In this document: positions 1-64,000 of the stretch, piece by piece | Position numbering within the stretch: position 1 is the first letter of the stretch | Layout of the letters: each line of letters starts with the position of its first letter | Assembly (NCBI GenBank): GCA_048938105.1 | Contig: JBHLMN010000009.1 | Coordinates: forward strand, 64,001 to 128,000 | Reading direction: 5' to 3' | Length of the DNA stretch: 64,000 bases | Source: Promethearchaeota archaeon | Lineage (GTDB): Archaea; Asgardarchaeota; Heimdallarchaeia; Hodarchaeales; Hodarchaeaceae | Position numbers and translations under genes: made by a program | Notes under the pieces: model-generated | Database searches by the model: none | What the model was told of the DNA's origin: nothing | Seen by the model: the letters and a program-made list of their open reading frames with translations, nothing else

Positions 1-81
1 TCCGTAACGACTAACCTTGTTTTCTTTAAATCTAGGAGATCAGGTGAGAGATTAACTTATGGCTACTTATAAACAATCTGG

Positions 82-1023
82 TTGAGTCTGTCTAACATAA
101 CTTTAAGAAAACTATATTTCAACAGAAAATCGGAGATTTTTCTGCTAGATAATGTTATACAAATCCAAAAAAAGGCAAGAACTGCAACATTGACTGCTCT
201 AGCTGTTAACACATCACTAGGTCTATTGAAAATTATTTCAGGGTTATTAATTTCGAGTATGTCGCTAATTGCTGATGGATTCGATTCATTGATGGATTTA
301 TTTATGGGAATATTTGCTTTTCTTGGAACAATTATTGCTCAGAAACCTGCTGATGAGGATCACTTATATGGACATGAAAAAATTGAAATGATTTATTTAT
401 TATTAATAATTGGAATAATTTTAGTAACAGCAATCGGTATCTTTTTTCAAGCTCTAGATCGTTTTATAAGGGGAATAGAATTAGAATTCTCAATCTTAGG
501 GCTATTTATTGCCGTTATTTCAATTTTAGGGAAATTTACCATTTCTATTGTTGTCTTTCGAATAGCAAAACAGATTAATTCAGCTAGTCTTAAAGCAACA
601 GCATTCAACTATCTAACTGACATGTTTTCTTCTATTTTGGTTTTGATAGCAGTGATAGGAGCTTTTATTAACGTTGGGATCTTTGATTCCATTGCTGCTA
701 TTATTATCTCTCTCTTAATAACTTACATAGCTCTTAAAATGCTTAAAGAGGCCTTAAGTATTCTTTTAGACCGTGCACCTGATGAAAAAGAACTTAAGCT
801 TATAAATAATTTAGCTACTTCAGTTGAAGGTGTTAAAGAAGTTCATAAAATACGTGCAAGAATGATAAGGAGTAGAATTGTTGGTGATATGCATGTACTT
901 GTTGATCCAGAACTTTCTATTCGACAGGGCCATAAAATTAGTGAGGAAGTCTTTGATATCATTCAAAGAAATCTTGGAGCAAATATTATTATCCACTTAG
1001 AACCTTATGAGCGAAAACACTGA
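82..1023 (+). CDS. Cation diffusion facilitator (FieF/CDF) transporter
   Basis: 6 TM helices; motifs SLIADGFDSLMD, KPADEDHLYGHEK and C-terminal HVLVDP..GHKISE..IHLEP. The true start may be CTG at 142, after GGAGA. Confidence 0.9.
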   Translation: MSLSNITLRKLYFNRKSEIFLLDNVIQIQKKARTATLTALAVNTSLGLLKIISGLLISSMSLIADGFDSLMDLFMGIFAFLGTIIAQKPADEDHLYGHEKIEMIYLLLIIGIILVTAIGIFFQALDRFIRGIELEFSILGLFIAVISILGKFTISIVVFRIAKQINSASLKATAFNYLTDMFSSILVLIAVIGAFINVGIFDSIAAIIISLLITYIALKMLKEALSILLDRAPDEKELKLINNLATSVEGVKEVHKIRARMIRSRIVGDMHVLVDPELSIRQGHKISEEVFDIIQRNLGANIIIHLEPYERKH

Positions 1024-1096
1024 TATAGGGTAATTATGCATATTACCGTGAAAACAAATACGTTTGAATTGATTGATTAAATGATATCACCTAATT

Positions 1097-2473
1097 ATGA
1101 AGTGTAAAGAGACGAAGATCATGGCTATTGATGATATTGATGATTTTTCATCAGTTTCTTCTTCAATTTTTTATGCCAAAAGAAATACACTAGAAAAACA
1201 GGGTTTATTACTTAATTTAGCATCAATTGAACGTCATGATTCTTCAAAACAAACTGAATTACCAGCTCTAGGTTCTCCTTCAGAGCGTTCTTCAATTGGA
1301 AATTCTCATCTTGACGTGGAAATAGAGGAGTCACCTTCTTCTTGGAAAAAGAAAATAATTTACAAACCCCAACCACTTTCGACCTATTATTCCGAAATTC
1401 CAGTCATTAAAAAGGAAAAAAAGCCTATCAAAAAGATTAATAAGAGAAAAAGAGGGAAAAAAACTTCACCTACCAGGCAACTTCTCACATCTGCTCTACT
1501 AGAGACAAAAGAACGATTATTAACACACGAAAAATCATATTTAAAGAAAAAAACCTTATCAAGACAAGAAAAGAAAAAACGAGATCTCTGGAAAAGAAAA
1601 AAACAAACTATCGAATTAAATCACTTTATTTCAGAAATTAACGTTAGAACAAAAGAAATCCAAGCAGAAGCATTAATGAAGCCAGATGTGTATCAAATTC
1701 AACAAGAATCTACATTGAAGGAAAATGACCCCTTCCCTTTTACTAATCTAACCGAGTGGTTAATTTGGCATAACAATTATCCAGAATTAGCTTTTGTACG
1801 AGAAGCTTATGATCTAGAACAGATTCCAGAGGAAGGAGACGTTGAAATATTCTGGGTAAATGTAATGAATGACCCTGAGTTTTTTAATCCTGATTGGAGA
1901 ATAGCTGGCTCAACTATTGATCTTGATTCAATTAAATATCAAAGAAAATCCGATTGGAAACCTGAATGGGACATAATGGCTACCTACACCGATGGATTTT
2001 CTACATTCTTCAAAGATATTCATCAAATCCTGACTCAAAACCCTCAAGGATTGAATTATCGCTATTCTATCCTTCAATTTGCATTGAAAGGACTCCTCCT
2101 TTTAGATCTGGCTTATTTTGACGCGGAGAAACAAAAATGGTTTAGTAAGGGATCATTTGAAGATTTGATGATTCGTCTTAAAGAATTAGATCAATTTGTT
2201 AGTCAACAGGAAAATGTTTCAACATATCAGCAAAATTTAACGCCCTCTATGGTGAAAAACAATTGGTATTCGGGTTTGATATGCTTTGATCTATTAATTA
2301 CTCAATCAATTTACCTTAAACATTTTTCTCAAAACCAATTAACTGAAGATGAAAAGATTCATGTAATTAACCAAGCGAATTTTCGTCAAACTATTTTGAA
2401 AAAACTTTCCACGCTTGAAGAAATGGACACAACTCGTGTTAGAAGCCTACAGAGAAAACTCCAGGCATCTTAA
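1097..2473 (+). CDS. Hypothetical protein with Ser- and Lys/Arg-rich N-terminal half
   Basis: 458-aa ORF; no family recognised. Confidence 0.7.
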   Translation: MKCKETKIMAIDDIDDFSSVSSSIFYAKRNTLEKQGLLLNLASIERHDSSKQTELPALGSPSERSSIGNSHLDVEIEESPSSWKKKIIYKPQPLSTYYSEIPVIKKEKKPIKKINKRKRGKKTSPTRQLLTSALLETKERLLTHEKSYLKKKTLSRQEKKKRDLWKRKKQTIELNHFISEINVRTKEIQAEALMKPDVYQIQQESTLKENDPFPFTNLTEWLIWHNNYPELAFVREAYDLEQIPEEGDVEIFWVNVMNDPEFFNPDWRIAGSTIDLDSIKYQRKSDWKPEWDIMATYTDGFSTFFKDIHQILTQNPQGLNYRYSILQFALKGLLLLDLAYFDAEKQKWFSKGSFEDLMIRLKELDQFVSQQENVSTYQQNLTPSMVKNNWYSGLICFDLLITQSIYLKHFSQNQLTEDEKIHVINQANFRQTILKKLSTLEEMDTTRVRSLQRKLQAS

Positions 2474-2514
2474 ATGTGAGAATACGTGTTCTCTAAGTAA
2501 ATATTTTTCAGATT

Positions 2515-3597
2515 TTATCGCGTGACTGGAAACCTTAAAATCTGTTCTCTAAGACCCTTTAATTTTGAATTCGTTTCAAATGCTTTTCTTACAGGCTGAA
2601 TCATCTCATTTAAGTAAAAAGCCACCGCACTTTTTAGATCAGCAGGGTGAACTTCCTTATTTTGAAAAGTAGTTTCAAGATCGAGATATGAAGTGAATTC
2701 AATGTCTCCACCAAATTTATCAGCTCGTTCGACTTTGAATTTGTCATATTTCTCAAAAATAAAATATCGAATATATTCGAGAATAGGATTGTCTTCAACA
2801 GTTTCAGGACAGTAAGCTTTTTGGATTTTTCTTTTAATCTCCTTTTCAGTATCAGTCATAAAGATTGCTGCATCAGGATTTGATTTAGACATCTTCAAAT
2901 CAAGCACTTTTTCCTCAATACTTGCATAGGATTCCTTAGGAGGATTGAGGCCGCGTACCATGTGATGTGAAATCACTATTGGCTTACTCCCGAATAATTT
3001 CGGTCCTACCTCACGCGCCAGCATGTTAACTTTACGTTGATCCATACCTAGTTGAGTCACATCAACATCTTGCCAAAATATGTCCGCACATTGCATACAC
3101 GGATAGAGAATTTGAGACGCTTGAAGCATATCTGTTTGAGATCTTCCCATGATTTGAGCGGTTCTAATGATGCGTTTAAGGGTGGAATTACGTGCAATTT
3201 GCATAACTTTTTTCCAGTAATCGTCATTCCTCACAAACTCGGATGCCCAAAGAAAGTTCACATTTTCGAGATCCATTCCTGTTTGTCGCCATATTTCTAT
3301 TAAGTACTTCCCCGCTGTTTGAATATCAGTGAGATTTCCCCCAAGTTTGTTGTTAGCCCAACCATGCCAATCAGCTACTAGCATATTAAAAGTAGCACCA
3401 GCTTTAATCATCTTGTTAACATTAATTGCTCGAAGAATGCCTTGTGCAATGTGAATTTGGCCACTGGGTTCGAATCCATCATAAGTAATAAAACTTTTTT
3501 TTGCGTCTAATAATTCAATCAATTCTTCTTCAGTCACAATTTCCTCTCCCACACTTCTGATCAATTTTAATCGTTTTTCAGTACTCAATTTTATCAC
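2515..3597 (-). CDS. tyrS: Tyrosine--tRNA ligase (archaeal/eukaryotic type)
   Basis: YDGFEPSGQIHIAQG (HIGH-like), YPCMQCADIF, QLGMDQRKVNMLARE, KMSKS, HPADLK. Confidence 0.97.
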   Translation of the reverse strand: MIKLSTEKRLKLIRSVGEEIVTEEELIELLDAKKSFITYDGFEPSGQIHIAQGILRAINVNKMIKAGATFNMLVADWHGWANNKLGGNLTDIQTAGKYLIEIWRQTGMDLENVNFLWASEFVRNDDYWKKVMQIARNSTLKRIIRTAQIMGRSQTDMLQASQILYPCMQCADIFWQDVDVTQLGMDQRKVNMLAREVGPKLFGSKPIVISHHMVRGLNPPKESYASIEEKVLDLKMSKSNPDAAIFMTDTEKEIKRKIQKAYCPETVEDNPILEYIRYFIFEKYDKFKVERADKFGGDIEFTSYLDLETTFQNKEVHPADLKSAVAFYLNEMIQPVRKAFETNSKLKGLREQILRFPVTR

Positions 3598-3773
3598 TTT
3601 ATGATAGATATAAGTTTTATTAAAACTTGTTGAGCAATCAAGAACTTCTCATTTGTTTCAAACATGATTAAAGACTATCTTGAGCAAGATGGAAGACTCT
3701 GTTTTAGGGTTGCGATATTAATATTATTGGACAAATGAAAAATTTTTTTATTCTAATAGATTATTTTTAAAGT

Positions 3774-4469
3774 ATGAAAACTATTGGTCTTATCGGAGGT
3801 ATGAGTTGGGAGTCCTCACATGAATATTACCAAATAATTAATGAAACAGTCAAAGAATACCTTGGAGGGTTACACTCTGCGAAGAGTATTATGTATTCTT
3901 TTGATTTCGATGAAATCGAGTCTCTTCAACATCAAGGGAGATGGGTAGAACTAGGCAAATTAGTAATTGATGCTGCTCAAAAACTTGAGAAAGTAGGAGC
4001 AGACCTGATCGTGATTTGTACAAATACAGTACATAAAGTAGCTGACGAGGTGCAAAACAATATCAATATCCCATTATGGCATATAGTCGACGCAACTGCT
4101 GAAAAAATAAATGAAAAGGGACTCCGAAAAGTTGGATTATTAGGAACCAAATTCACCATGGAAGAGGGTTTCTATAAAAACCGATTAACAGAAAAATATG
4201 GTTTACAAGTGATAATTCCAAAGAGAGAAGGGCGACAAATAATACATGACATTATTTACAGAGAATTAGTTATTGGTTTAATAGAAGAAAGATCAAAAGT
4301 AAAATTCATTGAAATAATTCAGCAACTTAAGACAATGGGAGTACAGGGGATAATCCTTGGATGCACAGAAATTCCTCTTTTAATAAAACAAGAAGATGTG
4401 GATCTCCCATTGTTTGATACAACAACAATCCATGCTAGCTCAGCAGCTAAATATGCTTTAAGAACATAA
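3774..4469 (+). CDS. Aspartate/glutamate racemase family amino-acid racemase (RacX/YgeA-like)
   Basis: MKTIGLIGGMSWES, ICTNT, LGCTEIPLL, FDTT. Confidence 0.95.
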   Translation: MKTIGLIGGMSWESSHEYYQIINETVKEYLGGLHSAKSIMYSFDFDEIESLQHQGRWVELGKLVIDAAQKLEKVGADLIVICTNTVHKVADEVQNNINIPLWHIVDATAEKINEKGLRKVGLLGTKFTMEEGFYKNRLTEKYGLQVIIPKREGRQIIHDIIYRELVIGLIEERSKVKFIEIIQQLKTMGVQGIILGCTEIPLLIKQEDVDLPLFDTTTIHASSAAKYALRT

Positions 4470-4672
4470 GAAGTAATATTGACATAATTAGTTATCTAGT
4501 TCATTCTTGAAAAGAAAATCCCCCTAAATATAATCTTTTTTCATCTACAGGAAAAATCTTACAATATGATATTTAATAAGGAGTCTATATTTCCCTAGTA
4601 CTTAATATAAAGGAAAAAACTGTTAGTTAACTGTTACACACTTTTTCAGTTAAGGTAGTAAAAATCTATTTT

Positions 4673-4701
4673 GTGTTCAATCACTAGAACACTTAATGTT
4701 C
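4673..4701. promoter_or_regulatory. Overlapping inverted repeats GTGTTC-N8-GAACAC and GAACA-N5-TGTTC upstream of the 4752 operon
   Basis: Read directly; 50-80 bp upstream of a two-gene unit that ends in a wHTH regulator. Confidence 0.35.
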
Positions 4702-4751
4702 AAACTGTAGAATTAAAAATTAACAAGATTTCATTGAATTAGTGATTTTTT

Positions 4752-5570
4752 ATGAATAGAATTTATATGAATATAATTTTAGGAGTTAGTATGACTGCAA
4801 TTGTCTCTTTAGGAGGCCTTTTTGCTACTCCTCTTTTGATGACTTATTTTTTTCCAGATCAGATTAAAGAAATTCGCCGTGCAGACCACATTTACCATGT
4901 ATCCTTCGATTATCATAATTATACGGGATTATCTCTTCCAATCACATCACTAGAAATTTTTTATAGAGTATTCAACAGTACGAAGTTACAACATCCTGAC
5001 CCATATTTTGTGGGTATTTTTGTGACAAGAGAAGGCGTGAATAAAGATGAATATATAACAAATGACTCAATATGGAATTTTCATGCTTACCAAGGTTATG
5101 AATATAATGATTGGAATGTTGCGATGGTCTTTGGTACTCATACAAAAGTAAATCCAGACATTTATATTCATCATAACTATATTTCTTATGAAGTGACCCT
5201 TTTCAGTCAAATGATACTGGAAGCACTTTCAACCGCGCCAGTTGTTAATGAACTTGACTTATTTCCAGCCTTAAATTATTCAGAAAGACGTAAATATACT
5301 GGTGATTGGCAAATGCCAGAGAATTGGGAATTTTCAACAAGAATAACGTTTGAAAACGCTACATCAATAGAAATAGATGCACACAGAGATGGCTGGTTAA
5401 AATCTACAAGATTTCATTGTGAGCAATGGGGTACCACCGAAGAAGGAATACCATATTGTGTTGTTGGTGTAGGCGACCCTTGCATCTATAAAGAATATGG
5501 GGCTACATTCGATGATTTTCATCAAACTTTCGGAAATTATGCTCGTACTCATATAAGTTGGATTAAATAA
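4752..5570 (+). CDS. Hypothetical membrane-anchored extracellular protein
   Basis: N-terminal hydrophobic helix followed by a soluble domain with three C-terminal Cys. Confidence 0.75.
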   Translation: MNRIYMNIILGVSMTAIVSLGGLFATPLLMTYFFPDQIKEIRRADHIYHVSFDYHNYTGLSLPITSLEIFYRVFNSTKLQHPDPYFVGIFVTREGVNKDEYITNDSIWNFHAYQGYEYNDWNVAMVFGTHTKVNPDIYIHHNYISYEVTLFSQMILEALSTAPVVNELDLFPALNYSERRKYTGDWQMPENWEFSTRITFENATSIEIDAHRDGWLKSTRFHCEQWGTTEEGIPYCVVGVGDPCIYKEYGATFDDFHQTFGNYARTHISWIK

Positions 5571-5572
5571 GG

Positions 5573-6085
5573 ATGATTTTTGTGGAGAAAAGTAAAAATC
5601 AGTATATAGAAAGAGAAATCTCCCATCATAATGAGATTGATCTTAATAATCTTAGAAAGGACTTGAGAGGTACGACTTTACAAGTTTACTTACTTCTTGC
5701 GAAGACAAAGGATCGGAATTTTGGAGTTCGGGAGATACAACGAGTATTAAATATGAGTAGTGTTTCTCTAGCAGATTATCATCTGAAAAAACTCGAAGAG
5801 CTAAAATTAGTGGAGAAAAACTCCCAAGGTAAATATAGAGTAACCGAACTAATTCCAATTGGTGAAATGGAAGAGTTTCTTGTATTGAAGGGTAGATATT
5901 TACCAAAGGAGATTTTTTATTTATCATTCTCTACCTCAGCTTTGATCCTTAGTGTAGTATTCTTTCTTCTAAAATTTTGGGGGCCAATGTTGGCTATCCT
6001 TTTTGCAAGTGCTTTTTTAAGTACAATCTATTCATGGATGAGATTTTTATCCCTTTGGAGAAGAAAAAGTGAAGAATCTTATTAA
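5573..6085 (+). CDS. Winged-HTH transcriptional regulator with two C-terminal TM helices
   Basis: GTTLQVYLLL..GVREIQRVLNMSSVSLADYHLKKLEELKLVEK..GKY, then two hydrophobic segments. Confidence 0.85.
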   Translation: MIFVEKSKNQYIEREISHHNEIDLNNLRKDLRGTTLQVYLLLAKTKDRNFGVREIQRVLNMSSVSLADYHLKKLEELKLVEKNSQGKYRVTELIPIGEMEEFLVLKGRYLPKEIFYLSFSTSALILSVVFFLLKFWGPMLAILFASAFLSTIYSWMRFLSLWRRKSEESY

Positions 6086-6179
6086 TATGCTATTAAAGAC
6101 TTATTAACTCCTCTAGAATTGAAATTAATTTTTAAGAAAGGCTCTTTTAAAATTATTTGATTAACACAACGATTCATTT

Positions 6180-6275
6180 ACTGAAATTCCTCTTCTGATA
6201 AAACAAGATGATGTAAGTATCCCAGTATTTGACACTACAACCATTCGGATACTATTAGCAATTGAGTTCGTATTA
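6180..6275 (+). pseudogene. Remnant of a second Asp/Glu racemase (C-terminal fragment)
   Basis: Translates TEIPLLIKQDDVSIPVFDTTTIRILLAIEFVL; intact gene (4365-4460) reads TEIPLLIKQEDVDLPLFDTTTIHASSAAKYAL. Confidence 0.85.
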
Positions 6276-6326
6276 GTGAACGTGAATCCATACCTTCATC
6301 ACTTAAATTTAGGTTTGAGTATAGGA

Positions 6327-8969
6327 TTAAAAATGTCTCTCATCTTTTTGTTCAAGGTGAGAATCCATAAACTTCTCAAAATCGGTCCAAGTAACTTGTT
6401 TCTTTTTCACTTGAAATGAAAGATCGCTATGTAGTGCATTTGCAATCACAGTATTCACGGAACGACGACTTGTTATTTGAGAACTGACAAAAGTAATTAC
6501 TAGGGAAATTGCTACCCAGAAAATTATGAAAATAATATTAGCATTTGTTTCAATTGGAATTGAAAAACTAATATACCATTCCAATAATTCAGCCCCAATA
6601 TAACCATTGAAAACTCCAAAAATAACCCCAGTTACCCCGAGTAGGATAGATTCTGCAGAAAAAATAGATAAGACATCGCTTTGTGACAACCCCATTGCCC
6701 TCATGACACCTATTTCTCTATCCATCCTAAAAATCGTCATTAGAATATTGAGTAACTGAGCTAGAGCTGAAAGAAGAAATGTATAGATAATGAGGATTTG
6801 AAAGAAAAGGACTGAAACCTTTAGTGAACTTTCAATGACTTTAGCATAGTGATCTATCGCATTTACAGTCTGCAATTCAGAATACTGTCCTAAAAGTTGA
6901 CTTGCTACAATATTCGCTGATCCGCTCTCTGGTGAAGTGTCCATAACAATCCATTTAGCGGTTTTATTCGACCAATATTCTCGGAATAAATCACTTGAGA
7001 TATATAAATATAATCCATCCTGCAAAAAAGGATTACCTGATGTTATCCCTTTTAGTGTCATATTAACAGCTGAAGTTGACGTTACCTGAACTTTTAAATT
7101 CTCCCCAATTCTTGCACCAATTCGAGCTAGAAGAATGTCACTTATTATTGCTCCGTTCTCCGTTGAATTCAACAATACTGGAATATCAGCCTCTGGTGGA
7201 TTGATCATTGTCTCTTCAATGAAATATTTATATGAATCAGGGTTCACTCCGAAAATTACTGCGTCAATACTGTCAATTTTTGTTCTTTGCTGTTGCATAA
7301 ACTCTGCTCTTTTTATGTCAGAGTTATTCATTGCTAAATCTTTGACAAAAGATACTGGAACTTCAACATTGTCCTTAGTTTCCGCAATGATTTGAATCCG
7401 ACCATATCGTTCTTTATAATAATTCGGAACTGATGCAATAATTGCAGCAGACGTGATACCAATAATTAAAATGAAAGAAAGGGCGAGAGCTGTTACCATG
7501 ATTGTAATGGTTGATTTTTGTGATTCTCTTTCAATATTTCTTGTAGCTATTGTCCTAGCCAAAAGACCAGACCAGATCTTAAACTTCATTCCGACCCCAG
7601 GTAAAAAATGCAATAAACCAATCTCAAGAAGAAAGATTCCTAATAAAATAGACCACACAACAAAAAAATGCCAAGAAAATATCTCAAATACTAAGAATCT
7701 ACTAGCACCAACGAAATTGGTCGTTATAAGTCCACTAAAAATCAAAACTGTCCCAATAATTAAAAAAAATACCCAAATCTTAGATTTAGTCTTTTTTCTT
7801 CTCACCTTCCAGTGAATATTCTGAACTACAGGGAGTGAAATGGCTTTGAATATAGGATATAACCCAGCTACCATTGTGATGAAAACACCTGTTATGAATG
7901 CAGAAAGGATTGTATTAGGCTTTATTGTTAATGCAAATATTCTTAATCTAGGGTAATTAAAATTTAAAATAAAGACAGAAATAAAAGAAAAACCTATTCC
8001 TAAAAGAATACCAAGAAAACTAGCAATTCCACCATAAAATAGTAATTCTAAACCAAGAAAAAAGAAAAATTGGAGATTAGATGAGCCTATTGCTTTTAAG
8101 ATACCAAATTCTTTGGCACGATCTCTAATATTTATAGCGAGAATGTTTGCAATAAATAAAAATTCGATAACAATTGATGCCATGATAATTAGATTCATCG
8201 CAGCTTGATAAGATTGAATGGCTAATATATCAAAATAGCTAATCGTTTTTTCACGATGAACCTCAAAATCAGGCCCAACAAAATCCTGAATATCTTTAGC
8301 TACATTATTAAGATCAATGAAATCCTTAACCATCACTGCTAAATGAAAAGCTAAATGTTTCTCAGTAGTGAATAAGCTAATTAAATAATCTAAATCAATA
8401 AGAATGAAATAAAAGCCGATATAATTACCAAAGTATACTCTATCACTCATTATTCCTTGAATAGATGTGTTAACTCCTTGAAAGTTCATTTGAGAACTTT
8501 TAGGGAGATTAATAGTTCCACCCACCTGGAGTTCCTTTGCAGCCGAGAAAGAAACTATTACATTAGGAGGTTCCAATGGAGTTTCACCTCCTATTTCCTC
8601 TAATTGAGCACTATCTGGGTGTGTTTCAGCTTTTAATCCATATAGAATGATATTATTGGAAATATTTTCTAATGAATCGATCTCTGCGACTTTAAAAATC
8701 GCTACTGGACTAACCCTTTTAACGCCTTTTAGGGATTGTACATTCCCACTTAAAGTCTTCAACTCTTCAATTGTAGAATTATACTTAGGATGAATAGTGA
8801 TGTCAGTAAAGATATCTCCTCGATGTCTCTCAATGAAATCTTCGTAAAGAGAATCAATGGTAATAGCTATCCCTACTTCTAATCCTACAGAAACACTTAT
8901 TGCTGCAACAATTAAATATGTTCGAAACTTATGACGAGTAACGTTTCGCAAAGGAAGTGTTAACGACAT
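6327..8969 (-). CDS. ABC transporter permease, duplicated FtsX/MacB type
   Basis: Two FtsX halves (DRAKEFGILKAIG, DREIGVMRAMG) with large extracytoplasmic domains. Confidence 0.9.
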   Translation of the reverse strand: MSLTLPLRNVTRHKFRTYLIVAAISVSVGLEVGIAITIDSLYEDFIERHRGDIFTDITIHPKYNSTIEELKTLSGNVQSLKGVKRVSPVAIFKVAEIDSLENISNNIILYGLKAETHPDSAQLEEIGGETPLEPPNVIVSFSAAKELQVGGTINLPKSSQMNFQGVNTSIQGIMSDRVYFGNYIGFYFILIDLDYLISLFTTEKHLAFHLAVMVKDFIDLNNVAKDIQDFVGPDFEVHREKTISYFDILAIQSYQAAMNLIIMASIVIEFLFIANILAINIRDRAKEFGILKAIGSSNLQFFFFLGLELLFYGGIASFLGILLGIGFSFISVFILNFNYPRLRIFALTIKPNTILSAFITGVFITMVAGLYPIFKAISLPVVQNIHWKVRRKKTKSKIWVFFLIIGTVLIFSGLITTNFVGASRFLVFEIFSWHFFVVWSILLGIFLLEIGLLHFLPGVGMKFKIWSGLLARTIATRNIERESQKSTITIMVTALALSFILIIGITSAAIIASVPNYYKERYGRIQIIAETKDNVEVPVSFVKDLAMNNSDIKRAEFMQQQRTKIDSIDAVIFGVNPDSYKYFIEETMINPPEADIPVLLNSTENGAIISDILLARIGARIGENLKVQVTSTSAVNMTLKGITSGNPFLQDGLYLYISSDLFREYWSNKTAKWIVMDTSPESGSANIVASQLLGQYSELQTVNAIDHYAKVIESSLKVSVLFFQILIIYTFLLSALAQLLNILMTIFRMDREIGVMRAMGLSQSDVLSIFSAESILLGVTGVIFGVFNGYIGAELLEWYISFSIPIETNANIIFIIFWVAISLVITFVSSQITSRRSVNTVIANALHSDLSFQVKKKQVTWTDFEKFMDSHLEQKDERHF

Positions 8970-9086
8970 ATTGAATTCGTTTTTTGAAATTACACAAATC
9001 GGTTAAATATCATACTATTCTTTCACTTTGTATTCAAAAAATATATTTAATTCGCAAGCCAATTCAGCAGTCTGAGGTTCATTGAT

Positions 9087-11717
9087 ATGCCATCTCTCCG
9101 CTTAGGGAAAATCATAACTTCTTCGCTTACTATCAGGGACAAAGAGGTCAAGACAGCATGGATCGTAATCCTAATCTGGCTAGTGGTTATTACACCTTTT
9201 ACAGGTTATTTCTCATCACGTGTGATGGAAAGTATGAGTACAGAGTGGAGTTTTGTTCCTGTTGGATCTGATTCTGATAAGGCTTTGGATATTCTTGAGA
9301 ACGAATTTCCTCCATCGAATGAATCACTCGTTGCAGTGCTTAAGTCAGAAACAGGATTTGCATTCAATGCGACTCTGTTCAATAGTACTTTTCAAGCATC
9401 AAATAAAACAATTGAAGATCTTATTGATACCACAATCAAATCTGCAAATGATAATTTCATCTATGGCTTATTGTTAAGTCTTGAAATAAATAAATCAATT
9501 TATGAGATGAAAGTAGGGAAATTTGAAAATATCATGTCCCCTTTTGTTCTCTATCCTGGTTTAATTATGACATTTCCAAACCAATCACAGGTATGGCAGG
9601 ATTTTTGGAATCAAATGTTCTTTGAGGACGATACAATAACTATGATTCTTATTGGATTGGAAATTTCAAGCTCTGGATTTTCAGAACTTGGTTTCGGAGA
9701 ACAAGGCGAATATTTTACTTATATTCAAGACTTACGAGATTACCTAGATAGAGGTATATCACTGGATCTTTACTTAGCTAGACTGGCACTAGGAATCTCT
9801 GTTTCCCCTGATACAAATACAAAAATTACTGGCTCTTTAGCTATTTCATATGATAGCTTAAAGTCCACTCAGAAAGATCGTGAACGTATGGATATTCTAA
9901 CTGTTGTCTTGATTATAATTATTTTGTTCCTTATACTTCGATCATTAATAGCTCCATTAGTTCCTTTGGTGACAATGTTCCCTGCCCTTCTCCTAGCAAA
10001 TACAATGTTGTTTTTTCTAGGTAATTATATTGAAATTGGTTCATTTGCCCCAATAATGGTGACAGTATTAGGTTTAGCGGTGGGAGTTGATTACTCCATC
10101 TTTATCCTTACACGATTTCTTGACGAATTACGAGAAGGGAGAACCAAGGAAGAAGCACTCATAACTTCTGTTACAATGAGTGGAAGAGCCATTCTTTCAT
10201 CTGGACTAGTTGTGATAATGGGATTCGGTGCATTACTTATTCCTAAGTTAGAGTTAATACAGAGTATTGGATTAGGTGTAATTATTGCTATAATCTGTGG
10301 TTTGCTCTCTGCTTTTACATTACTCCCCTCACTTCTTTACGTTTTTGGTGAGAAAATAACTTGGCCAAGAAAAATAGCTTCAACCAAAGTTGAAGAAGAG
10401 GAAAAAAAGACAATACCTATAACAAATGGAAAGATCTGGGGAATATTTGCCCGATTTTCTATCCGTTTAGCTTGGCCTATTATCATTTTAGCTTTGATCA
10501 TTACTGTACCATTTGCTTTATTACTAGCTTCGTATCAACCTTCCTATGATATATTATCTATGCTTCCTCCAAATGTAGAGAGTAGTGAAGCTTTTGAAAT
10601 ACTTGATGAGATAGGCATGACAAGTGAATTATATGGAAATAGCATGGTACTTTCTGGATTCAGTAGTTCGGAAGAATTATGGTCAAACAACACCCTTTAT
10701 GCAATTGATCATCTGGCAGAGTGGTTGTCAAATACTGAAGCTATACATGATGTTGAAACCATCACACGCCCCTCAATGGGTGGACTTGTAAAACTAAATT
10801 TAATTGACTTAGCTAAGACTGCGCAAGGAACAGAGGTTCCATACCTATCCGTTTCATCTTTAAGCGCTGTAGCACGAGAACACCTACCTCTAGAAAGCAC
10901 TTTTGAAGATATTATCCTAGGATATGTGAATTGGCACCAAGCAAATAATACAGTAATAGTGAAATTAAATTTCGTGCGTAATCCAATGGGTCCAGAAGCC
11001 ATGGGAGATCTACGTTATCTGAGAAGCGAGTTAAAAGATTTGACCATATTTAATCTTCCTTCTACAGTTAAGGGGTATATATTTGGCGGAACCTCGATTA
11101 ATGTAGACATGTCTAACGAATTGTATTCTGCATTTCCGCTCATGGTACTCTGGATTATAATAACAATAATGGTTATACTAACACTTTTACTAGGTTCAAT
11201 AACAGTCCCTATCAGGTTAATTATCACAATAGCAACATCTGTAACTTGGACTTTAGGTTTTTTGGTCTTAATGTTTCAATTTAATCTTGAAGAAATTACT
11301 ATAGCTTTACTTAATCCAAATATCAATATTGAAGCAGGACTTTATTGGATAATCCCTCCAATATTATTTTGTATTCTATTTGGATTAGGTATGGATTATG
11401 ATATCTTTATCACATCACGGATCCGTGAAGAATATTTAAAAGGAAAATCAAACCATGAAGCCATAGAAGAAGGACTAATTCATACAGCGTCTGTAGTCAC
11501 GTCTTGTGCATTCATCATGGCTGGTGCATTCCTTGCACTATGGTTTTCTTTTTTATTGATCTTAACTGAAATTGGTTTGGGCATGGTTTTTGCCGTCATT
11601 GTTGATGCTACCATAGTTCGAGTTTTTCTTGTTCCCGCTGCAATGGCAATTATGGGTGATAAGTATAATTGGTGGCCTGATTGGATTAATAGGAAATTTG
11701 GAAAATTAACACATTAA
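9087..11717 (+). CDS. MMPL/RND family transporter
   Basis: GLAVGVDYSIFILTRF and FGLGMDYDIFITSRIREE; two-fold repeated architecture. Confidence 0.93.
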   Translation: MPSLRLGKIITSSLTIRDKEVKTAWIVILIWLVVITPFTGYFSSRVMESMSTEWSFVPVGSDSDKALDILENEFPPSNESLVAVLKSETGFAFNATLFNSTFQASNKTIEDLIDTTIKSANDNFIYGLLLSLEINKSIYEMKVGKFENIMSPFVLYPGLIMTFPNQSQVWQDFWNQMFFEDDTITMILIGLEISSSGFSELGFGEQGEYFTYIQDLRDYLDRGISLDLYLARLALGISVSPDTNTKITGSLAISYDSLKSTQKDRERMDILTVVLIIIILFLILRSLIAPLVPLVTMFPALLLANTMLFFLGNYIEIGSFAPIMVTVLGLAVGVDYSIFILTRFLDELREGRTKEEALITSVTMSGRAILSSGLVVIMGFGALLIPKLELIQSIGLGVIIAIICGLLSAFTLLPSLLYVFGEKITWPRKIASTKVEEEEKKTIPITNGKIWGIFARFSIRLAWPIIILALIITVPFALLLASYQPSYDILSMLPPNVESSEAFEILDEIGMTSELYGNSMVLSGFSSSEELWSNNTLYAIDHLAEWLSNTEAIHDVETITRPSMGGLVKLNLIDLAKTAQGTEVPYLSVSSLSAVAREHLPLESTFEDIILGYVNWHQANNTVIVKLNFVRNPMGPEAMGDLRYLRSELKDLTIFNLPSTVKGYIFGGTSINVDMSNELYSAFPLMVLWIIITIMVILTLLLGSITVPIRLIITIATSVTWTLGFLVLMFQFNLEEITIALLNPNINIEAGLYWIIPPILFCILFGLGMDYDIFITSRIREEYLKGKSNHEAIEEGLIHTASVVTSCAFIMAGAFLALWFSFLLILTEIGLGMVFAVIVDATIVRVFLVPAAMAIMGDKYNWWPDWINRKFGKLTH

Positions 11718-11898
11718 TCGACGATCTACAAAGAATCCCACAGGTACATAAGTAAGATACATGCCTTAATAGCTAAATTGATATGTTTAAGAATTGGTGT
11801 TTTTATCAATTATTTGTGTAAATTGATTATGACAATAATATGCAAATAATACAATTTGATTCAAAGAATTACTATATTAATAAATTGAAATCCTTTAA

Positions 11899-12201
11899 TT
11901 GTCGGTTATTTCAATGATATTTCACGCAAAGGCAATCAGTGGCAAGAATACAAAAGTAGATTCTAGTATGTACATTTTAGAAGAGGGAGATTATATAACA
12001 GGCTATAATGCCACATTAGTCTACGTTATGAGCGGTCTAGTGAAAGCTGTTTATGTCTTGGGAACATTTCAAAAGAAAAAATTAGAGATCTTATCTACAA
12101 ACTGTCAATTAGCTTCAGTTCCTTTCTTTCAATTACCCTCTCCAATTGAAGACTTTGAAAACATTAAGGTTCTTGCAGTTGTAGGTAAATCAGCAGAATA
12201 A
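11899..12201 (+). CDS. Hypothetical protein
   Basis: 100-aa ORF with protein-like composition; start uncertain. Confidence 0.5.
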   Translation: MSVISMIFHAKAISGKNTKVDSSMYILEEGDYITGYNATLVYVMSGLVKAVYVLGTFQKKKLEILSTNCQLASVPFFQLPSPIEDFENIKVLAVVGKSAE

Positions 12202-12352
12202 GTTATTTTCTTTTTTGATAATATTTGCTAATCTAACTAGGATTTATACTAGAATAAAACAGCATTCTAAAGTGAAGAAATTTGACAGAATAAACACATT
12301 GACAAATAGTTAATGTAATATATTCTTAATTTTACAACATATCGGTTTCACA

Positions 12353-13765
12353 ATGAGTAAGTCTGATCAAAATTTCGATGTCATTATTGTGGGAGCAGGC
12401 CCTGCGGGGATCTTTACTGCTTTATTCTTAGTTCAGTTCAGATTGGAACATAAAAATCCGCTACAGATATTAATTATTGAAAAAGGAACAACCATTAAAG
12501 AACGGGTAGAAAATCGTAATAAGGGGGATAAAGATATCATACATGGCTGGGGTGGAGCAGGGGCATTCTCTGATGGTAAATTGACTCTTTCTATAGATGT
12601 TGGTGGGTCATTATCCCATTTTATATCAGTTAGTCAATTACAGAAAGACCTTCAAAAAGTTGAAGAAGTTTATGTAGAATTTGGAGCAGATAGGTCTAGA
12701 TTAATTTCTGGGAGGAATGAAGAGACAAATAAAATGAGAAAACGGGCTCTTCAATTTGGTATTCACCTACTTCCATACCGACTCTTGCATATTGGTACTG
12801 ATAAATGTGTGAAGATACTGGATGCATTTTATCAGTCTTTAAGTAGTCACCCTAATGTTACTATAAACTTTGGGGAAACAGCAACTCATATAATAACTCA
12901 AGAAGATCGTATTATTGGAGTTCAGACTGATAAGAATGAATATTATGCTCCTTATGTCACAATTGGCGTAGGAAGAGCTGGTGCTCATTGGTTACGTAAA
13001 GAAGCAGAACGACTAGGCCTAGAATTTCAAACTAATCCTGTTGATATCGGAGTGAGAGTTGAGGTTCCAGCAGAGATTACCTCCCACTTAACTGACTTAC
13101 TTTATGAGTTTAAATGTCATTTTTACGCTCCTACTTTTGATCAAGACTGCAGAACATTTTGTGTGGTGCCAAATGGAGAAGTAGTCCGAGAAATTGCCTA
13201 TGGGGAGAATGGAGAACAATGGGTTACGGTTAATGGGCATGCTTACGCAAATAAAGACCATCATACAACCAATACAAACTTTGCTATTCTAGTTAGTAGT
13301 AGTTTTACAGAACCTTTTGATGATCCTATTGCCTTTGGACGATCTGTTTGTAAGCTAGCAAACCTCCTTAGTAATGGTGAGGTTATTATTCAACGCTTAA
13401 CTGATCTAAAACGGGGCAGACGTTCCACACCCTCTCGAATAAGAAGATCAATAATATCTCCCACCTTGAAAAGTGCTGTACCTGGAGATCTTTCGTTTGT
13501 TCTTCCGTATCGCCATCTTATGAGCATTTTAGAGATGATCAAAGCACTGGATAACATTATACCAGGTATAGATTCGAATAACACATTTCTATATGGTATA
13601 GAGACAAAATATTATTCCAACCAACTTCAGCTATCAGAAGAACTAGAGACGAAAATCCATGGCCTATTCGCGATGGGAGATGGAGCAGGTGTAACACGCT
13701 CCTTAGCGCATGCTTCTCTCAGTGGGATTATTGTCGCTCGAGCTATTAGTTCACGGTTTAAATAA
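12353..13765 (+). CDS. FAD-dependent oxidoreductase (COG2509-like)
   Basis: IIVGAGPAGIF, GWGGAGAFSDGKL, VDIGVRVE, GDGAGVTRSL. Confidence 0.92.
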   Translation: MSKSDQNFDVIIVGAGPAGIFTALFLVQFRLEHKNPLQILIIEKGTTIKERVENRNKGDKDIIHGWGGAGAFSDGKLTLSIDVGGSLSHFISVSQLQKDLQKVEEVYVEFGADRSRLISGRNEETNKMRKRALQFGIHLLPYRLLHIGTDKCVKILDAFYQSLSSHPNVTINFGETATHIITQEDRIIGVQTDKNEYYAPYVTIGVGRAGAHWLRKEAERLGLEFQTNPVDIGVRVEVPAEITSHLTDLLYEFKCHFYAPTFDQDCRTFCVVPNGEVVREIAYGENGEQWVTVNGHAYANKDHHTTNTNFAILVSSSFTEPFDDPIAFGRSVCKLANLLSNGEVIIQRLTDLKRGRRSTPSRIRRSIISPTLKSAVPGDLSFVLPYRHLMSILEMIKALDNIIPGIDSNNTFLYGIETKYYSNQLQLSEELETKIHGLFAMGDGAGVTRSLAHASLSGIIVARAISSRFK

Positions 13766-14083
13766 ATTTATCAATTAATATAAATGAAATTTTCTTTTTT
13801 AAAAGAATTGTCGCAAAATTGACATTTGAAGACGTTCGATTTTTGCGTAATAACCTACAGTGTGCAAAATCTAATAGTCATTATTGAATCTTAGAGAAAT
13901 TTACGGTTATTCTGACTATTTTTATAGATTCCATCTTTAGTTAGTGATTATCTCTTTTGTTTCTCTTTTAATAATCCATAATCTAAGTTAAATCGTATTT
14001 CTAAGGCCAAAGTTCCGTAAACAAAAGTATTAAGAATAAATGTCAAACTTAGTCTTGTCCAGTCTTGTTCATTGGTGATGTAG

Positions 14084-14650
14084 ATAAGCATCCTTTCAAC
14101 TATCTCCAGTCAAATTCAGCAACGGACTACGAGTAAAGCGATTCTCATCACCTTGGTGATTTTTATTGCTTTCATTGCGAGTCTTCCTCTATTCTATTTT
14201 TTTGTTCCTTCTGCAGCTGAGATGATTTCGCTAGATGATCCTGTTATCTATACTTCTGCTGACATTAATATCATTTTAGCTTCATGGGGAGAATCAGGAC
14301 GAGTTCTTCAAATGTGGTTTCATATTACGTGGGATATTGTAGTCCCGGTTTTGTATTCATTGCTGTTTGCTTTCATCATCTCATGGGTGTTTAACAAAGG
14401 TGTTAAATCCGACAGTAAACTGCATCTACTAAACCTTTTTGCGATTACAGGAGGTTTAGCTGATATTCTAGAAAATCTTACGATTATTTTTCTGATTCTA
14501 GCTTTTCCTTCTCAAAATGACTTCCTTGTCCTCCTAAAAAACTGTTTCACCATCTTAAAGTATTTTCATTTAGTTCTTCTTTTTTTGGTGCTTCTTTTGG
14601 GTGTTTTGTTTGCTATTAAAAGCTATATCACCTCAGAAGCAAGTAGCTAG
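14084..14650 (+). CDS. Hypothetical 4-TM membrane protein
   Basis: ORF-track call 14153..14650 extends in frame to ATA at 14084, five nt after GGTGA; contains ADILEN motif; start uncertain. Confidence 0.7.
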   Translation: MSILSTISSQIQQRTTSKAILITLVIFIAFIASLPLFYFFVPSAAEMISLDDPVIYTSADINIILASWGESGRVLQMWFHITWDIVVPVLYSLLFAFIISWVFNKGVKSDSKLHLLNLFAITGGLADILENLTIIFLILAFPSQNDFLVLLKNCFTILKYFHLVLLFLVLLLGVLFAIKSYITSEASS

Positions 14651-14775
14651 TGAGAAATCTTCTTTTCTCATCTAAGTTACTCTTTTATACAAAATCTAAC
14701 TCCTAGATGGTTTATACCTTTTATATTTGTGATTGGTTGAACGTATATATTCTAGATAGCTAACTGGAAGAGATT

Positions 14776-14988
14776 CATCAATCCAAACTCGTTCCTCGAT
14801 GATTAGCAGTCTGGGATCTTCTAGGAGGCACAATTATGTTAACAAGAGTCCCGATAAGTATATTCATCCTTGATCCTCTATCCCCCTATCACGACTGGAC
14901 AGCCCTTTTAGCTATTCCAATCATCGTGAATGAGCTGGTACTAGGAGGATGGATGATAGTTAAAGGATTCAATTCATTAGATGAGTAA
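14776..14988 (+). pseudogene. DUF4386-like membrane protein C-terminal remnant
   Basis: HQSKLVPR*LAVWDLLGG...LAIPIIVNELVLGGWMIVKGFNS; TGA at 14800 where the family has Trp; 5' part missing. Confidence 0.65.
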
Positions 14989-15243
14989 CTGGATCCATGA
15001 AGGAAAAATAAATCCTCCTCCCTTCTTCTTCTTTGATTACTCAGTCAAAAGCTAATTTATCAAATTGAAGGTTAATAATCAAACAATAACAAAGATTATT
15101 TGACGAAAGCCAGCTTTTAATATTCAAATGTGCGTTTGACGTCATATTTTGTACTATTATACCACACCCGTTCATAGTTTCAGTGTCTCTTTAATGAATT
15201 TTTAGTTTTTAATAAATTTTTATCAGGTTTATGCCCCTAAACA

Positions 15244-15429
15244 ATGAATATGGTCCTTAAAGAACTTTTTCAGAATAATGCAATATATAAAACACAAGAT
15301 GACGAATATCGCGTAGAAAAAGACATTTATTATGAATACAAAGACTATTTCAAGGATAGAACTGAACAAGACCTGAAATCAAACGTATTGAAAGTTCCTC
15401 AAGAAACTAAAGATGGGAATAAAAAATGA
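15244..15429 (+). CDS. Small hypothetical ORF or gene fragment
   Basis: 61 aa; stop overlaps the AKR start (ATGA). Confidence 0.35.
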
Positions 15430-16436
15430 AATACAGAAAATTTGCTAAAACAGATCTTAAATTATCATCCATTGGATTAGGTTGTATGGGAATGAGCCAA
15501 TCCTATGGTGAAAGAAATGATGAAGAAAGCCTACTGACTTTGCAATATGCATTGGAATTGGGTATTAATTTTTTTGATACAGCAGATATATATGGATTCG
15601 GGCATAACGAGGAGCTTTTAAGCAAGTTCCTAAAAGATAGTGACAGAAGCAAGATATTTTTGGCTACTAAATTAGGTTTCAGAAAAAAAAAGGACTATGA
15701 TCCTAGCAAACTTTTCTCGAGCCAGATTGAGGTTTGCGGAAAGGCAGAATATGTAAGAGAGGCAATAAAGACGTCATTAAAAAGATTAGGTGTTGAATAT
15801 ATCGATCTTCTTTATCTGCACAGGGTTGATCCAAATACTCCGATTGAAGAAACAGTCGGAGCGATGGCTGATTTTATAAAGTTAGGAAAAGTAAAATATC
15901 TTGGTCTATCTGAATGCACAGTAGAAGACCTAGATAGAGCCAATAAAATATGGTCGATTTCAGCTGTACAGTCTGAATACTCATTTTTAACCAGGAATGT
16001 GGAGGATAATGGTATTCTTACTTACTGTAAAAAACATGGCATAGCATTTGTTCCTTTTGCGCCACTAGCAAGAGGATTAATGGCAAATAATAAGGATATA
16101 GCTTCGTTGAAGGACGGAGATTTTAGAAAGGGTCTTCCAAGATACCAAGGAGAACATCTAAAGAACAATCTTTTATTAGCCGATGAATTTGCTGTGTTTG
16201 CATCAAGAAAAGGATGCACTCCAGCTCAGCTTGCAATAGCATGGGTATTAGCGCAAGGAAAAAATATCATCCCTATTCCAGGGACTAAAAGAAGAAAGTA
16301 TCTTGACGATAATTGTAAAGCGCCTGATGTTGAACTAGCCGAAAATGACCTTAAAGCAATGGACGAGATTATAAACCATCATCCAGACATTGGCGAGCGA
16401 TATAGTTCAAGAGAAACTAAATTTGTAAAAAGGTAA
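15426..16436 (+). CDS. Aldo/keto reductase
   Basis: [48 protein letters not shown]. Confidence 0.96.
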
Positions 16437-16441
16437 ATAAA

Positions 16442-16858
16442 ATGAAAAATGGCTTGATATTTGGGGTAAGCGGAAAAATTGCCAGTAATGTAATTGATAT
16501 ACTCTCCGAGAAGAAAGAAATTCATCTTATTTTACTTTTGAGGAATGCATCCAGGTTAAGAAATAAATTGGAAACAAAATACACAATTATAGAAAGTAAT
16601 GCCTTAAACCTTGATGATTTAAGAGAAGCAATGAAGGATATTGATATTGTTTATGGAAAACTGACAGGCGATTTGGGATAGATGGCAAGAAATATTGTTA
16701 AGGTCATGAATGAGAAAGGAGTCAAAAGGATAATCTTCATCAGTTCTATTGGTATTTACGATACACCTTTAAGAAGTGTTTTAAAACCATACAAGGAAGC
16801 AGCCGATGTTATAGAAGAATCTGGTCTTGATTATACAATATTCAAAATATCGGAGTAA
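16442..16858 (+). pseudogene. NAD(P)H-binding (NmrA/atypical SDR) protein, interrupted and truncated
   Basis: IFGVSGKIA; in-frame TAG at 16679-16681, then MARNIVKVMNEKGVKRIIFISSIGIY..AADVIEESGLDYTI; the expected LRP..C-terminus is absent. Confidence 0.8.
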
Positions 16859-17103
16859 TGATCCTACCTGATCTTACAGAACTACTCGGTATATTAGATC
16901 TCTTAGCAACAGGTGAAATTCTCACATCATCGTGTTCCCAATAAAAGCCGTTTTAGGTTAATGCATTAGACCCAATTAAGATTTTTATAATCAATGCAAA
17001 TTTCTATAAGCGACGGAAAAAGGAAATTAATGCAATCCTAATTGAGAATCCTTATAACAACCTAGAATAATATCCTTTAACATCCGATCATATGGTTCTT
17101 CTT

Positions 17104-17874
17104 TTATTTCCAAGTAAAGAATATTCCTAGATTTAAGAATCGTGTATAATCTTTTGAGATTTGATTATTAAATTGTGAATTTGAAAAAAGATTCTCCCAA
17201 AATTTCTTTGTTTTCCAAACAAATGCAAAATATAACAAAGATAAATATAATCTCTTGTCTCTTAAAATTTCTATTGTAACAAATTTTCCCCCTGGCTTCA
17301 GAACGCGATATATTTCATTCAATGCTGCGAGTTTATCTTTATCATCGTGGAGCTCATGTAGGACAGATCCTGCAGTTACCAAGTCAAAAGAATTGTCAGG
17401 ATATGGAATATTCATTACATTTCCATAGTTAAATTCAACTTTACTCTTTACAGCTTCTATTTCTGCATTTTTGTAAGCTTTATCTGGGGAATTTCCGCTA
17501 ACTCCGTTATAGATGTCAATCCCAATAACTTTACCTGAAATTATGCATTTAGCAATATTAATGGATACTCTCCCAGTACCACATCCTATATCTAGTACCC
17601 TTTCATCTCCTTTGAAATCTGTTAAAATATAATTCCATATTTCTTTAATAGGAGTGGATCGAAGTATAGAATAATATAATGGGATATAGGAAAAACCAAT
17701 ATAAAAAGTTGATATTGTAATAGGAAGAGAAATAGTATAAATAAAAATACTAATTGGTGCTTCAATGAATAAAGAAGTGAGAACCATAATGCATGTCCCT
17801 ATCACACCACAAATTGTTATTCCTATGAAGTATCTTATCGCGGTGAATCCATAATCAGGTTTCTCTTTATTCAT
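17104..17874 (-). CDS. Class I SAM-dependent methyltransferase with N-terminal TM helices
   Basis: VLDIGCGTG, IPYPDNSFDLV, EIYRVLKPGG. Confidence 0.92.
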   Translation of the reverse strand: MNKEKPDYGFTAIRYFIGITICGVIGTCIMVLTSLFIEAPISIFIYTISLPITISTFYIGFSYIPLYYSILRSTPIKEIWNYILTDFKGDERVLDIGCGTGRVSINIAKCIISGKVIGIDIYNGVSGNSPDKAYKNAEIEAVKSKVEFNYGNVMNIPYPDNSFDLVTAGSVLHELHDDKDKLAALNEIYRVLKPGGKFVTIEILRDKRLYLSLLYFAFVWKTKKFWENLFSNSQFNNQISKDYTRFLNLGIFFTWK

Positions 17875-18116
17875 TATGATTCCTCTTTTTCATCATTATC
17901 CTCGCTTCCAAAAGCTCCCAAAGCTTTTAAAGCATATCCCTTCAACCCCGTAACTTTTGTTATAGCAATACCTTTATTAATATCACCTGCAACGAACAAT
18001 ATATCTCCAGGTTCGATACCAAATGTTTTCCTGGCTTCTTTTGGTATAACAATTTGACCTCGTTCTCCAACTTTGACCGTTCCAAAAATAAATTTCCCTT
18101 TCGCAATTTCAGCCAT
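17874..18116 (-). CDS. AbrB/MazE/SpoVT family DNA-binding protein
   Basis: GTVKVGERGQIVIPKEARKTFGIEPGD; likely start ATG at 18116 (ORF track starts at 18140). Confidence 0.92.
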   Translation of the reverse strand: MAEIAKGKFIFGTVKVGERGQIVIPKEARKTFGIEPGDILFVAGDINKGIAITKVTGLKGYALKALGAFGSEDNDEKEES

Positions 18117-18144
18117 GTTCCTTTCTTCCAATAAATTCATGGTT

Positions 18145-18189
18145 TGTCATACTTATCATACTTTTCATATTTATCATTCTTTTTATATT
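18145..18189. repeat. Five 9-bp tandem repeats (tgtcatact, tatcatact, tttcatatt, tatcattct, ttttatatt), putative operator
   Basis: Read directly; immediately upstream of the AbrB-family gene. Confidence 0.7.
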
Positions 18190-18438
18190 TATCTGAAGGG
18201 TCAGTTGGAAAATTTTACTTATAATTACAACCAAACTCATCATAAAATAGTATCATCATAATAAAACAGAACATTGATGTTCTGAATTTGTAAAATAAGG
18301 AATTCATCTTGTCGATCAACCACTTGCCTTCTCGAAAAATAAAATTTTTAGATTTCAATTTTTTCTCACTTTTTCTTCCTCCTCCATCGAAAACTAAAAT
18401 ATAATAATTAGTACGATAATAAAAATAAGGGAATTTAT

Positions 18439-18909
18439 ATGAAAATACTGGTAGTTTATGATACAGTTCATGGAAATACAGAATAAATTGCCCTGGCAAT
18501 AGGAAAAGCTCTTGGTACAAAGAATGAAGTTGAAATAATTAAGGCAGATGAAGTAAATCAGAATCACGTGGCAGATATTGACCTATTAGTGGTTGGTTCT
18601 CCCACTCATGGAGATAGATTCACAAAGGCAATTCAAGAGCTATTTAAAAAATCCTTTTTATCAGTAGAGGGTATGAACGTTGTAGCATTTGATACTAGAA
18701 CTTCTTCAAGCGGTTTTACACGACATATCGAAAATTTCTTTGGTCGTGCTGCACCGAGAATTGCCAATTTTCTCGAGAAAAAAGGATGTGTACTTATTAT
18801 AGAACCTGAAGGTTTTATTGTTGAAGGATTGAAGGGACCACTCCTAGAAAGCGAACTAGAACGAGCAATTAGTTGGGGAAATAAGATTAGCGAGATATAC
18901 AACGAATAG
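18439..18909 (+). pseudogene. Flavodoxin with premature stop
   Basis: MKILVVYDTVHGNTE*IALAIG..DLLVVGSPTHG..VAFDTR; TAA at 18484-18486. Confidence 0.88.
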
Positions 18910-19451
18910 ATCGAAAACCTCTTTATAACTATTTATCGTACAAGGTACTTTCGATGAAGCTTGATGCCATTGTTGCAAATGATTTGAATGCTGTAAAAGA
19001 CAATATTTAGGATGCATTCGATAAAAAACCGTTTATTGAATTCATATTAAAAACAGACAAATATCAGATCCCTGTGGTGCTTTTTGAATTTAAAAATGTG
19101 ACACTTGAATTCCTAGAACGAAGTCAAGGAAATATCCCTTCTAATTTTGCCTACATTAAATATATTGTAAGTTTTAGGAAACTTCAATCCCGTCATCACG
19201 AATGTAACACCAAAGATAAATGAGACAGAAAATAAAATGGCATGGATTGACCAATCACGTTCAAGAGATATTCGGGCATCGTCACTCCAACCTCTTGATT
19301 CCCAATATCCGAAATAATCGGATTTGATGATCTCGATTCTGACCATTCATTTCAAATTCTAAGAGGATTTCAGAGAAAGAGTTAGAAAAAGAATAACTTT
19401 GAGACTAGTCCTTGCAGTCAAAAAAGCTCTTTTATTTCGATTGGAAATTGT

Positions 19452-19961
19452 TCATTTTTTATAACTTAGTTTTTCTAAATGCTCTGCGTGATGATTATAA
19501 GATCCTTGAAGGACTATAATTAAAGGATATCCCTTTAGCCAAGAATATTTTTCAGGATTTAATAAATCATTTTCATTGATTTTTTCTGCCAATGAAATTA
19601 AACGTGAAAATCCTTCTTTCCAATCCTTATAGACATTTGACCACGATTTTTTCATGTTGATTTCATAAATCCATTCGTTAATCTTTTCTAAATCAGTTTC
19701 AGATTCTGGATCAAACTCTTCTGGCCACCAATCAAGATTCGGATTTTTATTATTTAATGCACCTTCTATTCGTGCAACTGAGATTTTTTGCCAAATCCAT
19801 AAGTGGGAAAGATCATCTTTTATTGATCTATTAGAGTTAGATCTCTTAACAACAACTTGATTCTCAGTTATTTTTGAAAGTTGATCTTTCCAAGAGTTGA
19901 ATATTTCCTTAAGAAGACTAATACTTTGTTTTTTATCTTTAAATTCTATTTCTGGAGGCAT
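19452..19961 (-). CDS. ClbS/DfsB (DUF1706, DinB-like) four-helix bundle protein
   Basis: SIKDDLSHLWIW, INEWIYE, SYNHHAEHL. Confidence 0.82.
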   Translation of the reverse strand: MPPEIEFKDKKQSISLLKEIFNSWKDQLSKITENQVVVKRSNSNRSIKDDLSHLWIWQKISVARIEGALNNKNPNLDWWPEEFDPESETDLEKINEWIYEINMKKSWSNVYKDWKEGFSRLISLAEKINENDLLNPEKYSWLKGYPLIIVLQGSYNHHAEHLEKLSYKK

Positions 19962-20320
19962 CTCAGATCCTTATTCTCCTTATTTTTTATGTGAATGGCA
20001 AACATTAATCTAATTTTAAAATAAGTATCTGATCTTCAGGAAACTCAAATTCATAAGGAAGTTCTTCATAACCTATCCAAACAGTAATGGACATCTTCAG
20101 TGATAGTTCAGATTGAATTTCTTGAAAGCTAGCTTTAACAATTATAATAGGGGTTTGACGACATTGAAATGTCTTATATCTAACGACTTATTCCAAAAGA
20201 AGTTGATATTGGAATAGCATGATTCTTGATATGTTATGCTGTAAAGAAATCTAACGAGTAATTTTATTAACGAATTCAATCACTGACTCATAAAACGATG
20301 AATTGAGTTGAGGATAACAA

Positions 20321-20983
20321 ATGCCAAGTATTAAAATAGATAAAATAGAGATCAATGGTCATATTGCATACCCGAAGAAAAAATATGGTATTGGTATACT
20401 TGTCTTACATGCTTGGTGGGGATTAAATGAATTTATTATACAATTTTCTGAGAGGCTAGCAGGAGAAGGGTTCTTAGTACTAGCACCAGATCTTTATAAG
20501 GGAAAAATAGCAGATAACATTACAGATGCAGAAAATTATAGTAACAATTTAGACCTAAAAGAAATTAATTTCATCTTGAGAAAATTAGCTAATTTCTTTC
20601 TGAAACATCCGAATTGTAGAAGTTCAAAACTTAGTGTTATTGGATTTTCTTTGGGAGCTAGCTGGGCTACGTGGTTAGCGAATAACAAACCAAAAGAAAT
20701 CGAGAAAGTAGTTCTTTTTTATGGTACTGGAGATGTTAATTTTTCTAAAACTCTTGCTTCCTTCCAATGTCACTTTGCTGAAAATGATCCTTATGAAGAA
20801 ACTGAATATGTCAATTATTTTAAAGAGAGACTTCAAGAAGCAAATATAAGAGCTAATTTTTATACTTATCCAGATACAAATCACTGGTTTTTTGAGACGA
20901 ATCAGGTTAAACATTTTCATGAAGGAGCTTCAAAGTTAGCATGGAAAAGAACTCTAGAATTTCTGAAAAAAGTGGAATCATAG
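20321..20983 (+). CDS. Dienelactone hydrolase family protein
   Basis: LVLHAWWGLN, LAPDLY, GFSLG, HFAEND, YPDTNHWF. Confidence 0.92.
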   Translation: MPSIKIDKIEINGHIAYPKKKYGIGILVLHAWWGLNEFIIQFSERLAGEGFLVLAPDLYKGKIADNITDAENYSNNLDLKEINFILRKLANFFLKHPNCRSSKLSVIGFSLGASWATWLANNKPKEIEKVVLFYGTGDVNFSKTLASFQCHFAENDPYEETEYVNYFKERLQEANIRANFYTYPDTNHWFFETNQVKHFHEGASKLAWKRTLEFLKKVES

Positions 20984-21528
20984 ATCCATTGAATCCTAAT
21001 TTTTCTATATTTTCATCTTTATCTTAGTATATACCAGAGTATAGTATCTTTTCTTAATCTAACTAACATTATGTTCACGAAAATCTTTATGTTTTCTTTA
21101 TATAGTCTAATTGTCTTTTTATCTTTAGTTAAACAACATTTCATAATCTCGTTTCTGGTACCATTTTGACTGTATATTTAGAGGTTTAAAAAAAACAATA
21201 GATCTATAATGCAAACTTAAAAGGTTGAAATGGAATAAAGATAGTACTTCTTCTTAGGTTAAATCATTTTTAATTCAACTTAAAGCTTGTACTCAAACTA
21301 AATTAATAGCTCTTCTCATTTAATGGAAAAAAATTGTTATTCGTTGAATTTCACTTAGAAGATTAGAATAAAGGTACAAGTGCAGCGAGTTACCTTTCGT
21401 CAGATAGCTTAGGAAGTCAGGAGCTTCTCGTAGAACGGTGTTGGTCTAATATCTGTTGGGGAAACTTAGGTTTAACCTTCAATAATGTTTATATACTAGT
21501 TTTTCGAGTTATTTACACCAGGGATTTC

Positions 21529-23232
21529 TTGAAACACTCCTTCTGCCTACTTTTTCTCATTCTCGTGTTTTCAGGTTTGTTAATCTCTGGACACTTGAAG
21601 TTGAGAGATGGGCCCTTTTTTAATCTTGTTGAAGAAATTGAATCACCAGATTTATTAAAGCAAATGTTTCACTCACCTGATAACTCTCATTCACCAATTC
21701 TGATCAATAATAATAGTGATTTCACTGTTCAAGCTGCGATTGAGAATTGGACTGGTGATGGTACCATCTCGAATCCGTATGTGATTGAGGGGGTGACATT
21801 TCAGGGGGATAATCATTTGATTGAAATTAGAAATACTAATGTTTATTTTATCATCCGAAATTGTATTTTAAGCCAGGCTTCTTCGGCTTTCTATCTGTAT
21901 CAGGTATCCAATGGACATTTGTTCAATAATACTATTGTCGAGGGAGCCATATTCCTAGAAAATTCTGAGTACAATTCGTTGTCAAATAACACGGTTGTTA
22001 ATAGCAATTTGAGAGGGATTTATCTTTCCCACTCTGGGAATAATGTTTTGAGTAATAATCTAGTTACCACCTGTGATGAGGTGGGTATTCACCTTTATTT
22101 TTCTCCACATTGTACCTTGTCCCATAACACGGTCACTGGTAATGCTAGAACAGGGATTCTTGCTGATTTTTCTGATAATAGTGCTCTTCAGAACAACATC
22201 GTGACCAATAATAGGGAGGAGGGAATCTGTCTCTATTTCTCTGAGAATTGTTCTGTGACTGATAACTTTTTGATGAATAACAGGGAGCAGGGGATTCGGC
22301 TTCATCGTTCTGCGAATAATGTAATTACCAATAATGACCTAGGAAATAATTGGTTTACTGTTAGTGGGGGTTCACTTAAGCATTTCATTCAAGCAGAAAT
22401 CGCTAACAATGTTATTAACGGAAAACCATTGATCTATTTGCAACATGTGATTGGTGGTTCGGTTCCATATGGTGCAGGAGCAATCATTTTGGTTAATAGT
22501 AGTTTTATCTCTGTGAGCGGTCAACGCGTGGTAGGAATCCAGGGATTTTTCTGTTCCCACCTGTCTATTCAGACTAATGTAGTTCTAAACAGCAGTAATG
22601 GCATTCAATTGCAGTTCTCGAATACTAGCGTTATTTCTAGCAATTATGTTGACTCAAGCAATGATGTTGGAATTCGCATTGGTGTGTCTCGAGGCATCGT
22701 TCTGTTAAATAATACGGTTAGCAAAAGCACTATGGAGGGGATTGGTCTGTATTCTTCTGAAAATAGTACTTTGACTAATAACACCGTCACATTCAATTCT
22801 CGGGAGGGAATTTATCTTTACGACTCTGAAAATAGTACCCTGATTAATAATACAGTTTCCAACAATAATATGGATGGAATTAGGCTTAATACCGCTGGGA
22901 ATAGCACTTTACTGAATAATACGGTAATCAACAACAATGAGGAAGGAATTTATCTTTACCGTTCTGGGAATATTACAGCAAGATATAATATTTTGGTAAA
23001 TAATAGTTTTTCTGTCTCTGGATGGCTCCTTGAACATTATATTCAGACAGAGTTCACGAACAACCTAATCAATAACAAACTATTAGTCTATTGGCAACAT
23101 GTGACAAATCAACTGATCCCCCCTGGTGCGGGGATGGTCATCTTGGTAAATTGTAGTTTGATTTCAGTAATTAATCAACAGTTAGTTGGAATTTTGGGAG
23201 CTTTCAGTTCTCATCTTTTTTTTCGGGTCTAA
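21529..23232 (+). CDS. NosD-like right-handed beta-helix surface protein, N-terminal part (frameshifted)
   Basis: Signal peptide, NWTGDGTISNPYVIEG, many GIxLxxSxNxxLxNN repeats; continues in the next frame after a T8 run. Confidence 0.88.
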   Translation: MKHSFCLLFLILVFSGLLISGHLKLRDGPFFNLVEEIESPDLLKQMFHSPDNSHSPILINNNSDFTVQAAIENWTGDGTISNPYVIEGVTFQGDNHLIEIRNTNVYFIIRNCILSQASSAFYLYQVSNGHLFNNTIVEGAIFLENSEYNSLSNNTVVNSNLRGIYLSHSGNNVLSNNLVTTCDEVGIHLYFSPHCTLSHNTVTGNARTGILADFSDNSALQNNIVTNNREEGICLYFSENCSVTDNFLMNNREQGIRLHRSANNVITNNDLGNNWFTVSGGSLKHFIQAEIANNVINGKPLIYLQHVIGGSVPYGAGAIILVNSSFISVSGQRVVGIQGFFCSHLSIQTNVVLNSSNGIQLQFSNTSVISSNYVDSSNDVGIRIGVSRGIVLLNNTVSKSTMEGIGLYSSENSTLTNNTVTFNSREGIYLYDSENSTLINNTVSNNNMDGIRLNTAGNSTLLNNTVINNNEEGIYLYRSGNITARYNILVNNSFSVSGWLLEHYIQTEFTNNLINNKLLVYWQHVTNQLIPPGAGMVILVNCSLISVINQQLVGILGAFSSHLFFRV

Positions 23233-24982
23233 TGTTATTATGAATGGGAACTATGGTATTTGGTTTGAGGATTCTACTAACATTACCATCTCCAACAATA
23301 GTGTTACCAATAATAACCTTGGAATATTTCTTGCGTCTTCGGGTAACAGTAATCTGACTGACAACACTGTTCATAATAATCTTAGGGAAGGAATTTTCCT
23401 TATTTACTCTGGTAATAGTACCCTAATTAACAACACGATTACTAAGAACAACGGGACTGGAATAAGGCTCCAAAGTTCTGGAACTAGCGTTCTAACCAAA
23501 AATTCAGTGATTAATAACAGGAAGGTGGGAATTCTTCTTCAGTATTCAGGAAATAATGTAATCCGGGATAACAGCTTAAGAAATAACAGCTTTTCAATTA
23601 AGGGTGACACCTTCAATCACTATGTCCAAGCAATAGTGGCATCTAATCTTCTTAATGACAAACAATTAGTTTATTGGCAACATATTGTAGATGATACCGT
23701 CCCATCTGGGGCTGGAATGGTTATCTTAGTAAATTGCAGTTCAATTATAGTGAATAATCAACAGGTAGAAAGTATCATCGGGGCCTATTGTTCTAATATA
23801 TTACTTCAGAATAATGAGATCTTCAACGGGAACTTAGGAATTCAGCTCATTTATTCGAATGCATGTTTCATTTCTGAGAATACCCTTTTCAATAAAGAAA
23901 TGGCTGGAATTTCTCTTGAATATTCGCATCATAATGTCTTAACCAATAATATAATCACTAATAATCATGAGGAGGGCATTCTCCTGATGTATTCTGAAGA
24001 TAACATTCTGACAAACAATCGGATCGCCTATAATAGTAAAGAGGGGATATCTCTTCAATATTGTGAAAATAACAACGTAATAGGGAATACCGTTGCCAGT
24101 AACGCTGGTGTGGGCATTTACATTTGGAATGGTGACTATTATTGGAGTGAGGATTTTTATGGTTTTAACAATCTAACTAATAATGTTGTCACAGACAACA
24201 AAGGAATCGGGATTTCTCTCGAGTGTTCTGGACAAAGCATTCTCATAAATAACACGATCCTCAATAATACGGAGGGGTTATTTCTTTATTGTTCTGGGCA
24301 AAATATCTTAACCAATAATACACTTATGGATAACAATGGAACAGGAATTTCTCTCGGTTACTCTAAAAATAGTACAATCATTGGTAATTCTATCTTCAAT
24401 AATAACAAAAAGGGAATTTCGGTATATTTTTCTGAATTTTGCCATATAGCTGCTAATACCATTCATGATAACAACGGAATAGGGATTTATCTTTACTTAT
24501 CTTCCTTTGCATGCATTATAACTGGGAATGAAGTCACCAACAACAGTGATTATGGGATTCAGTTATCTATTTCGTGTATGAATAACATTGTCCAATACAA
24601 TGATTTTCTCTGGAACAATTTAGGAGGAATCTCTCAAGCCTATGATGATGGTTGGAACAATCTCTTCATCTATAATTATTGGAATGATTGGACTAGTCCT
24701 GACACCAATAACGATGGTATTGTCGATCTAGCTTATCCGATAGAGGGTAAAGCTTTCAATTTTGACCCTTTTCCGCTAGCTCCTGGTTCACAATCAAGTA
24801 GTTCTCACATTAAACCTTCAACATCCTTAACAATTAAAGTTCCTTCTTCAACCTCTCCTCAAGGATCTACAGCTTTTACAACTAGTCCGAGTCATCAATC
24901 AAGGTGGATAAACCTGGTTCTTACTAGTTTAATCGTAATTTTTATCACAATTTTCCGGAAAAGAAATAGGAAAACTTTCTAG
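23186..24982 (+). CDS. NosD-like beta-helix surface protein, C-terminal part with Ser/Thr linker and TM anchor
   Basis: PbH1 repeats, YNYWNDWTSPD..DGIVD..YPI..DPFPL, S/T linker, TM helix, RKRNRK tail. Confidence 0.88.
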   Translation: MEFWELSVLIFFFGSNVIMNGNYGIWFEDSTNITISNNSVTNNNLGIFLASSGNSNLTDNTVHNNLREGIFLIYSGNSTLINNTITKNNGTGIRLQSSGTSVLTKNSVINNRKVGILLQYSGNNVIRDNSLRNNSFSIKGDTFNHYVQAIVASNLLNDKQLVYWQHIVDDTVPSGAGMVILVNCSSIIVNNQQVESIIGAYCSNILLQNNEIFNGNLGIQLIYSNACFISENTLFNKEMAGISLEYSHHNVLTNNIITNNHEEGILLMYSEDNILTNNRIAYNSKEGISLQYCENNNVIGNTVASNAGVGIYIWNGDYYWSEDFYGFNNLTNNVVTDNKGIGISLECSGQSILINNTILNNTEGLFLYCSGQNILTNNTLMDNNGTGISLGYSKNSTIIGNSIFNNNKKGISVYFSEFCHIAANTIHDNNGIGIYLYLSSFACIITGNEVTNNSDYGIQLSISCMNNIVQYNDFLWNNLGGISQAYDDGWNNLFIYNYWNDWTSPDTNNDGIVDLAYPIEGKAFNFDPFPLAPGSQSSSSHIKPSTSLTIKVPSSTSPQGSTAFTTSPSHQSRWINLVLTSLIVIFITIFRKRNRKTF

Positions 24983-25341
24983 CAAATTTTAACATTAATT
25001 TAGTTCCAAAAGGTTCTTACCATTTTGAACTATTACACCTAGAACTGATCTGAAGATTAAATGAAAGAAGAACTAACTTGGGTTAATAGACGTTGTAAAT
25101 ACAGAAATCCATACATTCCAGAGCTAATCCAACGCTATAGAACGATCCTTCAGGAAATTATTCATCTATTAAATGTTATATTGATTTCTTACCAATAGAT
25201 CCAACAAGATCCATACAATTCAGAATAAACTTTATTTTCAATGAATGCTTTGATTTCATTATAGATATACTTCTAAGCAGACATATTTGCTCATAATTAC
25301 GAATCTAAAGAATAAAAACACCAATCTTCCTGCTACTTCCC

Positions 25342-25686
25342 TTAGGGGATACTGTAGATTAGATCATATGTTTTAAAGGCAAGATAAAACACTAATAGGA
25401 CAAATAACGATCCTATAAGAAAAACTAATCCTTCTACGATAAGAAGCATAGATAAATCATAAGAAAAAACAAGAATAACATTAATTAGGTAACCGAGTGA
25501 GAAAAATCCAACCATCAAGGAGGCTAGTCGCCACTTTTTCACAATACGAGTCTCCTCTAATAATTTCTCAATCTTACGAGCGAACCTCCATGCATTAACA
25601 AAGATTACAAAACCAATCAAACAACAAATTGCATTAAAGATTTGAATTAGTATTAGAATTGAATCATCAGCCATCTTTTTCACCAA
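25342..25686 (-). CDS. Small 3-TM membrane protein
   Basis: Three hydrophobic helices with KKWR..GFFSLGY. Confidence 0.75.
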   Translation of the reverse strand: MVKKMADDSILILIQIFNAICCLIGFVIFVNAWRFARKIEKLLEETRIVKKWRLASLMVGFFSLGYLINVILVFSYDLSMLLIVEGLVFLIGSLFVLLVFYLAFKTYDLIYSIP

Positions 25687-25958
25687 TTATTTCTTAATAT
25701 TAAGTTCTCTTGAAACCGCGATAAGAAAACTTATTAAAAAACGCTTTTTTAAATATTTCATTTTCATAAATCGTTCAATATACTAAAAGACATGGTTTTT
25801 TCTATTAATGAGACATATGAACCTTTTCCCTATGAGGATACTCATTTCTCCTAATAGAATTAATATATTTTTCTTTAGGATGTGTTTGAGAATTTGTATT
25901 AAATAACTTTTAAAAATACAATTCCTTATTATCCCATCTGTTGGAATCGTGATAGCAA

Positions 25959-26450
25959 ATGGGTAACACCTCTGATCTTGGGAGTATAATTAGTCTTTGG
26001 ATAATTGAGAAAGAGTCCGGATTACCAATTTTATCCCTTAAGTTCACTAAAGACGCTCAGGTCGATTCTGGTCTCTTTGGAGCATTCATGGTTGCAATGA
26101 GATCAATGATGGATGATATTCAAATAGGGGAGCTAAATTCATTTCAAACCAATATGGCTAGCATACTGCTTACGGGTTCAGAACATCTAATTTCGATTAT
26201 TGCACTAGAAAAAGAAAGTAACGTGGATAGTTGGTACCCTATTCTCCTTAAAATCCAAAAAATGTCCGAAAAAAGTTATCTTGATTATCGAAAAATATCG
26301 TCTATTCTCGAAACAAATGTTTTTGAGCAATTAGCTTCACAGTTTAAAGAAATGATTTTAGCTCATACGGAAAGGATAAAAGAAAGTGAGGCAAAAACAA
26401 CTCCAATCACAAATGGTAAGCGAATTAGAGAAGCGTTAAAACGATTATGA
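25959..26450 (+). CDS. Longin-like domain protein
   Basis: IISLWIIEKESGLPIL..F..DSGLFGAFMVAMRSM..beta strands..C-terminal helices, a pattern typical of Asgard longin-like domains. Confidence 0.7.
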   Translation: MGNTSDLGSIISLWIIEKESGLPILSLKFTKDAQVDSGLFGAFMVAMRSMMDDIQIGELNSFQTNMASILLTGSEHLISIIALEKESNVDSWYPILLKIQKMSEKSYLDYRKISSILETNVFEQLASQFKEMILAHTERIKESEAKTTPITNGKRIREALKRL

Positions 26451-26499
26451 TTAGATCTATTTTTTTGGTATAAAACAACTCCAATTACAAATAGAAAGC
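26394..26499 (+). repeat. 28-bp imperfect direct repeat (26394-26421 and 26472-26499)
   Basis: aaaacaactccaatcacaaatggtaagc vs aaaacaactccaattacaaatagaaagc; 3 mismatches. Confidence 0.75.
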
Positions 26500-26705
26500 T
26501 TAAATCACTAGGAAGAGGTTGTTATAGAAATTGAAGATTCTTTTCGTTTTTTTGCCAAAATCGTAACTAAAAAAAAATACTTCAAACATTGTATTCCTTA
26601 ACAAAAATGATCAAACTTTGATTTCATTTGAATTAACTGACTCCTATTGAAAATAAATTGATTCTAAGAGCTCTTTTATAAGATTAACTTTTACTGGGTG
26701 CTTTC

Positions 26706-28259
26706 ATGGTCAAGAAAAGATTGGTTCACTTTAGAAGTCGTAGAGAACGTTTTCGAGACTATGTAAAACAGTATTTTAAACATTGGCATGGGATTGTTGG
26801 GCTCGTTATTCTAATTATGTTCTTCTTAATGGCCTTACTTGCCCCAATTCTCACTTTTATAGGAATTTTTCCACCCCATATTTTTACTTTGGGTTACGAG
26901 TCTTATATTGGCAGTACTTATTCCCCTCCTCAATGGTCAACCCAATTTGACCCTTTAGCTCCACCAACAGGTAATTATATTCCTGATTCTTCTTTCGAAG
27001 AAGATGAGAGCTGGCAGTTTGAAGCTAATAACCCTGAAATTGCATCTTACTCTTATAATGAAACTGATTTTATTACTGGTTTCCGATCAGTCCAGTTCAC
27101 AATTATAGATAACGACACTAAAAAGGATATACTGAGAAGTTCTTGTAAAGGGATGATAGATTTTGAATGGAAGAATAAGCAACCAGAAGAAGCATTCCTT
27201 ATCTGTTACATAAAAGTCCGCTTTGCAGGGAATTTGACATCAACTTCAGTTTATCCTTATATGAAATTTAACCTGCCAAAAGGAGTTCCTCTAAATCCAA
27301 CTCAAGCTTACTTTGACATTAGGCCCCCTCCTCTTTCTGAATGGTTGTTAATTGAAAGACCTCTTAGTTTTATGACTAAATACTACGTATTTCAACAAGA
27401 CAGTTTAATTTCTGTTGAGATAGGGGTCGAATATATCAACGATAATCCTTCCCAAAGTGGAAAAGTACAGGTTTGGTTTGATCAAATTGAACTTAAAGGA
27501 ACAAGACCTGGGCAAGGTCTTCTTGGAAAAAATCATTTAGGATTAGACATTTTTGTGCAACTATTCTGGGCTGCACAAGTACCCCTTTTTGTAGGGGTAT
27601 TCGCAGCTCTCATATCCGTCGGATTTGGTTTAATAGTAGGATTAAATGCAGGATATCGTGGTGGGCGATTTGATAATTTCACTATGAGAATCTGCGATGT
27701 AATCCTAATCTATCCACCTCTTCCAATAATCTTTGTGCTTTCAGCTCAATTTCGGGCTTCATTATTTTTATTAACTTGTTTCATTGCTCTTTTTTCATGG
27801 CCTACAACAGCTCGGATCATTCGCTCACAAGTTCTAGTCGAGCGTGAAAAAGGCTACGTCGAAGCTGTTAAAGCTTCTGGGGGAAGTGATTGGTATATTA
27901 TGTTACATCATATATTACCAAATATCATAGGCCTAGTACTCGTCCAAATCACAACAAGTGCAGCAAATGCAATTCTTCTTGAATCAGGATTGGTCTTTTT
28001 AGATTATCCAATTTTTACAACTTCATCCAATGCGGTTAGTGATCGAAGAACGAAGGTACTCTTGCCTTGGTTTTCATGGGGGTATATGCTAGCTGAAGCT
28101 CAATATGAAGGAGGTTTAGTTCAAGGAGCTTGGTGGTGTATTATCCCAGCAGGGGTCTGTATTGGATTGTTGGTCATCGCTTTCATGTTTATTGGTCATG
28201 CGATTAATAAGACATTGAATCCCCACTTATGGAACGACGAAACCAGAAAATTATTTTGA
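26706..28259 (+). CDS. Peptide/nickel ABC transporter permease (DppC/OppC) with a large extracellular insertion
   Basis: LLGKNHLGLDIF, ARIIRSQVL..YVEAVKASG (EAA loop), HILPN, SWGYML. Confidence 0.9.
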   Translation: MVKKRLVHFRSRRERFRDYVKQYFKHWHGIVGLVILIMFFLMALLAPILTFIGIFPPHIFTLGYESYIGSTYSPPQWSTQFDPLAPPTGNYIPDSSFEEDESWQFEANNPEIASYSYNETDFITGFRSVQFTIIDNDTKKDILRSSCKGMIDFEWKNKQPEEAFLICYIKVRFAGNLTSTSVYPYMKFNLPKGVPLNPTQAYFDIRPPPLSEWLLIERPLSFMTKYYVFQQDSLISVEIGVEYINDNPSQSGKVQVWFDQIELKGTRPGQGLLGKNHLGLDIFVQLFWAAQVPLFVGVFAALISVGFGLIVGLNAGYRGGRFDNFTMRICDVILIYPPLPIIFVLSAQFRASLFLLTCFIALFSWPTTARIIRSQVLVEREKGYVEAVKASGGSDWYIMLHHILPNIIGLVLVQITTSAANAILLESGLVFLDYPIFTTSSNAVSDRRTKVLLPWFSWGYMLAEAQYEGGLVQGAWWCIIPAGVCIGLLVIAFMFIGHAINKTLNPHLWNDETRKLF

Positions 28260-28327
28260 GTAGGGATAATTTAGTTGTTTAAGCATTTTGTATAAAAAAT
28301 AAAAAAAAAAGAAAGGTAAGCTTATGT

Positions 28328-30175
28328 TCACACAAGCTTTTGTTTTCTGATAATTATTACAATTGATACAAGACCGACTAATGTGACTAGTCCTGGTAGT
28401 GATGTTATTTGAATATCTGGAGCTGATGATTCACTTGAGCTAGGTTGAGACGAAGTAGAGACTGTTGTCTCACTAGAGATTGTAGTTTCGGGAGGTTTTT
28501 CTGGTTCCTTGAATAGCCTTGCATCTACTTCGTAGAGTACAGTTCCGGAAGTATTAGTAATTTTAGTATAATACCTTTCAAACCAACCACTGTTAAGATC
28601 GTAGGTAAAATTGTAATATTCTTTCAATTGGACTTCAGGCCTCTTGAACTCTAATTCAAATCGAACAAATCCACCATTGTAGATAATTTCCCATTCAGTA
28701 TTCAAGAAGACCTCATTAATTAGAGTGGTATTAGTAGTCATGAAAATAGAGTGGGGTTGGCTAATATAGTTAAGATCAATAGAGAATCCTCCTAAAGTAT
28801 CAATCACTTCTCCAGTGGGCTTAAATATCACCTGTGTGTATTCAATTTTTGTTTCGTCGATATTGGTGATAGTTAGATTGGTTAAATCTCCTGAATTATA
28901 ATCCTTACCTCCATAAAAGGAATATGGATCATCAAATTTTATAAATTCATAGGTCTTTTGGTCACCAGTTTGGATATCGCCAAGAGTGTAATGAGCTGGG
29001 TTAACTTTTACAGAAACATGGACTGGATCATATAAGCCGTATTCTACCTCTCCAATAATGGTTTCACCCTCAGAGGTATTATAAAGTACTTGATACATAT
29101 TGATAAGCCAACCACTTGTGAGATCGTACCTACAATGACAATATTCTTTTCGATTGAAATCAGGTTCTTCGACAGCAATTTTAAATTCCATGACATCATT
29201 TAGATAGGTAGCCTCCCAACCAGAGCCAGATAAAACCTCGTTAATGAGGGTTGTATTTGTAGTTGTGAGAAGAGAAGGAGTAAAATAGAGATAATCGCGG
29301 GAGATCTCCATTCCCGAAGCAGTTTGGAAGATAGTACCGTTAGGGAAATATAGTACCTGTGAAAATACAATTGAATAGAAATCAATTGCGTCAATGGTCA
29401 CATTAACAAAAATGCCCTGAAAGATTTCATTACCAGTATATTTTTTGATAAAATATGTCCTGACATCACCCGCTTGAAGACCACCCACTGTAAAATACGA
29501 GGGATCAACTTCAACATAAATATTCTTTGTGTCAATAATCTCTATAGCAAGATCATAGCTAGACAAATCAAGAGTGGAATTATAATTATCCACGCTCATA
29601 GAAGCCAACCAACCAGTAGCTCGATAGTATGTTGACCGAACAGACATATTGGAATCGCCATAATAGCGAGATTCGTTTTCAAAGTACATATATGAATCCT
29701 CGAGCCAATAAGCATCAATGGTTGTTTGACTTAATGCAACGTCGATTAAAGTGGTGTTGGTTGTCATGATAGCGAAAGTGATATCATAACCTACTCTAAA
29801 ATTATCAATTCTCTGGTAAAACGGATCAGGAATGAACTCAGAACCGTTTTGCAGAATAAAAGTGTCTTCAAACGTAATTGTCGTCTTATTAATGTCTGTG
29901 ATCTTCACTTCGACTTTATCACCAGAAGATAAAGTCACATTTTTGAGAAATCCCCCAAAAGAAAGTTGAATATCCATTGTTTTTAGTTTACTCCCGTTTG
30001 GATGGAGAGAAATGATATTATTGTAAGTATACGTTCGTTTGTCATCTACATCGGTATTAAACGTATAATTAGATGGATCAACTGGAACAGCAGGGCTGAA
30101 AAAGACACTATTTAAATTTAGAATAAAACAATTCAATAATATTACAATTAAACAAATTTTATGGGATTTTTTCAT
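28328..30175 (-). CDS. Secreted, C-terminally anchored surface protein with three ~170-190 aa repeats
   Basis: Signal peptide; V(D/N)P..RTY/KTY, TTNTTLI and GW each three times; S/T linker; LPGL-TM-RKQK tail. Confidence 0.85.
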   Translation of the reverse strand: MKKSHKICLIVILLNCFILNLNSVFFSPAVPVDPSNYTFNTDVDDKRTYTYNNIISLHPNGSKLKTMDIQLSFGGFLKNVTLSSGDKVEVKITDINKTTITFEDTFILQNGSEFIPDPFYQRIDNFRVGYDITFAIMTTNTTLIDVALSQTTIDAYWLEDSYMYFENESRYYGDSNMSVRSTYYRATGWLASMSVDNYNSTLDLSSYDLAIEIIDTKNIYVEVDPSYFTVGGLQAGDVRTYFIKKYTGNEIFQGIFVNVTIDAIDFYSIVFSQVLYFPNGTIFQTASGMEISRDYLYFTPSLLTTTNTTLINEVLSGSGWEATYLNDVMEFKIAVEEPDFNRKEYCHCRYDLTSGWLINMYQVLYNTSEGETIIGEVEYGLYDPVHVSVKVNPAHYTLGDIQTGDQKTYEFIKFDDPYSFYGGKDYNSGDLTNLTITNIDETKIEYTQVIFKPTGEVIDTLGGFSIDLNYISQPHSIFMTTNTTLINEVFLNTEWEIIYNGGFVRFELEFKRPEVQLKEYYNFTYDLNSGWFERYYTKITNTSGTVLYEVDARLFKEPEKPPETTISSETTVSTSSQPSSSESSAPDIQITSLPGLVTLVGLVSIVIIIRKQKLV

Positions 30176-30529
30176 GATTTCTATCTCCTTTCAAAGAAAA
30201 AAGGTTTGCAGAATCAATTATTTCGATGAATTCTATTTGAATAATGTTGATTCTTAGGTTTTTCATACCATTGGTAAAGTGATGGAATTAATGAATATAA
30301 ATGATTCTATATTAGTGGATCTCGTGAAACAAGATAAAATTTCTTTGATTATTGAAAAAATCTATATCCTAAATGAGATTGTAAAGGTATATCTAAAAAT
30401 TGAGTCAAGAAATAGTATTTTAAAAGATTTTTTTTAAGATAGATGAATAATAGGAAAACAGATACAGTAACAGAAAGGAATGATACCCTTTTATCAGAGT
30501 GAATTTAAGTTTATTACTTTGTAAGTCAT

Positions 30530-30649
30530 TGTGGCGAACCACATGCAATTGTGTGTGCGTATAAAATACCAGGAAAATTATCTAATTGTATTTGTATTAG
30601 TACACCTAAACCACCAGAACTTGGTAAAAAGTACCTTTCAGGTTATTAA
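30530..30649 (+). pseudogene. Remnant of an alpha/beta hydrolase paralogous to 31133..32002
   Basis: GEPHAIVCAYKIPGKLSNCICISTPKPPE vs GGPHCIVCAYKIPERLRNCIAIGTPGPPE. Confidence 0.85.
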
Positions 30650-30662
30650 GAATCAATATCTT

Positions 30663-30914
30663 CTATATCTCTTGAGTTATTTGAGTCTTCTTTTGTCTAA
30701 AATTGCCTACATATATCAAAATTAATCCAGAGACAAACAGGGCAAGGATTATTGGCACCAATGGGAGATAGTTTATTAATCGAATATTATCAAAATCAAT
30801 TGTCATCAAAGCCCACAAAGGCTGATAAACAAGGCATAACATAATAGCTAGAAAGATACAAATCCGTCCAAATGTATACCATTCGATGAAAGATTTCTTT
30901 TTTTTGTCATATAT
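30663..30914 (-). CDS. Small 2-TM membrane protein missed by the ORF track (start disrupted or non-canonical)
   Basis: Open frame KKKKSFIEWYTFGRICIFLAIMLCLVYQPLWALM...LPLVPIILALFVSGLILIYVGNFRQKKTQITQEI*; ATG at 30910 is one base out of frame across an A8 run. Confidence 0.55.
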   Translation of the reverse strand: MYDKKKKSFIEWYTFGRICIFLAIMLCLVYQPLWALMTIDFDNIRLINYLPLVPIILALFVSGLILIYVGNFRQKKTQITQEI

Positions 30915-31132
30915 CTACATGATTTAATAGAAGATCTATCATTCTCTCAAGAGTTAAAGTATACACAGAAACTAATTAAATCACTGATTTGATTTCAGTA
31001 ATTCTGAGTGTAATAACTCCATTTTTCTTTTAGTTAAAGAAAAAGAAGAATTATGATTCGACAATATATTTCCTAATTGATTTACAAATATTACCATAAG
31101 CAAGTGAAGATATCCATTGAGAAGATGATCTT

Positions 31133-32002
31133 ATGAGAGAAAATGAGGTCTTTACTTTACAGAATGGGAAAAAACTGGGTTATGCTAAGTATGGAGCTGA
31201 CGAAGGAACTCCATTGTTTCATTTTCATGGGACTGGGAGTTCTCGTTTGGAGGGGAAGCTTTTCCACACAAAAGGATTAGAAAAAAATATCCGAATAATT
31301 ACTATAGATCGCCCAGGATTCGGTTTATCTGATTTTCAAAATAGAAAGTTGTTAGAGTGGCCTGATACAGTTTTAGAACTTGCACAATTCTTAGAAATCA
31401 AAAAGTTCTCTATCATGGGTATTTCTGGGGGTGGACCACATTGTATCGTATGTGCTTACAAGATTCCTGAAAGATTACGAAATTGTATAGCTATTGGTAC
31501 CCCTGGACCACCAGAAATTGAAACCAAGCATTTTCCTTGGTTATTGAGAGTACAAGGGTGGATATTCAAGCATTTCCCATTCACTTATAGGCAATACATG
31601 AAAATGATATCAAAGACCAGTTCTGATCCTGAGCAATTAAGGAACTTTACCCGAAAACATAAGAAGCGATATCCACCTGCTGATGCTAAATTTATCCTTG
31701 AAGACAGTGGAGAGAACTTACAACTTATTACAAGAGCAATAAGAGAAGGGACACAGCATACTTTTAAAGGAGCAGTCCATGAAATGAAACTCTTTTCTTC
31801 TTCATGGGGTTTTCAATTGCAAGATATTTCTCCCAATCAGAAAATTATTCTTTGGCATGGAGAAGATGATCTGACATTTAATGCAGCGAAAGAAATGAAT
31901 GAAATCATTCCTAATTGTGAGGCAAGATTTTTTCCAAACGAAGGGCATTTTTCTGTTTATATGAATTATTTAGAAGAACTTTTCCAACAATTATTAACTT
32001 AA
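31133..32002 (+). CDS. Alpha/beta hydrolase
   Basis: FHGTGSSR, DRPGFG, GISGG nucleophile elbow, WHGEDD, EGH. Confidence 0.94.
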   Translation: MRENEVFTLQNGKKLGYAKYGADEGTPLFHFHGTGSSRLEGKLFHTKGLEKNIRIITIDRPGFGLSDFQNRKLLEWPDTVLELAQFLEIKKFSIMGISGGGPHCIVCAYKIPERLRNCIAIGTPGPPEIETKHFPWLLRVQGWIFKHFPFTYRQYMKMISKTSSDPEQLRNFTRKHKKRYPPADAKFILEDSGENLQLITRAIREGTQHTFKGAVHEMKLFSSSWGFQLQDISPNQKIILWHGEDDLTFNAAKEMNEIIPNCEARFFPNEGHFSVYMNYLEELFQQLLT

Positions 32003-32019
32003 ATCTAAAGGAGACAAAA

Positions 32020-32661
32020 ATGAATAAGGTCGTAGAAAAAGTTACTGCATTTATTACACGAAATAAAAAGGAGAAAAATGAGCTTCTTTTATTCATACAT
32101 CCTAATGCAGGAATCCAAATTCCAGCGGGTACTGTTGAGAAAGGAGAAACCGTAAAAGAAGCTCTAATGAGGGAGGTTACGGAGGAGACAGGACTAAAAA
32201 AAATTTCAATCAGGAATTATATTGGTTTCAAAGACCGTAAATTACCAAAAAATCAATTTTTTATATCAGAAAAAACCAAGGTATATTCACGCCCAACTTC
32301 TAACAGCTTTGATTGGGCTGAACTCAGAAAAGGAATTACTGTTACATCTAATCGTACTTTAGATGATTATACACAAATAACTTTTAGAGAATATGATAGA
32401 TATCCAGATCAGAACTATATAACATATCAAATTACAGGTTGGATATTGACTACAAATCTTTCAAAAAAAATGAGAAGACATTTTTTTCATATTGTAATCA
32501 ATGAAGAAGCTCAGGATGAATGGGAAATCTTCGCAGACAACCATCTATTTAGAGTTTTCTGGTCTCCATTTATGAATCTACCAGATATTATTGCTCCACA
32601 TCGTCATTGGCTTAAATATGTACAATATGAATTGAAATACAGTTTTGATGATCTAGCTTAG
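32020..32661 (+). CDS. NUDIX hydrolase
   Basis: Nudix box GTVEKGETVKEALMREVTEETGL. Confidence 0.92.
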   Translation: MNKVVEKVTAFITRNKKEKNELLLFIHPNAGIQIPAGTVEKGETVKEALMREVTEETGLKKISIRNYIGFKDRKLPKNQFFISEKTKVYSRPTSNSFDWAELRKGITVTSNRTLDDYTQITFREYDRYPDQNYITYQITGWILTTNLSKKMRRHFFHIVINEEAQDEWEIFADNHLFRVFWSPFMNLPDIIAPHRHWLKYVQYELKYSFDDLA

Positions 32662-32691
32662 TTTGTGTTGAATTAGAAACCTATCTAATGT

Positions 32692-33024
32692 TCATCCCTC
32701 AATTCTTTCCACTTTGAATATAACGGGTCGAAACCAATCTGTGCAGCCAGTTATTACTGTTCCACGTTGTTTCAAACCAGGCATGTCACTCCCAAGTGCA
32801 ATCATCAGTATATCTTTCCTAATGTCTGCCCAAGCCCAAGCACAAAAATCATTTGGTGGTCTAGAAACAGCGTCTCCTTCTAGTACAAACTCTTGATTAT
32901 CTTTGAATTTGTCACAAGGTTTCATGTGGCTCCTATATTGTTCATCAATATATTCATCAATCAAATCTTGATTGATTGTTCTCTTTAATACAGTGATTTT
33001 ACATTTAGATATTTCTGAAGTCAT
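32692..33024 (-). CDS. TIGR04076 family protein
   Basis: CKITVLK, PC..F..QEF, FCAWAWADI, CTDWFRPVIFKVERI. Confidence 0.88.
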   Translation of the reverse strand: MTSEISKCKITVLKRTINQDLIDEYIDEQYRSHMKPCDKFKDNQEFVLEGDAVSRPPNDFCAWAWADIRKDILMIALGSDMPGLKQRGTVITGCTDWFRPVIFKVERIEG

Positions 33025-33045
33025 TAGACATCCTCCATTTAGCTA

Positions 33046-33456
33046 CTATCCCTCAATTCTCCCTCTTTCTATGTCAGTTGGGAATATTTTGTTAATAATG
33101 AGCCATTTGTCTCGAATTTTTAACATATGAAAAAAATCAATATATCTTTCGGTAATTTTATTGTCAATTCTAAATTCAAAATCAATTATCACTGACGCAG
33201 CATTACCAAGGATATTTAGAGCTTTAATAGTATAATTAGCAGTTGATGATTCAAAATCCTCACCTTCAGCTTGTGCTTTTTCAGCCATTTCTTTCCAATG
33301 ATCTCTGTACACATATTGAACTTCTCCCTTTACAGAACCACAACTGAGACCTTTCTCGAAAAATATTTCACTAATCTTATCATAATCTAACAGTCTAAGC
33401 CCCTCAACAAATTTGTTAAGAGATTTTTGAATATTTTCAACTTCTGAAATCTTCAT
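33046..33456 (-). CDS. NTF2-like (lumazine-binding/SnoaL-like) protein
   Basis: GNAASV..YIDFFHMLKIRDKWLIINKIF. Confidence 0.85.
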   Translation of the reverse strand: MKISEVENIQKSLNKFVEGLRLLDYDKISEIFFEKGLSCGSVKGEVQYVYRDHWKEMAEKAQAEGEDFESSTANYTIKALNILGNAASVIIDFEFRIDNKITERYIDFFHMLKIRDKWLIINKIFPTDIERGRIEG

Positions 33457-33759
33457 GTATATTCATACCCATAAAAAATATTACACCAATGGAAAAAAGC
33501 TGTAACTTCGCATTCCTAACTTCAACACCTTTCAAAGGATTTTAAAGGATAACGATGAAAGCAAACTGGAAAACTTTTTTGTTACCTTAAAAAATAAAAG
33601 CTATTATCTATATAAATCCTTTTTAAACCTGAATTCTTTGATAAATTCTCGTTTTATAGGAATATTCTACATTGTATTGAAAATTAGAAATAAAATATTT
33701 AATATTGACGATTTTCTTTATTTTTACCTCATTAACAAAGTATTTAAGGATACGGGAAC

Positions 33760-33778
33760 ATTCAGTTAATAACTGAAT
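33760..33778. promoter_or_regulatory. Inverted repeat ATTCAGTTA-A-TAACTGAAT in a divergent intergenic region
   Basis: Perfect 9-bp arms read directly. Confidence 0.5.
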
Positions 33779-33925
33779 AGTATGTTCAACACAAAGCTTC
33801 CTCTTAAGTCAAATTTCTATGAGAATCGAGTTACTTGGTTTATTATTAGAAAAATATCCCATTAAATAATTATATCATATGAATAGAATGGCAAAAAGCT
33901 CATTTTCCATTATCAGGGAATTAAT

Positions 33926-34765
33926 ATGACTGATATAGAATTTCATAAAATAACTGATCATAGTATCGCAGCAATCTCGGAGGATTCAATATCAGGAGCA
34001 ATTTCTTTAGATAACTTTATTTTAGTAATTGATTCTACATTATTTCCGTTTACTGGCAGATTATTACGTAATCAAGTTAATGAAATTTTCAAACTACCAG
34101 TGAGGTTTCTTTTTTTAACTCATTATCATGGTGATCATTTCTGGGGAGTTAAATCCTTTAATGATGTAAGTATTCTTGGATCGGAACCAATTATTGAGAA
34201 TATTAAAGCTGAGAGAGAAATTCAACCAGCCAGATTCGATGAATGGAAAAGGGAAACCCCTAAAAAAGCTCATTTAATAGACGAAATTGATACTTCTTTT
34301 CTTCCTCATATAGTTTTTACAAAAGAGATAGAGATTTGTGATGGAGATATAATTGTTGAGCTTAACCATTGCGGGGGACATACATCCTGTTCATCATATG
34401 CCTATTTTCCTTATGAAAAGGTATTATTTGCTGGAGACTTAATATTTTCCAAACAGTGGCCTTGGGCTGGGGATCCAACTTGTAATCCTGATCATTGGAT
34501 CAATGCTCTCCAAAAAATGATTAACCTTGATATTGAATATCTTATCCCTGGACACGGACCAATAACATCTAAGAAAGAAGTGGAAGTACACTTGAACTTC
34601 CAAAAGATGTTGAAAGAAGAAATAATAGATACTCTTGAAAAAGGGGAAGAAATTGATAACGTCAAGATCCCTACTTTTTACCATGACAACACACCTGGAG
34701 AATGGGTGAAGAAAGATACACTCGAATGTTTTTACAACTTCTATAGTCGGCAATTCACAAAATAA
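33926..34765 (+). CDS. MBL-fold metallo-hydrolase (cyclase-like)
   Basis: THYHGDH, GGHT, LFAGDL, IPGHG. Confidence 0.92.
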   Translation: MTDIEFHKITDHSIAAISEDSISGAISLDNFILVIDSTLFPFTGRLLRNQVNEIFKLPVRFLFLTHYHGDHFWGVKSFNDVSILGSEPIIENIKAEREIQPARFDEWKRETPKKAHLIDEIDTSFLPHIVFTKEIEICDGDIIVELNHCGGHTSCSSYAYFPYEKVLFAGDLIFSKQWPWAGDPTCNPDHWINALQKMINLDIEYLIPGHGPITSKKEVEVHLNFQKMLKEEIIDTLEKGEEIDNVKIPTFYHDNTPGEWVKKDTLECFYNFYSRQFTK

Positions 34766-34807
34766 ATACATAAATATACAATAATCGTAGAGATAGGAGA
34801 TTTTCAG

Positions 34808-35116
34808 TTGACAACTATAAAAATAACAGTAATCAAAAAATTTAGCCCTGAAGAAATTTTTGGGCAGGAAATTATAAGACATTCAACAGGCAAAGCAATA
34901 CCTATTTGCAGCATGGAAGAAGGAAAGGAATATTTTGTAGAAAGTGAATATGAAATGCCTGATGATTTCTGTCCTCGTTTTTGGTATGATACTCATGATA
35001 TTATCACGATGTTCATCTGTGGTGGTGATTTCGAGTATCCAAAGCCAAATGTAACGTATGTTCCATGTAGAGACGGTGTAAGACCAGTTATATTTAAAAT
35101 AGAAAAAATTAATTAA
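34808..35116 (+). CDS. TIGR04076 family protein (second copy)
   Basis: IKITVIK, MPDDFCP, CRDGVRPVIFKIEKI. Confidence 0.85.
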   Translation: MTTIKITVIKKFSPEEIFGQEIIRHSTGKAIPICSMEEGKEYFVESEYEMPDDFCPRFWYDTHDIITMFICGGDFEYPKPNVTYVPCRDGVRPVIFKIEKIN

Positions 35117-35179
35117 GCTTCTATTTGGTAACACAAGTATAACGAATTAAAAACCTCTATTAACTGGAAGAGATATTGG

Positions 35180-35518
35180 ATGGCTAAAAATATGAACTCT
35201 TCTTTTTCTCAAAGAGTAAAAGATATTATCAAGAAGATCCCAACAGGTAAAGTTGCTACATATGGTCAAATTGCGACATATGCGGGCAATCCTCGTGCTT
35301 CACGTCAAGTGGCTTGGATATTACATTCCTCATCGCAAAAAGACAACCTTCCTTGGCATAGAGTAATTAACAGCAAGGGACGAATATCATTACCTCACAA
35401 TGGTGGTTATGAAATCCAAAAAGAACTATTAGAGAAAGAAGGCATTGTTTTTAGCGTAAACGACAAGATTGATTTTAACTTATATCTTTGGCAAATCTTC
35501 GAAAAACAGCAGATTTAA
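35180..35518 (+). CDS. Alkyltransferase-like (ATL/YbaZ) DNA-binding protein
   Basis: IPTGKVATYGQIA..ASRQVAW; PWHRV (Trp replaces the MGMT active-site Cys). Confidence 0.92.
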   Translation: MAKNMNSSFSQRVKDIIKKIPTGKVATYGQIATYAGNPRASRQVAWILHSSSQKDNLPWHRVINSKGRISLPHNGGYEIQKELLEKEGIVFSVNDKIDFNLYLWQIFEKQQI

Positions 35519-35535
35519 TCTAATCACAAACCCCT

Positions 35536-36345
35536 TTAAGTTTGACTCATCAATTTATCCCGATTAAAGAGAGAGAGTGCGAGCTTGTAAGTTAAGATAT
35601 CAAATACTCCTAAGATAATGATACCTATTATTATCAACCAGATATTAATGAATATAATTAGGAGTTGGCCAGTGATTAGAAATAGTGCTGGTAACACGAA
35701 AAAACCTGTAAGCTGTTGAGCATCACGGGTAGATGAAACTCTGGAGCTAATCATAACAACGAATGTAGTAGTACCAAAACCGAGTAGGGGAGTGAAAAGA
35801 GTCATCACAAGAATGAATTGTAAGTTTGGAAGATAAAGTCTTCCCAAATGAGGGAATGTAATAATATCAACAATAAACGTATAGAGAATCCCCATGATTG
35901 AAGTTAAAATGAGTACAGGGATGAGAGTGGAGCTAATCTTCGCTAATAGAATTTCTGAGTCAGTTACAGGTAAGATTAACAATCCTTCTATCGTTTGCCT
36001 CTCTTTCTCACCAACAATTGTATCAGCACTAACAAAACTAGCAATCATAACAGGCACAAGAAGGAGGAATATCTGACCAAAAATTGCTGATATAATTAGC
36101 ATCTGAGCTCTTTCGGAAAGTTGATTCCAATCTGATGTTATTGGAGGTAATAATTCTGTAAATACATCAAATCCAACATTTGTGCTGCCCATAGGGGCAA
36201 AGTTCAAAGAAAGCATTAAAATAACTGGAACACCAAGTGCTAAAAGCAATGGTAAGAAAGTAGTTGACAAGAGTATCTGTTTTGATCGAAAAGCCTCGGC
36301 CCAATCTTTTTTTATCAACTCCCAAATCAGTTTAAGCTGCATCAT
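35536..36345 (-). CDS. ABC-2 type permease
   Basis: IVGEKERQTIEGLLILP..ILLAK; 6 TM helices. Confidence 0.9.
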   Translation of the reverse strand: MMQLKLIWELIKKDWAEAFRSKQILLSTTFLPLLLALGVPVILMLSLNFAPMGSTNVGFDVFTELLPPITSDWNQLSERAQMLIISAIFGQIFLLLVPVMIASFVSADTIVGEKERQTIEGLLILPVTDSEILLAKISSTLIPVLILTSIMGILYTFIVDIITFPHLGRLYLPNLQFILVMTLFTPLLGFGTTTFVVMISSRVSSTRDAQQLTGFFVLPALFLITGQLLIIFINIWLIIIGIIILGVFDILTYKLALSLFNRDKLMSQT

Positions 36346-37300
36346 GACTCAAACCACCGTTTGAAAAATCCATTATATGTTTGTAAATATCTTCGAGAGA
36401 TTTTTTAATTGGTCGTACTTCTAGTATAGAAGCGCCAGAATCAACAAGATTTTTAACGACTGTGGGAGTAGTATTATTTATATTATCTACATCTATTTCA
36501 ATTGAAATATCATCTTCTAGAATATGAGTAGAAATAACTCCATCGATGTCTGATATTAGTTTTTGATATTCTGACACTTTATTTTTGCATGTAATGACTA
36601 ATTTGGAGGTTTTTGAGACCTTGGATCTAAGTTCAGAGGTACTACCGATCGTTAATAATATTCCCTTATCTATCACACCAATTTTGGTTGCTAACTTCTC
36701 CGCTTCGGGTAAATTATGAGTTGTCAAAAAGATCGTCGTGTCGAGGTCAACGGCAGCCTGTTCTATCGTTTCTCTTACACTAGATTGAGCCAAAGGATCC
36801 AATCCCGCGGTTGGTTCATCTAGAAACATGATTGGAGGTGAGTGAATCATTGCACGCAAAATACCTAATTTCTGTTTCATTCCTTTACTATATGAACCTA
36901 CTGGAGAATCAAGCCTTTTAAGTAAATTAAACTGTTTTGCTAACTCATCGATTCGCTGGGCTGCTTCTTCATGAGTTAGGCCATACATTTTGGCAAAAAA
37001 TGTTAAATTCTTTCTCGCAGATAAACGTAAGTAGAGGTTAGGCCTATCAGTTAGTACACCCATATTTTTACGAAGCTCTTGTGGATTCTTTAATATATCA
37101 TGTCCATTAATTCTTGCAGAACCACTCGTTGGTATTAGAAGTGTTGTCAATAACCTGACAGTAGTTGTTTTTCCAGCTCCATTAGGTCCCAAGAAGGAAA
37201 ATATTTCCCCTTCTTTAATAGCAAAGGAAATCCGATTTACTGCAATTATATCAGGTGGAAAAACCTTGGTGAGGTTTTTGGCTTCTATTGCTATACCCAT
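36332..37300 (-). CDS. ABC transporter ATP-binding protein
   Basis: GPNGAGKTT, YSKGMKQ, FLDEPT, TTH. Confidence 0.96.
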   Translation of the reverse strand: MGIAIEAKNLTKVFPPDIIAVNRISFAIKEGEIFSFLGPNGAGKTTTVRLLTTLLIPTSGSARINGHDILKNPQELRKNMGVLTDRPNLYLRLSARKNLTFFAKMYGLTHEEAAQRIDELAKQFNLLKRLDSPVGSYSKGMKQKLGILRAMIHSPPIMFLDEPTAGLDPLAQSSVRETIEQAAVDLDTTIFLTTHNLPEAEKLATKIGVIDKGILLTIGSTSELRSKVSKTSKLVITCKNKVSEYQKLISDIDGVISTHILEDDISIEIDVDNINNTTPTVVKNLVDSGASILEVRPIKKSLEDIYKHIMDFSNGGLSHDAA

Positions 37301-37586
37301 TATTTTTACACCTCTTAGATTCTATTATTTCTATCTAATATAATACGAGAATCAATCATAACTGATAAATACCAGTATTATTACCATAAATACTATAATA
37401 AGACTATTTTATAAGTCTATTGCTTTTGAAATGTCCTGAAAATATGTAAAAAATCTTTTACCTTAAGGAAAAATATTTTTACAATGACTAAAGAGATTTT
37501 TACTGTATAAATTCTATAAGATATAGATTTAGTACTTAATCAACATCAAACAAATACATTTTTAACTAAAATTCTGGAGATATATA

Positions 37587-38066
37587 ATGCCACAATTAGC
37601 TAAGGGAGGCAAGTATGTTTATGGATGGTCTATTGTTCATCCAATTGGAAAAATATTAATACCAAAAGAAGCATATGACGAATACCGATTCAATGAGTTT
37701 GATAAAATTATTCTTTTGGCAGGAAATTCAACTTCAGGTGGGTTTGGTATAGCTAAGGTTAATCAACTTAAAAAAGGACCTTTTAAAGAGATATTGAATT
37801 TTCTAAATTACACTGAGGAGGAGGACTCCTTTAAAATCCCTGAATTAAAACTAATGAAATATAAAAATAAGAGATATTTTTGTTGGTCGAGATTAAAAAA
37901 AGATGGATATTTCATTCTCTCTCCAGAAATTCTCAACGTATATGGAGTGAAAATAGGAGAGAAAGTGCTTGTGGTAAAAGGTAGTGGTCGTGCACTTAGT
38001 TTTATCATCAGAGGGCCTATCATTAAGGCTGCAAGAATGCACCCCGAGTTAAAAATATTCAAATAG
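37587..38066 (+). CDS. Duplicated AbrB-like domain protein
   Basis: GGKYVYGWSIV..GKILIPKEA; second repeat GYFILSPEIL..YGVKIGEKVLVVKGSG. Confidence 0.75.
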   Translation: MPQLAKGGKYVYGWSIVHPIGKILIPKEAYDEYRFNEFDKIILLAGNSTSGGFGIAKVNQLKKGPFKEILNFLNYTEEEDSFKIPELKLMKYKNKRYFCWSRLKKDGYFILSPEILNVYGVKIGEKVLVVKGSGRALSFIIRGPIIKAARMHPELKIFK

Positions 38067-38138
38067 GAAAACAGTGTTGAGTTTGCAGATCGTCTAAGAT
38101 GAAGTTAGATACTTGGTTCGCGAATTTGAGGGTAAAAG

Positions 38139-38615
38139 ATGGAAGAAAAAGATAACAATAACCAAAAAAAAGTGGGAATAGGTGAGATTACTAGTAACTT
38201 CCAAGTATCTATACCACCAGAAGTGCGAAAAAAGCTAAAACTGAAAGTAGGGGATTGTTTAACTTTTGTGGAGAAGAATAAAGATATAATTATATCAAAA
38301 GCAACAGAAATAAGTCAACTAGATGACTTAATTCAGAATTTAGTTACTATCGCTCTCCAAGATGGTGAAATCACTAAAGAGGAAAAAAAGATGATTAAAT
38401 CCATATATGAGAATATAGCTAATTTTAAACAAGCCTATAGAAAAGCCTGGGAAGATGAAATAATAACACCAGAAGAAAAAAGTTTATTAACTCATTTATG
38501 GAAAAGAATTTATGATAAAACAGCTGAGAGTATCCAAAAAGATAAAAGAATCACATTAGACGAAATGAAATTATTGATGAGCGTTTTTAGAACAATTTAT
38601 CACCCAGAGATGTAA
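38139..38615 (+). CDS. AbrB/MazE DNA-binding domain fused to a TerB-like helical repeat domain
   Basis: ITSNFQVSIPPEVRKKLKLKVGD, then DGEITKEE, DEIITPEE, DKRITLDE. Confidence 0.8.
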   Translation: MEEKDNNNQKKVGIGEITSNFQVSIPPEVRKKLKLKVGDCLTFVEKNKDIIISKATEISQLDDLIQNLVTIALQDGEITKEEKKMIKSIYENIANFKQAYRKAWEDEIITPEEKSLLTHLWKRIYDKTAESIQKDKRITLDEMKLLMSVFRTIYHPEM

Positions 38616-38691
38616 ATAATGGGAGTGGAGATAATGAAGAATACAGAGATCAATCTATAGAAGACTAAATTAACCATAGGAGAAGCAACTA

Positions 38692-39246
38692 ATGACTTTA
38701 TTTATACAGACTGTAGAAGAAATCATTGCACATCTAAAAGAATATCTTGCGTCATCCACAGTTGAAAAGGAACTGAAAAAATCAATTGAAATTTTACTAG
38801 GAGCGGAGAAAATCTTTATTTTTGGCGCAGGCCGTTCAGGAATGGTTGGAAGGATGTTTGCTCAAAGATTAATGCATTTAGGATTCCCTTCCTACTATTT
38901 ATCAGAGACAATAACCCCAAGATTCACATCTAAAGATTGTTTAGTTGTCATAAGTGGTTCTGGTGAAACAATTTCTCCTATTTCGATATCTAAAGGTGCA
39001 AAGGAAATTGGGGGAAACATCATTGCACTGACAGCTAATCCTCTTTCAACCATTGGTAAGATTGCTGACCAAATTATCAATGTGAAAGGCCAGACTAAGG
39101 ATGTAAAACAAGAAGCTTTAGCTCCCTTCACTTCATTATTTGATATTACTGCTTTGGTTGTTCTTGATGCAATGACACGGGTAATCATGAACAAAATCGG
39201 AAAAACGGAAGCAGATATTCATAAGACACATGCAACGCTAGAATAA
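38692..39246 (+). CDS. hxlB: 6-phospho-3-hexuloisomerase-like SIS-domain protein
   Basis: IFIFGAGRSG..FAQRLMHLG, ISGSGET, C-terminal HATLE. Confidence 0.82.
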   Translation: MTLFIQTVEEIIAHLKEYLASSTVEKELKKSIEILLGAEKIFIFGAGRSGMVGRMFAQRLMHLGFPSYYLSETITPRFTSKDCLVVISGSGETISPISISKGAKEIGGNIIALTANPLSTIGKIADQIINVKGQTKDVKQEALAPFTSLFDITALVVLDAMTRVIMNKIGKTEADIHKTHATLE

Positions 39247-39251
39247 ATCAG

Positions 39252-40220
39252 ATGATCTACATGGGAATAAAAAACACAAAAGAAGGTGAGATTGACGTCT
39301 TAGGTCTTGGGGAAATTGTAATAGATCTATTATTGAAAATTCCTCGATTTCCAAAACCAGATGAAAAGCTCTATATCATTAGCAGCCAAAAGCAAGCAGG
39401 AGGAGTGACAGCTAATTTTTGTGTGGGGGTCGCTCGTCAAGGATTACGAGTCGCTTTCTTCGGTGGAGTGGGAGATGATGATGAAGGGGTGTTTCTGAGA
39501 AAAACATTACAAAAAGAAATCGTTGAGGATAAATATCTCTTCACACTGAAATTCAAAACGACCCCTGTTAACATCGTTATGATAACAGATGATGGAGAAA
39601 AATCTATCTTACAATCAGAACACATGCGATTAACACTTCCTCCAAAAGAGTTGATCACTGAAGAAGTAATACGAGAGGTACGTCACATACATTTAACTGC
39701 TATTAATTACGAAACAGCTTTGAAAACAGTGAAATTAGCTAAAGAACTAGGATTAACCACTAGCTTAGATCTAGAGTCTCAAGTAGTTCACGAATATTCA
39801 AAACAAATACCACAATTATTAGCTTACATTGATTTCCTTCTTCCCAATAAAGGAGGAGCTTACGAGCTTACTCAGACAATAAATCCCCGAATGGCATCAA
39901 GAAAGCTATTGGAATATGGCCCAAAAGCTGTATTACTAACATTAGGTTCAGAGGGAATCCTATTATCTACAAATGAGGAACAAAGATTATTTCCAGCATT
40001 TAAAATTGATAATGTGATCGATACAACTGGCGCAGGGGATGCTTTCAATGCTGGTTTTATTTCATCCTTCTTAGAAGATAAATCATTAGCTGAGTGCATC
40101 AGAAGAGGGCAAGCAACTTCAGCAATAAAAATTCAAGGACTAGGAGCCCAAACTCCCCTCCCTTCAAAACAGGAAGTAAATGAATTCTTGCGAAATTTTA
40201 ACCATGATTCAAGTATCTAG
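39252..40220 (+). CDS. PfkB/ribokinase family carbohydrate kinase
   Basis: GGVTAN, GVGDDDEG, TLGSEG, DTTGAGDAFNAGF. Confidence 0.94.
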   Translation: MIYMGIKNTKEGEIDVLGLGEIVIDLLLKIPRFPKPDEKLYIISSQKQAGGVTANFCVGVARQGLRVAFFGGVGDDDEGVFLRKTLQKEIVEDKYLFTLKFKTTPVNIVMITDDGEKSILQSEHMRLTLPPKELITEEVIREVRHIHLTAINYETALKTVKLAKELGLTTSLDLESQVVHEYSKQIPQLLAYIDFLLPNKGGAYELTQTINPRMASRKLLEYGPKAVLLTLGSEGILLSTNEEQRLFPAFKIDNVIDTTGAGDAFNAGFISSFLEDKSLAECIRRGQATSAIKIQGLGAQTPLPSKQEVNEFLRNFNHDSSI

Positions 40221-40397
40221 ATCTTTGTTATTTCGTTGGTCTAGATTTAAACATTTTTTAAGAAAAAAAATATCATTACTAAAGAATATGTTCAATTTAT
40301 TCAATTTTTACACCCTTTAGAAACAGTACCAGAGGAAGCTATTTAAGTAAAGGGGATAAGAAACGGAAAATACTAAAATTACCGAGAATGATGGAAA

Positions 40398-42143
40398 ATG
40401 GAAGAACAGATATGGCATAAATTTAAATGGCCTAAGACAGTAAAAAAATCCTTAGAACCCTATCCCAATGAACTCCTTCACAAAATACTTGAAGACACTG
40501 CGGCAAAAAGTGGTGATTTACCGTATTTAAAATTTATGGGAACAACAACGACCTTTGCAGAAACAAATACGATGGCAAATCAGGTTGCAAATTATCTTAT
40601 AAGCAAAGGAATAAAAAAAGGGGATAAAGTGGCAATATTCTTACCTAATACACCGCATTACCCAATAGTCTTTTTCGGCATCTTGAAAGCAGGAGCTACA
40701 TGTGTTACATGCAATCCCACATATACTGCGGATGAGTTAAACTATCAACTTAAGGATTCAGAAGCAGTCATGGTCTTTGCTTTTGATCATGAGAGATTTG
40801 GTCCTTCAACTTACAAAGCGATTAAAGGAACGCAAGTTAAACACGTGGTCATTTGCCAGACAAAGGATTTTCTTCCTAAGTTAAAAGCGATAATTGGAGG
40901 ATTACTAGGAAAAGTACCCAAGAGTCCTTTTTATGAAGAAGCAATCACCTCCTTTTTCTCCGAAATTCTGGTTTATGAGCCAATAAAGCCAAATGTGGAA
41001 GTAAACCCCGATGAAGACTTGGCTATGCTTATTTATACTGGTGGCACCACAGGCTTACCTAAAGGAGTAATGTTATCGCATAAGAATATTTATTCAAACG
41101 TTTTACAAATCAATGAATATGTTAGGATAGATCCAGAGGAGACTGGGGAATCCCAACCTTTTCGTTATGGAAAAGAAGTCTTCATTGGTGCTCTTCCATG
41201 GTATCATTCGTATGGACTTACTCTTACAATGATTGGAGGAGCCTATATCGCTGCGACGGTAATTCCTATCCCTGATCCTCGTGCCGGTAAACCTCCGCTT
41301 TCAGTAATCCTAGAAGCGATTAATGACTACAGAGGAACTGTCCTCCATGCTGTCCCAACGATTTATTCAGCAATTGTTAACCATCCGAATGTTGAAAAAT
41401 ACGATCTCACTTCAATTATCGGTTGTGGTTCAGGAGCAGCTCCGTTGGCACCAGAGTTAGCCAAAGATTTTGAAAGAATAACTGGGAGCTGGATCGTAGA
41501 GGGATATGGACTTTCAGAAACATCACCAACGACGCATATGAATCCAACAAACAAAATTCAAAGGAAGTTTGGTACAGTTGGACTCCCTATGCCTGATACT
41601 TATGTTAAAATTGTGGATTTAGAAACAGGATTAAAAGAATTACCTCAAGGGGAAGATGGAGAAATAGCTGTCTCTGGTCCGCAAGTTATGAAAGGATATT
41701 GGAAGAAAAAAGATGCAACAGCAGAAGTATTTCGAGAAATTGATGGTCGAAATTACTTCCTGACTGGAGATATTGGATTTCTTGATGAAGAGGGATTCAC
41801 TGTCATAACAGATCGGAAAAAGGATATGATTATTGTTGGTGGACTGAAAGCTTACCCTAGAGAAATCGAAGATATCTTATATGAAAACCCAAAGGTCAAG
41901 CTTGCTGCTGTTATCGGCCTACCAGATGAAGAGAAACCAGGTAATGAATATGTTGCTGCTTATCTTGTATTGAAGGAAGGGGAAACAGCAACAGAAAATG
42001 AAATTATTGATTGGTGTCGAGAACGAATGGCGGGGTATAAACGCCCCAGAAAAGTTGAGTTCCGTGAAGATCTGCCTTTAAGCACAGTTGGAAAGGTCTT
42101 ACGTCGTGTGATTAAAGAAGAAGAATTAGTAGGTAAGGAATAG
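40398..42143 (+). CDS. Long-chain fatty acid--CoA ligase
   Basis: YTGGTTGLPKG, EGYGLSETSP, TGDIG, DRKKDMI, GKVLRR. Confidence 0.95.
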   Translation: MEEQIWHKFKWPKTVKKSLEPYPNELLHKILEDTAAKSGDLPYLKFMGTTTTFAETNTMANQVANYLISKGIKKGDKVAIFLPNTPHYPIVFFGILKAGATCVTCNPTYTADELNYQLKDSEAVMVFAFDHERFGPSTYKAIKGTQVKHVVICQTKDFLPKLKAIIGGLLGKVPKSPFYEEAITSFFSEILVYEPIKPNVEVNPDEDLAMLIYTGGTTGLPKGVMLSHKNIYSNVLQINEYVRIDPEETGESQPFRYGKEVFIGALPWYHSYGLTLTMIGGAYIAATVIPIPDPRAGKPPLSVILEAINDYRGTVLHAVPTIYSAIVNHPNVEKYDLTSIIGCGSGAAPLAPELAKDFERITGSWIVEGYGLSETSPTTHMNPTNKIQRKFGTVGLPMPDTYVKIVDLETGLKELPQGEDGEIAVSGPQVMKGYWKKKDATAEVFREIDGRNYFLTGDIGFLDEEGFTVITDRKKDMIIVGGLKAYPREIEDILYENPKVKLAAVIGLPDEEKPGNEYVAAYLVLKEGETATENEIIDWCRERMAGYKRPRKVEFREDLPLSTVGKVLRRVIKEEELVGKE

Positions 42144-42181
42144 TTCCTCTTAATCCCTTTTTTTTCTAAGTTTTATGGGGA

Positions 42182-42487
42182 TTAATGACGTACAAAAGCT
42201 TTTGATGTAAGCCTATATACTTTTATACTCAAGGGATCCTTCTCAATACAGTTTTCCTTCTGAGGACAACTACGACAAACGACTGGATTCAGTTCATCTT
42301 CCCCTTCATAATGCTTTATCTCCTCTATGAATCCTAATTGAAGTAACTGTAATTTAATAATGTCTAGTTGCCCTTCTGATAAATCCAAGTCTTTTTTTAT
42401 TTGATAAAAAGAGAAATTACCTCCTTTTTCTTTAATATAAGATAATATTTCCTCTATCAACCTAGGTTCCCACCAAGTTCTGTTCAA
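42182..42487 (-). CDS. feoC: FeoC-like winged-helix protein with Cys cluster
   Basis: wHTH followed by CRSCPQKENC; last gene of the feo operon. Confidence 0.7.
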   Translation of the reverse strand: MNRTWWEPRLIEEILSYIKEKGGNFSFYQIKKDLDLSEGQLDIIKLQLLQLGFIEEIKHYEGEDELNPVVCRSCPQKENCIEKDPLSIKVYRLTSKAFVRH

Positions 42488-42911
42488 TAGACTGAATGTA
42501 TTTATATGGTATTAAGCTTAAAATTCCAATAACTATTATGAAGGAAAAATTCTCAAAAATTTGATTATAAGCATTTAAAAGCGAAAAATCCTCTAAAAAT
42601 GTTCCTAAACCACTATTAACAATCAAATTTAGAAAAGACAATCCACCTAGAATTAACCCCATAATAGCTGCAACAAAAACAAATGCCATACCCGTCCCAT
42701 CCTTGCTTTTTAGTTTTAGAAAACCCCGAAAATAGACTATAGCAGCGAGGATTAGTAATAATGGTTCAAGTGGATCCTTTACAAATGTAATAAATAAGAA
42801 TACATTAAACAACAAAGAAAATAGCCCAATTATGCCAATAGCAAAAAAGAGGGTAGCATAAATCCCCGAAAGATAGGTTAATCCCTTAATGTTCACTTTC
42901 ATTATTTTCAA
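42462..42911 (-). CDS. 4-TM membrane protein within the feo operon
   Basis: Hydrophobic ORF; 10 bp after feoB, overlaps the feoC-like gene. Confidence 0.8.
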   Translation of the reverse strand: MKIMKVNIKGLTYLSGIYATLFFAIGIIGLFSLLFNVFLFITFVKDPLEPLLLILAAIVYFRGFLKLKSKDGTGMAFVFVAAIMGLILGGLSFLNLIVNSGLGTFLEDFSLLNAYNQIFENFSFIIVIGILSLIPYKYIQSIEQNLVGT

Positions 42912-42921
42912 TCCTATTTCA

Positions 42922-44940
42922 CTAAAAATTTAAAGCTAATAATAAAACTCTGAAAAATAACGCTACAAAATAGGCAATTATGATATAGCCAATTGTTAAG
43001 GCAGCCGTGATTTTCCAAGATCCTGTTTCAGCTTTAATAACCGATATTGAAGCAGCACAAGGTACATAGAGTAATATAAAAACCATAAATGGAAAAGCCT
43101 GACTCAAAGTAAGAGAGCTAGCTAAAAATGTGTCAAGAGAAGCACCCCCAAGGATACCTAAAGTCGCTACGACAACTTCTTTTGCTATTATACCAAGTAT
43201 TAAAGCAGCAATAAATTCCCAATTCCAGTTAAATGGTATAAATAAGGGCTGCAAAACTTTTCCTATCATAGCTAGGAGTGTATCCTCAATAGGTGCACCA
43301 AAAGGTATATTACTGAGAAACCAAACTAGCAATGCTGCTGCTAAAATAATAGTTCCTGCTTTTTTAATAAATAATGACCCTCGATTCCACATTTCCCTTG
43401 TTGCCACGGTTAGTTTGGGTCTTTGAAATTCAGGCAATTCCATTATGAATACCTTATCTTCATGAGTAAAATATAACTTATTTAACACAAGGGCGCTCAA
43501 AATTGCTATTATAATACCAAGAACATACATAGTAAGAATTGCAAACCCAGGATAATCAGGAAAAAACACACCAGCAAATAAAACGTATACTGGTAACCGT
43601 GCTGAACAGGACATAAAAGGGGCAATTGAAATTGTTATTAAACGATCTTCTTTTTCTCTTATCGATCGTGTAGCCATTATGGCTGGTACAGTACAACCAA
43701 ACCCAAGCATTAAAGGAATGAAGGATTTTCCATGTAAACCAACTTTCTCCATCCATTTATCTACAACAAATGCTGCTCGTGCTAAGTATCCAGAATCTTC
43801 AAGTACAGCCATAGCAAAGTATAATAAAAAGATTGTTGGAACAAAAACAAGAATGGCGCCTATCCCGTCTATAGCACCTGAAAATATTGAAGCAACTAAT
43901 GAATTAGGGATTAATGATGTTGCTTCTGTTGATAGCCAAGAAAAAATGTTTTCTAGAACATAGACAAAAGGTTCAGAAAGGGTGAAAGTGAACGTAAAAA
44001 TGACCCATAAGCTTGCTAAAAAGATAGGAATTCCGAGATACTTATCGGTTAAGACTTCATCTAGCATGGCAGTAATATTTGTAGAAGCGGTTCCTCTTTT
44101 AATAATTATTTCATTTGTGAGATCTTCAATAAGATGATATCTCCGATTTGCTATATATATAGCTGCGTCTGATGCTCCCATGTCGTTTTTAAAGTTGTTA
44201 ATAACTGTTTCTATAAGTTCCCAATGAATTTCTTTCTTTTCTGGATTTGCTTTCGCTATTGCATCATAAACTATCTCCATAATTACCGAATCTTGTTCTA
44301 GAAGTTTTAGTCCAAGCCAATTATAATCATAATTATCTAAGGAAGCAGCACCATCGTGTTTTCTAATAATCTCTGCTATTTTGTCCTCATAAGGCTTAAG
44401 GGAGGCATCTACCAAAAATTGATAATTTCTATCCTTTCCATTTTTTGAATATTCTAAAACCACATCAAGAAGCTCAACTACTCCTTCACTTTTTGTTGCA
44501 ACCATAGGAATAACAGGAGCATTTAATTTCTCTCTAAGGCTTTCCACATTGATTTCAAACCCTTTGGATTTAGCAATATCTAGCATATTTAATGCAATGA
44601 CAATAGGTAGCTTCAACTCTAATAATTGAATTGTTAAGAATAAATTGCGTTCTAAATTCGATGCATCAATCACATTTATGATTAAATCGGGTTTCTCATT
44701 GATTAAATATTCTCTAGATACGAGTTCATCTTCAGAGAAGCTACTTAAACTATAAGTACCTGGTAAATCAATAACCGTAATTGTGCTACCTGCAAAAGTA
44801 CATTTCCCCTCTTTATGTTCAACAGTACATCCAGGAAAATTAGCAACATGTTGATGGGATCCAGTTAAAACATTAAAAATAACTGTCTTTCCTACATTAG
44901 GATTTCCAGCCAATGCGATTTTCAATACGAAAGGCACCAA
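42922..44940 (-). CDS. feoB: Ferrous iron transport protein B
   Basis: GNPNVGKT, DLPG, NMLD, LEDSGYLAR, GFGC, FMSCSARLPVY, LYVPC. Confidence 0.98.
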   Translation of the reverse strand: MVPFVLKIALAGNPNVGKTVIFNVLTGSHQHVANFPGCTVEHKEGKCTFAGSTITVIDLPGTYSLSSFSEDELVSREYLINEKPDLIINVIDASNLERNLFLTIQLLELKLPIVIALNMLDIAKSKGFEINVESLREKLNAPVIPMVATKSEGVVELLDVVLEYSKNGKDRNYQFLVDASLKPYEDKIAEIIRKHDGAASLDNYDYNWLGLKLLEQDSVIMEIVYDAIAKANPEKKEIHWELIETVINNFKNDMGASDAAIYIANRRYHLIEDLTNEIIIKRGTASTNITAMLDEVLTDKYLGIPIFLASLWVIFTFTFTLSEPFVYVLENIFSWLSTEATSLIPNSLVASIFSGAIDGIGAILVFVPTIFLLYFAMAVLEDSGYLARAAFVVDKWMEKVGLHGKSFIPLMLGFGCTVPAIMATRSIREKEDRLITISIAPFMSCSARLPVYVLFAGVFFPDYPGFAILTMYVLGIIIAILSALVLNKLYFTHEDKVFIMELPEFQRPKLTVATREMWNRGSLFIKKAGTIILAAALLVWFLSNIPFGAPIEDTLLAMIGKVLQPLFIPFNWNWEFIAALILGIIAKEVVVATLGILGGASLDTFLASSLTLSQAFPFMVFILLYVPCAASISVIKAETGSWKITAALTIGYIIIAYFVALFFRVLLLALNF

Positions 44941-44948
44941 TCTTTCTT

Positions 44949-45206
44949 TTATAAAGGATTCTCCTGACTAATAATTCTATTTTTGATCCTCTTACAAAAT
45001 ATTTTCATAGCAATTCCTCGTCCTATTGCTATTCTACATCCTTTCAATTCTACAAGTATTGGACCCGCCTTAATATTCCTAATCATCCTTATACGACTCC
45101 CAGGATAGAACCCAAGTTCATTAACCCTCAAAATCACTCCTCTTCCACCATATGTGTGGGAAATCTCTGCTTCTTCTCCTTCATTGACAAGACCAAGAGG
45201 AATCAT
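44949..45206 (-). CDS. feoA: Ferrous iron transport protein A
   Basis: LGFYPGSRI..GPILVEL..RIAIGRGIAMKI. Confidence 0.93.
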   Translation of the reverse strand: MIPLGLVNEGEEAEISHTYGGRGVILRVNELGFYPGSRIRMIRNIKAGPILVELKGCRIAIGRGIAMKIFCKRIKNRIISQENPL

Positions 45207-45231
45207 TTTACTCTTTCAACTCATTATCCAA

Positions 45232-45247
45232 GTTCACAATTGTGAAC
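45232..45247. promoter_or_regulatory. Perfect 16-bp palindrome GTTCACAATTGTGAAC, putative repressor operator of the feo operon
   Basis: Lies between a minus-strand TTTATAAG TATA-like box (45253-45260) and the feoA ATG. Confidence 0.75.
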
Positions 45248-45484
45248 AATCTCTTATAAAGTGTTCGGTTTATACTATTTATCGTAAAACTTTTAAAGAA
45301 TACCATGGGGAAATTTTTGATATATTTGACATTAATTAAGGGAAGGAACTGATTTGAAAGCTGGCTCCAACAAGTTGAATCCACTACATTTTCTCAATTG
45401 AAAACTTAATTTTCTATTTTTACTACTATAACAAAAATGAATTTCTTTATAATAACATAAATCATTTAATTCCTCTAATATGCT

Positions 45485-45660
45485 TCAATTTTCAGTTTCT
45501 TTTTCAAACTTCCCTGTCCATTCCGTTAATGATTCTGGTGGCCATCCTCGTGGGACATTTTTATTTTTTCTTATATATCGGTAGTCGCAACAATCTCCCC
45601 CATTAGCTAGAGTTGAAATATTTTCGTCCTGCTACCACCCAAAAGGCTTCGGAATAAGAT
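45485..45660 (-). pseudogene. C-terminal remnant of an L-2-amino-thiazoline-4-carboxylate hydrolase (ATC hydrolase) family gene
   Basis: TLANGGDCCDYRYIRKNKNVPRGWPPESLTEW; LFRSLLGGSRTK lies upstream in another frame. Confidence 0.7.
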
Positions 45661-45788
45661 AATATTCTTTCTCTGATTAGGAGATAAATTGCTCATGGTA
45701 ACCATATCACATTAACATCTCATTTTCCAGTAAATATTAATTTAAAAAAAGAACTGTATAATAAGAGTATAAATATTCAAATGATACC

Positions 45789-46613
45789 CTATTTTCCAGT
45801 TACAATTAGTCTTAAGAAAGCGCCTAAATCTTTAACTTTAGGTAGAAAAGCTGGTGTACTTTTTACATAGTCCTCGAACGTTGAACCATACCTACGAATT
45901 AGCTCTTTGTCCTCCGAACGAGCAATGAAATAATAACATATAGTCGCTAATATAGCTAGAACCAGTGCAATTATATTCTGCGACAATAAGGCGAGGCCAA
46001 AACACATGTAAACTCCTTCAGCATAATGAGGATGCCGTATATACTTAAATACTCCTCCTTGCAACTTTTTAGCCTTTTCAGGATAAATAATATAAAGAAA
46101 AAGTTCTGTATCTAATGTAAATCCGCCATTAACAGCGTCACGACCCATTAATGGATACAATCCGATTAATAGAATTGCTAAAGGAAAAGCTATCTGCCAG
46201 GGGATAATAGTTTGGTAAAGGAGGTTATTCTGGTATGCGGGGTAAAGCATTGGAATGAAAGTGTTGTTCTCTACCATGATAATCAATATCATTGTCATTG
46301 TATTTGGTGGTATCACAGGAATAAGGTAGTAGTAGAAAAATTTCGTATAAGCGCGGTCTTCATACTTATTCCGATAATTTTCACGGATTTTTTCCGCATT
46401 TCGCGAAATCCGTGACATAGTCCAATATGCAAGCATGTAAATGACAATTGCAATTAGTAATGGGGCCCACCAATCAATCATATTCAGAAAATGAACCAAA
46501 AGAAGCATTGTTATTGAAGAAAAAATTATGATAAAAATAGTCTTAACACTAGTAATCTCAGGCATATATTCTTTGAGTAAATCAAGGCCAGATTTTTCTG
46601 TACTAAGTTCCAA
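45789..46613 (-). CDS. ICMT/PEMT family membrane methyltransferase
   Basis: GVFKYIRHPHY, EDKELIRRYG..FEDYVKSTPAFLP. Confidence 0.88.
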   Translation of the reverse strand: MELSTEKSGLDLLKEYMPEITSVKTIFIIIFSSITMLLLVHFLNMIDWWAPLLIAIVIYMLAYWTMSRISRNAEKIRENYRNKYEDRAYTKFFYYYLIPVIPPNTMTMILIIMVENNTFIPMLYPAYQNNLLYQTIIPWQIAFPLAILLIGLYPLMGRDAVNGGFTLDTELFLYIIYPEKAKKLQGGVFKYIRHPHYAEGVYMCFGLALLSQNIIALVLAILATICYYFIARSEDKELIRRYGSTFEDYVKSTPAFLPKVKDLGAFLRLIVTGK

Positions 46614-46631
46614 AGCAAATTACCTTCAAAT

Positions 46632-46647
46632 GTTAACGTATGTGAAC
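46632..46647. promoter_or_regulatory. GTTAAC-N4-GTGAAC imperfect palindrome resembling the feo operator
   Basis: 18 bp upstream of the TTG start at 46613, next to TTTTTAAAA. Confidence 0.45.
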
Positions 46648-46767
46648 TTTTTAAAATGACATTAAAATACCTTCTGATTGACAAAACATACAGGTTTATT
46701 CATAATCAAATAATATTAGAATAATTTTGAAGAATTCCGAGGTAGATAAATAGGTGTTGAAGAATAA

Positions 46768-47379
46768 ATGACATTTTTATCCATTTTTACTGTCCTAGGA
46801 TTGTTAATAAGTTCTGTGGGGTTTCCTACATTATTTATCATTTCTTTTCTAATTACTCGACTTCGACTAGGAGAAATCCCACCCCATAGACATGATCTCA
46901 CCATTATTATAATAGCAACTCTTTGTATCATTTGGGTTATCCTCTGCTTTTATTGTGTCTTAGATCCAACAATTATCACATTTTTCGGTGAATTGTCACT
47001 GCTAAAAAATATATGGATTGAAATTGTTGCTCTACTATTTTGTTTATCAGGATTCTTGATTCTTATGGCTGCTTTTTTTGAAATGGGTAATTCTTTCAGA
47101 ATGGGTATTCCACCAGAAGAAGAAACACCAGCAGCTTTAATTACAACTGGGATTTTCAAGTATATCCGAAACCCTGGTTTTTTGGGAGTGAATTTGGCTG
47201 TTCTTGGAACTTTTTTTCTGGTACCATCAATTCTATTTTGTATTCTAGTAGTCTTATCTTTGATCTCCTTTCATATTCAGATAAAAAAGGAGGAAGTATA
47301 CCTCCAACGAATGCACGGAGACCTATACAGACGATATATTCAACAGACTGGACGATATTTTCCAAAACTTTTCAAATGA
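46768..47379 (+). CDS. ICMT family membrane methyltransferase
   Basis: MGNSFRMGI, LITTGIFKYIRNPGF, EEVYL..HG..YRRY..TGRYFP. Confidence 0.9.
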   Translation: MTFLSIFTVLGLLISSVGFPTLFIISFLITRLRLGEIPPHRHDLTIIIIATLCIIWVILCFYCVLDPTIITFFGELSLLKNIWIEIVALLFCLSGFLILMAAFFEMGNSFRMGIPPEEETPAALITTGIFKYIRNPGFLGVNLAVLGTFFLVPSILFCILVVLSLISFHIQIKKEEVYLQRMHGDLYRRYIQQTGRYFPKLFK

Positions 47380-47484
47380 TCTTAGTTTTAAGAAATTTTT
47401 TTCAGTATGACTGAGTTAAGGAAAATTAATGAAGAAGTTATTAGAATTTGAAAGAAACTTTAAAAGCTCTTAGGAGACTCTATA

Positions 47485-48516
47485 ATGTTTCATCATGAAA
47501 AATGTACACTTTGTGGGGAGTGTCTTATACAGTGTCCCTATTTAGCTTACCCTGAGGAACAAGCTATAGAAGAATTCAAGAAATTGATAAACGGTGAACC
47601 AACCCCAGTTACTACAGAGTGTATTACCTGCGCTGCGTGTAATATGTTTTGCCCTGAAGCAGCAAATCCCTTTGACTTAATAAATGAAAGACAAGAAGAA
47701 ACAGGAACTTTTCAGGCTACAAACCAAGCATTAGAAATGTTTAATATGGCATCAATGATGCCTTCTGAAGTAATAAAGGGCGAATCAGACAAACCAACCA
47801 TTAATCTTTGTACAGTAACTGATTTTCTTCCAGGGGTCATTGAGGGACAGCTTTTTGATGGATTGACTCTTCTTAAAGGTGGGGATTATTTCTGCTATTT
47901 TGGCTGGATACACATTGGAAAACCTGGAATAGTTAGGGAAAATGCTCAGAAATTTGTTGATAATCTCATAAAAACTGGTGCAGAGGAAATAATTTGTTTC
48001 CACGATGATTGTTATGCTATGTTAACAAATAAAGTGAGAGAATTTGGAATATCAATTCCATTTAAACCGATTCACATTATTGAGTATCTCCGAGACTTTG
48101 TTAAAAACCACGATGATCAAATAAAAAAATTAAACCTGAAGATCGCTTATCAACAACCTTGTGCCTCAAGATTTACATTTGAGAAGGACAAAATCCTTGA
48201 TGAGCTCTTTGAACTCATTGGTGTTGAGAGAATGGATAGAAAATATGACCGTATGGGCGCTCTCTGTTGTACATCCGCTATGAGTGCAATGCAAAATCTC
48301 ACACGAGACTATATTGAGGAATGGAGAATGAAGAACATTCTGGATGCAAAAGAAGCTGGAGCCCAAGCAATGGTGTTTTTATGCCCACTTTGTGTTCTTC
48401 CTTTAAGAAGTAGAGTAAAAGCGCAAGGATTGGAGCCTTACATCCTGAGTAATCTCGTACGTCTCGCTTTGGGAGAGAAACTCACATTTGGAGGAGCAGG
48501 CAAAATCTATGATTGA
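47485..48516 (+). CDS. Fe-S oxidoreductase (4Fe-4S dicluster plus CCG-like domains, HdrD/GlpC-related)
   Basis: CTLCGECLIQCP, CITCAACNMFCP, YQQPC, LCC, CPLC. Confidence 0.88.
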   Translation: MFHHEKCTLCGECLIQCPYLAYPEEQAIEEFKKLINGEPTPVTTECITCAACNMFCPEAANPFDLINERQEETGTFQATNQALEMFNMASMMPSEVIKGESDKPTINLCTVTDFLPGVIEGQLFDGLTLLKGGDYFCYFGWIHIGKPGIVRENAQKFVDNLIKTGAEEIICFHDDCYAMLTNKVREFGISIPFKPIHIIEYLRDFVKNHDDQIKKLNLKIAYQQPCASRFTFEKDKILDELFELIGVERMDRKYDRMGALCCTSAMSAMQNLTRDYIEEWRMKNILDAKEAGAQAMVFLCPLCVLPLRSRVKAQGLEPYILSNLVRLALGEKLTFGGAGKIYD

Positions 48517-48529
48517 TAAAAGTTTGGAA

Positions 48530-48551
48530 ACTATCCCTAAAGGGTTTTTTT
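48530..48551 (+). terminator. Short hairpin CCCT-AA-AGGG followed by a T7 tract
   Basis: Just downstream of the 48516 stop. Confidence 0.45.
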
Positions 48552-48638
48552 CCAATTTTTTCCCTAGTACACAAGATTTTTCTATTGGTTTTGCTCACAC
48601 AGTACACAGAGGATTAAAACAAGGATAAAAACTTATAT

Positions 48639-49274
48639 TTATAGTGTTATTACTCTACCTACACCCCCTTTAATATATTTTAAAGGGTATAAAGCTTTTA
48701 TTTTTAACTTATGTTTAGTACAATGAGCAGGACAAATATATTGTAATTCTTTGATTAAGTCAAATCTATTGAATCCATGTAATCCTCCAATGAGTGCCAT
48801 TATATTCCCAAATTGTGATACTACATTTAGAATAGCATTAACTCCTGGATGTGAACATCCAACAATTACAACTATTCCCTTCTCTGTATTAATCATGAGA
48901 GATTGTTCAATACCTTTGAGTTCACCTGTGGAAAAAATATTTTCAGAAATTTTAAGTATACCTTTAACTTTAACTATTTCTATTCCTTTCATATGAATTG
49001 AATATGAATCTGGAACATATACTGGAACTTGATGCATTCTAAGAATGTCTCTAAGTCCACCTGTATGATCCCCATGTGCATGTGAGATGAAAATCAAATC
49101 AATTGCGATCAGATCTATATTGAGCTTTTTCAGGTTCTCAAGAAGCATCGTGCCATTACTGCCAGTATCAAAAAGGATTTTCTTCCCATATGCCTCTACA
49201 AGACACGAGAAACCCCAAGATGCTCTCAGTCCTTCTGTCCACAAGTCATTATCAAATACGATTGTTATTCTCAT
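48639..49274 (-). CDS. MBL-fold metallo-hydrolase (COG1237 / MJ0301-like)
   Basis: WGFSCLVE, ILFDTG, SHAHGDHTGG, EQSL, GCSHPG, GGLH, PAHCT. Confidence 0.9.
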   Translation of the reverse strand: MRITIVFDNDLWTEGLRASWGFSCLVEAYGKKILFDTGSNGTMLLENLKKLNIDLIAIDLIFISHAHGDHTGGLRDILRMHQVPVYVPDSYSIHMKGIEIVKVKGILKISENIFSTGELKGIEQSLMINTEKGIVVIVGCSHPGVNAILNVVSQFGNIMALIGGLHGFNRFDLIKELQYICPAHCTKHKLKIKALYPLKYIKGGVGRVITL

Positions 49275-49425
49275 GTAATTTCTCCCAATTCATGAATTAG
49301 TCATACCCGTCCGAAGATATGGGAAAAAATCATGATGTTCAGATAAGTGAGTAAAGGTTAACTTACATATTTAACTATAAAGATAGAGAAGTTAGCGATA
49401 TTTGAGTAAAACACATTCAAGGCTT

Positions 49426-49953
49426 TCAACTTGTATTACTCTTAAAAAATAATTTTAGGAGTGAAGATGGATTGGGAATCCATCTTGGAACCTCTTTTTG
49501 ATATTCAAAATACTCATTCCCAAAAATTCGTTCCAATTCTTTTTCTTCAAAAATAGCGATTTTATTATAAAGAATGAACGTTATAATCCATGGAATGACA
49601 GAAATCACCGACAATGATAGGAATATAAGCCCGAGATATAATACGAGTGTACCGAAATACATAGGGTGACGAACTACTGCAAATACATCATCTGATATTA
49701 ACCTAGAAGGTTGGTTTACACCTCCAAATAGCCTATTATGTGATGTCATACCAAATCTTACAGCTAGGATCAAAAAGATTAGAAATAATAATATTTGAAT
49801 AATAAGAAGGTTACTTATTAGAATATCATTAGGTAGTTGAACAAGAATTAAATCTAATAACCATATAATCAAAAATGCCAAACCACAACCAGCTTGAATT
49901 AGATGTGATTGGGGATGCTCTTTTCCAATCCCATGTTGATGAGAGTTTTGCAA
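49426..49953 (-). CDS. ICMT family membrane methyltransferase (third copy)
   Basis: VRHPMYFG, EEKELERIFG.EY.EYQKEVPRWIP. Confidence 0.9.
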   Translation of the reverse strand: MQNSHQHGIGKEHPQSHLIQAGCGLAFLIIWLLDLILVQLPNDILISNLLIIQILLFLIFLILAVRFGMTSHNRLFGGVNQPSRLISDDVFAVVRHPMYFGTLVLYLGLIFLSLSVISVIPWIITFILYNKIAIFEEKELERIFGNEYFEYQKEVPRWIPNPSSLLKLFFKSNTS

Positions 49954-50097
49954 TTTTCTTCACCTCAACAAGAATGCTACTCTTATAATATCCTTTTTTT
50001 TCAGGCTAGTGATCTCATTATAGTAATGTTTTTACGCTCTATAACAGTGTAAAATCATTTTATATCCCAAGTTATCCTATTTTTCGAATTATTTCTA

Positions 50098-50490
50098 TTA
50101 ATATTTCATGTTTTGTTGGACTTTTTCAGCCATTTTTTCAGCTTCGGCCTTTGAACCGCAAATAATCGCTTTATACCCATGTTTCGAGTTGGAAACTTGC
50201 TGCAAATCCGTTACTGAAGCATCTGAAACTATTCTAATAGTTGCACCCATTTTTGTTTCTACTGCTGTTCCCATTGTTTTACTTAGAATCTCAAGATTAT
50301 CTTCTGACGCAGGTACATAACCACTAACATCGGAGATTGCGAGGTAACCAGGTTTAAGCTTATTTGCTTCACGTCGAAGGTCATCAGGCAGAGTTAAGAT
50401 GTCTTCCCTAGTAAGATATCCTCTTAATGTCGTATAAAGCCGATTTTTCTCTATATTAGCTTTGACAGAGACTTCTTTTTCCTTAACCAT
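50098..50490 (-). CDS. Hypothetical protein, possibly STAS/SEC14-like ligand-binding fold
   Basis: KNRLYTTLRGYL..LKPGYLAISDVSGYVP..IRIV; likely start ATG at 50490. Confidence 0.65.
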   Translation of the reverse strand: MVKEKEVSVKANIEKNRLYTTLRGYLTREDILTLPDDLRREANKLKPGYLAISDVSGYVPASEDNLEILSKTMGTAVETKMGATIRIVSDASVTDLQQVSNSKHGYKAIICGSKAEAEKMAEKVQQNMKY

Positions 50491-50527
50491 CTTTATTCCA
50501 TCTCTTTTATCAAGGTTAAACAAACAT

Positions 50528-51685
50528 TTAAACTGTTAAAGAAGATAAATCTTTAGGAAAATCGGTTAATATTTTATAACTATCCTCAGTAACAAGAACA
50601 GTGTCTGAGTGCCGCATTCCACCAAATTCTGGAATATAGATCCCTGGCTCTACTGAAAAAATGTGACCTGGTTCTAAAATTGTTGGATCTTCTTCTTTTA
50701 AAGAAGGTCGTTCGTGAAGTTCCAATCCGATTCCATGTCCTGAGCGATGGATAAAGTATTTCCCAAATCCAGCTTTAGTAATGATTCCCCTAGCAATTCT
50801 ATCGAGCTCAGAAACCTTAGTTCCAGGTTTAATAGCATTAATTATTGCTTGTTGCGCTGTACACATTGTTTCAAACATCTTTTCCTGTTTCTGCGATGGT
50901 TTCCCTATAATGAATGTTCTTTCACATTCTCCATGATATCCACTTAATGATACGACACGTGTGTGAATTACAGAATCTCCCTCTTTGAGCTTTCGAGATG
51001 TGGAAAAAACATGAGGAAGGGCACTTCTAACTGGACCAGAAGGGCTCATGTTAACGGTAAAACGTAATACAGATTCTGGAAAGTCAATACTACTTCGTTC
51101 TAAAATGGCATTGTTTCCCATAGTATCTAATTGAATTTCTGTTAGTCCTTCTGTTGCTTTTTCAATAGTTCTAGAGACTCCATAAGCAGCTAGTTCTGCA
51201 GCTCGTGTGACTGCTTCAATTTCATTCCTAGATTTAACCATTCTTAACTGCTCAATTATTTCAGAAGTATCTGAAAAGGTGGCTTTGGGAAAAATAGTCT
51301 TTAGTAAGGATATGGAAGAAAGAGGACAATATTTCTCTTCAATTCCGATATTTCTTTTGTGAAGTCCAAGAGTTTCTACTACTTGTTTAGTTATTTGAAA
51401 GGGATCAGTTTCTTTCTTTTCCTCATCTTTCTCTAAAGGGAATTCAACATAGGAACGAATGTCATTTATTACTGATTCTTTTTTCGCATGTTCTTCATCA
51501 AGAGCAGGGACAATTAATGTGGGTTCTTGCTCCAGAGGGAAGATAGTAATTATGGGTCTAGAATAAGTCAAAGCAAAAAATGTGCTTAAATAGACGGTAT
51601 GGGGAGGATGCCAAGTTATGAGAACGCTGATATCCTTTTTTTGCATTTCTCCTTTGATTTTATTCCATCGTTTCATATAATCCAA
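50528..51685 (-). CDS. M24 family (creatinase/prolidase-fold) hydrolase
   Basis: Creatinase-N domain, LRMVKS..E, HRSGHGIG, VEPGIY, RHSDT. Confidence 0.9.
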   Translation of the reverse strand: MDYMKRWNKIKGEMQKKDISVLITWHPPHTVYLSTFFALTYSRPIITIFPLEQEPTLIVPALDEEHAKKESVINDIRSYVEFPLEKDEEKKETDPFQITKQVVETLGLHKRNIGIEEKYCPLSSISLLKTIFPKATFSDTSEIIEQLRMVKSRNEIEAVTRAAELAAYGVSRTIEKATEGLTEIQLDTMGNNAILERSSIDFPESVLRFTVNMSPSGPVRSALPHVFSTSRKLKEGDSVIHTRVVSLSGYHGECERTFIIGKPSQKQEKMFETMCTAQQAIINAIKPGTKVSELDRIARGIITKAGFGKYFIHRSGHGIGLELHERPSLKEEDPTILEPGHIFSVEPGIYIPEFGGMRHSDTVLVTEDSYKILTDFPKDLSSLTV

Positions 51686-51741
51686 TTTGAAATCATCTTT
51701 ATTTGAGTATATTACTGGACTAAAGGCTTTTGAAAATAAAT

Positions 51742-52467
51742 TCAGGGTAGAATGTCAATATCTAGATATTTTTTGTCATGGGGAGCAATTATTATATCTG
51801 CAATGTCTTGAATTTTCCTTACAGAGTCATATGCCTGAAGTGAATCAATGTGTATTCCTGGAGCTATCGCTACCACTCCCATATCTTTCATTTGTTGCGG
51901 GGGGTCGTAATTTTCTTGGATTGAACACAAACCGCTGATACAAACCTTTCCTTTATCAGTTTCAACTAGAACGCTTTGATTACCAGGTGTATGCCCAGGC
52001 GTCTTGATAATTTTAACTCCTGGGGCGATCTCTTTATCACCATCAACAACCTCTAGATTTGTTTTCTCAGGGGGAATAATAAACCACCCTGTTTGTGTTG
52101 GATGGGGATTTTTAGCATATTCTAATTCATCTTTCTGAACATACACTGTTGCGTTCTTGTATTTAGCAATATCCGCTGCATGGTCAGTGTGAAGATGTGT
52201 TAATATTAATATATCAATATCATCCACGGATAAACCGACTTTTTCTAAAGCTTCCTCTTGTGTCTGGCCATCAATCCCTGGAAAGCCAGTACTTCTAATT
52301 AATTCACCTGAACAGCCAGTATCAACTAAAATATTTTTATCAGCACCTTTTATTAACCAAGAATAAACACCTAAGGTAATCTCCGTACCGTGACCCATTA
52401 AATAAGTCATAAATCCCATATCAATAGGAGATTCTGTAGCAATTGGTAGTGGAATAATATTCATCAT
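51742..52467 (-). CDS. N-acyl-homoserine-lactonase-like MBL hydrolase
   Basis: ILVDTG, THLHTDH, TPGHTPG, APHD; GGAG followed by ATG at 52467. Confidence 0.9.
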   Translation of the reverse strand: MMNIIPLPIATESPIDMGFMTYLMGHGTEITLGVYSWLIKGADKNILVDTGCSGELIRSTGFPGIDGQTQEEALEKVGLSVDDIDILILTHLHTDHAADIAKYKNATVYVQKDELEYAKNPHPTQTGWFIIPPEKTNLEVVDGDKEIAPGVKIIKTPGHTPGNQSVLVETDKGKVCISGLCSIQENYDPPQQMKDMGVVAIAPGIHIDSLQAYDSVRKIQDIADIIIAPHDKKYLDIDILP

Positions 52468-52650
52468 TATAACTCCTTCTTTATTGGATAGAGAACATCT
52501 TTTAAACAAATCAATTCTCTAATAAACATTTCTTAGTTTATTGTTTCTGTGTAATTCTTTATAATGATTAAAATTTCATTGTGAGAATTCCCGTATAAGA
52601 TGATAAAAGCGTATTCATTTAGTTAAGCCATATTTTTCAGGAGATTAATA

Positions 52651-53436
52651 ATGATAGAGATAAAAAAACTGAAAACAGTTGAAGAATTCAAACAAACCTT
52701 CGAAATTCAAAAGAACGCTTGGGGGATTAGTGATTTAGAAATAGACCCTCATTTTTTAATGAGTAGAGTTCAAAAATATGGTGGCTTACTTCAAGGACTT
52801 TTTATAGATACAAAATGTGTTGGTTTCACTTATGGCATTCTTGGAAAATGGCAGGGAGAGATCTTTTTTTTCTCCTATATGGCAGCAGTGATGAGGGAAT
52901 ACCAAGGGCAAGGATTTGGATTCCTATTAAAAAAAGCTCAAAGAGAAGAAGTCCTAAAGATGGATTATAATATCATTCGGTGGAATTTTGACCCACTAGA
53001 ATCCTTAAATGCTTATTTTAACTTTCATAGACTGGGAGTAATCAGCTCAGAATATGAAAGAAATATTTATGGAGTGGGGGATAGAGGACTTGACAAAGGT
53101 CTCCCAACCGACAGATTACTTGTCACCTGGAATTTAACCTCTGAACGAGTGATCAAAAAAATGGAAAAAAAAGAAGCAAAGATTATAGAAATGATTCCTA
53201 CCGCAAAAATAGGGGAGTTTAAAAACAAAATTGCTTATATCGAAATCCCTAGAGATATCCGTTCTTTGAAAAAGAATGATTTAAATCAAGCATATGAGTG
53301 GAGAGCGAAGACATGTGAACAGTTTGAGTTCGCTTTTAGAAGCGGATTTGTTGCTGAGGAAATCGTTTTTTCAGAGGATCAAAAGAGAATCTTCTATAAA
53401 TTAACCAAGAAGGATGATGATGTTGAATCGGATTAA
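52651..53436 (+). CDS. GNAT acyltransferase (COG3375-like, candidate D-amino acid N-succinyltransferase)
   Basis: YQGQGFGFLLKKAQR, WNFDPL..NAYFNF..LG, GLPTDRL; overlaps the NSAR gene. Confidence 0.88.
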   Translation: MIEIKKLKTVEEFKQTFEIQKNAWGISDLEIDPHFLMSRVQKYGGLLQGLFIDTKCVGFTYGILGKWQGEIFFFSYMAAVMREYQGQGFGFLLKKAQREEVLKMDYNIIRWNFDPLESLNAYFNFHRLGVISSEYERNIYGVGDRGLDKGLPTDRLLVTWNLTSERVIKKMEKKEAKIIEMIPTAKIGEFKNKIAYIEIPRDIRSLKKNDLNQAYEWRAKTCEQFEFAFRSGFVAEEIVFSEDQKRIFYKLTKKDDDVESD

Positions 53437-54547
53437 TCATATCGATTCTATAGAATTATTCATTGTTAAGCTTCCTCTTGTGGAACCTTTTGAGACTAGC
53501 TTTGCAATTGAGACCCACAAGGAAGCTCTTCTATTGAGAATAAGCTCTGAAGGAATAGATGGCTGGGGTGAATGCGTGGCTTCTCCAGATCCCTATTTCA
53601 GTAGTGAAACTAATGAAACTGCCCTTCATATAATTCGAACTTATTTATTATCATTAATTACAAAGATGAAGAATTTCTCACTTCAAGAGGTTCTAGAAGC
53701 GTTCGAGAGGATCAGGGGCCATAATATGGCGAAAGCAACTGTAGAAAATGCTCTTCTTGATCTTCTAGCTAGAAAACGAGGTCTCCCCCTGTATGAGCTC
53801 ATTGGCGGAGAAAAAAAAAGGATTATGTCAGGTATTAGTATTGGGATCAAACAAGACATAAATGATCTTCTAGAGACCATTAAAAGAGCATTGAGTAAAA
53901 ACTATCACAGAATCAAGATTAAAATAAAAAAAGGAATGGAAATTGAACCCTTAACTAGAGTACGGGAGAATTTCCCAGATATCAAAATCATGGTAGACGC
54001 CAATGCTGATTATTCCATTAAAGATATCAGAATCCTCAAACAACTCGATAATTTTGATCTAATGATGATCGAACAACCGTTAGAATATAATGACCTCTAT
54101 TTTCATTCATTAGTTCAGAAAGAATTACAAACACCGATTTGCCTTGATGAATCAATTGAGAATCTCAACGATGCTAAAACTGCTATTAATTTGGGAAGCT
54201 GTCAATTCATTAATATTAAACAAGGACGTGTAGGGGGTATTTTGAATGCAAAAGTCATTCAAGAATATTGCAGTAAAAATGGTATAAAAGTCTGGTCTGG
54301 AGGTATGCTAGAAACAGGTATCGGAAGAGCTTTTAATATCCATTTACAAACGCTTCCTGGCTTTTTATTGCCAGGTGATACTTCTGAAACCTCCCGCTAT
54401 TTCCAAAAGGATATTGTTGAACCCTCAGTAAAGCTTCGAGCAGATGGGTTTATTGATATACCTGAAGGTGAGGGGATAGGGGTACGAGTCATCCCAGACA
54501 GATTGACGCGCTTCACAGCCTTTTCTGAAAAGATAGAATGCAAGTAA
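53414..54547 (+). CDS. menC: o-succinylbenzoate synthase / N-succinylamino-acid racemase (NSAR/OSBS subfamily)
   Basis: PFETSF, GWGEC, KIKIK, DAN, EQPL, LDES, NIKQGRVGG, GGMLETGIGRA, LPGDTS. Confidence 0.92.
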   Translation: MMMLNRINHIDSIELFIVKLPLVEPFETSFAIETHKEALLLRISSEGIDGWGECVASPDPYFSSETNETALHIIRTYLLSLITKMKNFSLQEVLEAFERIRGHNMAKATVENALLDLLARKRGLPLYELIGGEKKRIMSGISIGIKQDINDLLETIKRALSKNYHRIKIKIKKGMEIEPLTRVRENFPDIKIMVDANADYSIKDIRILKQLDNFDLMMIEQPLEYNDLYFHSLVQKELQTPICLDESIENLNDAKTAINLGSCQFINIKQGRVGGILNAKVIQEYCSKNGIKVWSGGMLETGIGRAFNIHLQTLPGFLLPGDTSETSRYFQKDIVEPSVKLRADGFIDIPEGEGIGVRVIPDRLTRFTAFSEKIECK

Positions 54548-54549
54548 CT

Positions 54550-55908
54550 CTATGTATCAAGATATTTTATCCCCGCTTTACCCCAAGAATCTAATGCTTG
54601 TTGTAATTCTACGTATTCGTCCTCGTGGTCATCTAAGTAATCTTCAAGATCCTCAGCTGCTTCATCTAAGTGAGTCATACCAATATCAATGACCTGCCGA
54701 AATGCTTTTGCTCCTGCCCGGGTACCTTTTGGATGCGAATGAATTCCAACACCTGCTCCAATCATAATATCGTTACCTAAATCCTTCATGATACGTAAAG
54801 CAATTCCTGGTGTTACTCCTCCTGATGGCATAGGTAATACTGGTTTTAACGAACCGAAGGGATAACGGAGTGCTTTTGCACAGGCAAGATATTTATCCCG
54901 AATAAAAGGTGCTTTGCTATATGCACTAGGGTAGACTAGTGCATCAAGCCCCGCCAACCGAGCGAGCTTTCCCATAATTAGGAATGAAGACATACCAGAC
55001 ATTGAAGACTCATAGTACACTCCAGCAAAATCCATATGCCCTAAAATAGGAACTTTAATACTCTCATCAGCAGCTAACTCCCGTACAACAGGAAGGCCTG
55101 CAGTTAGATAATTAACCATGAGTCCATTAGTCCCAAAATCAAGCGCTTTTTGGGCATTTTCTAAAATTTTCTGAGGTTCAGCTGTTATATTCACCATATA
55201 GATGGTATCTTCTCCTGTTTCATCTTTAGCTTTATCTTTCATCTCCATGTAGGTAGTAACCCTATCCTCTAATGGTAAATACTTAATATCACCAGCTGTA
55301 CTTTCATCGTCTTTGATGAAGTCAGCGCCGCCCATCGCTGCTTCATAAAAAAGGGCTTTCCCATCCTCCAAGGTGTAGGCATGATCAATATTTGTTAAGA
55401 AAGGCCGTTTTGGCACAGCAAGTTGTTTTCTAATGCCTTCAATCCCAAATTTCGGTCCTTTGAACTCAGATAGAAAACGTTGGGGGAAAATAACGTCTAG
55501 AAGTTTGACTTTGCCACCCATACTAATGTTACCCAGTAGAGTAGTCAATAGTAATGGAAATTGGGTGTCTAATCCTTCAAGAGGGTACGCGACTTGAATA
55601 ATATATTGTCGTTCTTTCACTTCGTTTGGAATGCCTATTTCATAAGGAGGAATTTCATACACACCAATGACCTTACCTGAGAACTTTCGAAGGATTTCAC
55701 GGGGGTCACTATGAACTGGATAATAAGAGCCAACAGTTTGTTCTTGAATAACTACTTTTCCCATATACCAGGGGTCAAGAGTACTACTAAATGCAGTATA
55801 GTATATTCCAATCACATAATCCTCGGAATTTATAGACTCTTGTAGTCCCTCAGGGTAATATCCCCATTTACTATCAGCATAACTATCAAATTTCGATTTC
55901 TTTACCAT
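54550..55908 (-). CDS. RuBisCO-like protein (form IV), divergent
   Basis: EQTVG, GNISMGGK, GPKFGIEGIR, GGADFIKDDE, ILGH, PMPSGG, GIHSHPKG..AGAKAFRQ. Confidence 0.92.
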   Translation of the reverse strand: MVKKSKFDSYADSKWGYYPEGLQESINSEDYVIGIYYTAFSSTLDPWYMGKVVIQEQTVGSYYPVHSDPREILRKFSGKVIGVYEIPPYEIGIPNEVKERQYIIQVAYPLEGLDTQFPLLLTTLLGNISMGGKVKLLDVIFPQRFLSEFKGPKFGIEGIRKQLAVPKRPFLTNIDHAYTLEDGKALFYEAAMGGADFIKDDESTAGDIKYLPLEDRVTTYMEMKDKAKDETGEDTIYMVNITAEPQKILENAQKALDFGTNGLMVNYLTAGLPVVRELAADESIKVPILGHMDFAGVYYESSMSGMSSFLIMGKLARLAGLDALVYPSAYSKAPFIRDKYLACAKALRYPFGSLKPVLPMPSGGVTPGIALRIMKDLGNDIMIGAGVGIHSHPKGTRAGAKAFRQVIDIGMTHLDEAAEDLEDYLDDHEDEYVELQQALDSWGKAGIKYLDT

Positions 55909-55992
55909 TTGTTGAGCCTCATCCTTAACTATAAAATGTGTTTAAAAAATTATTATAGGTCTGATTCACATCGATTTTGTTGAGGATATCCA

Positions 55993-56331
55993 ATGAAAAA
56001 CCAACTTTTTGTTTTATTTAATAATAATAAAGGGATCTTCACTCATATCCTTTTGAACGTCTTTGATTTGGCTGAAAAAGGTTACAATGTTGGGATAGTA
56101 TTTGAGAGTGAGGCATGTAAACTGATCACGGAATATGAAAACAAAAAATATGAGAAATTTGAAAAGTTAAAAGAAAAAAATTTAGTCGCTGCTGTTTGTA
56201 AGGTTTGTGCAAAGGCAATGGGTGCATTAGAATCTGCAGAACGGCAAGGATTCCCTATTGACGACACTTTACATGGCCATCCTTCATTAGAATCTTGGAT
56301 TAACAATGGATTCAATGTGATGCTTATTTAA
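55993..56331 (+). CDS. DsrE-like protein
   Basis: HILLN..L..KG..V.IVFE.EA, VCKVCAKAMG, GHPSL. Confidence 0.8.
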   Translation: MKNQLFVLFNNNKGIFTHILLNVFDLAEKGYNVGIVFESEACKLITEYENKKYEKFEKLKEKNLVAAVCKVCAKAMGALESAERQGFPIDDTLHGHPSLESWINNGFNVMLI

Positions 56332-56386
56332 TTTTTATCAATTCTCAATCAAATACAAATGAATGAACTGAGGAATCTATGACTAA

Positions 56387-58378
56387 ATGAATGATCATCA
56401 AATTCTTTATGGAGATGTTTGGGCAAGTCTTTCCACATTAGAGGACAATTTTGTCGATTGTGTTATCACCTCCCCTCCCTACTGGTCACAAAGAGATTAT
56501 GGATTTAATTCCCAAATAGGGATTGAATCTACTCTTAATAATTATCTTACAAAATTAGTCACTATTTGTAATTTACTCCGCCAAAAATTAAAGCCCAAAG
56601 GAAATTTTTACTTAAATATTGGCGATAAATATGTTAGCAAATATGGTAACACCCCTTTAGCAATGATTCCCTATTTATTAGCTTATTTTCTAGTCAGAGA
56701 CGGTTGGAAATTAAAGGATACTTTAATCTGGTATAAAACGAATCATATGCCAGCTCCAGTTAAGAACCGATTAACTAACACTTATGAGCCAATATTTGTG
56801 TTCTCTAAGACCAATAGGAATTATTATAGCGATTATAGACAAACAGTGAATGTTTCTAATATTTTGAAAATACCTCTCCAACCTGTTCCATATAAACATA
56901 TAGCTACTTACCCTGAGAAGCTTGTTGAAGCAATATTGAGATTTGGTCTCCCTAATGATGCATTAGTACTAGATCCATTTGCAGGCTCAGGAACTACCTG
57001 TAAAGCAACCCAGCATATATCTGAGGGATACTTCAATCCAATCAAAATGCGTTCGATTATGATTGAAGCATATAATGAGTACATCAAGATCATTAGAAGA
57101 CGATGTAACATCAAAAAGGGAAATATTCGGAAAATTCCCTTCAGATCTTATCAAGTCCCTCCTCTTATCAATAACTTCGTCATCCCAGAAGCAGAAAACA
57201 AAATTCCTGATGATTGTAAATTTGAATCCAGTAATGTGATTATCAAGGTATTTCAAAAGTCAAAAGATTTTCATTCATTTCTTCCCTTTCTATTTAATAC
57301 CGTTATTATTGATTCCTTAGATGACGATGGGATTTTGTTCCTAGGATTACCAAACCATGATATCGAGGATATTTTCTCAATCACACAACTAAATGATCAT
57401 GGATGGATTATTCGAAATATGAATGTTGTTCCTCGAGAAAAAGACTGGATTCCTATCTTCATGATGGTCAAAGATATCAAGTCTGTAAGATACAAATTCA
57501 ATCTTGATAAAATTAGAGTTGATCATCAATATGAGAGTACAGAAAATTGGAACAGTATTGATTTCACTGGGTATCGAGTGGAAAAATCGCAAGCGTTGTA
57601 CAAAAAACCAGATACAGGCCTGATTGGTAAAGTTCTCTCATGTCATCCAAATGGATTACCTCATTGGATTGTAGTTAAATGGAAATCACGAGGATACTCT
57701 GTCGAAGAAGTTATTACTGGTTCTGGCCAAAAAAAGAACATTAAAATGTTTTGTCCAGAGTGTAAAACGGAATTACTGAAATATTATCATTATAAAGATG
57801 TAATTTCATGTCCCTCGTGCTTACTACAACTATGGCAAGATACAAAGAGCATCCCGATACTTGTGGAAGTTAATCCATTTAATAAACCTGAATATCAGCA
57901 TGAAAACATTGATGTTTTAGAGAAGAAAACAAAAAAAGAATACGAGGGGAAGTTTAAAGATATGGATAGAATAAATATTGGACAATCCCCTGGAGCTAGA
58001 GTTTCCATTGAAGATCAGTTTTTTTCCGTCAAGAGGTACTATACTGTAAAACAAAGCATGATTTCCGATTATCTTAATCTCCATAGAACGAAGAATAGTC
58101 TATCAAAGAATGCTTTAACTCAAAAATTCCCTCCCGAGTATAAGCACACGGTTGGCCATTGGTTACGAAAGGATATGGGAGGGTCTCTTCCTAAATATGA
58201 GGATTTAATCAAGTTGAATGAATTTCTACACTTGGATCAATCTTATATTAATTATATCAGTCGAACAGGGTTGAATTTGCAGACTGTTATAACAGATGCT
58301 AAAGGAAAAAATCCAGGAGACTTTCTAGATTACCCTTTACCACAAGTAATTACCATGTTAAAAAGAGTTGGTGAATAA
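56387..58378 (+). CDS. Beta-class N4/N6 DNA methyltransferase with long C-terminal extension (degenerate MTase repeat, Zn ribbon, HTH)
   Basis: TSPPY, HIATYP, VLDPFAGSGTT; CPEC/CPSC; HTH-like segment; GKNPGD. Confidence 0.9.
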   Translation: MNDHQILYGDVWASLSTLEDNFVDCVITSPPYWSQRDYGFNSQIGIESTLNNYLTKLVTICNLLRQKLKPKGNFYLNIGDKYVSKYGNTPLAMIPYLLAYFLVRDGWKLKDTLIWYKTNHMPAPVKNRLTNTYEPIFVFSKTNRNYYSDYRQTVNVSNILKIPLQPVPYKHIATYPEKLVEAILRFGLPNDALVLDPFAGSGTTCKATQHISEGYFNPIKMRSIMIEAYNEYIKIIRRRCNIKKGNIRKIPFRSYQVPPLINNFVIPEAENKIPDDCKFESSNVIIKVFQKSKDFHSFLPFLFNTVIIDSLDDDGILFLGLPNHDIEDIFSITQLNDHGWIIRNMNVVPREKDWIPIFMMVKDIKSVRYKFNLDKIRVDHQYESTENWNSIDFTGYRVEKSQALYKKPDTGLIGKVLSCHPNGLPHWIVVKWKSRGYSVEEVITGSGQKKNIKMFCPECKTELLKYYHYKDVISCPSCLLQLWQDTKSIPILVEVNPFNKPEYQHENIDVLEKKTKKEYEGKFKDMDRINIGQSPGARVSIEDQFFSVKRYYTVKQSMISDYLNLHRTKNSLSKNALTQKFPPEYKHTVGHWLRKDMGGSLPKYEDLIKLNEFLHLDQSYINYISRTGLNLQTVITDAKGKNPGDFLDYPLPQVITMLKRVGE

Positions 58379-58408
58379 GAAAATGAAAAGGCCTATTATA
58401 AGTACCAA

Positions 58409-59371
58409 TCATCTTTTAATTTTTCCAGGGAGGTAAAAATCATACTGTCTACGAAATAGTTTTGTTTGAATATAGCGGTCAAGACGTCTAGCATTTTGAA
58501 AAATAACCCAAATTTGCTTATCCTCATCATAATATTTCTTTACTTCACCATATGTAAGAGGAGTAATTCCAAATTCTGCTGCTTCTTGACTGAAGAACCT
58601 ATTGATTACCTCAAGCACACCAGGGATTAACTCTGGCCTCTGTTCTTTGAAGAAATTCGCTATTAAATCTATAGTGACCAAACGCCAATCATAGTAGCGA
58701 CCGATGACCTCTTCAAGAAATAATGCTTTTAATAACCATCGGAGAAAAAAAGGAGCACTTTTTAAGAAAAGAACTGGTTCCATGCCTTCTATGCCGTGTT
58801 TTCTGAACATAGGTGTGGAAGTATCTAAATAAATAAGTTTATCATCTACTGAGATTTTTGGGTTCTGAGGATCATAATCCATAACAGCCCAGTTTGAAAT
58901 TTGACCATCTAAACCAACCTTTAAGGTCTTGCTTCGGTTATTAAAAGACCAAATTTTATACATCTCTCGCATGATAAGGAGAATTAGAGTGTGAATTTCT
59001 CTCTGACTAATTGAATGATGAATAATTTTATGCCCAACAGAATCTCCAAGTATTTTTTCTTGGGCACAATATAATACTATTTTTCCCGCTTGAGATTGTA
59101 TCCAGACTGCATCATGAGCTGGAACGTTGAATCCAAGCTTTTGAAGAATTTGGTGATAGATATTATAAGCATAAATGTGTCGTTTTACTTGAACTTCTGT
59201 ATCAAAAATGGGTAGACGTTTATAAGCTATTTTTTGATCGTCATTCATGAGTTCAAACACTAAACTGATCTCGCCATAACCGAGAATGCTTATTGGGACT
59301 TCTCCTCTTTCAGGATAAATTGTATCAATGGTATTCTCAAATTTCCATAATAGACTCGTGTTGATCTTCAT
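58409..59371 (-). CDS. DUF6206-like protein (kinase-like motifs)
   Basis: ILGYGEISLV, YKRLPIF, GLDGQISNW, YLDTSTP. Confidence 0.75.
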   Translation of the reverse strand: MKINTSLLWKFENTIDTIYPERGEVPISILGYGEISLVFELMNDDQKIAYKRLPIFDTEVQVKRHIYAYNIYHQILQKLGFNVPAHDAVWIQSQAGKIVLYCAQEKILGDSVGHKIIHHSISQREIHTLILLIMREMYKIWSFNNRSKTLKVGLDGQISNWAVMDYDPQNPKISVDDKLIYLDTSTPMFRKHGIEGMEPVLFLKSAPFFLRWLLKALFLEEVIGRYYDWRLVTIDLIANFFKEQRPELIPGVLEVINRFFSQEAAEFGITPLTYGEVKKYYDEDKQIWVIFQNARRLDRYIQTKLFRRQYDFYLPGKIKR

Positions 59372-59582
59372 AAAAATCCTTCATATATAATGTTTTACAG
59401 ATATTAAAGAAGAATCCTTAACATTTCCTAAAAAATTTATCTGATATTACTTCAGTAAGATCCAATTAACACATTCTTTTGAAGAAACGTATTATTATCT
59501 TAGAGAGAAGATTAAGAGAAAATAAGTTTGTTATAGTAATCAACCTGGTTTTTATTTTGACTTTAAATTTATGAATCCAATT

Positions 59583-59610
59583 GAAAAAAAGGGGGGAAAG
59601 GAAGAAAAGG
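59583..59610 (-). terminator. Pyrimidine/T-tract terminator of the metalloprotease gene
   Basis: Minus strand CCTTTTCTTCCTTTCCCCCCTTTTTTT just after the stop. Confidence 0.45.
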
Positions 59611-59621
59611 CTTTATTTGAT

Positions 59622-61679
59622 TTAGTTTCCAACATAGGTAGTTGTTACCTGGAAACCATAATCAACATGACCTACAGGTTGTATTGGACTCACCACTAGG
59701 TAAACATAGCTTGGTAATTCCATCTCAATGTCAATTTGACCGCTATGAAGAACATCTAAATCTAAATCAGTAATTGTGTATTTTGTACCAAATTTATTCT
59801 TACCTTTGAGTTCGTAGATCAACGATACCTGGAAATCTGATCCTGGATAAGGATAATTAGGAGCTAAATCTAGTTGTTGACCATCAACACTTGCTTCTGA
59901 GATATACCAACCCTCATATGTTGTGTACCAGTCAGTTATATAACGGAAACCAACGAGAACTTCTTGCCCAACGTAATCTGAAAGACTGAATTCCATAGTA
60001 ATCCAGCCATCATCATCATCGTCGAAGTACACGCTCCAGCTCGTTAGGCCAGGTTGATAATATAGAGTCTCCCAACGAGTGTCAGGATCTGGAGGAATGA
60101 TGGTGTATTCATTTGCTAAGGAAGTCCATGTTACTCCACCATCAGTGGATACTTGGATAAATCCATAGTCCCATTCATCTTCTATATCCCAATAAGTAGT
60201 TATTTCTAGCACTGAATCTACTGAATCGATATATATTTCCTCGTCTGCAACAAGAAGTAAGTTCATCCAATCGTAATCATCTGACCACCATAGATCTGGT
60301 TGAACCTCTTGCCAACCAAAAATGGCGATATCACCGCCATCAAAGTAAAGTGTCTCGGCCCAATCTTCAGAGATATATTTTCCTGCGTCAAATCTTATAT
60401 AATCCGTACCGAATGGTTTAACCCTTGTTTTACCTGTATCATAATCTAGGATGGTTATTGTTGATCCAAAGTCTGATCCCGTCATCCAAGGAACTGGAAG
60501 CTTTGGAACTTCATATAACCTAGCTTGCTCTACATCTTTACCATTAAGATCGATTGACTTGTAATTATACAGTCCGTCGCCCCAATGAATTAGATTAGCA
60601 ATCCGCCAATTATGATAAACCTCAAGAAATGAGGTTTCAAATGGTTCTAAACCTAGAAAGTAATTGAGGCCATAAATACCTGGTAGTCCTGATTGCACGA
60701 ATGTGCCTAAAAAACTTTCTCCGTAATGATCATTTAGGTAGATAGCAAATAATAATGCTGCACCATAATCAGCTAAGATATTAATTCCACCATGATCACT
60801 CCACTCGGTAAGAGAGTTATCGGGCGTAGCTAAATAGCTGTTGATTTTAGGCCAATCAGCTCCATACCCACAAAGCATTTCTGCAAAGAGAGAGCAGCCC
60901 TCGTTCATGAAGGTGTCATCAGAAGGGTTGTGATCAGCGTGGATGAGATGCTGCAATTCGTGTGCAACTGTGCTTTCATATTGATATGGTCCACCACCAT
61001 CTGGATTTACCCAATTTTCCCAGTTGTAAGAATCTATAGTAATCATGTTACGGTCAAAATACGCTTCAAAAGTTCCCCAGTAAAAACCAATGATGAAGTA
61101 GGGATAACTGGGATCATAATACATATCGTCTCGCACATTAGAGACCATAACGATGTCTTTCCCTGTTTCACTATAATAATAACCTGGTGGAACTAATCCC
61201 CAAGCTTCAAGTAAAGAATTGCTTCCATCGTGGGGGTCAATAGGCCCAAAGTATCCCGTATCTATGGGATGTATATTACTATCATATTCATTGAGAATGT
61301 ACTGTGCTTGTTCGTCTGTAATCGGATCAGTGTGACCGTCTGGATAGCTTCTGTCAGCTTGAATCCAAACTTCCGTGAATTCACTTTCAGCTCTCAAATA
61401 ATATAGATCCCAGAATACACCCCCGTAATAATCATCGTAAGTAAACCACACTTTTTCATCGAGTATTGTTTCTGTCGCTGATGTGGATAAACCACTGGCA
61501 CTAGATGCATCACCCTTTATCTGTATTGTATCAGTGTCAAGGCCTCTCAGTTTTGGACCAATATCAAATGGCTCATAAGTTGACGCGTTACTGACATTTC
61601 CTGTCGATATTATTGCAACACCTAGAGTACTTAATATTAGCACCAAAACTACAATCATTGATATAATTTTCTTTCTCAT
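59622..61679 (-). CDS. Secreted zinc metalloprotease (M6/M30-like) with immune-inhibitor-A/MAM-like C-terminal domain
   Basis: Signal peptide from MRKK (61679); AHELQHLIH..NEG; WDIEDEWDYGFIQVSTDGG..W; GFRYITD..EGWYI. Confidence 0.88.
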   Translation of the reverse strand: MRKKIISMIVVLVLILSTLGVAIISTGNVSNASTYEPFDIGPKLRGLDTDTIQIKGDASSASGLSTSATETILDEKVWFTYDDYYGGVFWDLYYLRAESEFTEVWIQADRSYPDGHTDPITDEQAQYILNEYDSNIHPIDTGYFGPIDPHDGSNSLLEAWGLVPPGYYYSETGKDIVMVSNVRDDMYYDPSYPYFIIGFYWGTFEAYFDRNMITIDSYNWENWVNPDGGGPYQYESTVAHELQHLIHADHNPSDDTFMNEGCSLFAEMLCGYGADWPKINSYLATPDNSLTEWSDHGGINILADYGAALLFAIYLNDHYGESFLGTFVQSGLPGIYGLNYFLGLEPFETSFLEVYHNWRIANLIHWGDGLYNYKSIDLNGKDVEQARLYEVPKLPVPWMTGSDFGSTITILDYDTGKTRVKPFGTDYIRFDAGKYISEDWAETLYFDGGDIAIFGWQEVQPDLWWSDDYDWMNLLLVADEEIYIDSVDSVLEITTYWDIEDEWDYGFIQVSTDGGVTWTSLANEYTIIPPDPDTRWETLYYQPGLTSWSVYFDDDDDGWITMEFSLSDYVGQEVLVGFRYITDWYTTYEGWYISEASVDGQQLDLAPNYPYPGSDFQVSLIYELKGKNKFGTKYTITDLDLDVLHSGQIDIEMELPSYVYLVVSPIQPVGHVDYGFQVTTTYVGN

Positions 61680-62061
61680 TTTTGATCTCTCGTATCTTTT
61701 TAGATATTCTAGAATTTTTCCCATATTTTTCTAAGAATCGGAATACCTAGAAAGTCAGTGTCTAGAAAAATCTGCGGAAAAATTCTCTAGAAATATCAAT
61801 TGCGAAATCAAGAATAATTCTACATAATTTTAAAAGCTTTTCTAGATTCGTTCCGTTTTTGTGATTTCTTTATCATTACAATCTGAATCTGACTTATTCT
61901 TTAGATGTAAAGTAAATAGTTGAAAATTCGATATGTGGAATCTTTTTACAGAGAGAAATTTGATTTAAATGAAAATAACTAAATTGTCTCTGTTCTTTGA
62001 GCCGTTTAATTTTGAGTGAATTTCATAATCTTTTTAAAAATGAGATATCTATTCATTCCAC

Positions 62062-62538
62062 ATGTCATTTAGGAAATTATATTTCTTCATATTCTGCATA
62101 ATTGTGTTTTCTACAATTACACCTGTTTTAGGCTGTGGTTCTATAACTTGTTTTAGTATTAACAGGAAAAATAATGTCACTTTAACCATTACAGATGCTT
62201 ATTATACGGATCTTGATAATGACGAGGTTTTCGATATCGTATCCTTCTTTGAACTCTCATTTAGTAGTTTTCATAGATTGAGGTATACAGTAAAAATTAA
62301 TGTTTATCTAATCCTTCCCTCTGGTTATGAATTTTCTTATAAATGGATTATTGGAACGAAACAATCAAAATACTTTGGTCAGATTGACTTCTATGATCAT
62401 GCTCTTGAGTCAGGCGACTATATTTTATTTTTTAAGATAAAACTATTCACAGGTGGAGTTACAACTGGAGTTGTTGGATATGAATTTGATCCACCTGGGG
62501 GTTCAGGTGGAGGAGATCCGTTAGCAATGTTAAGATAA
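62062..62538 (+). CDS. Hypothetical secreted protein
   Basis: Signal peptide; YTDLDNDEVFD; C-terminal FDPPGGSGGGDP. Confidence 0.75.
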   Translation: MSFRKLYFFIFCIIVFSTITPVLGCGSITCFSINRKNNVTLTITDAYYTDLDNDEVFDIVSFFELSFSSFHRLRYTVKINVYLILPSGYEFSYKWIIGTKQSKYFGQIDFYDHALESGDYILFFKIKLFTGGVTTGVVGYEFDPPGGSGGGDPLAMLR

Positions 62539-62582
62539 GAATAAGGAGTTCCATGATTCTATCTTGAAAGGCAGATAACATT

Positions 62583-63698
62583 ATGATTACCTCTGAAGAA
62601 TACAAAATTGTTCTCAAACTTGAAGCAAATCCCTTAATCTCCTATTCTGACCTGGCAGACGAGCTAGGAGTCTCATGGCCAACTGCCAAGCGGAAGTTAA
62701 AAGATCTTAAATCTCGGGGGGTGATCAGGACACCTGTAGCCCTCTATAACACTAGAACTCTTGGTCTTCAGCGGTTAACGGTTATTTGGTCACTTCAAGC
62801 ATTAGAAGATCTTAATCTGATGGAAAAACTATGTGATATCCATCCTTATACGCACTATCGTGTTCGAGGGTATGCGAATGGTTATGTTCTATTTGCACAA
62901 TTTGATATTCCATCACAGATCATCCCACTGATGAGAGAACTAAACAAAATCCTACTAGAAGAGAATTATTCTGTAACAACAGAAATGCTACAAAGTTCCG
63001 GTTATCAAGCTGAAACGTTTCCAAATGTAAATTTCTTTGATCCATATCTAAACAAGTGGAATTTTAATTGGTTAGAATGGCTCGATTTGATTGAGGATCA
63101 ACCTAGTGTTCTTCCTCCCCTAGATAATTCCAAAAAAATAGGATTAGACGAATGGAAACCCATTGATTTCAAAATTCTTAGAGAATTAACAAAAAATCCT
63201 GAAGTAAAACAAGCTGAATTAATGAGAAAGTTTAACCTAACACGAACAAATGTTCATCTTAAGTATAATTTAATTTTTGATAACTTGATCTCAAATATAA
63301 GGTCTCGAATTGATCGAATTCGATTTAATCTTGTTAATACACGACTATTTTGGATATCTAATCCAGATGAGAGGAAAATGTATCAGCTTTTCAACCTTAT
63401 TAAAAATGCTCCTCCTCCTTTTCGATTGGGAATGGATATCCTTCAAGATCATGGTTTCTTATTATGGGGAGGTGCTCTCCCAAGCTATCACGAGCATCAA
63501 TTAGCTTTTTCAATCTGGAAACTTTTTCAATCCTTTAATACATATACTTTGGATACTTCAATAGATACTTCAATGATTTATTGGTTTTATCCTAACAACT
63601 TTGACTTTGATACTCAATACTGGAAGATTAACCGTGAATATGTTGTGGAAAAACCACTTGAAGAACTTAGACAAGTAAAAAAATCATCCAAGATATGA
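62583..63698 (+). CDS. Archaeal Lrp/AsnC-like regulator with two wHTH domains
   Basis: NPLISYSDLADELGVSWPTAKRKLKDL; second HTH DFKILRELTKNPEVKQAELMRKFNL. Confidence 0.85.
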   Translation: MITSEEYKIVLKLEANPLISYSDLADELGVSWPTAKRKLKDLKSRGVIRTPVALYNTRTLGLQRLTVIWSLQALEDLNLMEKLCDIHPYTHYRVRGYANGYVLFAQFDIPSQIIPLMRELNKILLEENYSVTTEMLQSSGYQAETFPNVNFFDPYLNKWNFNWLEWLDLIEDQPSVLPPLDNSKKIGLDEWKPIDFKILRELTKNPEVKQAELMRKFNLTRTNVHLKYNLIFDNLISNIRSRIDRIRFNLVNTRLFWISNPDERKMYQLFNLIKNAPPPFRLGMDILQDHGFLLWGGALPSYHEHQLAFSIWKLFQSFNTYTLDTSIDTSMIYWFYPNNFDFDTQYWKINREYVVEKPLEELRQVKKSSKI

Positions 63699-64000
63699 TA
63701 CAAAGTCAATCTTATGATATTAGGTCCTATTCTTTTTATCTGAATATTTCTTGATCCTTTCACCCCCTATTCTATTAAAAAATTAAATATTCTCTCTCAT
63801 GTAACCTCTCATAAATATATAGTATAAAAAAAATGATAATTAAACATTTATAATCTTGTTTACATATTTTTCAAGATGTTTAGAAATATTACATAAAATA
63901 CACACCATAATGAAGAAAAGGAACAAATCTAGGAATATTTTTAAATTTTTGATGAAAAATTTCAACTTTTAGGTATTATTTACTTGAACTATCGAATATT

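What the first reader, a model, noticed from the sequence alone, without database searches (positions are those of the whole stretch)
50098..54547. Candidate archaeal D-amino-acid acylation-racemisation pathway with a non-canonical deacylation step
Seen: GNAT (52651) overlaps an NSAR/OSBS enolase-superfamily gene (53414). Across a ~180-bp divergent promoter sit a lactonase-like MBL hydrolase, an atypical M24 hydrolase and a small unknown protein. No men genes and no M20 peptidase occur in the window. Established: in Geobacillus, a GNAT succinyltransferase, NSAR and an M20 desuccinylase convert D- to L-amino acids. Inference: this archaeon may scavenge D-amino acids, possibly from bacterial cell-wall debris, using the MBL or M24 enzyme as the deacylase. 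That would be an undescribed variant.
Basis: partly seen in the sequence, partly recalled or inferred. Interest (0 to 1): 0.72.

Follow-up and report, generated by a model that had tools for sequence, protein, structure and literature searches.

The report
Archaeal GNAT–racemase pair, unrelated hydrolase neighbours
This Asgard archaeon carries the widespread two-gene core (acyltransferase plus N-succinylamino-acid racemase) of the known route that turns D-amino acids into L-amino acids, but the lactonase-like and M24 hydrolases next door are a recent, lineage-specific insertion rather than the route's missing last enzyme.

Summary
A GNAT-fold acyltransferase (52651-53436) overlaps an NSAR/OSBS enolase (53414-54547) by 23 nt. 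Across about 183 bp lie a lactonase-like MBL hydrolase, an M24 protein with three of five metal ligands replaced, and a small protein that I find has a STAS fold. The 99%-complete genome has no menD, menB or isochorismate synthase, so racemase, not OSBS, is the expected role.

GNAT-NSAR is a conserved module. It is paired in 43 of 51 loci across Asgard archaea and at least five bacterial groups, and adjacent in 37 of 46 archaeal genomes that hold both genes. An M20 gene is fused to the operon in 14 bacterial loci. No orthologue of that M20 exists here, so the deacylase is open.

The MBL/M24 proposal fails the synteny test. Only 2 of 7 GNAT-bearing genomes in the genus have these genes, and no other locus does. 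The MBL-STAS pair occurs without GNAT-NSAR. The M24 subfamily sits beside solute transporters in Bacillaceae.

Better candidates lie on other contigs: a D-aminoacylase homologue and an ArgE/DapE-type M20. Each is directly upstream of GNAT in one relative.

This is a new member of a known kind. The scan already holds 47 notes on such sets in other genomes.

The parts
52651..53436 (+). GNAT-fold N-acyltransferase of 261 aa, the predicted acyl(succinyl)-CoA:amino acid N-acyltransferase. It has a C-terminal domain of about 100 aa that is conserved in the family.
   Evidence: Pfam GNAT, E=0.06. (214 homologues, 56-94% identical). (invariant Q85, G90). (Foldseek top hits are all GNATs). (adjacent to NSAR in 43 of 51 loci).
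53414..54547 (+). N-succinylamino-acid racemase / OSBS-subfamily enolase of 377 aa. It is translationally coupled to the GNAT gene by a 23-nt overlap.
   Evidence: TIGR01928, 346 bits. (1sja, 3.9e-91). The catalytic set K168/K170, D195, E220, D245, K269 and second-shell R272 are all present.
52468..52650 (.). Divergent intergenic region between the MBL gene and the GNAT gene. GGAG-type ribosome-binding sites sit before both starts.
   Evidence: sequence. (homologues start at the MMNII methionine).
51742..52509 (-). MBL-fold hydrolase, lactonase-like, about 240 aa from the likely start at 52467. It is a neighbour and is not assigned to the pathway. Together with the STAS protein it forms its own conserved pair.
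   Evidence: Lactamase_B. (AiiA model, 105 bits, below the 375 cut-off). (AiiA structures, about 1e-20). (HLHTDH, TPGH, APHD conserved). (72-73% identical copies directly upstream of the STAS gene in L077-L081, with no GNAT-NSAR).
50528..51685 (-). M24-fold protein (Creatinase_N + Peptidase_M24) with a remodelled metal site. It is a lineage-specific neighbour, inserted between the MBL and STAS genes.
   Evidence: (1pv9, 2.9e-51). (the signature IH[TS]R / ExE / GHG / EPG / RHSDT is conserved in the subfamily). (orthologue in 2 of 21 genomes of the genus).
50098..50523 (-). Small STAS/SpoIIAA-fold protein, about 130 aa from M12. It is the partner of the MBL gene.
   Evidence: family; homologues start at M12. 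(pLDDT 88.5). (top hits are anti-sigma-factor antagonists and the DUF3478 SpoIIAA-like fold).

Best explanation
GNAT (52651-53436) and NSAR (53414-54547) form a translationally coupled two-gene operon. It is the conserved core of the known irreversible D-to-L amino-acid conversion route.

Proposed mechanism:
1. The GNAT N-acylates a free D-amino acid with an acyl-CoA. By analogy the donor is succinyl-CoA. This step is inferred.
2. The enolase-superfamily racemase interconverts N-acyl-D- and N-acyl-L-amino acids through a metal-stabilised enolate, using the two lysines K170 and K269. The residues are shown; the activity is inferred.
3. An L-specific deacylase releases the L-amino acid.

In this genome the deacylase is not encoded beside the pair. 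The divergently transcribed MBL hydrolase, remodelled M24 protein and STAS protein are a separate, recently juxtaposed block and are probably not part of the pathway.

The deacylase is most likely one of two enzymes encoded elsewhere. One is the ArgE/DapE-type M20 on contig C27 (165309-166469). The other is the D-aminoacylase-family amidohydrolase on contig C64 (28371-29966). Each lies directly upstream of GNAT-NSAR in one relative of the same genus.
For: NSAR identity and intact active site.

GNAT fold and CoA motif.

The pair is conserved. It is paired in 43 of 51 loci (42 of them in the canonical GNAT-then-NSAR order) spanning Asgard, Thermodesulfobacteriota, Aminicenantes, Clostridia, Acidobacteriota and Bacillaceae. 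In a 200-genome sample of the archaeal phylum, 46 genomes have both genes and 37 have them adjacent on the same strand.

The same GNAT family sits in M20-GNAT-NSAR operons. This holds for 13 bacterial loci plus Natribacillus, which has an M20D amidohydrolase. It matches the published Geobacillus kaustophilus set of GNAT succinyltransferase, NSAR and M20 L-desuccinylase, as described in bioRxiv 10.1101/2022.03.03.481873.

An OSBS role is unlikely. In the 99%-complete genome, menD reaches 86.8 bits against a cut-off of 244, menB reaches 133.8 against 342.7, and isochorismate synthase has no match.

The MBL/M24/STAS block is separate.
- MBL and M24 orthologues occur in 2 of 21 genomes of the genus, against 7 of 21 for GNAT.
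- Five GNAT-bearing relatives have no orthologue anywhere in their genomes.
- The MBL-STAS pair occurs alone in five metagenome contigs.
- The block lies in a variable stretch of about 10 kb (42.2-52.6 kb). Relatives L010 and L013 lack this stretch; there the AMP-ligase, ApgM, GNAT, NSAR and RLP genes lie within one short block, with ApgM before GNAT in L010 and after NSAR in L013.

Alternative deacylases.
- The gene directly upstream of GNAT in L027 is a D-aminoacylase homologue (1m7j, 1.6e-68). Its own-genome orthologue is 68% identical. Orthologues occur in 5 of 7 GNAT-positive and 2 of 14 GNAT-negative genomes of the genus.
- In L012 a 5'-truncated ArgE/DapE-type M20 lies directly upstream of GNAT. 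It is 85% identical to the own-genome C27 gene, which scores 217.7 bits on TIGR01910.
Against: No enzyme activity has been measured for any of these proteins.

The acyl donor (succinyl- or acetyl-CoA) and the stereochemistry are taken by analogy from proteins that are only about 30% (GNAT) and 44% (NSAR) identical in Bacillaceae.

The C27 M20 is also present in 8 of 14 GNAT-negative genomes of the genus. It probably has another primary role.

All characterised amino-acid-acting members of the D-aminoacylase family are D-specific (general knowledge; PMC12149444). As an L-deacylase this enzyme would therefore be unprecedented.

The MBL/M24 block is retained next to GNAT-NSAR in the sister genome (L009). 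A local functional link in this sub-lineage cannot be excluded.

Kin are not independent, so the co-occurrence counts are weak statistics.
Confidence: 0.72

Rival explanations
1. One reading: the MBL hydrolase or the remodelled M24 enzyme is the deacylase. This would complete a non-canonical D-to-L pathway encoded in a single divergon.
For: The two gene sets share one intergenic region of about 183 bp.

No orthologue of the operon-type M20 exists in the genome.

The deacylase slot is evolutionarily plastic. Four different hydrolase types sit next to GNAT-NSAR in different lineages.

The arrangement is kept in the sister genome L009. Locus tags (ACFFC6_03570 and ACFFC6_03585) and matching contig lengths suggest it is kept in a few more contigs.

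A distant M24 (26% identical) lies within 7 kb of the pair in two bacterial loci, L015 and L039.
Against: Five of the 7 GNAT-bearing genomes in the genus lack any orthologue of either hydrolase.

None of the 42 other paired loci or the 16 additional archaeal loci has them.

The MBL-STAS pair travels on its own.

The nearest characterised relatives of the MBL are lactonases, not amidases.

The M24 subfamily has lost the dinuclear-site ligands. In Bacillaceae it is linked to BCCT, TctABC or peptide transporters, not to NSAR.

The M24 genes in L015 and L039 keep the canonical D/D/H/E/E ligands and belong to another subfamily.
Confidence: 0.1
2. The pair works with the D-aminoacylase-family amidohydrolase in the opposite direction, or in a different one. 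One possibility is that L-amino acids are N-acylated, racemised and released as D-amino acids. Another is that scavenged N-acyl-D-amino acids are processed. Either would be an amidohydrolase-superfamily variant of the route.
For: A D-aminoacylase homologue lies 34 bp upstream of GNAT on the same strand in relative L027.

Its orthologue is present here on C64.

Orthologues occur in 5 of 7 GNAT-positive and 2 of 14 GNAT-negative genomes of the genus.

D-acylase/NSAR couples do produce D-amino acids in vitro (PMC12149444).
Against: Adjacency is seen in only one genome.

The enzyme is absent from five pair-only Desulfobacterales genomes and from the 16 other archaeal loci.

The stereospecificity of both the GNAT and the amidohydrolase is unknown.

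Two GNAT-positive genomes have only a 39%-identical paralogue.
Confidence: 0.12
3. The enolase acts as o-succinylbenzoate synthase for menaquinone synthesis, and the GNAT is unrelated.
For: The protein passes the NCBIfam model named 'o-succinylbenzoate synthase' (TIGR01928). Many NSAR/OSBS-subfamily enzymes are bifunctional (PMC12006748).
Against: menD, menB and isochorismate synthase are not found in a 99%-complete genome, although the controls matched.

The gene overlaps the GNAT gene, and this pairing is conserved across phyla.

The NSAR-associated second-shell arginine (R266 in Amycolatopsis, R272 here) is present.
Confidence: 0.03

Closest known systems
[quoted passage not shown] 2006, as cited in bioRxiv 10.1101/2022.03.03.481873 and PMC12006748)
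   Same: A GNAT gene and an NSAR/OSBS-subfamily gene are co-transcribed. The racemase catalytic set is intact, including the R266 equivalent. No menaquinone pathway is present. The same GNAT family is found in M20-GNAT-NSAR operons of bacteria, including a Bacillaceae genome.
   Different: No M20 gene lies in or near the operon, and the genome has no orthologue of the operon-linked M20. The host is an Asgard archaeon. The GNAT is only about 30% identical to the Bacillaceae (Natribacillus) one. The acyl donor is untested.
Amycolatopsis sp. T-1-60 NSAR/OSBS (PDB 1sja) and Deinococcus/Thermus N-acylamino acid racemases (1r0m, 2zc8)
   Same: The closest solved structures score 3.9e-91 to 1.5e-87 over the full length. 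All metal ligands, both catalytic lysines and R266 are conserved.
   Different: The window protein is untested. Its genomic partners differ.
AiiA-type N-acyl-homoserine lactonases and 4-pyridoxolactonase (MBL fold)
   Same: The MBL neighbour has the HxHxDH motif and the later His motifs. It aligns best to AiiA structures.
   Different: Its scores are far below the family cut-offs (105 against 375 bits). It is conserved as a pair with a STAS-fold protein. At the position of the AiiA bridging Asp it has a Cys-containing CISGLC segment. Its substrate is unknown.
Creatinase / ectoine hydrolase (DoeA) branch of the M24 'pita-bread' fold, and Pyrococcus prolidase (1pv9)
   Same: It has the Creatinase_N + M24 architecture. 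Its best structural relative by sequence is prolidase (2.9e-51). Like creatinase, it has lost ligands of the dinuclear metal site.
   Different: It has a distinct conserved signature (IH[TS]R, ExE, RHSDT) and passes no equivalog cut-off. In Bacillaceae its neighbours are BCCT, TctABC or peptide transporters. Its activity is unknown.

Membership tests
NSAR/OSBS subfamily of the enolase superfamily (MLE subgroup) | Full-length match above the curated cut-off of the subfamily model | tested here: met
   TIGR01928 scores 346.4 bits against a cut-off of 200.65. The best PDB hits are NSARs at about 1e-90.
NSAR/OSBS subfamily of the enolase superfamily (MLE subgroup) | KxK motif, second catalytic Lys, and D/E/D metal ligands (K161/K163, K263, D189, E214, D239 in Amycolatopsis numbering) | tested here: met
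   K168/K170, K269, D195, E220 and D245 are present.
NSAR/OSBS subfamily of the enolase superfamily (MLE subgroup) | Second-shell Arg (R266) associated with NSAR activity | tested here: met
   R272 lies in the motif IKQGRVGG. Its role is described in bioRxiv 10.1101/2022.03.03.481873.
NSAR/OSBS subfamily of the enolase superfamily (MLE subgroup) | Racemisation of N-succinylamino acids in vitro | not testable with these tools
   This needs an enzyme assay.
[quoted passage not shown] | GNAT acyltransferase gene co-transcribed with the NSAR gene | tested here: met
   The genes overlap by 23 nt. They are paired in 43 of 51 loci.
[quoted passage not shown] | M20 L-desuccinylase in the operon or an orthologue elsewhere | tested here: not met
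   There is no M20 in the annotated part of the window. The best own-genome match to the operon-type M20 is 27-33% identical over part of the length, whereas true orthologues are 45-57% identical. Unrelated M20 paralogues do exist.
[quoted passage not shown] | No requirement for OSBS (no men pathway) | tested here: met
   menD, menB and menF are below cut-off or absent.
[quoted passage not shown] | Succinyl-CoA-dependent acylation specific for D-amino acids | not testable with these tools
   This needs an enzyme assay.
GNAT superfamily | GNAT fold with the Q/R-x-x-G-x-G/A acyl-CoA-binding motif | tested here: met
   The Foldseek top hits are all GNATs. QGQGFG lies at residues 85-90, and Q85 and G90 are invariant in the family. 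The Pfam score itself is below the cut-off (14.1 against 20.7 bits). Model confidence is moderate (pLDDT 63).
Peptidase M24 (metal-dependent Xaa-Pro peptidases) | Five ligands of the dinuclear metal centre (D, D, H, E, E) | tested here: not met
   T242, E253, H317, E346 and S360 occupy these positions. The substitutions are conserved in the subfamily.
AiiA-type AHL lactonase | Score above the curated cut-off of the equivalog model | tested here: not met
   NF045699 scores 105.4 bits against a cut-off of 375.

The most novel reading that the evidence does not exclude
Asgard archaea and Desulfobacterales carry GNAT-NSAR but have lost the operon M20 and hold no orthologue of it anywhere. In these lineages the last step may be done by a non-M20 enzyme. 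In this genus the candidate is the D-aminoacylase-family amidohydrolase, which is fused to the operon in one relative and co-occurs with it. That would be either a new class of L-desuccinylase or a natural L-to-D (D-amino-acid-producing) version of the pathway. The MBL or M24 neighbour filling this role is a less likely form of the same idea.
Probability: 0.15. Interest if true: 0.6.

Novelty: new member of a known kind. Interest (0 to 1): 0.35.

Why it matters
The natural role of NSAR enzymes is still argued mostly from genome context. This work shows that the GNAT-NSAR pair is common in Asgard archaea: about a quarter of the sampled genomes have it, and none of the 16 further Asgard loci fetched has an M20 beside it. 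The pair has also crossed between archaea and sediment bacteria. Together these results extend the known pathway to a new domain. They also show that the deacylase is its replaceable part.

For annotation, the practical lesson is not to read the divergent MBL and M24 genes as pathway members.

It would matter more if a non-M20 deacylase were shown, or a reversed pathway that makes D-amino acids. Archaea that feed on amino acids and peptides in sediments rich in D-amino acids are a plausible setting for either.

Tried and rejected
I could not fetch the contigs that hold P0129/P0009, P0128/P0008 and P0124/P0148. Their unk-M24-MBL-GNAT order is inferred only from locus tags and equal contig lengths.
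- The GNAT has no match in Pfam or NCBIfam at normal thresholds. A sequence search of the PDB gave only one weak GNAT hit (E=0.1).
- The GNAT model has a low-confidence stretch at residues 107-175, although this is the most conserved segment. I therefore drew no active-site or substrate inference from it.
- I looked for one deacylase shared by all pair-only genomes and found none. The operon-type M20, the C27-type M20 and the D-aminoacylase homologue all lack orthologues in five Desulfobacterales genomes.
- The direction of the archaea-bacteria transfer could not be settled. On the NSAR tree the genus forms one clade (99/95) inside a 38-row clade (100/99) that is otherwise bacterial. The sister of that clade is Asgard (families f3 and f5), and the tree is unrooted.
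- I considered and rejected an OSBS/menaquinone role. I did not search for the futalosine pathway.
- The ApgM phosphoglycerate mutase and the AMP-forming ligase flank the pair in L010, L011 and L013. I considered them as pathway members and judged them local synteny only. The ligase recurs in one bacterial locus, L039.


Full report
**1. What is in the sequence**

The stretch 50098-54547 holds five ORFs.

On the + strand lie a 261-aa protein (52651-53436) and a 377-aa protein (53414-54547). The second start lies 23 nt inside the first gene, in another frame. The two are translationally coupled.

The 377-aa protein is an NSAR/OSBS-subfamily enolase.
- It scores 346 bits on TIGR01928, against a cut-off of 200.65.
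- It scores 3.9e-91 against Amycolatopsis NSAR 1sja. All the top solved relatives are N-acylamino-acid racemases.
- In the alignment to 1sja every functional residue is kept. These are K168/K170 (KxK), D195, E220 and D245 (metal ligands), K269 (second base) and R272. R272 is the equivalent of the second-shell R266 tied to NSAR activity (role from bioRxiv 10.1101/2022.03.03.481873).

The 261-aa protein misses the Pfam thresholds (GNAT E=0.06). Other evidence still places it in the GNAT superfamily.
- It has the Q-x-x-G-x-G CoA motif at residues 85-90, and that motif is invariant in its family.
- Its model has moderate confidence (pLDDT 63). Foldseek returns only GNAT acyltransferases for it, with 135 hits at E<=1e-3.
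- Sources label its 214 homologues 'predicted GNAT superfamily acetyltransferase'.

On the - strand lie three genes.
- The first is an MBL-fold hydrolase (51742-52509). Its homologues start at the internal MMNII methionine, which leaves about 183 bp to the GNAT start.
- The second is an M24-fold protein (50528-51685).
- The third is a small ORF (50098-50523) whose homologues start at M12.

**2.

'Atypical M24' is right. Against Pyrococcus prolidase 1pv9, the five ligands D209/D220/H284/E313/E327 correspond to T242/E253/H317/E346/S360. The pattern IH[TS]R...ExE...GHG...EPG...RHSDT is conserved across a whole subfamily that reaches Bacillaceae. Canonical M24 proteins in the same alignment keep D/D/H/E/E.

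'Lactonase-like MBL' is fair. AiiA is the best model and the best structure, but the score is far below the cut-off (105 against 375 bits). The HLHTDH, TPGH and APHD motifs are conserved.

The 'small unknown protein' folds with high confidence (pLDDT 88.5) into a STAS/SpoIIAA-like domain.

'No men genes' holds genome-wide. The genome is 5.85 Mb and 99% complete. menD reaches 86.8 bits against a cut-off of 244. menB reaches 133.8 against 342.7. Isochorismate synthase has no match at all. The control genomes matched in every case.

'No M20' holds for the ORFs I annotated at 37.5-59.4 kb of the window. I did not annotate the rest of the window. The genome as a whole has 19 M20-family matches.

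**3. GNAT-NSAR is a conserved module**

A scan of one genome per prokaryotic species with the GNAT family gave 51 loci.

In 43 of them the NSAR gene is paired with the GNAT gene, and in 42 it directly follows the GNAT gene on the same strand; in L013 a further gene lies downstream. Most of the rest end at a contig edge.

The hosts are Asgard archaea, Thermodesulfobacteriota/Desulfobacterales, Aminicenantes, Clostridia, Acidobacteriota, Limnocylindria and the Bacillaceae member Natribacillus.

In a 200-genome sample of the window's archaeal phylum:
- 49 genomes have the GNAT and 48 have the NSAR;
- 46 have both;
- in 37 of these the two genes are under 1 kb apart on the same strand (counted by hand from the coordinates).

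In 13 bacterial loci an M20 gene sits immediately upstream on the same strand. Natribacillus has an M20D amidohydrolase (TIGR01891, 284 bits) upstream and an ArgE-type M20 downstream.

This is the published Geobacillus architecture of GNAT succinyltransferase, NSAR and M20 L-desuccinylase. Assigning the window's pair to that pathway is therefore well founded by homology and context. No activity has been measured.

**4. Is a canonical M20 present elsewhere?**

The operon M20 co-evolves with its partners. It is 45-57% identical where the GNATs are 52-65% identical.

The best match in the window's genome is 27-33% identical over part of the length. The same is true in three other Asgard and two Desulfobacterales genomes that carry only the pair.

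So the operon-type M20 is missing, not merely unlinked.

On the NSAR tree, the genus forms one clade (99/95). It lies inside a 38-row clade (100/99) whose other branches are bacterial, and most of those carry the M20. The simplest reading is that the M20 was lost from the operon in this archaeal genus, and again in the Desulfobacterales crown.

The direction of the inter-domain transfer is unresolved. The sister of that clade is Asgard, and the tree is unrooted.

**5. Test of the MBL/M24 hypothesis by synteny and phyletic pattern**

Among the 51 loci, the MBL, M24 and STAS genes lie beside the pair only in L009. That locus is a 94%-identical sister genome.

In the 21 genomes of the genus:
- the GNAT is in 7;
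- the MBL is in 2;
- the M24 orthologue is in 2.

The five other GNAT-bearing relatives have nothing closer than 27-31% (MBL) or 31-40% (M24) anywhere in their genomes.

Sixteen further archaeal GNAT-NSAR loci have neither gene. They also have no M20 and no D-acylase.

Conversely, the MBL (72-73% identical) and the STAS protein (57-64%) are adjacent, with no M24 between them, in five metagenome contigs that have no GNAT-NSAR within 8 kb. They are a module of their own, and the M24 gene was inserted into it.

The atypical M24 subfamily gives no link to N-acyl amino acids either. In Bacillaceae it lies beside BCCT, TctABC or peptide-binding transporters. Together with the lost metal ligands, this suggests a creatinase- or ectoine-hydrolase-like enzyme acting on a small solute. 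This is inference.

Relatives L010 and L013 place the AMP-ligase, ApgM, GNAT, NSAR and RLP genes within one short block (ApgM lies before GNAT in L010 and L011, and after NSAR in L013). In the window the ligase is at 40398-42143. The stretch 42.2-52.6 kb (FeoB, three PEMT/ICMT-like genes, a CCG/Fe-S protein, a second MBL, and the STAS, M24 and MBL genes) is therefore a variable insert.

L011 keeps a 23-residue relic of the MBL N-terminus. This shows gain and loss at this spot.

I put the hypothesis at about 0.1.

It is not zero, for three reasons. The block persists in the sister genome. Locus tags and equal contig lengths suggest it persists in two or three unfetched contigs.

**6. Better candidates for the last step**

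In relative L027 the gene 34 bp upstream of GNAT, on the same strand, is a 539-aa homologue of Alcaligenes D-aminoacylase (1m7j, 1.6e-68).
- The window's genome has a 68%-identical orthologue on contig C64.
- Orthologues at 65% identity or more occur in 5 of 7 GNAT-positive and 2 of 14 GNAT-negative genomes of the genus. Kin are not independent, so this is only suggestive.

In relative L012 a 5'-truncated ArgE/DapE-type M20 lies directly upstream of GNAT.
- It is 85% identical to an intact 386-aa gene on contig C27 here (TIGR01910, 217.7 bits).
- That gene is in all 7 GNAT-positive genomes, but also in 8 of 14 GNAT-negative ones. It probably has another main job.

Neither candidate has orthologues in the pair-only Desulfobacterales genomes.

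The deacylase slot is therefore plastic. At least four hydrolase types occupy it in different lineages: a PRK07338-like M20, an M20D, an ArgE/DapE-type M20 and a D-aminoacylase-like amidohydrolase.

It points away from the MBL and M24 genes.

**7. Verdict**

The finding is the core of a known pathway in a new host group, with a neighbouring gene block that was over-read.

The scan already holds 47 notes on GNAT/NSAR/M20 sets in other genomes, including pair-only cases.

I class it as a new member of a known kind. Interest is moderate to low. The residual open question is which enzyme, if any, deacylates in the many lineages that carry only the pair.

Noticed in passing
window 54550-55908 (-): A RuBisCO-like protein lies convergent with the NSAR gene. 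Its best model is the DK-MTP-1-P enolase, at 310 bits against a cut-off of 409. It is 91-93% identical in four relatives (L009, L010, L011, L013), whereas the neighbouring GNAT and NSAR genes are only 70-78% identical in L010, L011 and L013. It is linked to the pair only in this genus, not in bacteria.
   Followed up: partly
window 50098-50523 and 51742-52509; L077:7139-8390, L078, L079, L080, L081:5914-7073: An MBL hydrolase and a STAS-fold protein form a conserved two-gene pair of unknown function. The pair is shared at 57-73% identity between this archaeon and metagenome contigs with unrelated neighbours.
   Followed up: partly
window 50528-51685; L145-L150: This is a coherent M24 subfamily in which three of the five metal ligands are replaced (T/S, E, H, E, S) and new conserved histidines appear (IH.., RH..). 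In Bacillaceae it lies next to BCCT, TctABC or peptide-SBP transporters. It may be a hydrolase for an unidentified solute.
   Followed up: partly
L157:3542-6490 and the same positions in L154, L156, L158, L159, L163-L165: In another Asgard family, the GNAT-NSAR pair is preceded on the same strand by a Ras-family small GTPase and two overlapping proteins of about 410-430 aa that have no Pfam match. This order is conserved in 8 loci.
   Followed up: no
window 45789-46613, 46768-47379, 49426-49953: Three PEMT/ICMT-like membrane methyltransferase paralogues lie within 4 kb in the variable insert. A second, shorter MBL-fold gene lies beside them at 48639-49274.
   Followed up: no
L012:3402-4088 (G142/G007 contig C213): The only copy of the ArgE/DapE-type M20 in this relative starts at residue 155 and lies directly upstream of GNAT. 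It is either a truncated gene or an assembly join.
   Followed up: partly
G000:C64:32643-34232 (L151:10643-12232, -): A 529-aa protein with a Cas12f1-like TNB domain (TnpB-like) lies about 2.7 kb from the D-aminoacylase homologue. A second amidohydrolase (332 aa) is directly adjacent to that homologue.
   Followed up: no

Follow-up and report, generated by a model that had tools for sequence, protein, structure and literature searches.

A Conserved Histidine at the Lys175 Position of a Form IV RuBisCO-Like Protein from Hodarchaeales-Type Asgard Archaea

The RuBisCO-Like Protein Gene and Its Neighbourhood

The window analyzed here is a stretch of 64,000 nucleotides, and its source genome (5.85 Mb) is 99% complete. 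It contains a gene for a RuBisCO-like protein (RLP), and the features of this gene and of related loci are collected in Table 1. Pfam profile searches with the 452-aa protein give 115 bits for PF00016 RuBisCO_large (cut-off 30) and 22.2 bits for PF02788 RuBisCO_large_N (cut-off 20.7), and the ORF is a member of the RuBisCO large-subunit superfamily. The AlphaFold2 model of the protein (pLDDT 92, pTM 0.90) has the N-domain and the TIM-barrel fold. Foldseek matches it to RLP and RuBisCO structures with a probability of 1.0, and the top matches are MtnW RLPs with a TM of 0.8-0.9.

The original prediction, made from the DNA letters, had read the gene as in frame. The 452-aa ORF and three indel-free contigs agree with this. 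One of them, X2, belongs to the same study but to an independent sample; it spans positions 55292-55780 and has zero differences from the window. The codon of His176 (55381-55383) is covered by X2 and by X5 and X6, which come from two other studies, and no indels are reported. An assembly error is excluded because contigs of independent samples span this codon without insertion or deletion. No RNA evidence for the gene is listed among the RNA runs.

Table 1. Features of the window RLP, its neighbours, and related loci. Positions are those of the window unless a contig or locus is named.
Feature	Position	Strand	Remarks
RLP gene	54550..55908	-	452 aa, ATG start; form IV, His176 ('NIDH') clade
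E56...S61-Y62	55723..55743	-	E60 kept; Ser for T65 and Tyr/Phe for W66; N-domain side of the P1-phosphate pocket
N127 (N123 equivalent)	55528..55530	-	Asn; MtnW enolases are marked by a Lys here
N173-I174-D175-H176	55381..55392	-	C-terminal end of barrel strand beta1; His176 predicted at the Lys175 position
K199-D200-D201-E202 (KDDE)	55303..55314	-	Carbamate lysine and Mg2+ ligands; K201, D203, and E204 equivalents
H291 (H294 equivalent)	55036..55038	-	Followed by Met (M292) at the RuBisCO R295 position
K332 (loop-6 K334 equivalent)	54913..54915	-	Invariant
S362-G363-G364 (S379-G380-G381 equivalents)	54817..54825	-	Kept
G386-V387-G388	54745..54753	-	GVG for GGG; G404 equivalent bears a side chain, which changes the P1 anion pocket
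Acidic helical C-terminal insert D415-E434	54607..54666	-	Common to the Lys-bearing paralogue of the same genus
MenC/N-succinylamino-acid-racemase-type gene, enolase superfamily	53414-54547	+	TIGR01928, 346 bits; convergent with RLP
DsrE-like gene	55993-56331	+	112 aa; divergent from RLP, 84-bp spacer
N6/N4 DNA methylase gene	56387-58378	+	663 aa; match to the methylase domain limited to the first ~240 residues
PEMT/ICMT-like paralogue	45789-46613	-	Membrane methyltransferase
PEMT/ICMT-like paralogue	46768-47379	+	Membrane methyltransferase
PEMT/ICMT-like paralogue	49426-49953	-	Membrane methyltransferase
Form III RuBisCO gene of the genome	G000:C53:60009-61073		58 kb upstream, same contig
Form III RuBisCO locus	L001 1480-2784	-	G000:C53, some 3 kb ahead of the window
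Lys175-bearing RLP gene of the genome	G000:C14:214985-216373 = L002 1477-2865	-	54% identical to the window protein
Arf-family small GTPase	L124 6229-7293 = G000:C14:198229-199293	+	354 aa; adjoins the FGGY-B/aminotransferase pair

The stop codons of the RLP gene and of the MenC/NSAR-type gene are only 2 bases apart. This gene, the DsrE-like gene, and the DNA methylase gene are kept as neighbours only among relatives of >90% identity. More distant orthologues adjoin genes for HisRS, starch synthase, UbiA, an ADSL fragment, and polyprenyl synthase, and beyond the relatives of >90% identity no conserved operon was found around the gene. An FGGY gene within five ORFs is found at 0/9 loci of the His clade, and the window gene itself adjoins no FGGY kinase, class III aminotransferase, or saccharopine-dehydrogenase-like gene. 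Elsewhere in the window, the three PEMT/ICMT-like paralogues lie within 4 kb and are interleaved with a gene for a CCG/4Fe-4S protein and with a gene of the metallo-beta-lactamase fold.

Position 175 and the Shortened Loop

Lys175 is one of the three residues thought to run the proton transfers of RuBisCO. Nearly all RLPs retain it. In RuBisCO this residue hydrogen-bonds O2, exchanges a proton with it, and stabilizes the enolate charge (bioRxiv 10.64898/2025.12.22.696010).

The original prediction saw no Lys at about 55360-55410 of the window, a loop about 3 residues shorter than usual, and a rewired active site with Asp or His in place of Lys. The segment FLTNIDHAYTLEDG (residues 170-183, window 55360-55401) is indeed without any Lys. 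Alignment with 99 Lys-bearing relatives shows a loss of exactly 3 residues in this stretch ('TNIDH---A' vs 'NNMIKPCTG'). After an invariant Arg-Pro, the strand ends in N-I-D-H in the window RLP, as against N-M-I-K-P-C in the relatives. The shortening is real, with one correction to its place: the HMMER alignment with Geobacillus kaustophilus MtnW (2oek) is gapless through the strand and pairs K147 (the K175 equivalent) with His176, and the three residues are lost just after it.

In the AlphaFold2 model of the window RLP, a six-residue strand (170-175) comes directly after Arg-Pro and is followed by His176. The model of the genome's own Lys-bearing paralogue (pLDDT 93) has a six-residue strand (181-186) after Arg-Pro and then Lys187. 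Helix alpha1 starts 3 residues past His176 in the former and 6 residues past Lys187 in the latter. What is lost is the turn 'P-C-x', which bears the Lys177 position. Asp175 stands in for the hydrophobic strand residue Ile174. By strand register, in the alignments and in the models, His176 is predicted to occupy the Lys175 position, and the same register suggests how its side chain would be placed relative to the metal. Asp175 was considered as the Lys175 equivalent and is rejected because the register after the invariant Arg-Pro puts His176 there. Of the Asp/His proposal, the rewiring and the His stand and the Asp falls. It had also been conceivable that another Lys superposes on K175; no clade-specific Lys was found inside the barrel elements, which speaks against this.

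Retained and Altered Active-Site Residues

KDDE, the equivalents of E60, N123, and H294, and SGG had been listed as retained, GGG as changed to GVG, and an acidic segment had been noted near the C-terminus. Each of these is found at the positions given in Table 1. The pattern extends to the clade of 21 closest sequence clusters that is described below. The equivalents of E60, N123, K201, E204, H294, K334, G380, G381, and G403 are kept in 21/21. In the metal site, the K201 equivalent is Lys and the E204 equivalent is Glu in all 21, and the D203 equivalent is Asp in 18/21 and Asn in 3/21. The members with KDNE instead of KDDE are P0014, P0018, and P0019, all in a subclade that has Asn, not Asp, before the His. 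With these three members the metal site is not absolutely fixed.

Several residues that are invariant in 100/100 relatives are altered in 21/21 members of the clade. T65 is replaced by Ser (21/21), W66 by Tyr (19) or Phe (2), I174 by Asp/Asn, K175 by His, and G404 by Val/Ser/Ala/Thr. At position 175 itself, the clade has His in 21/21 and the relatives have Lys in 100/100; the preceding residue is D/N in 21/21 of the clade. Smaller clade shifts are also present after KDDE and in loop 6. The clade-specific changes concentrate in canonical active-site elements, namely residues 61, 62, 175, 176, and 387 and loop 6. The C1-phosphate (P1) pocket of RuBisCO is built from T65, W66, and the backbone of G403-G404. 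Since the clade is changed at T65, W66, and G404 as well as at K175, the pocket and the Lys175 site have been remodelled together.

Distribution, Selection, and Origin

The relatives were sought among 5.8 billion proteins, and the matches listed include 120 of them. The 21 closest clusters among these matches (65-100% identity) all have N-I-[D/N]-H and the 3-residue deletion, and the other 99 have NNMIKPC. The original prediction had asked whether NIDH is conserved or whether close orthologues all carry IKP. The latter fails, as His and the deletion are found in 21/21. These clusters come from MAGs labelled Heimdallarchaeota, Hodarchaeota/Hodarchaeales, or 'Hermodarchaeota'. Among GTDB species genomes, the His type is present in 11/21 genomes of the window's genus, and none was found outside the genus among the 82 genomes of the class that were searched. 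A metagenome scan gave a single locus of 2.1 kb, and a search of the ESM Atlas gave generic RLP clusters only.

The pairwise dN/dS of His-clade orthologues is 0.03-0.05 (about 0.04) at a dS of 0.9-1.4, which is the same as that of the Lys-bearing paralogue. The reading frame is intact in 10 genomes. The His clade is under strong purifying selection; it is no singleton in decay. Both the His and the Lys-bearing copy are retained in at least 9 genomes. Two genomes (G056 and G066) have the His gene and no Lys-bearing RLP was found in them; the paralogue is therefore not needed as a partner.

The replacement is rare in the superfamily. A scan of 1.84 billion proteins gave roughly 1,600 representatives (50% clusters), of which the best 150 were surveyed, and 144 of these cover the strand. 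Position 175 among the 144 is Lys in 132, Arg in 4, His in 3, and another residue in 5. All 3 His representatives belong to the His176 clade. Three of the other five are also without KDDE; two keep KDDE or DDDE but their N-terminal part is poorly aligned. By these alignments, among the 144 of the best 150 representatives, a non-basic residue 175 together with an intact KDDE appears only in the His clade. Another rare substitution is seen in the distant representatives P0183, P0228, P0234, and P0242, which have Arg at the Lys175 position and an intact KDDE.

The window genome has three RuBisCO-family genes, which encode a form III RuBisCO, a Lys-bearing RLP, and the His176 RLP. In three genomes of the genus, the form III gene and the His176 gene share a contig and are 38-58 kb apart. 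In another family of the class, the in-frame stops seen in RuBisCO hits are simply the terminal stop codons of ordinary form III genes. For the phylogeny that the original prediction had proposed, 76 proteins were placed in a maximum-likelihood tree. In it the His clade is monophyletic (SH-aLRT 100) and joins the Lys-bearing RLPs of the genus at SH-aLRT 99, within a broad Lys-bearing RLP family. Its stem measures 0.65 substitutions per site vs 0.10 for the sister. The window RLP is nested among RLP-type representatives and is sister to the Lys-bearing RLP clade. The nearest solved proteins are RLPs as well, and the carboxylase residues are missing, so the protein belongs to the form IV RLPs. 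The overall pattern is the one that would be expected if a gene was duplicated and one copy changed rapidly before coming under constraint, because of the tree topology, the long stem, and the C-terminal insert that is common to both paralogues.

Relation to Characterized RuBisCO-Like Proteins

To our knowledge, few functions have been assigned to RLPs, namely those of enolase, isomerase, decarboxylase/transcarboxylase, and oxygenase. The known RLP reactions include proton abstraction, isomerization, decarboxylation, and oxygenation (PMC10176493; PMC6302742). The NCBIfam models of MtnW score highest for the window RLP, yet both remain below their cut-offs (NF007095, 310 vs 409 bits; TIGR03332, 261 vs 514 bits). 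The OiaX model NF042437 gives 112 bits against a cut-off of 700, and the form III RuBisCO model gives 205 bits against a cut-off of 497.

Among solved structures, the best match is MtnW/YkrW of Geobacillus kaustophilus (2oek/2oem) and Bacillus subtilis (2zvi), with an E of 1e-65, ~32% identity, and a TM of 0.8-0.9. MtnW shares the KDDE Mg/carbamate site. It differs at the positions of N123 and K175, which hold a Lys and Lys147 in MtnW but Asn127 and His176 in the window RLP; the MtnW-type representatives read 'FGK' and 'SIFKG' at these two places. Imker et al. reportedly identified Lys98 of G. kaustophilus, at the N123 position, as the catalytic Lys of MtnW in 2007. The methionine-salvage context of MtnW is also absent around the window gene. 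The original prediction had noted that no mtn or DUF1537 kinase genes are adjacent, and this holds both for the neighbours and genome-wide: no mtn gene adjoins the window RLP, none scores above cut-off in the genome, and the DUF1537 kinase (PF07005) has zero matches in the 5.85 Mb. For MtnB, nothing in the genome scores above cut-off; the best hit (63 bits, cut-off 137) is a class II aldolase on contig C20. This aldolase gene adjoins another FGGY kinase gene.

OiaX (3-oxo-isoapionate-4-phosphate decarboxylase), the Rhodospirillum rubrum isomerase, and the Chlorobaculum tepidum RLP have the RuBisCO fold and enolization on sugar-phosphate-like substrates (PMC10176493, PMC6302742). The PDB matches of other characterized RLPs to the window RLP are much weaker than that of MtnW (1ykw, 162 bits; 2qyg, 139 bits; 3qfw, 89 bits). 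The OiaX-type pathway has a DUF1537 kinase as a partner, which the window genome lacks. Form III RuBisCO, both from the same genome and from Thermococcus kodakarensis (3a12), has the same fold at ~30% identity and has in common with the window RLP the framework of E60, the T65/W66 region, N123, KDDE, H294, K334, and SGG. However, K175, K177, R295, H298, and H327 of RuBisCO are absent: His176 is found for the first, K177 is deleted, M292 replaces R295, and H298 and H327 have no equivalents. RuBP carboxylation is therefore not expected of the window RLP.

The sub-cut-off scores, the Asn for the MtnW Lys, the lack of MtnB and DUF1537, and the distance to MtnW in the tree put the window RLP outside any characterized RLP family. 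From sequence comparison, it appears to be neither MtnW nor OiaX nor a carboxylase. Its closest known system is the Lys-bearing 'NNMIKPC' family, an uncharacterized form IV group that is 53-55% identical to the window RLP and agrees with it in fold and in the acidic C-terminal insert. The two have in common the equivalents of E60, N123, K201, D203, E204, H294, K334, and SGG and also the change of R295 to Met. The NNMIKPC family has K175, T65, W66, GGG, and a beta1-alpha1 loop that is 3 residues longer, and the window RLP differs at each of these. In the literature, no paper was found that joins RuBisCO-like proteins, K175, and form IV.

The Lysine-Bearing Parent Family and FGGY Kinases

The Lys-bearing family was examined at 61 loci from Chloroflexota, Deltaproteobacteria, Clostridia, and several archaeal phyla. 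An FGGY (xylulokinase-like) kinase gene lies within five ORFs at 31/61 of them, mostly directly upstream. A class III aminotransferase gene is present at 15 loci and a saccharopine-dehydrogenase-like gene at 10, and class II aldolase, MFS, and SorC genes recur nearby. The operon orders (loci L048-L122, e.g., L050, L061, L071, and L087) are FGGY kinase, RLP, and saccharopine-dehydrogenase-like gene, or FGGY kinase, class III aminotransferase, and RLP, and they are conserved across bacteria and archaea. Candidate cultivated carriers of such an operon are Eubacterium barkeri, Acetobacterium wieringae, and Caproiciproducens faecalis. The FGGY-linked operon of the Lys-bearing RLPs may encode an undescribed (amino)sugar pathway, and no paper linking RLPs with FGGY kinases was found in the literature.

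In the window genome, FGGY modules are found on contigs C14 and C61, beside neither RLP. In phyletic profiles, the His clade is uncorrelated with the FGGY-A/saccharopine-dehydrogenase-like and the FGGY-B/aminotransferase modules of the genus. The Arf-family small GTPase gene that adjoins the FGGY-B/aminotransferase pair (Table 1) shows synteny in four further genomes of the genus.

Proposed Function and Alternatives

We propose that the window RLP is a working, neofunctionalized form IV enzyme that catalyzes a Mg-dependent enolization with His as a proton shuttle, and we give this reading a probability of about 0.55. Its gene would have arisen by duplication of a Lys175-bearing RLP gene within one Hodarchaeales-type Asgard genus, and the copy would have diverged fast before it was frozen by selection. 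The residues for Mg2+ binding through a carbamylated lysine and for enolization of a carbonyl substrate (K199, D201, E202, E56, N127, H291, and Lys332 of loop 6) are kept, and the enzyme would still enolize a metal-bound carbonyl compound. His176, at the end of strand beta1, would take over the role of Lys175, polarizing a substrate oxygen near the metal and exchanging a proton. The shortened beta1-alpha1 loop, together with T65S, W66Y/F, and G404V, would rebuild the C1-phosphate pocket, and with such a rebuilt pocket the substrate most likely differs from that of the parent. It may be a keto-sugar-like compound other than the parent's or one with the same skeleton and a different distal group, and the difference would lie in the group held by the P1 pocket. 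The enzyme is most likely a homodimer, because the altered residues lie in the N-domain and C-domain halves of the site, which meet across the dimer interface, and the gene occurs without the paralogue. The claim of a rewired site gains from the fixation of His in 21/21, the strong purifying selection, and the coordinated changes of the P1-phosphate pocket. Either the reaction or the substrate is probably new to the enzyme family.

A bolder version, which we hold only tentatively and at less than even odds, is that the His176 clade has genuinely new chemistry or a new substrate class that evolved within the Asgard lineage. One example would be a His-based acid/base or second-metal site, made up of His176 with His291 and the carboxylates, that acts on a substrate without the usual C1 phosphate. 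The new RLP chemistry that the original prediction had thought possible is thus plausible.

The exchange of His for Lys could also be functionally conservative. The protein would then be an isofunctional paralogue that runs the parent's reaction with His as a stand-in, for instance adapted to a different pH, temperature, or regulation. All the remaining enolization residues are identical to those of the parent, and displacement of the parent would fit G056 and G066, which keep the FGGY-B/aminotransferase module and the His gene and in which no Lys-bearing RLP was found. We nevertheless consider such equivalence unlikely. T65, W66, and G404 do not vary in the 100 relatives and are altered throughout the clade, the stem branch is long, and the retention of both copies in at least nine genomes is evidence against redundancy. 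In addition, genome G055 has the kinase module and no RLP was found in it.

Loss of a near-universal catalytic residue and the absence of a metabolic operon around the gene would suit a non-catalytic RuBisCO-fold protein, which might sense a ligand, act as a regulator, or serve the Lys-bearing RLP as a partner subunit. This is improbable on the present evidence, as E56, N127, H291, K332, and SGG are kept, KDDE is kept as well (D201 in 18/21), and dN/dS is ~0.04. The replacement is always His, which is a catalytic-type residue, and the N-domain half of the site is changed as well as the C-domain half; the two come together only in a homodimer. A partner subunit would also have to be explained in G056 and G066, where no paralogue was found.

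The case for a DK-MTP-1-P enolase (MtnW) of methionine salvage is the best NCBIfam and PDB matches and the name DK-MTP-1-P enolase that JGI gives to the close relatives P0003 and P0019. It is very improbable, given the scores of 310 and 261 bits under the cut-offs of 409 and 514, the Asn and His at Lys98 and Lys147 of MtnW, the lack of an MtnB above cut-off in the genome, and the MtnW-type representatives that branch far off in the tree. A decaying pseudogene or an assembly artefact is refuted by the frame intact in 10 genomes, the dN/dS of ~0.04, and the identical, indel-free contigs of independent samples.

Significance

The host Asgard lineage is the closest to eukaryotes. Neither the His clade nor the widespread, FGGY-linked parent family has an assigned reaction, and since both paralogues are found within one genome they can be compared directly. 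A conserved and selected lineage in which Lys175 is replaced by His while the Mg/carbamate site is kept is a natural experiment on how position 175 works, and the His176 clade illustrates how the RuBisCO fold gains new functions.
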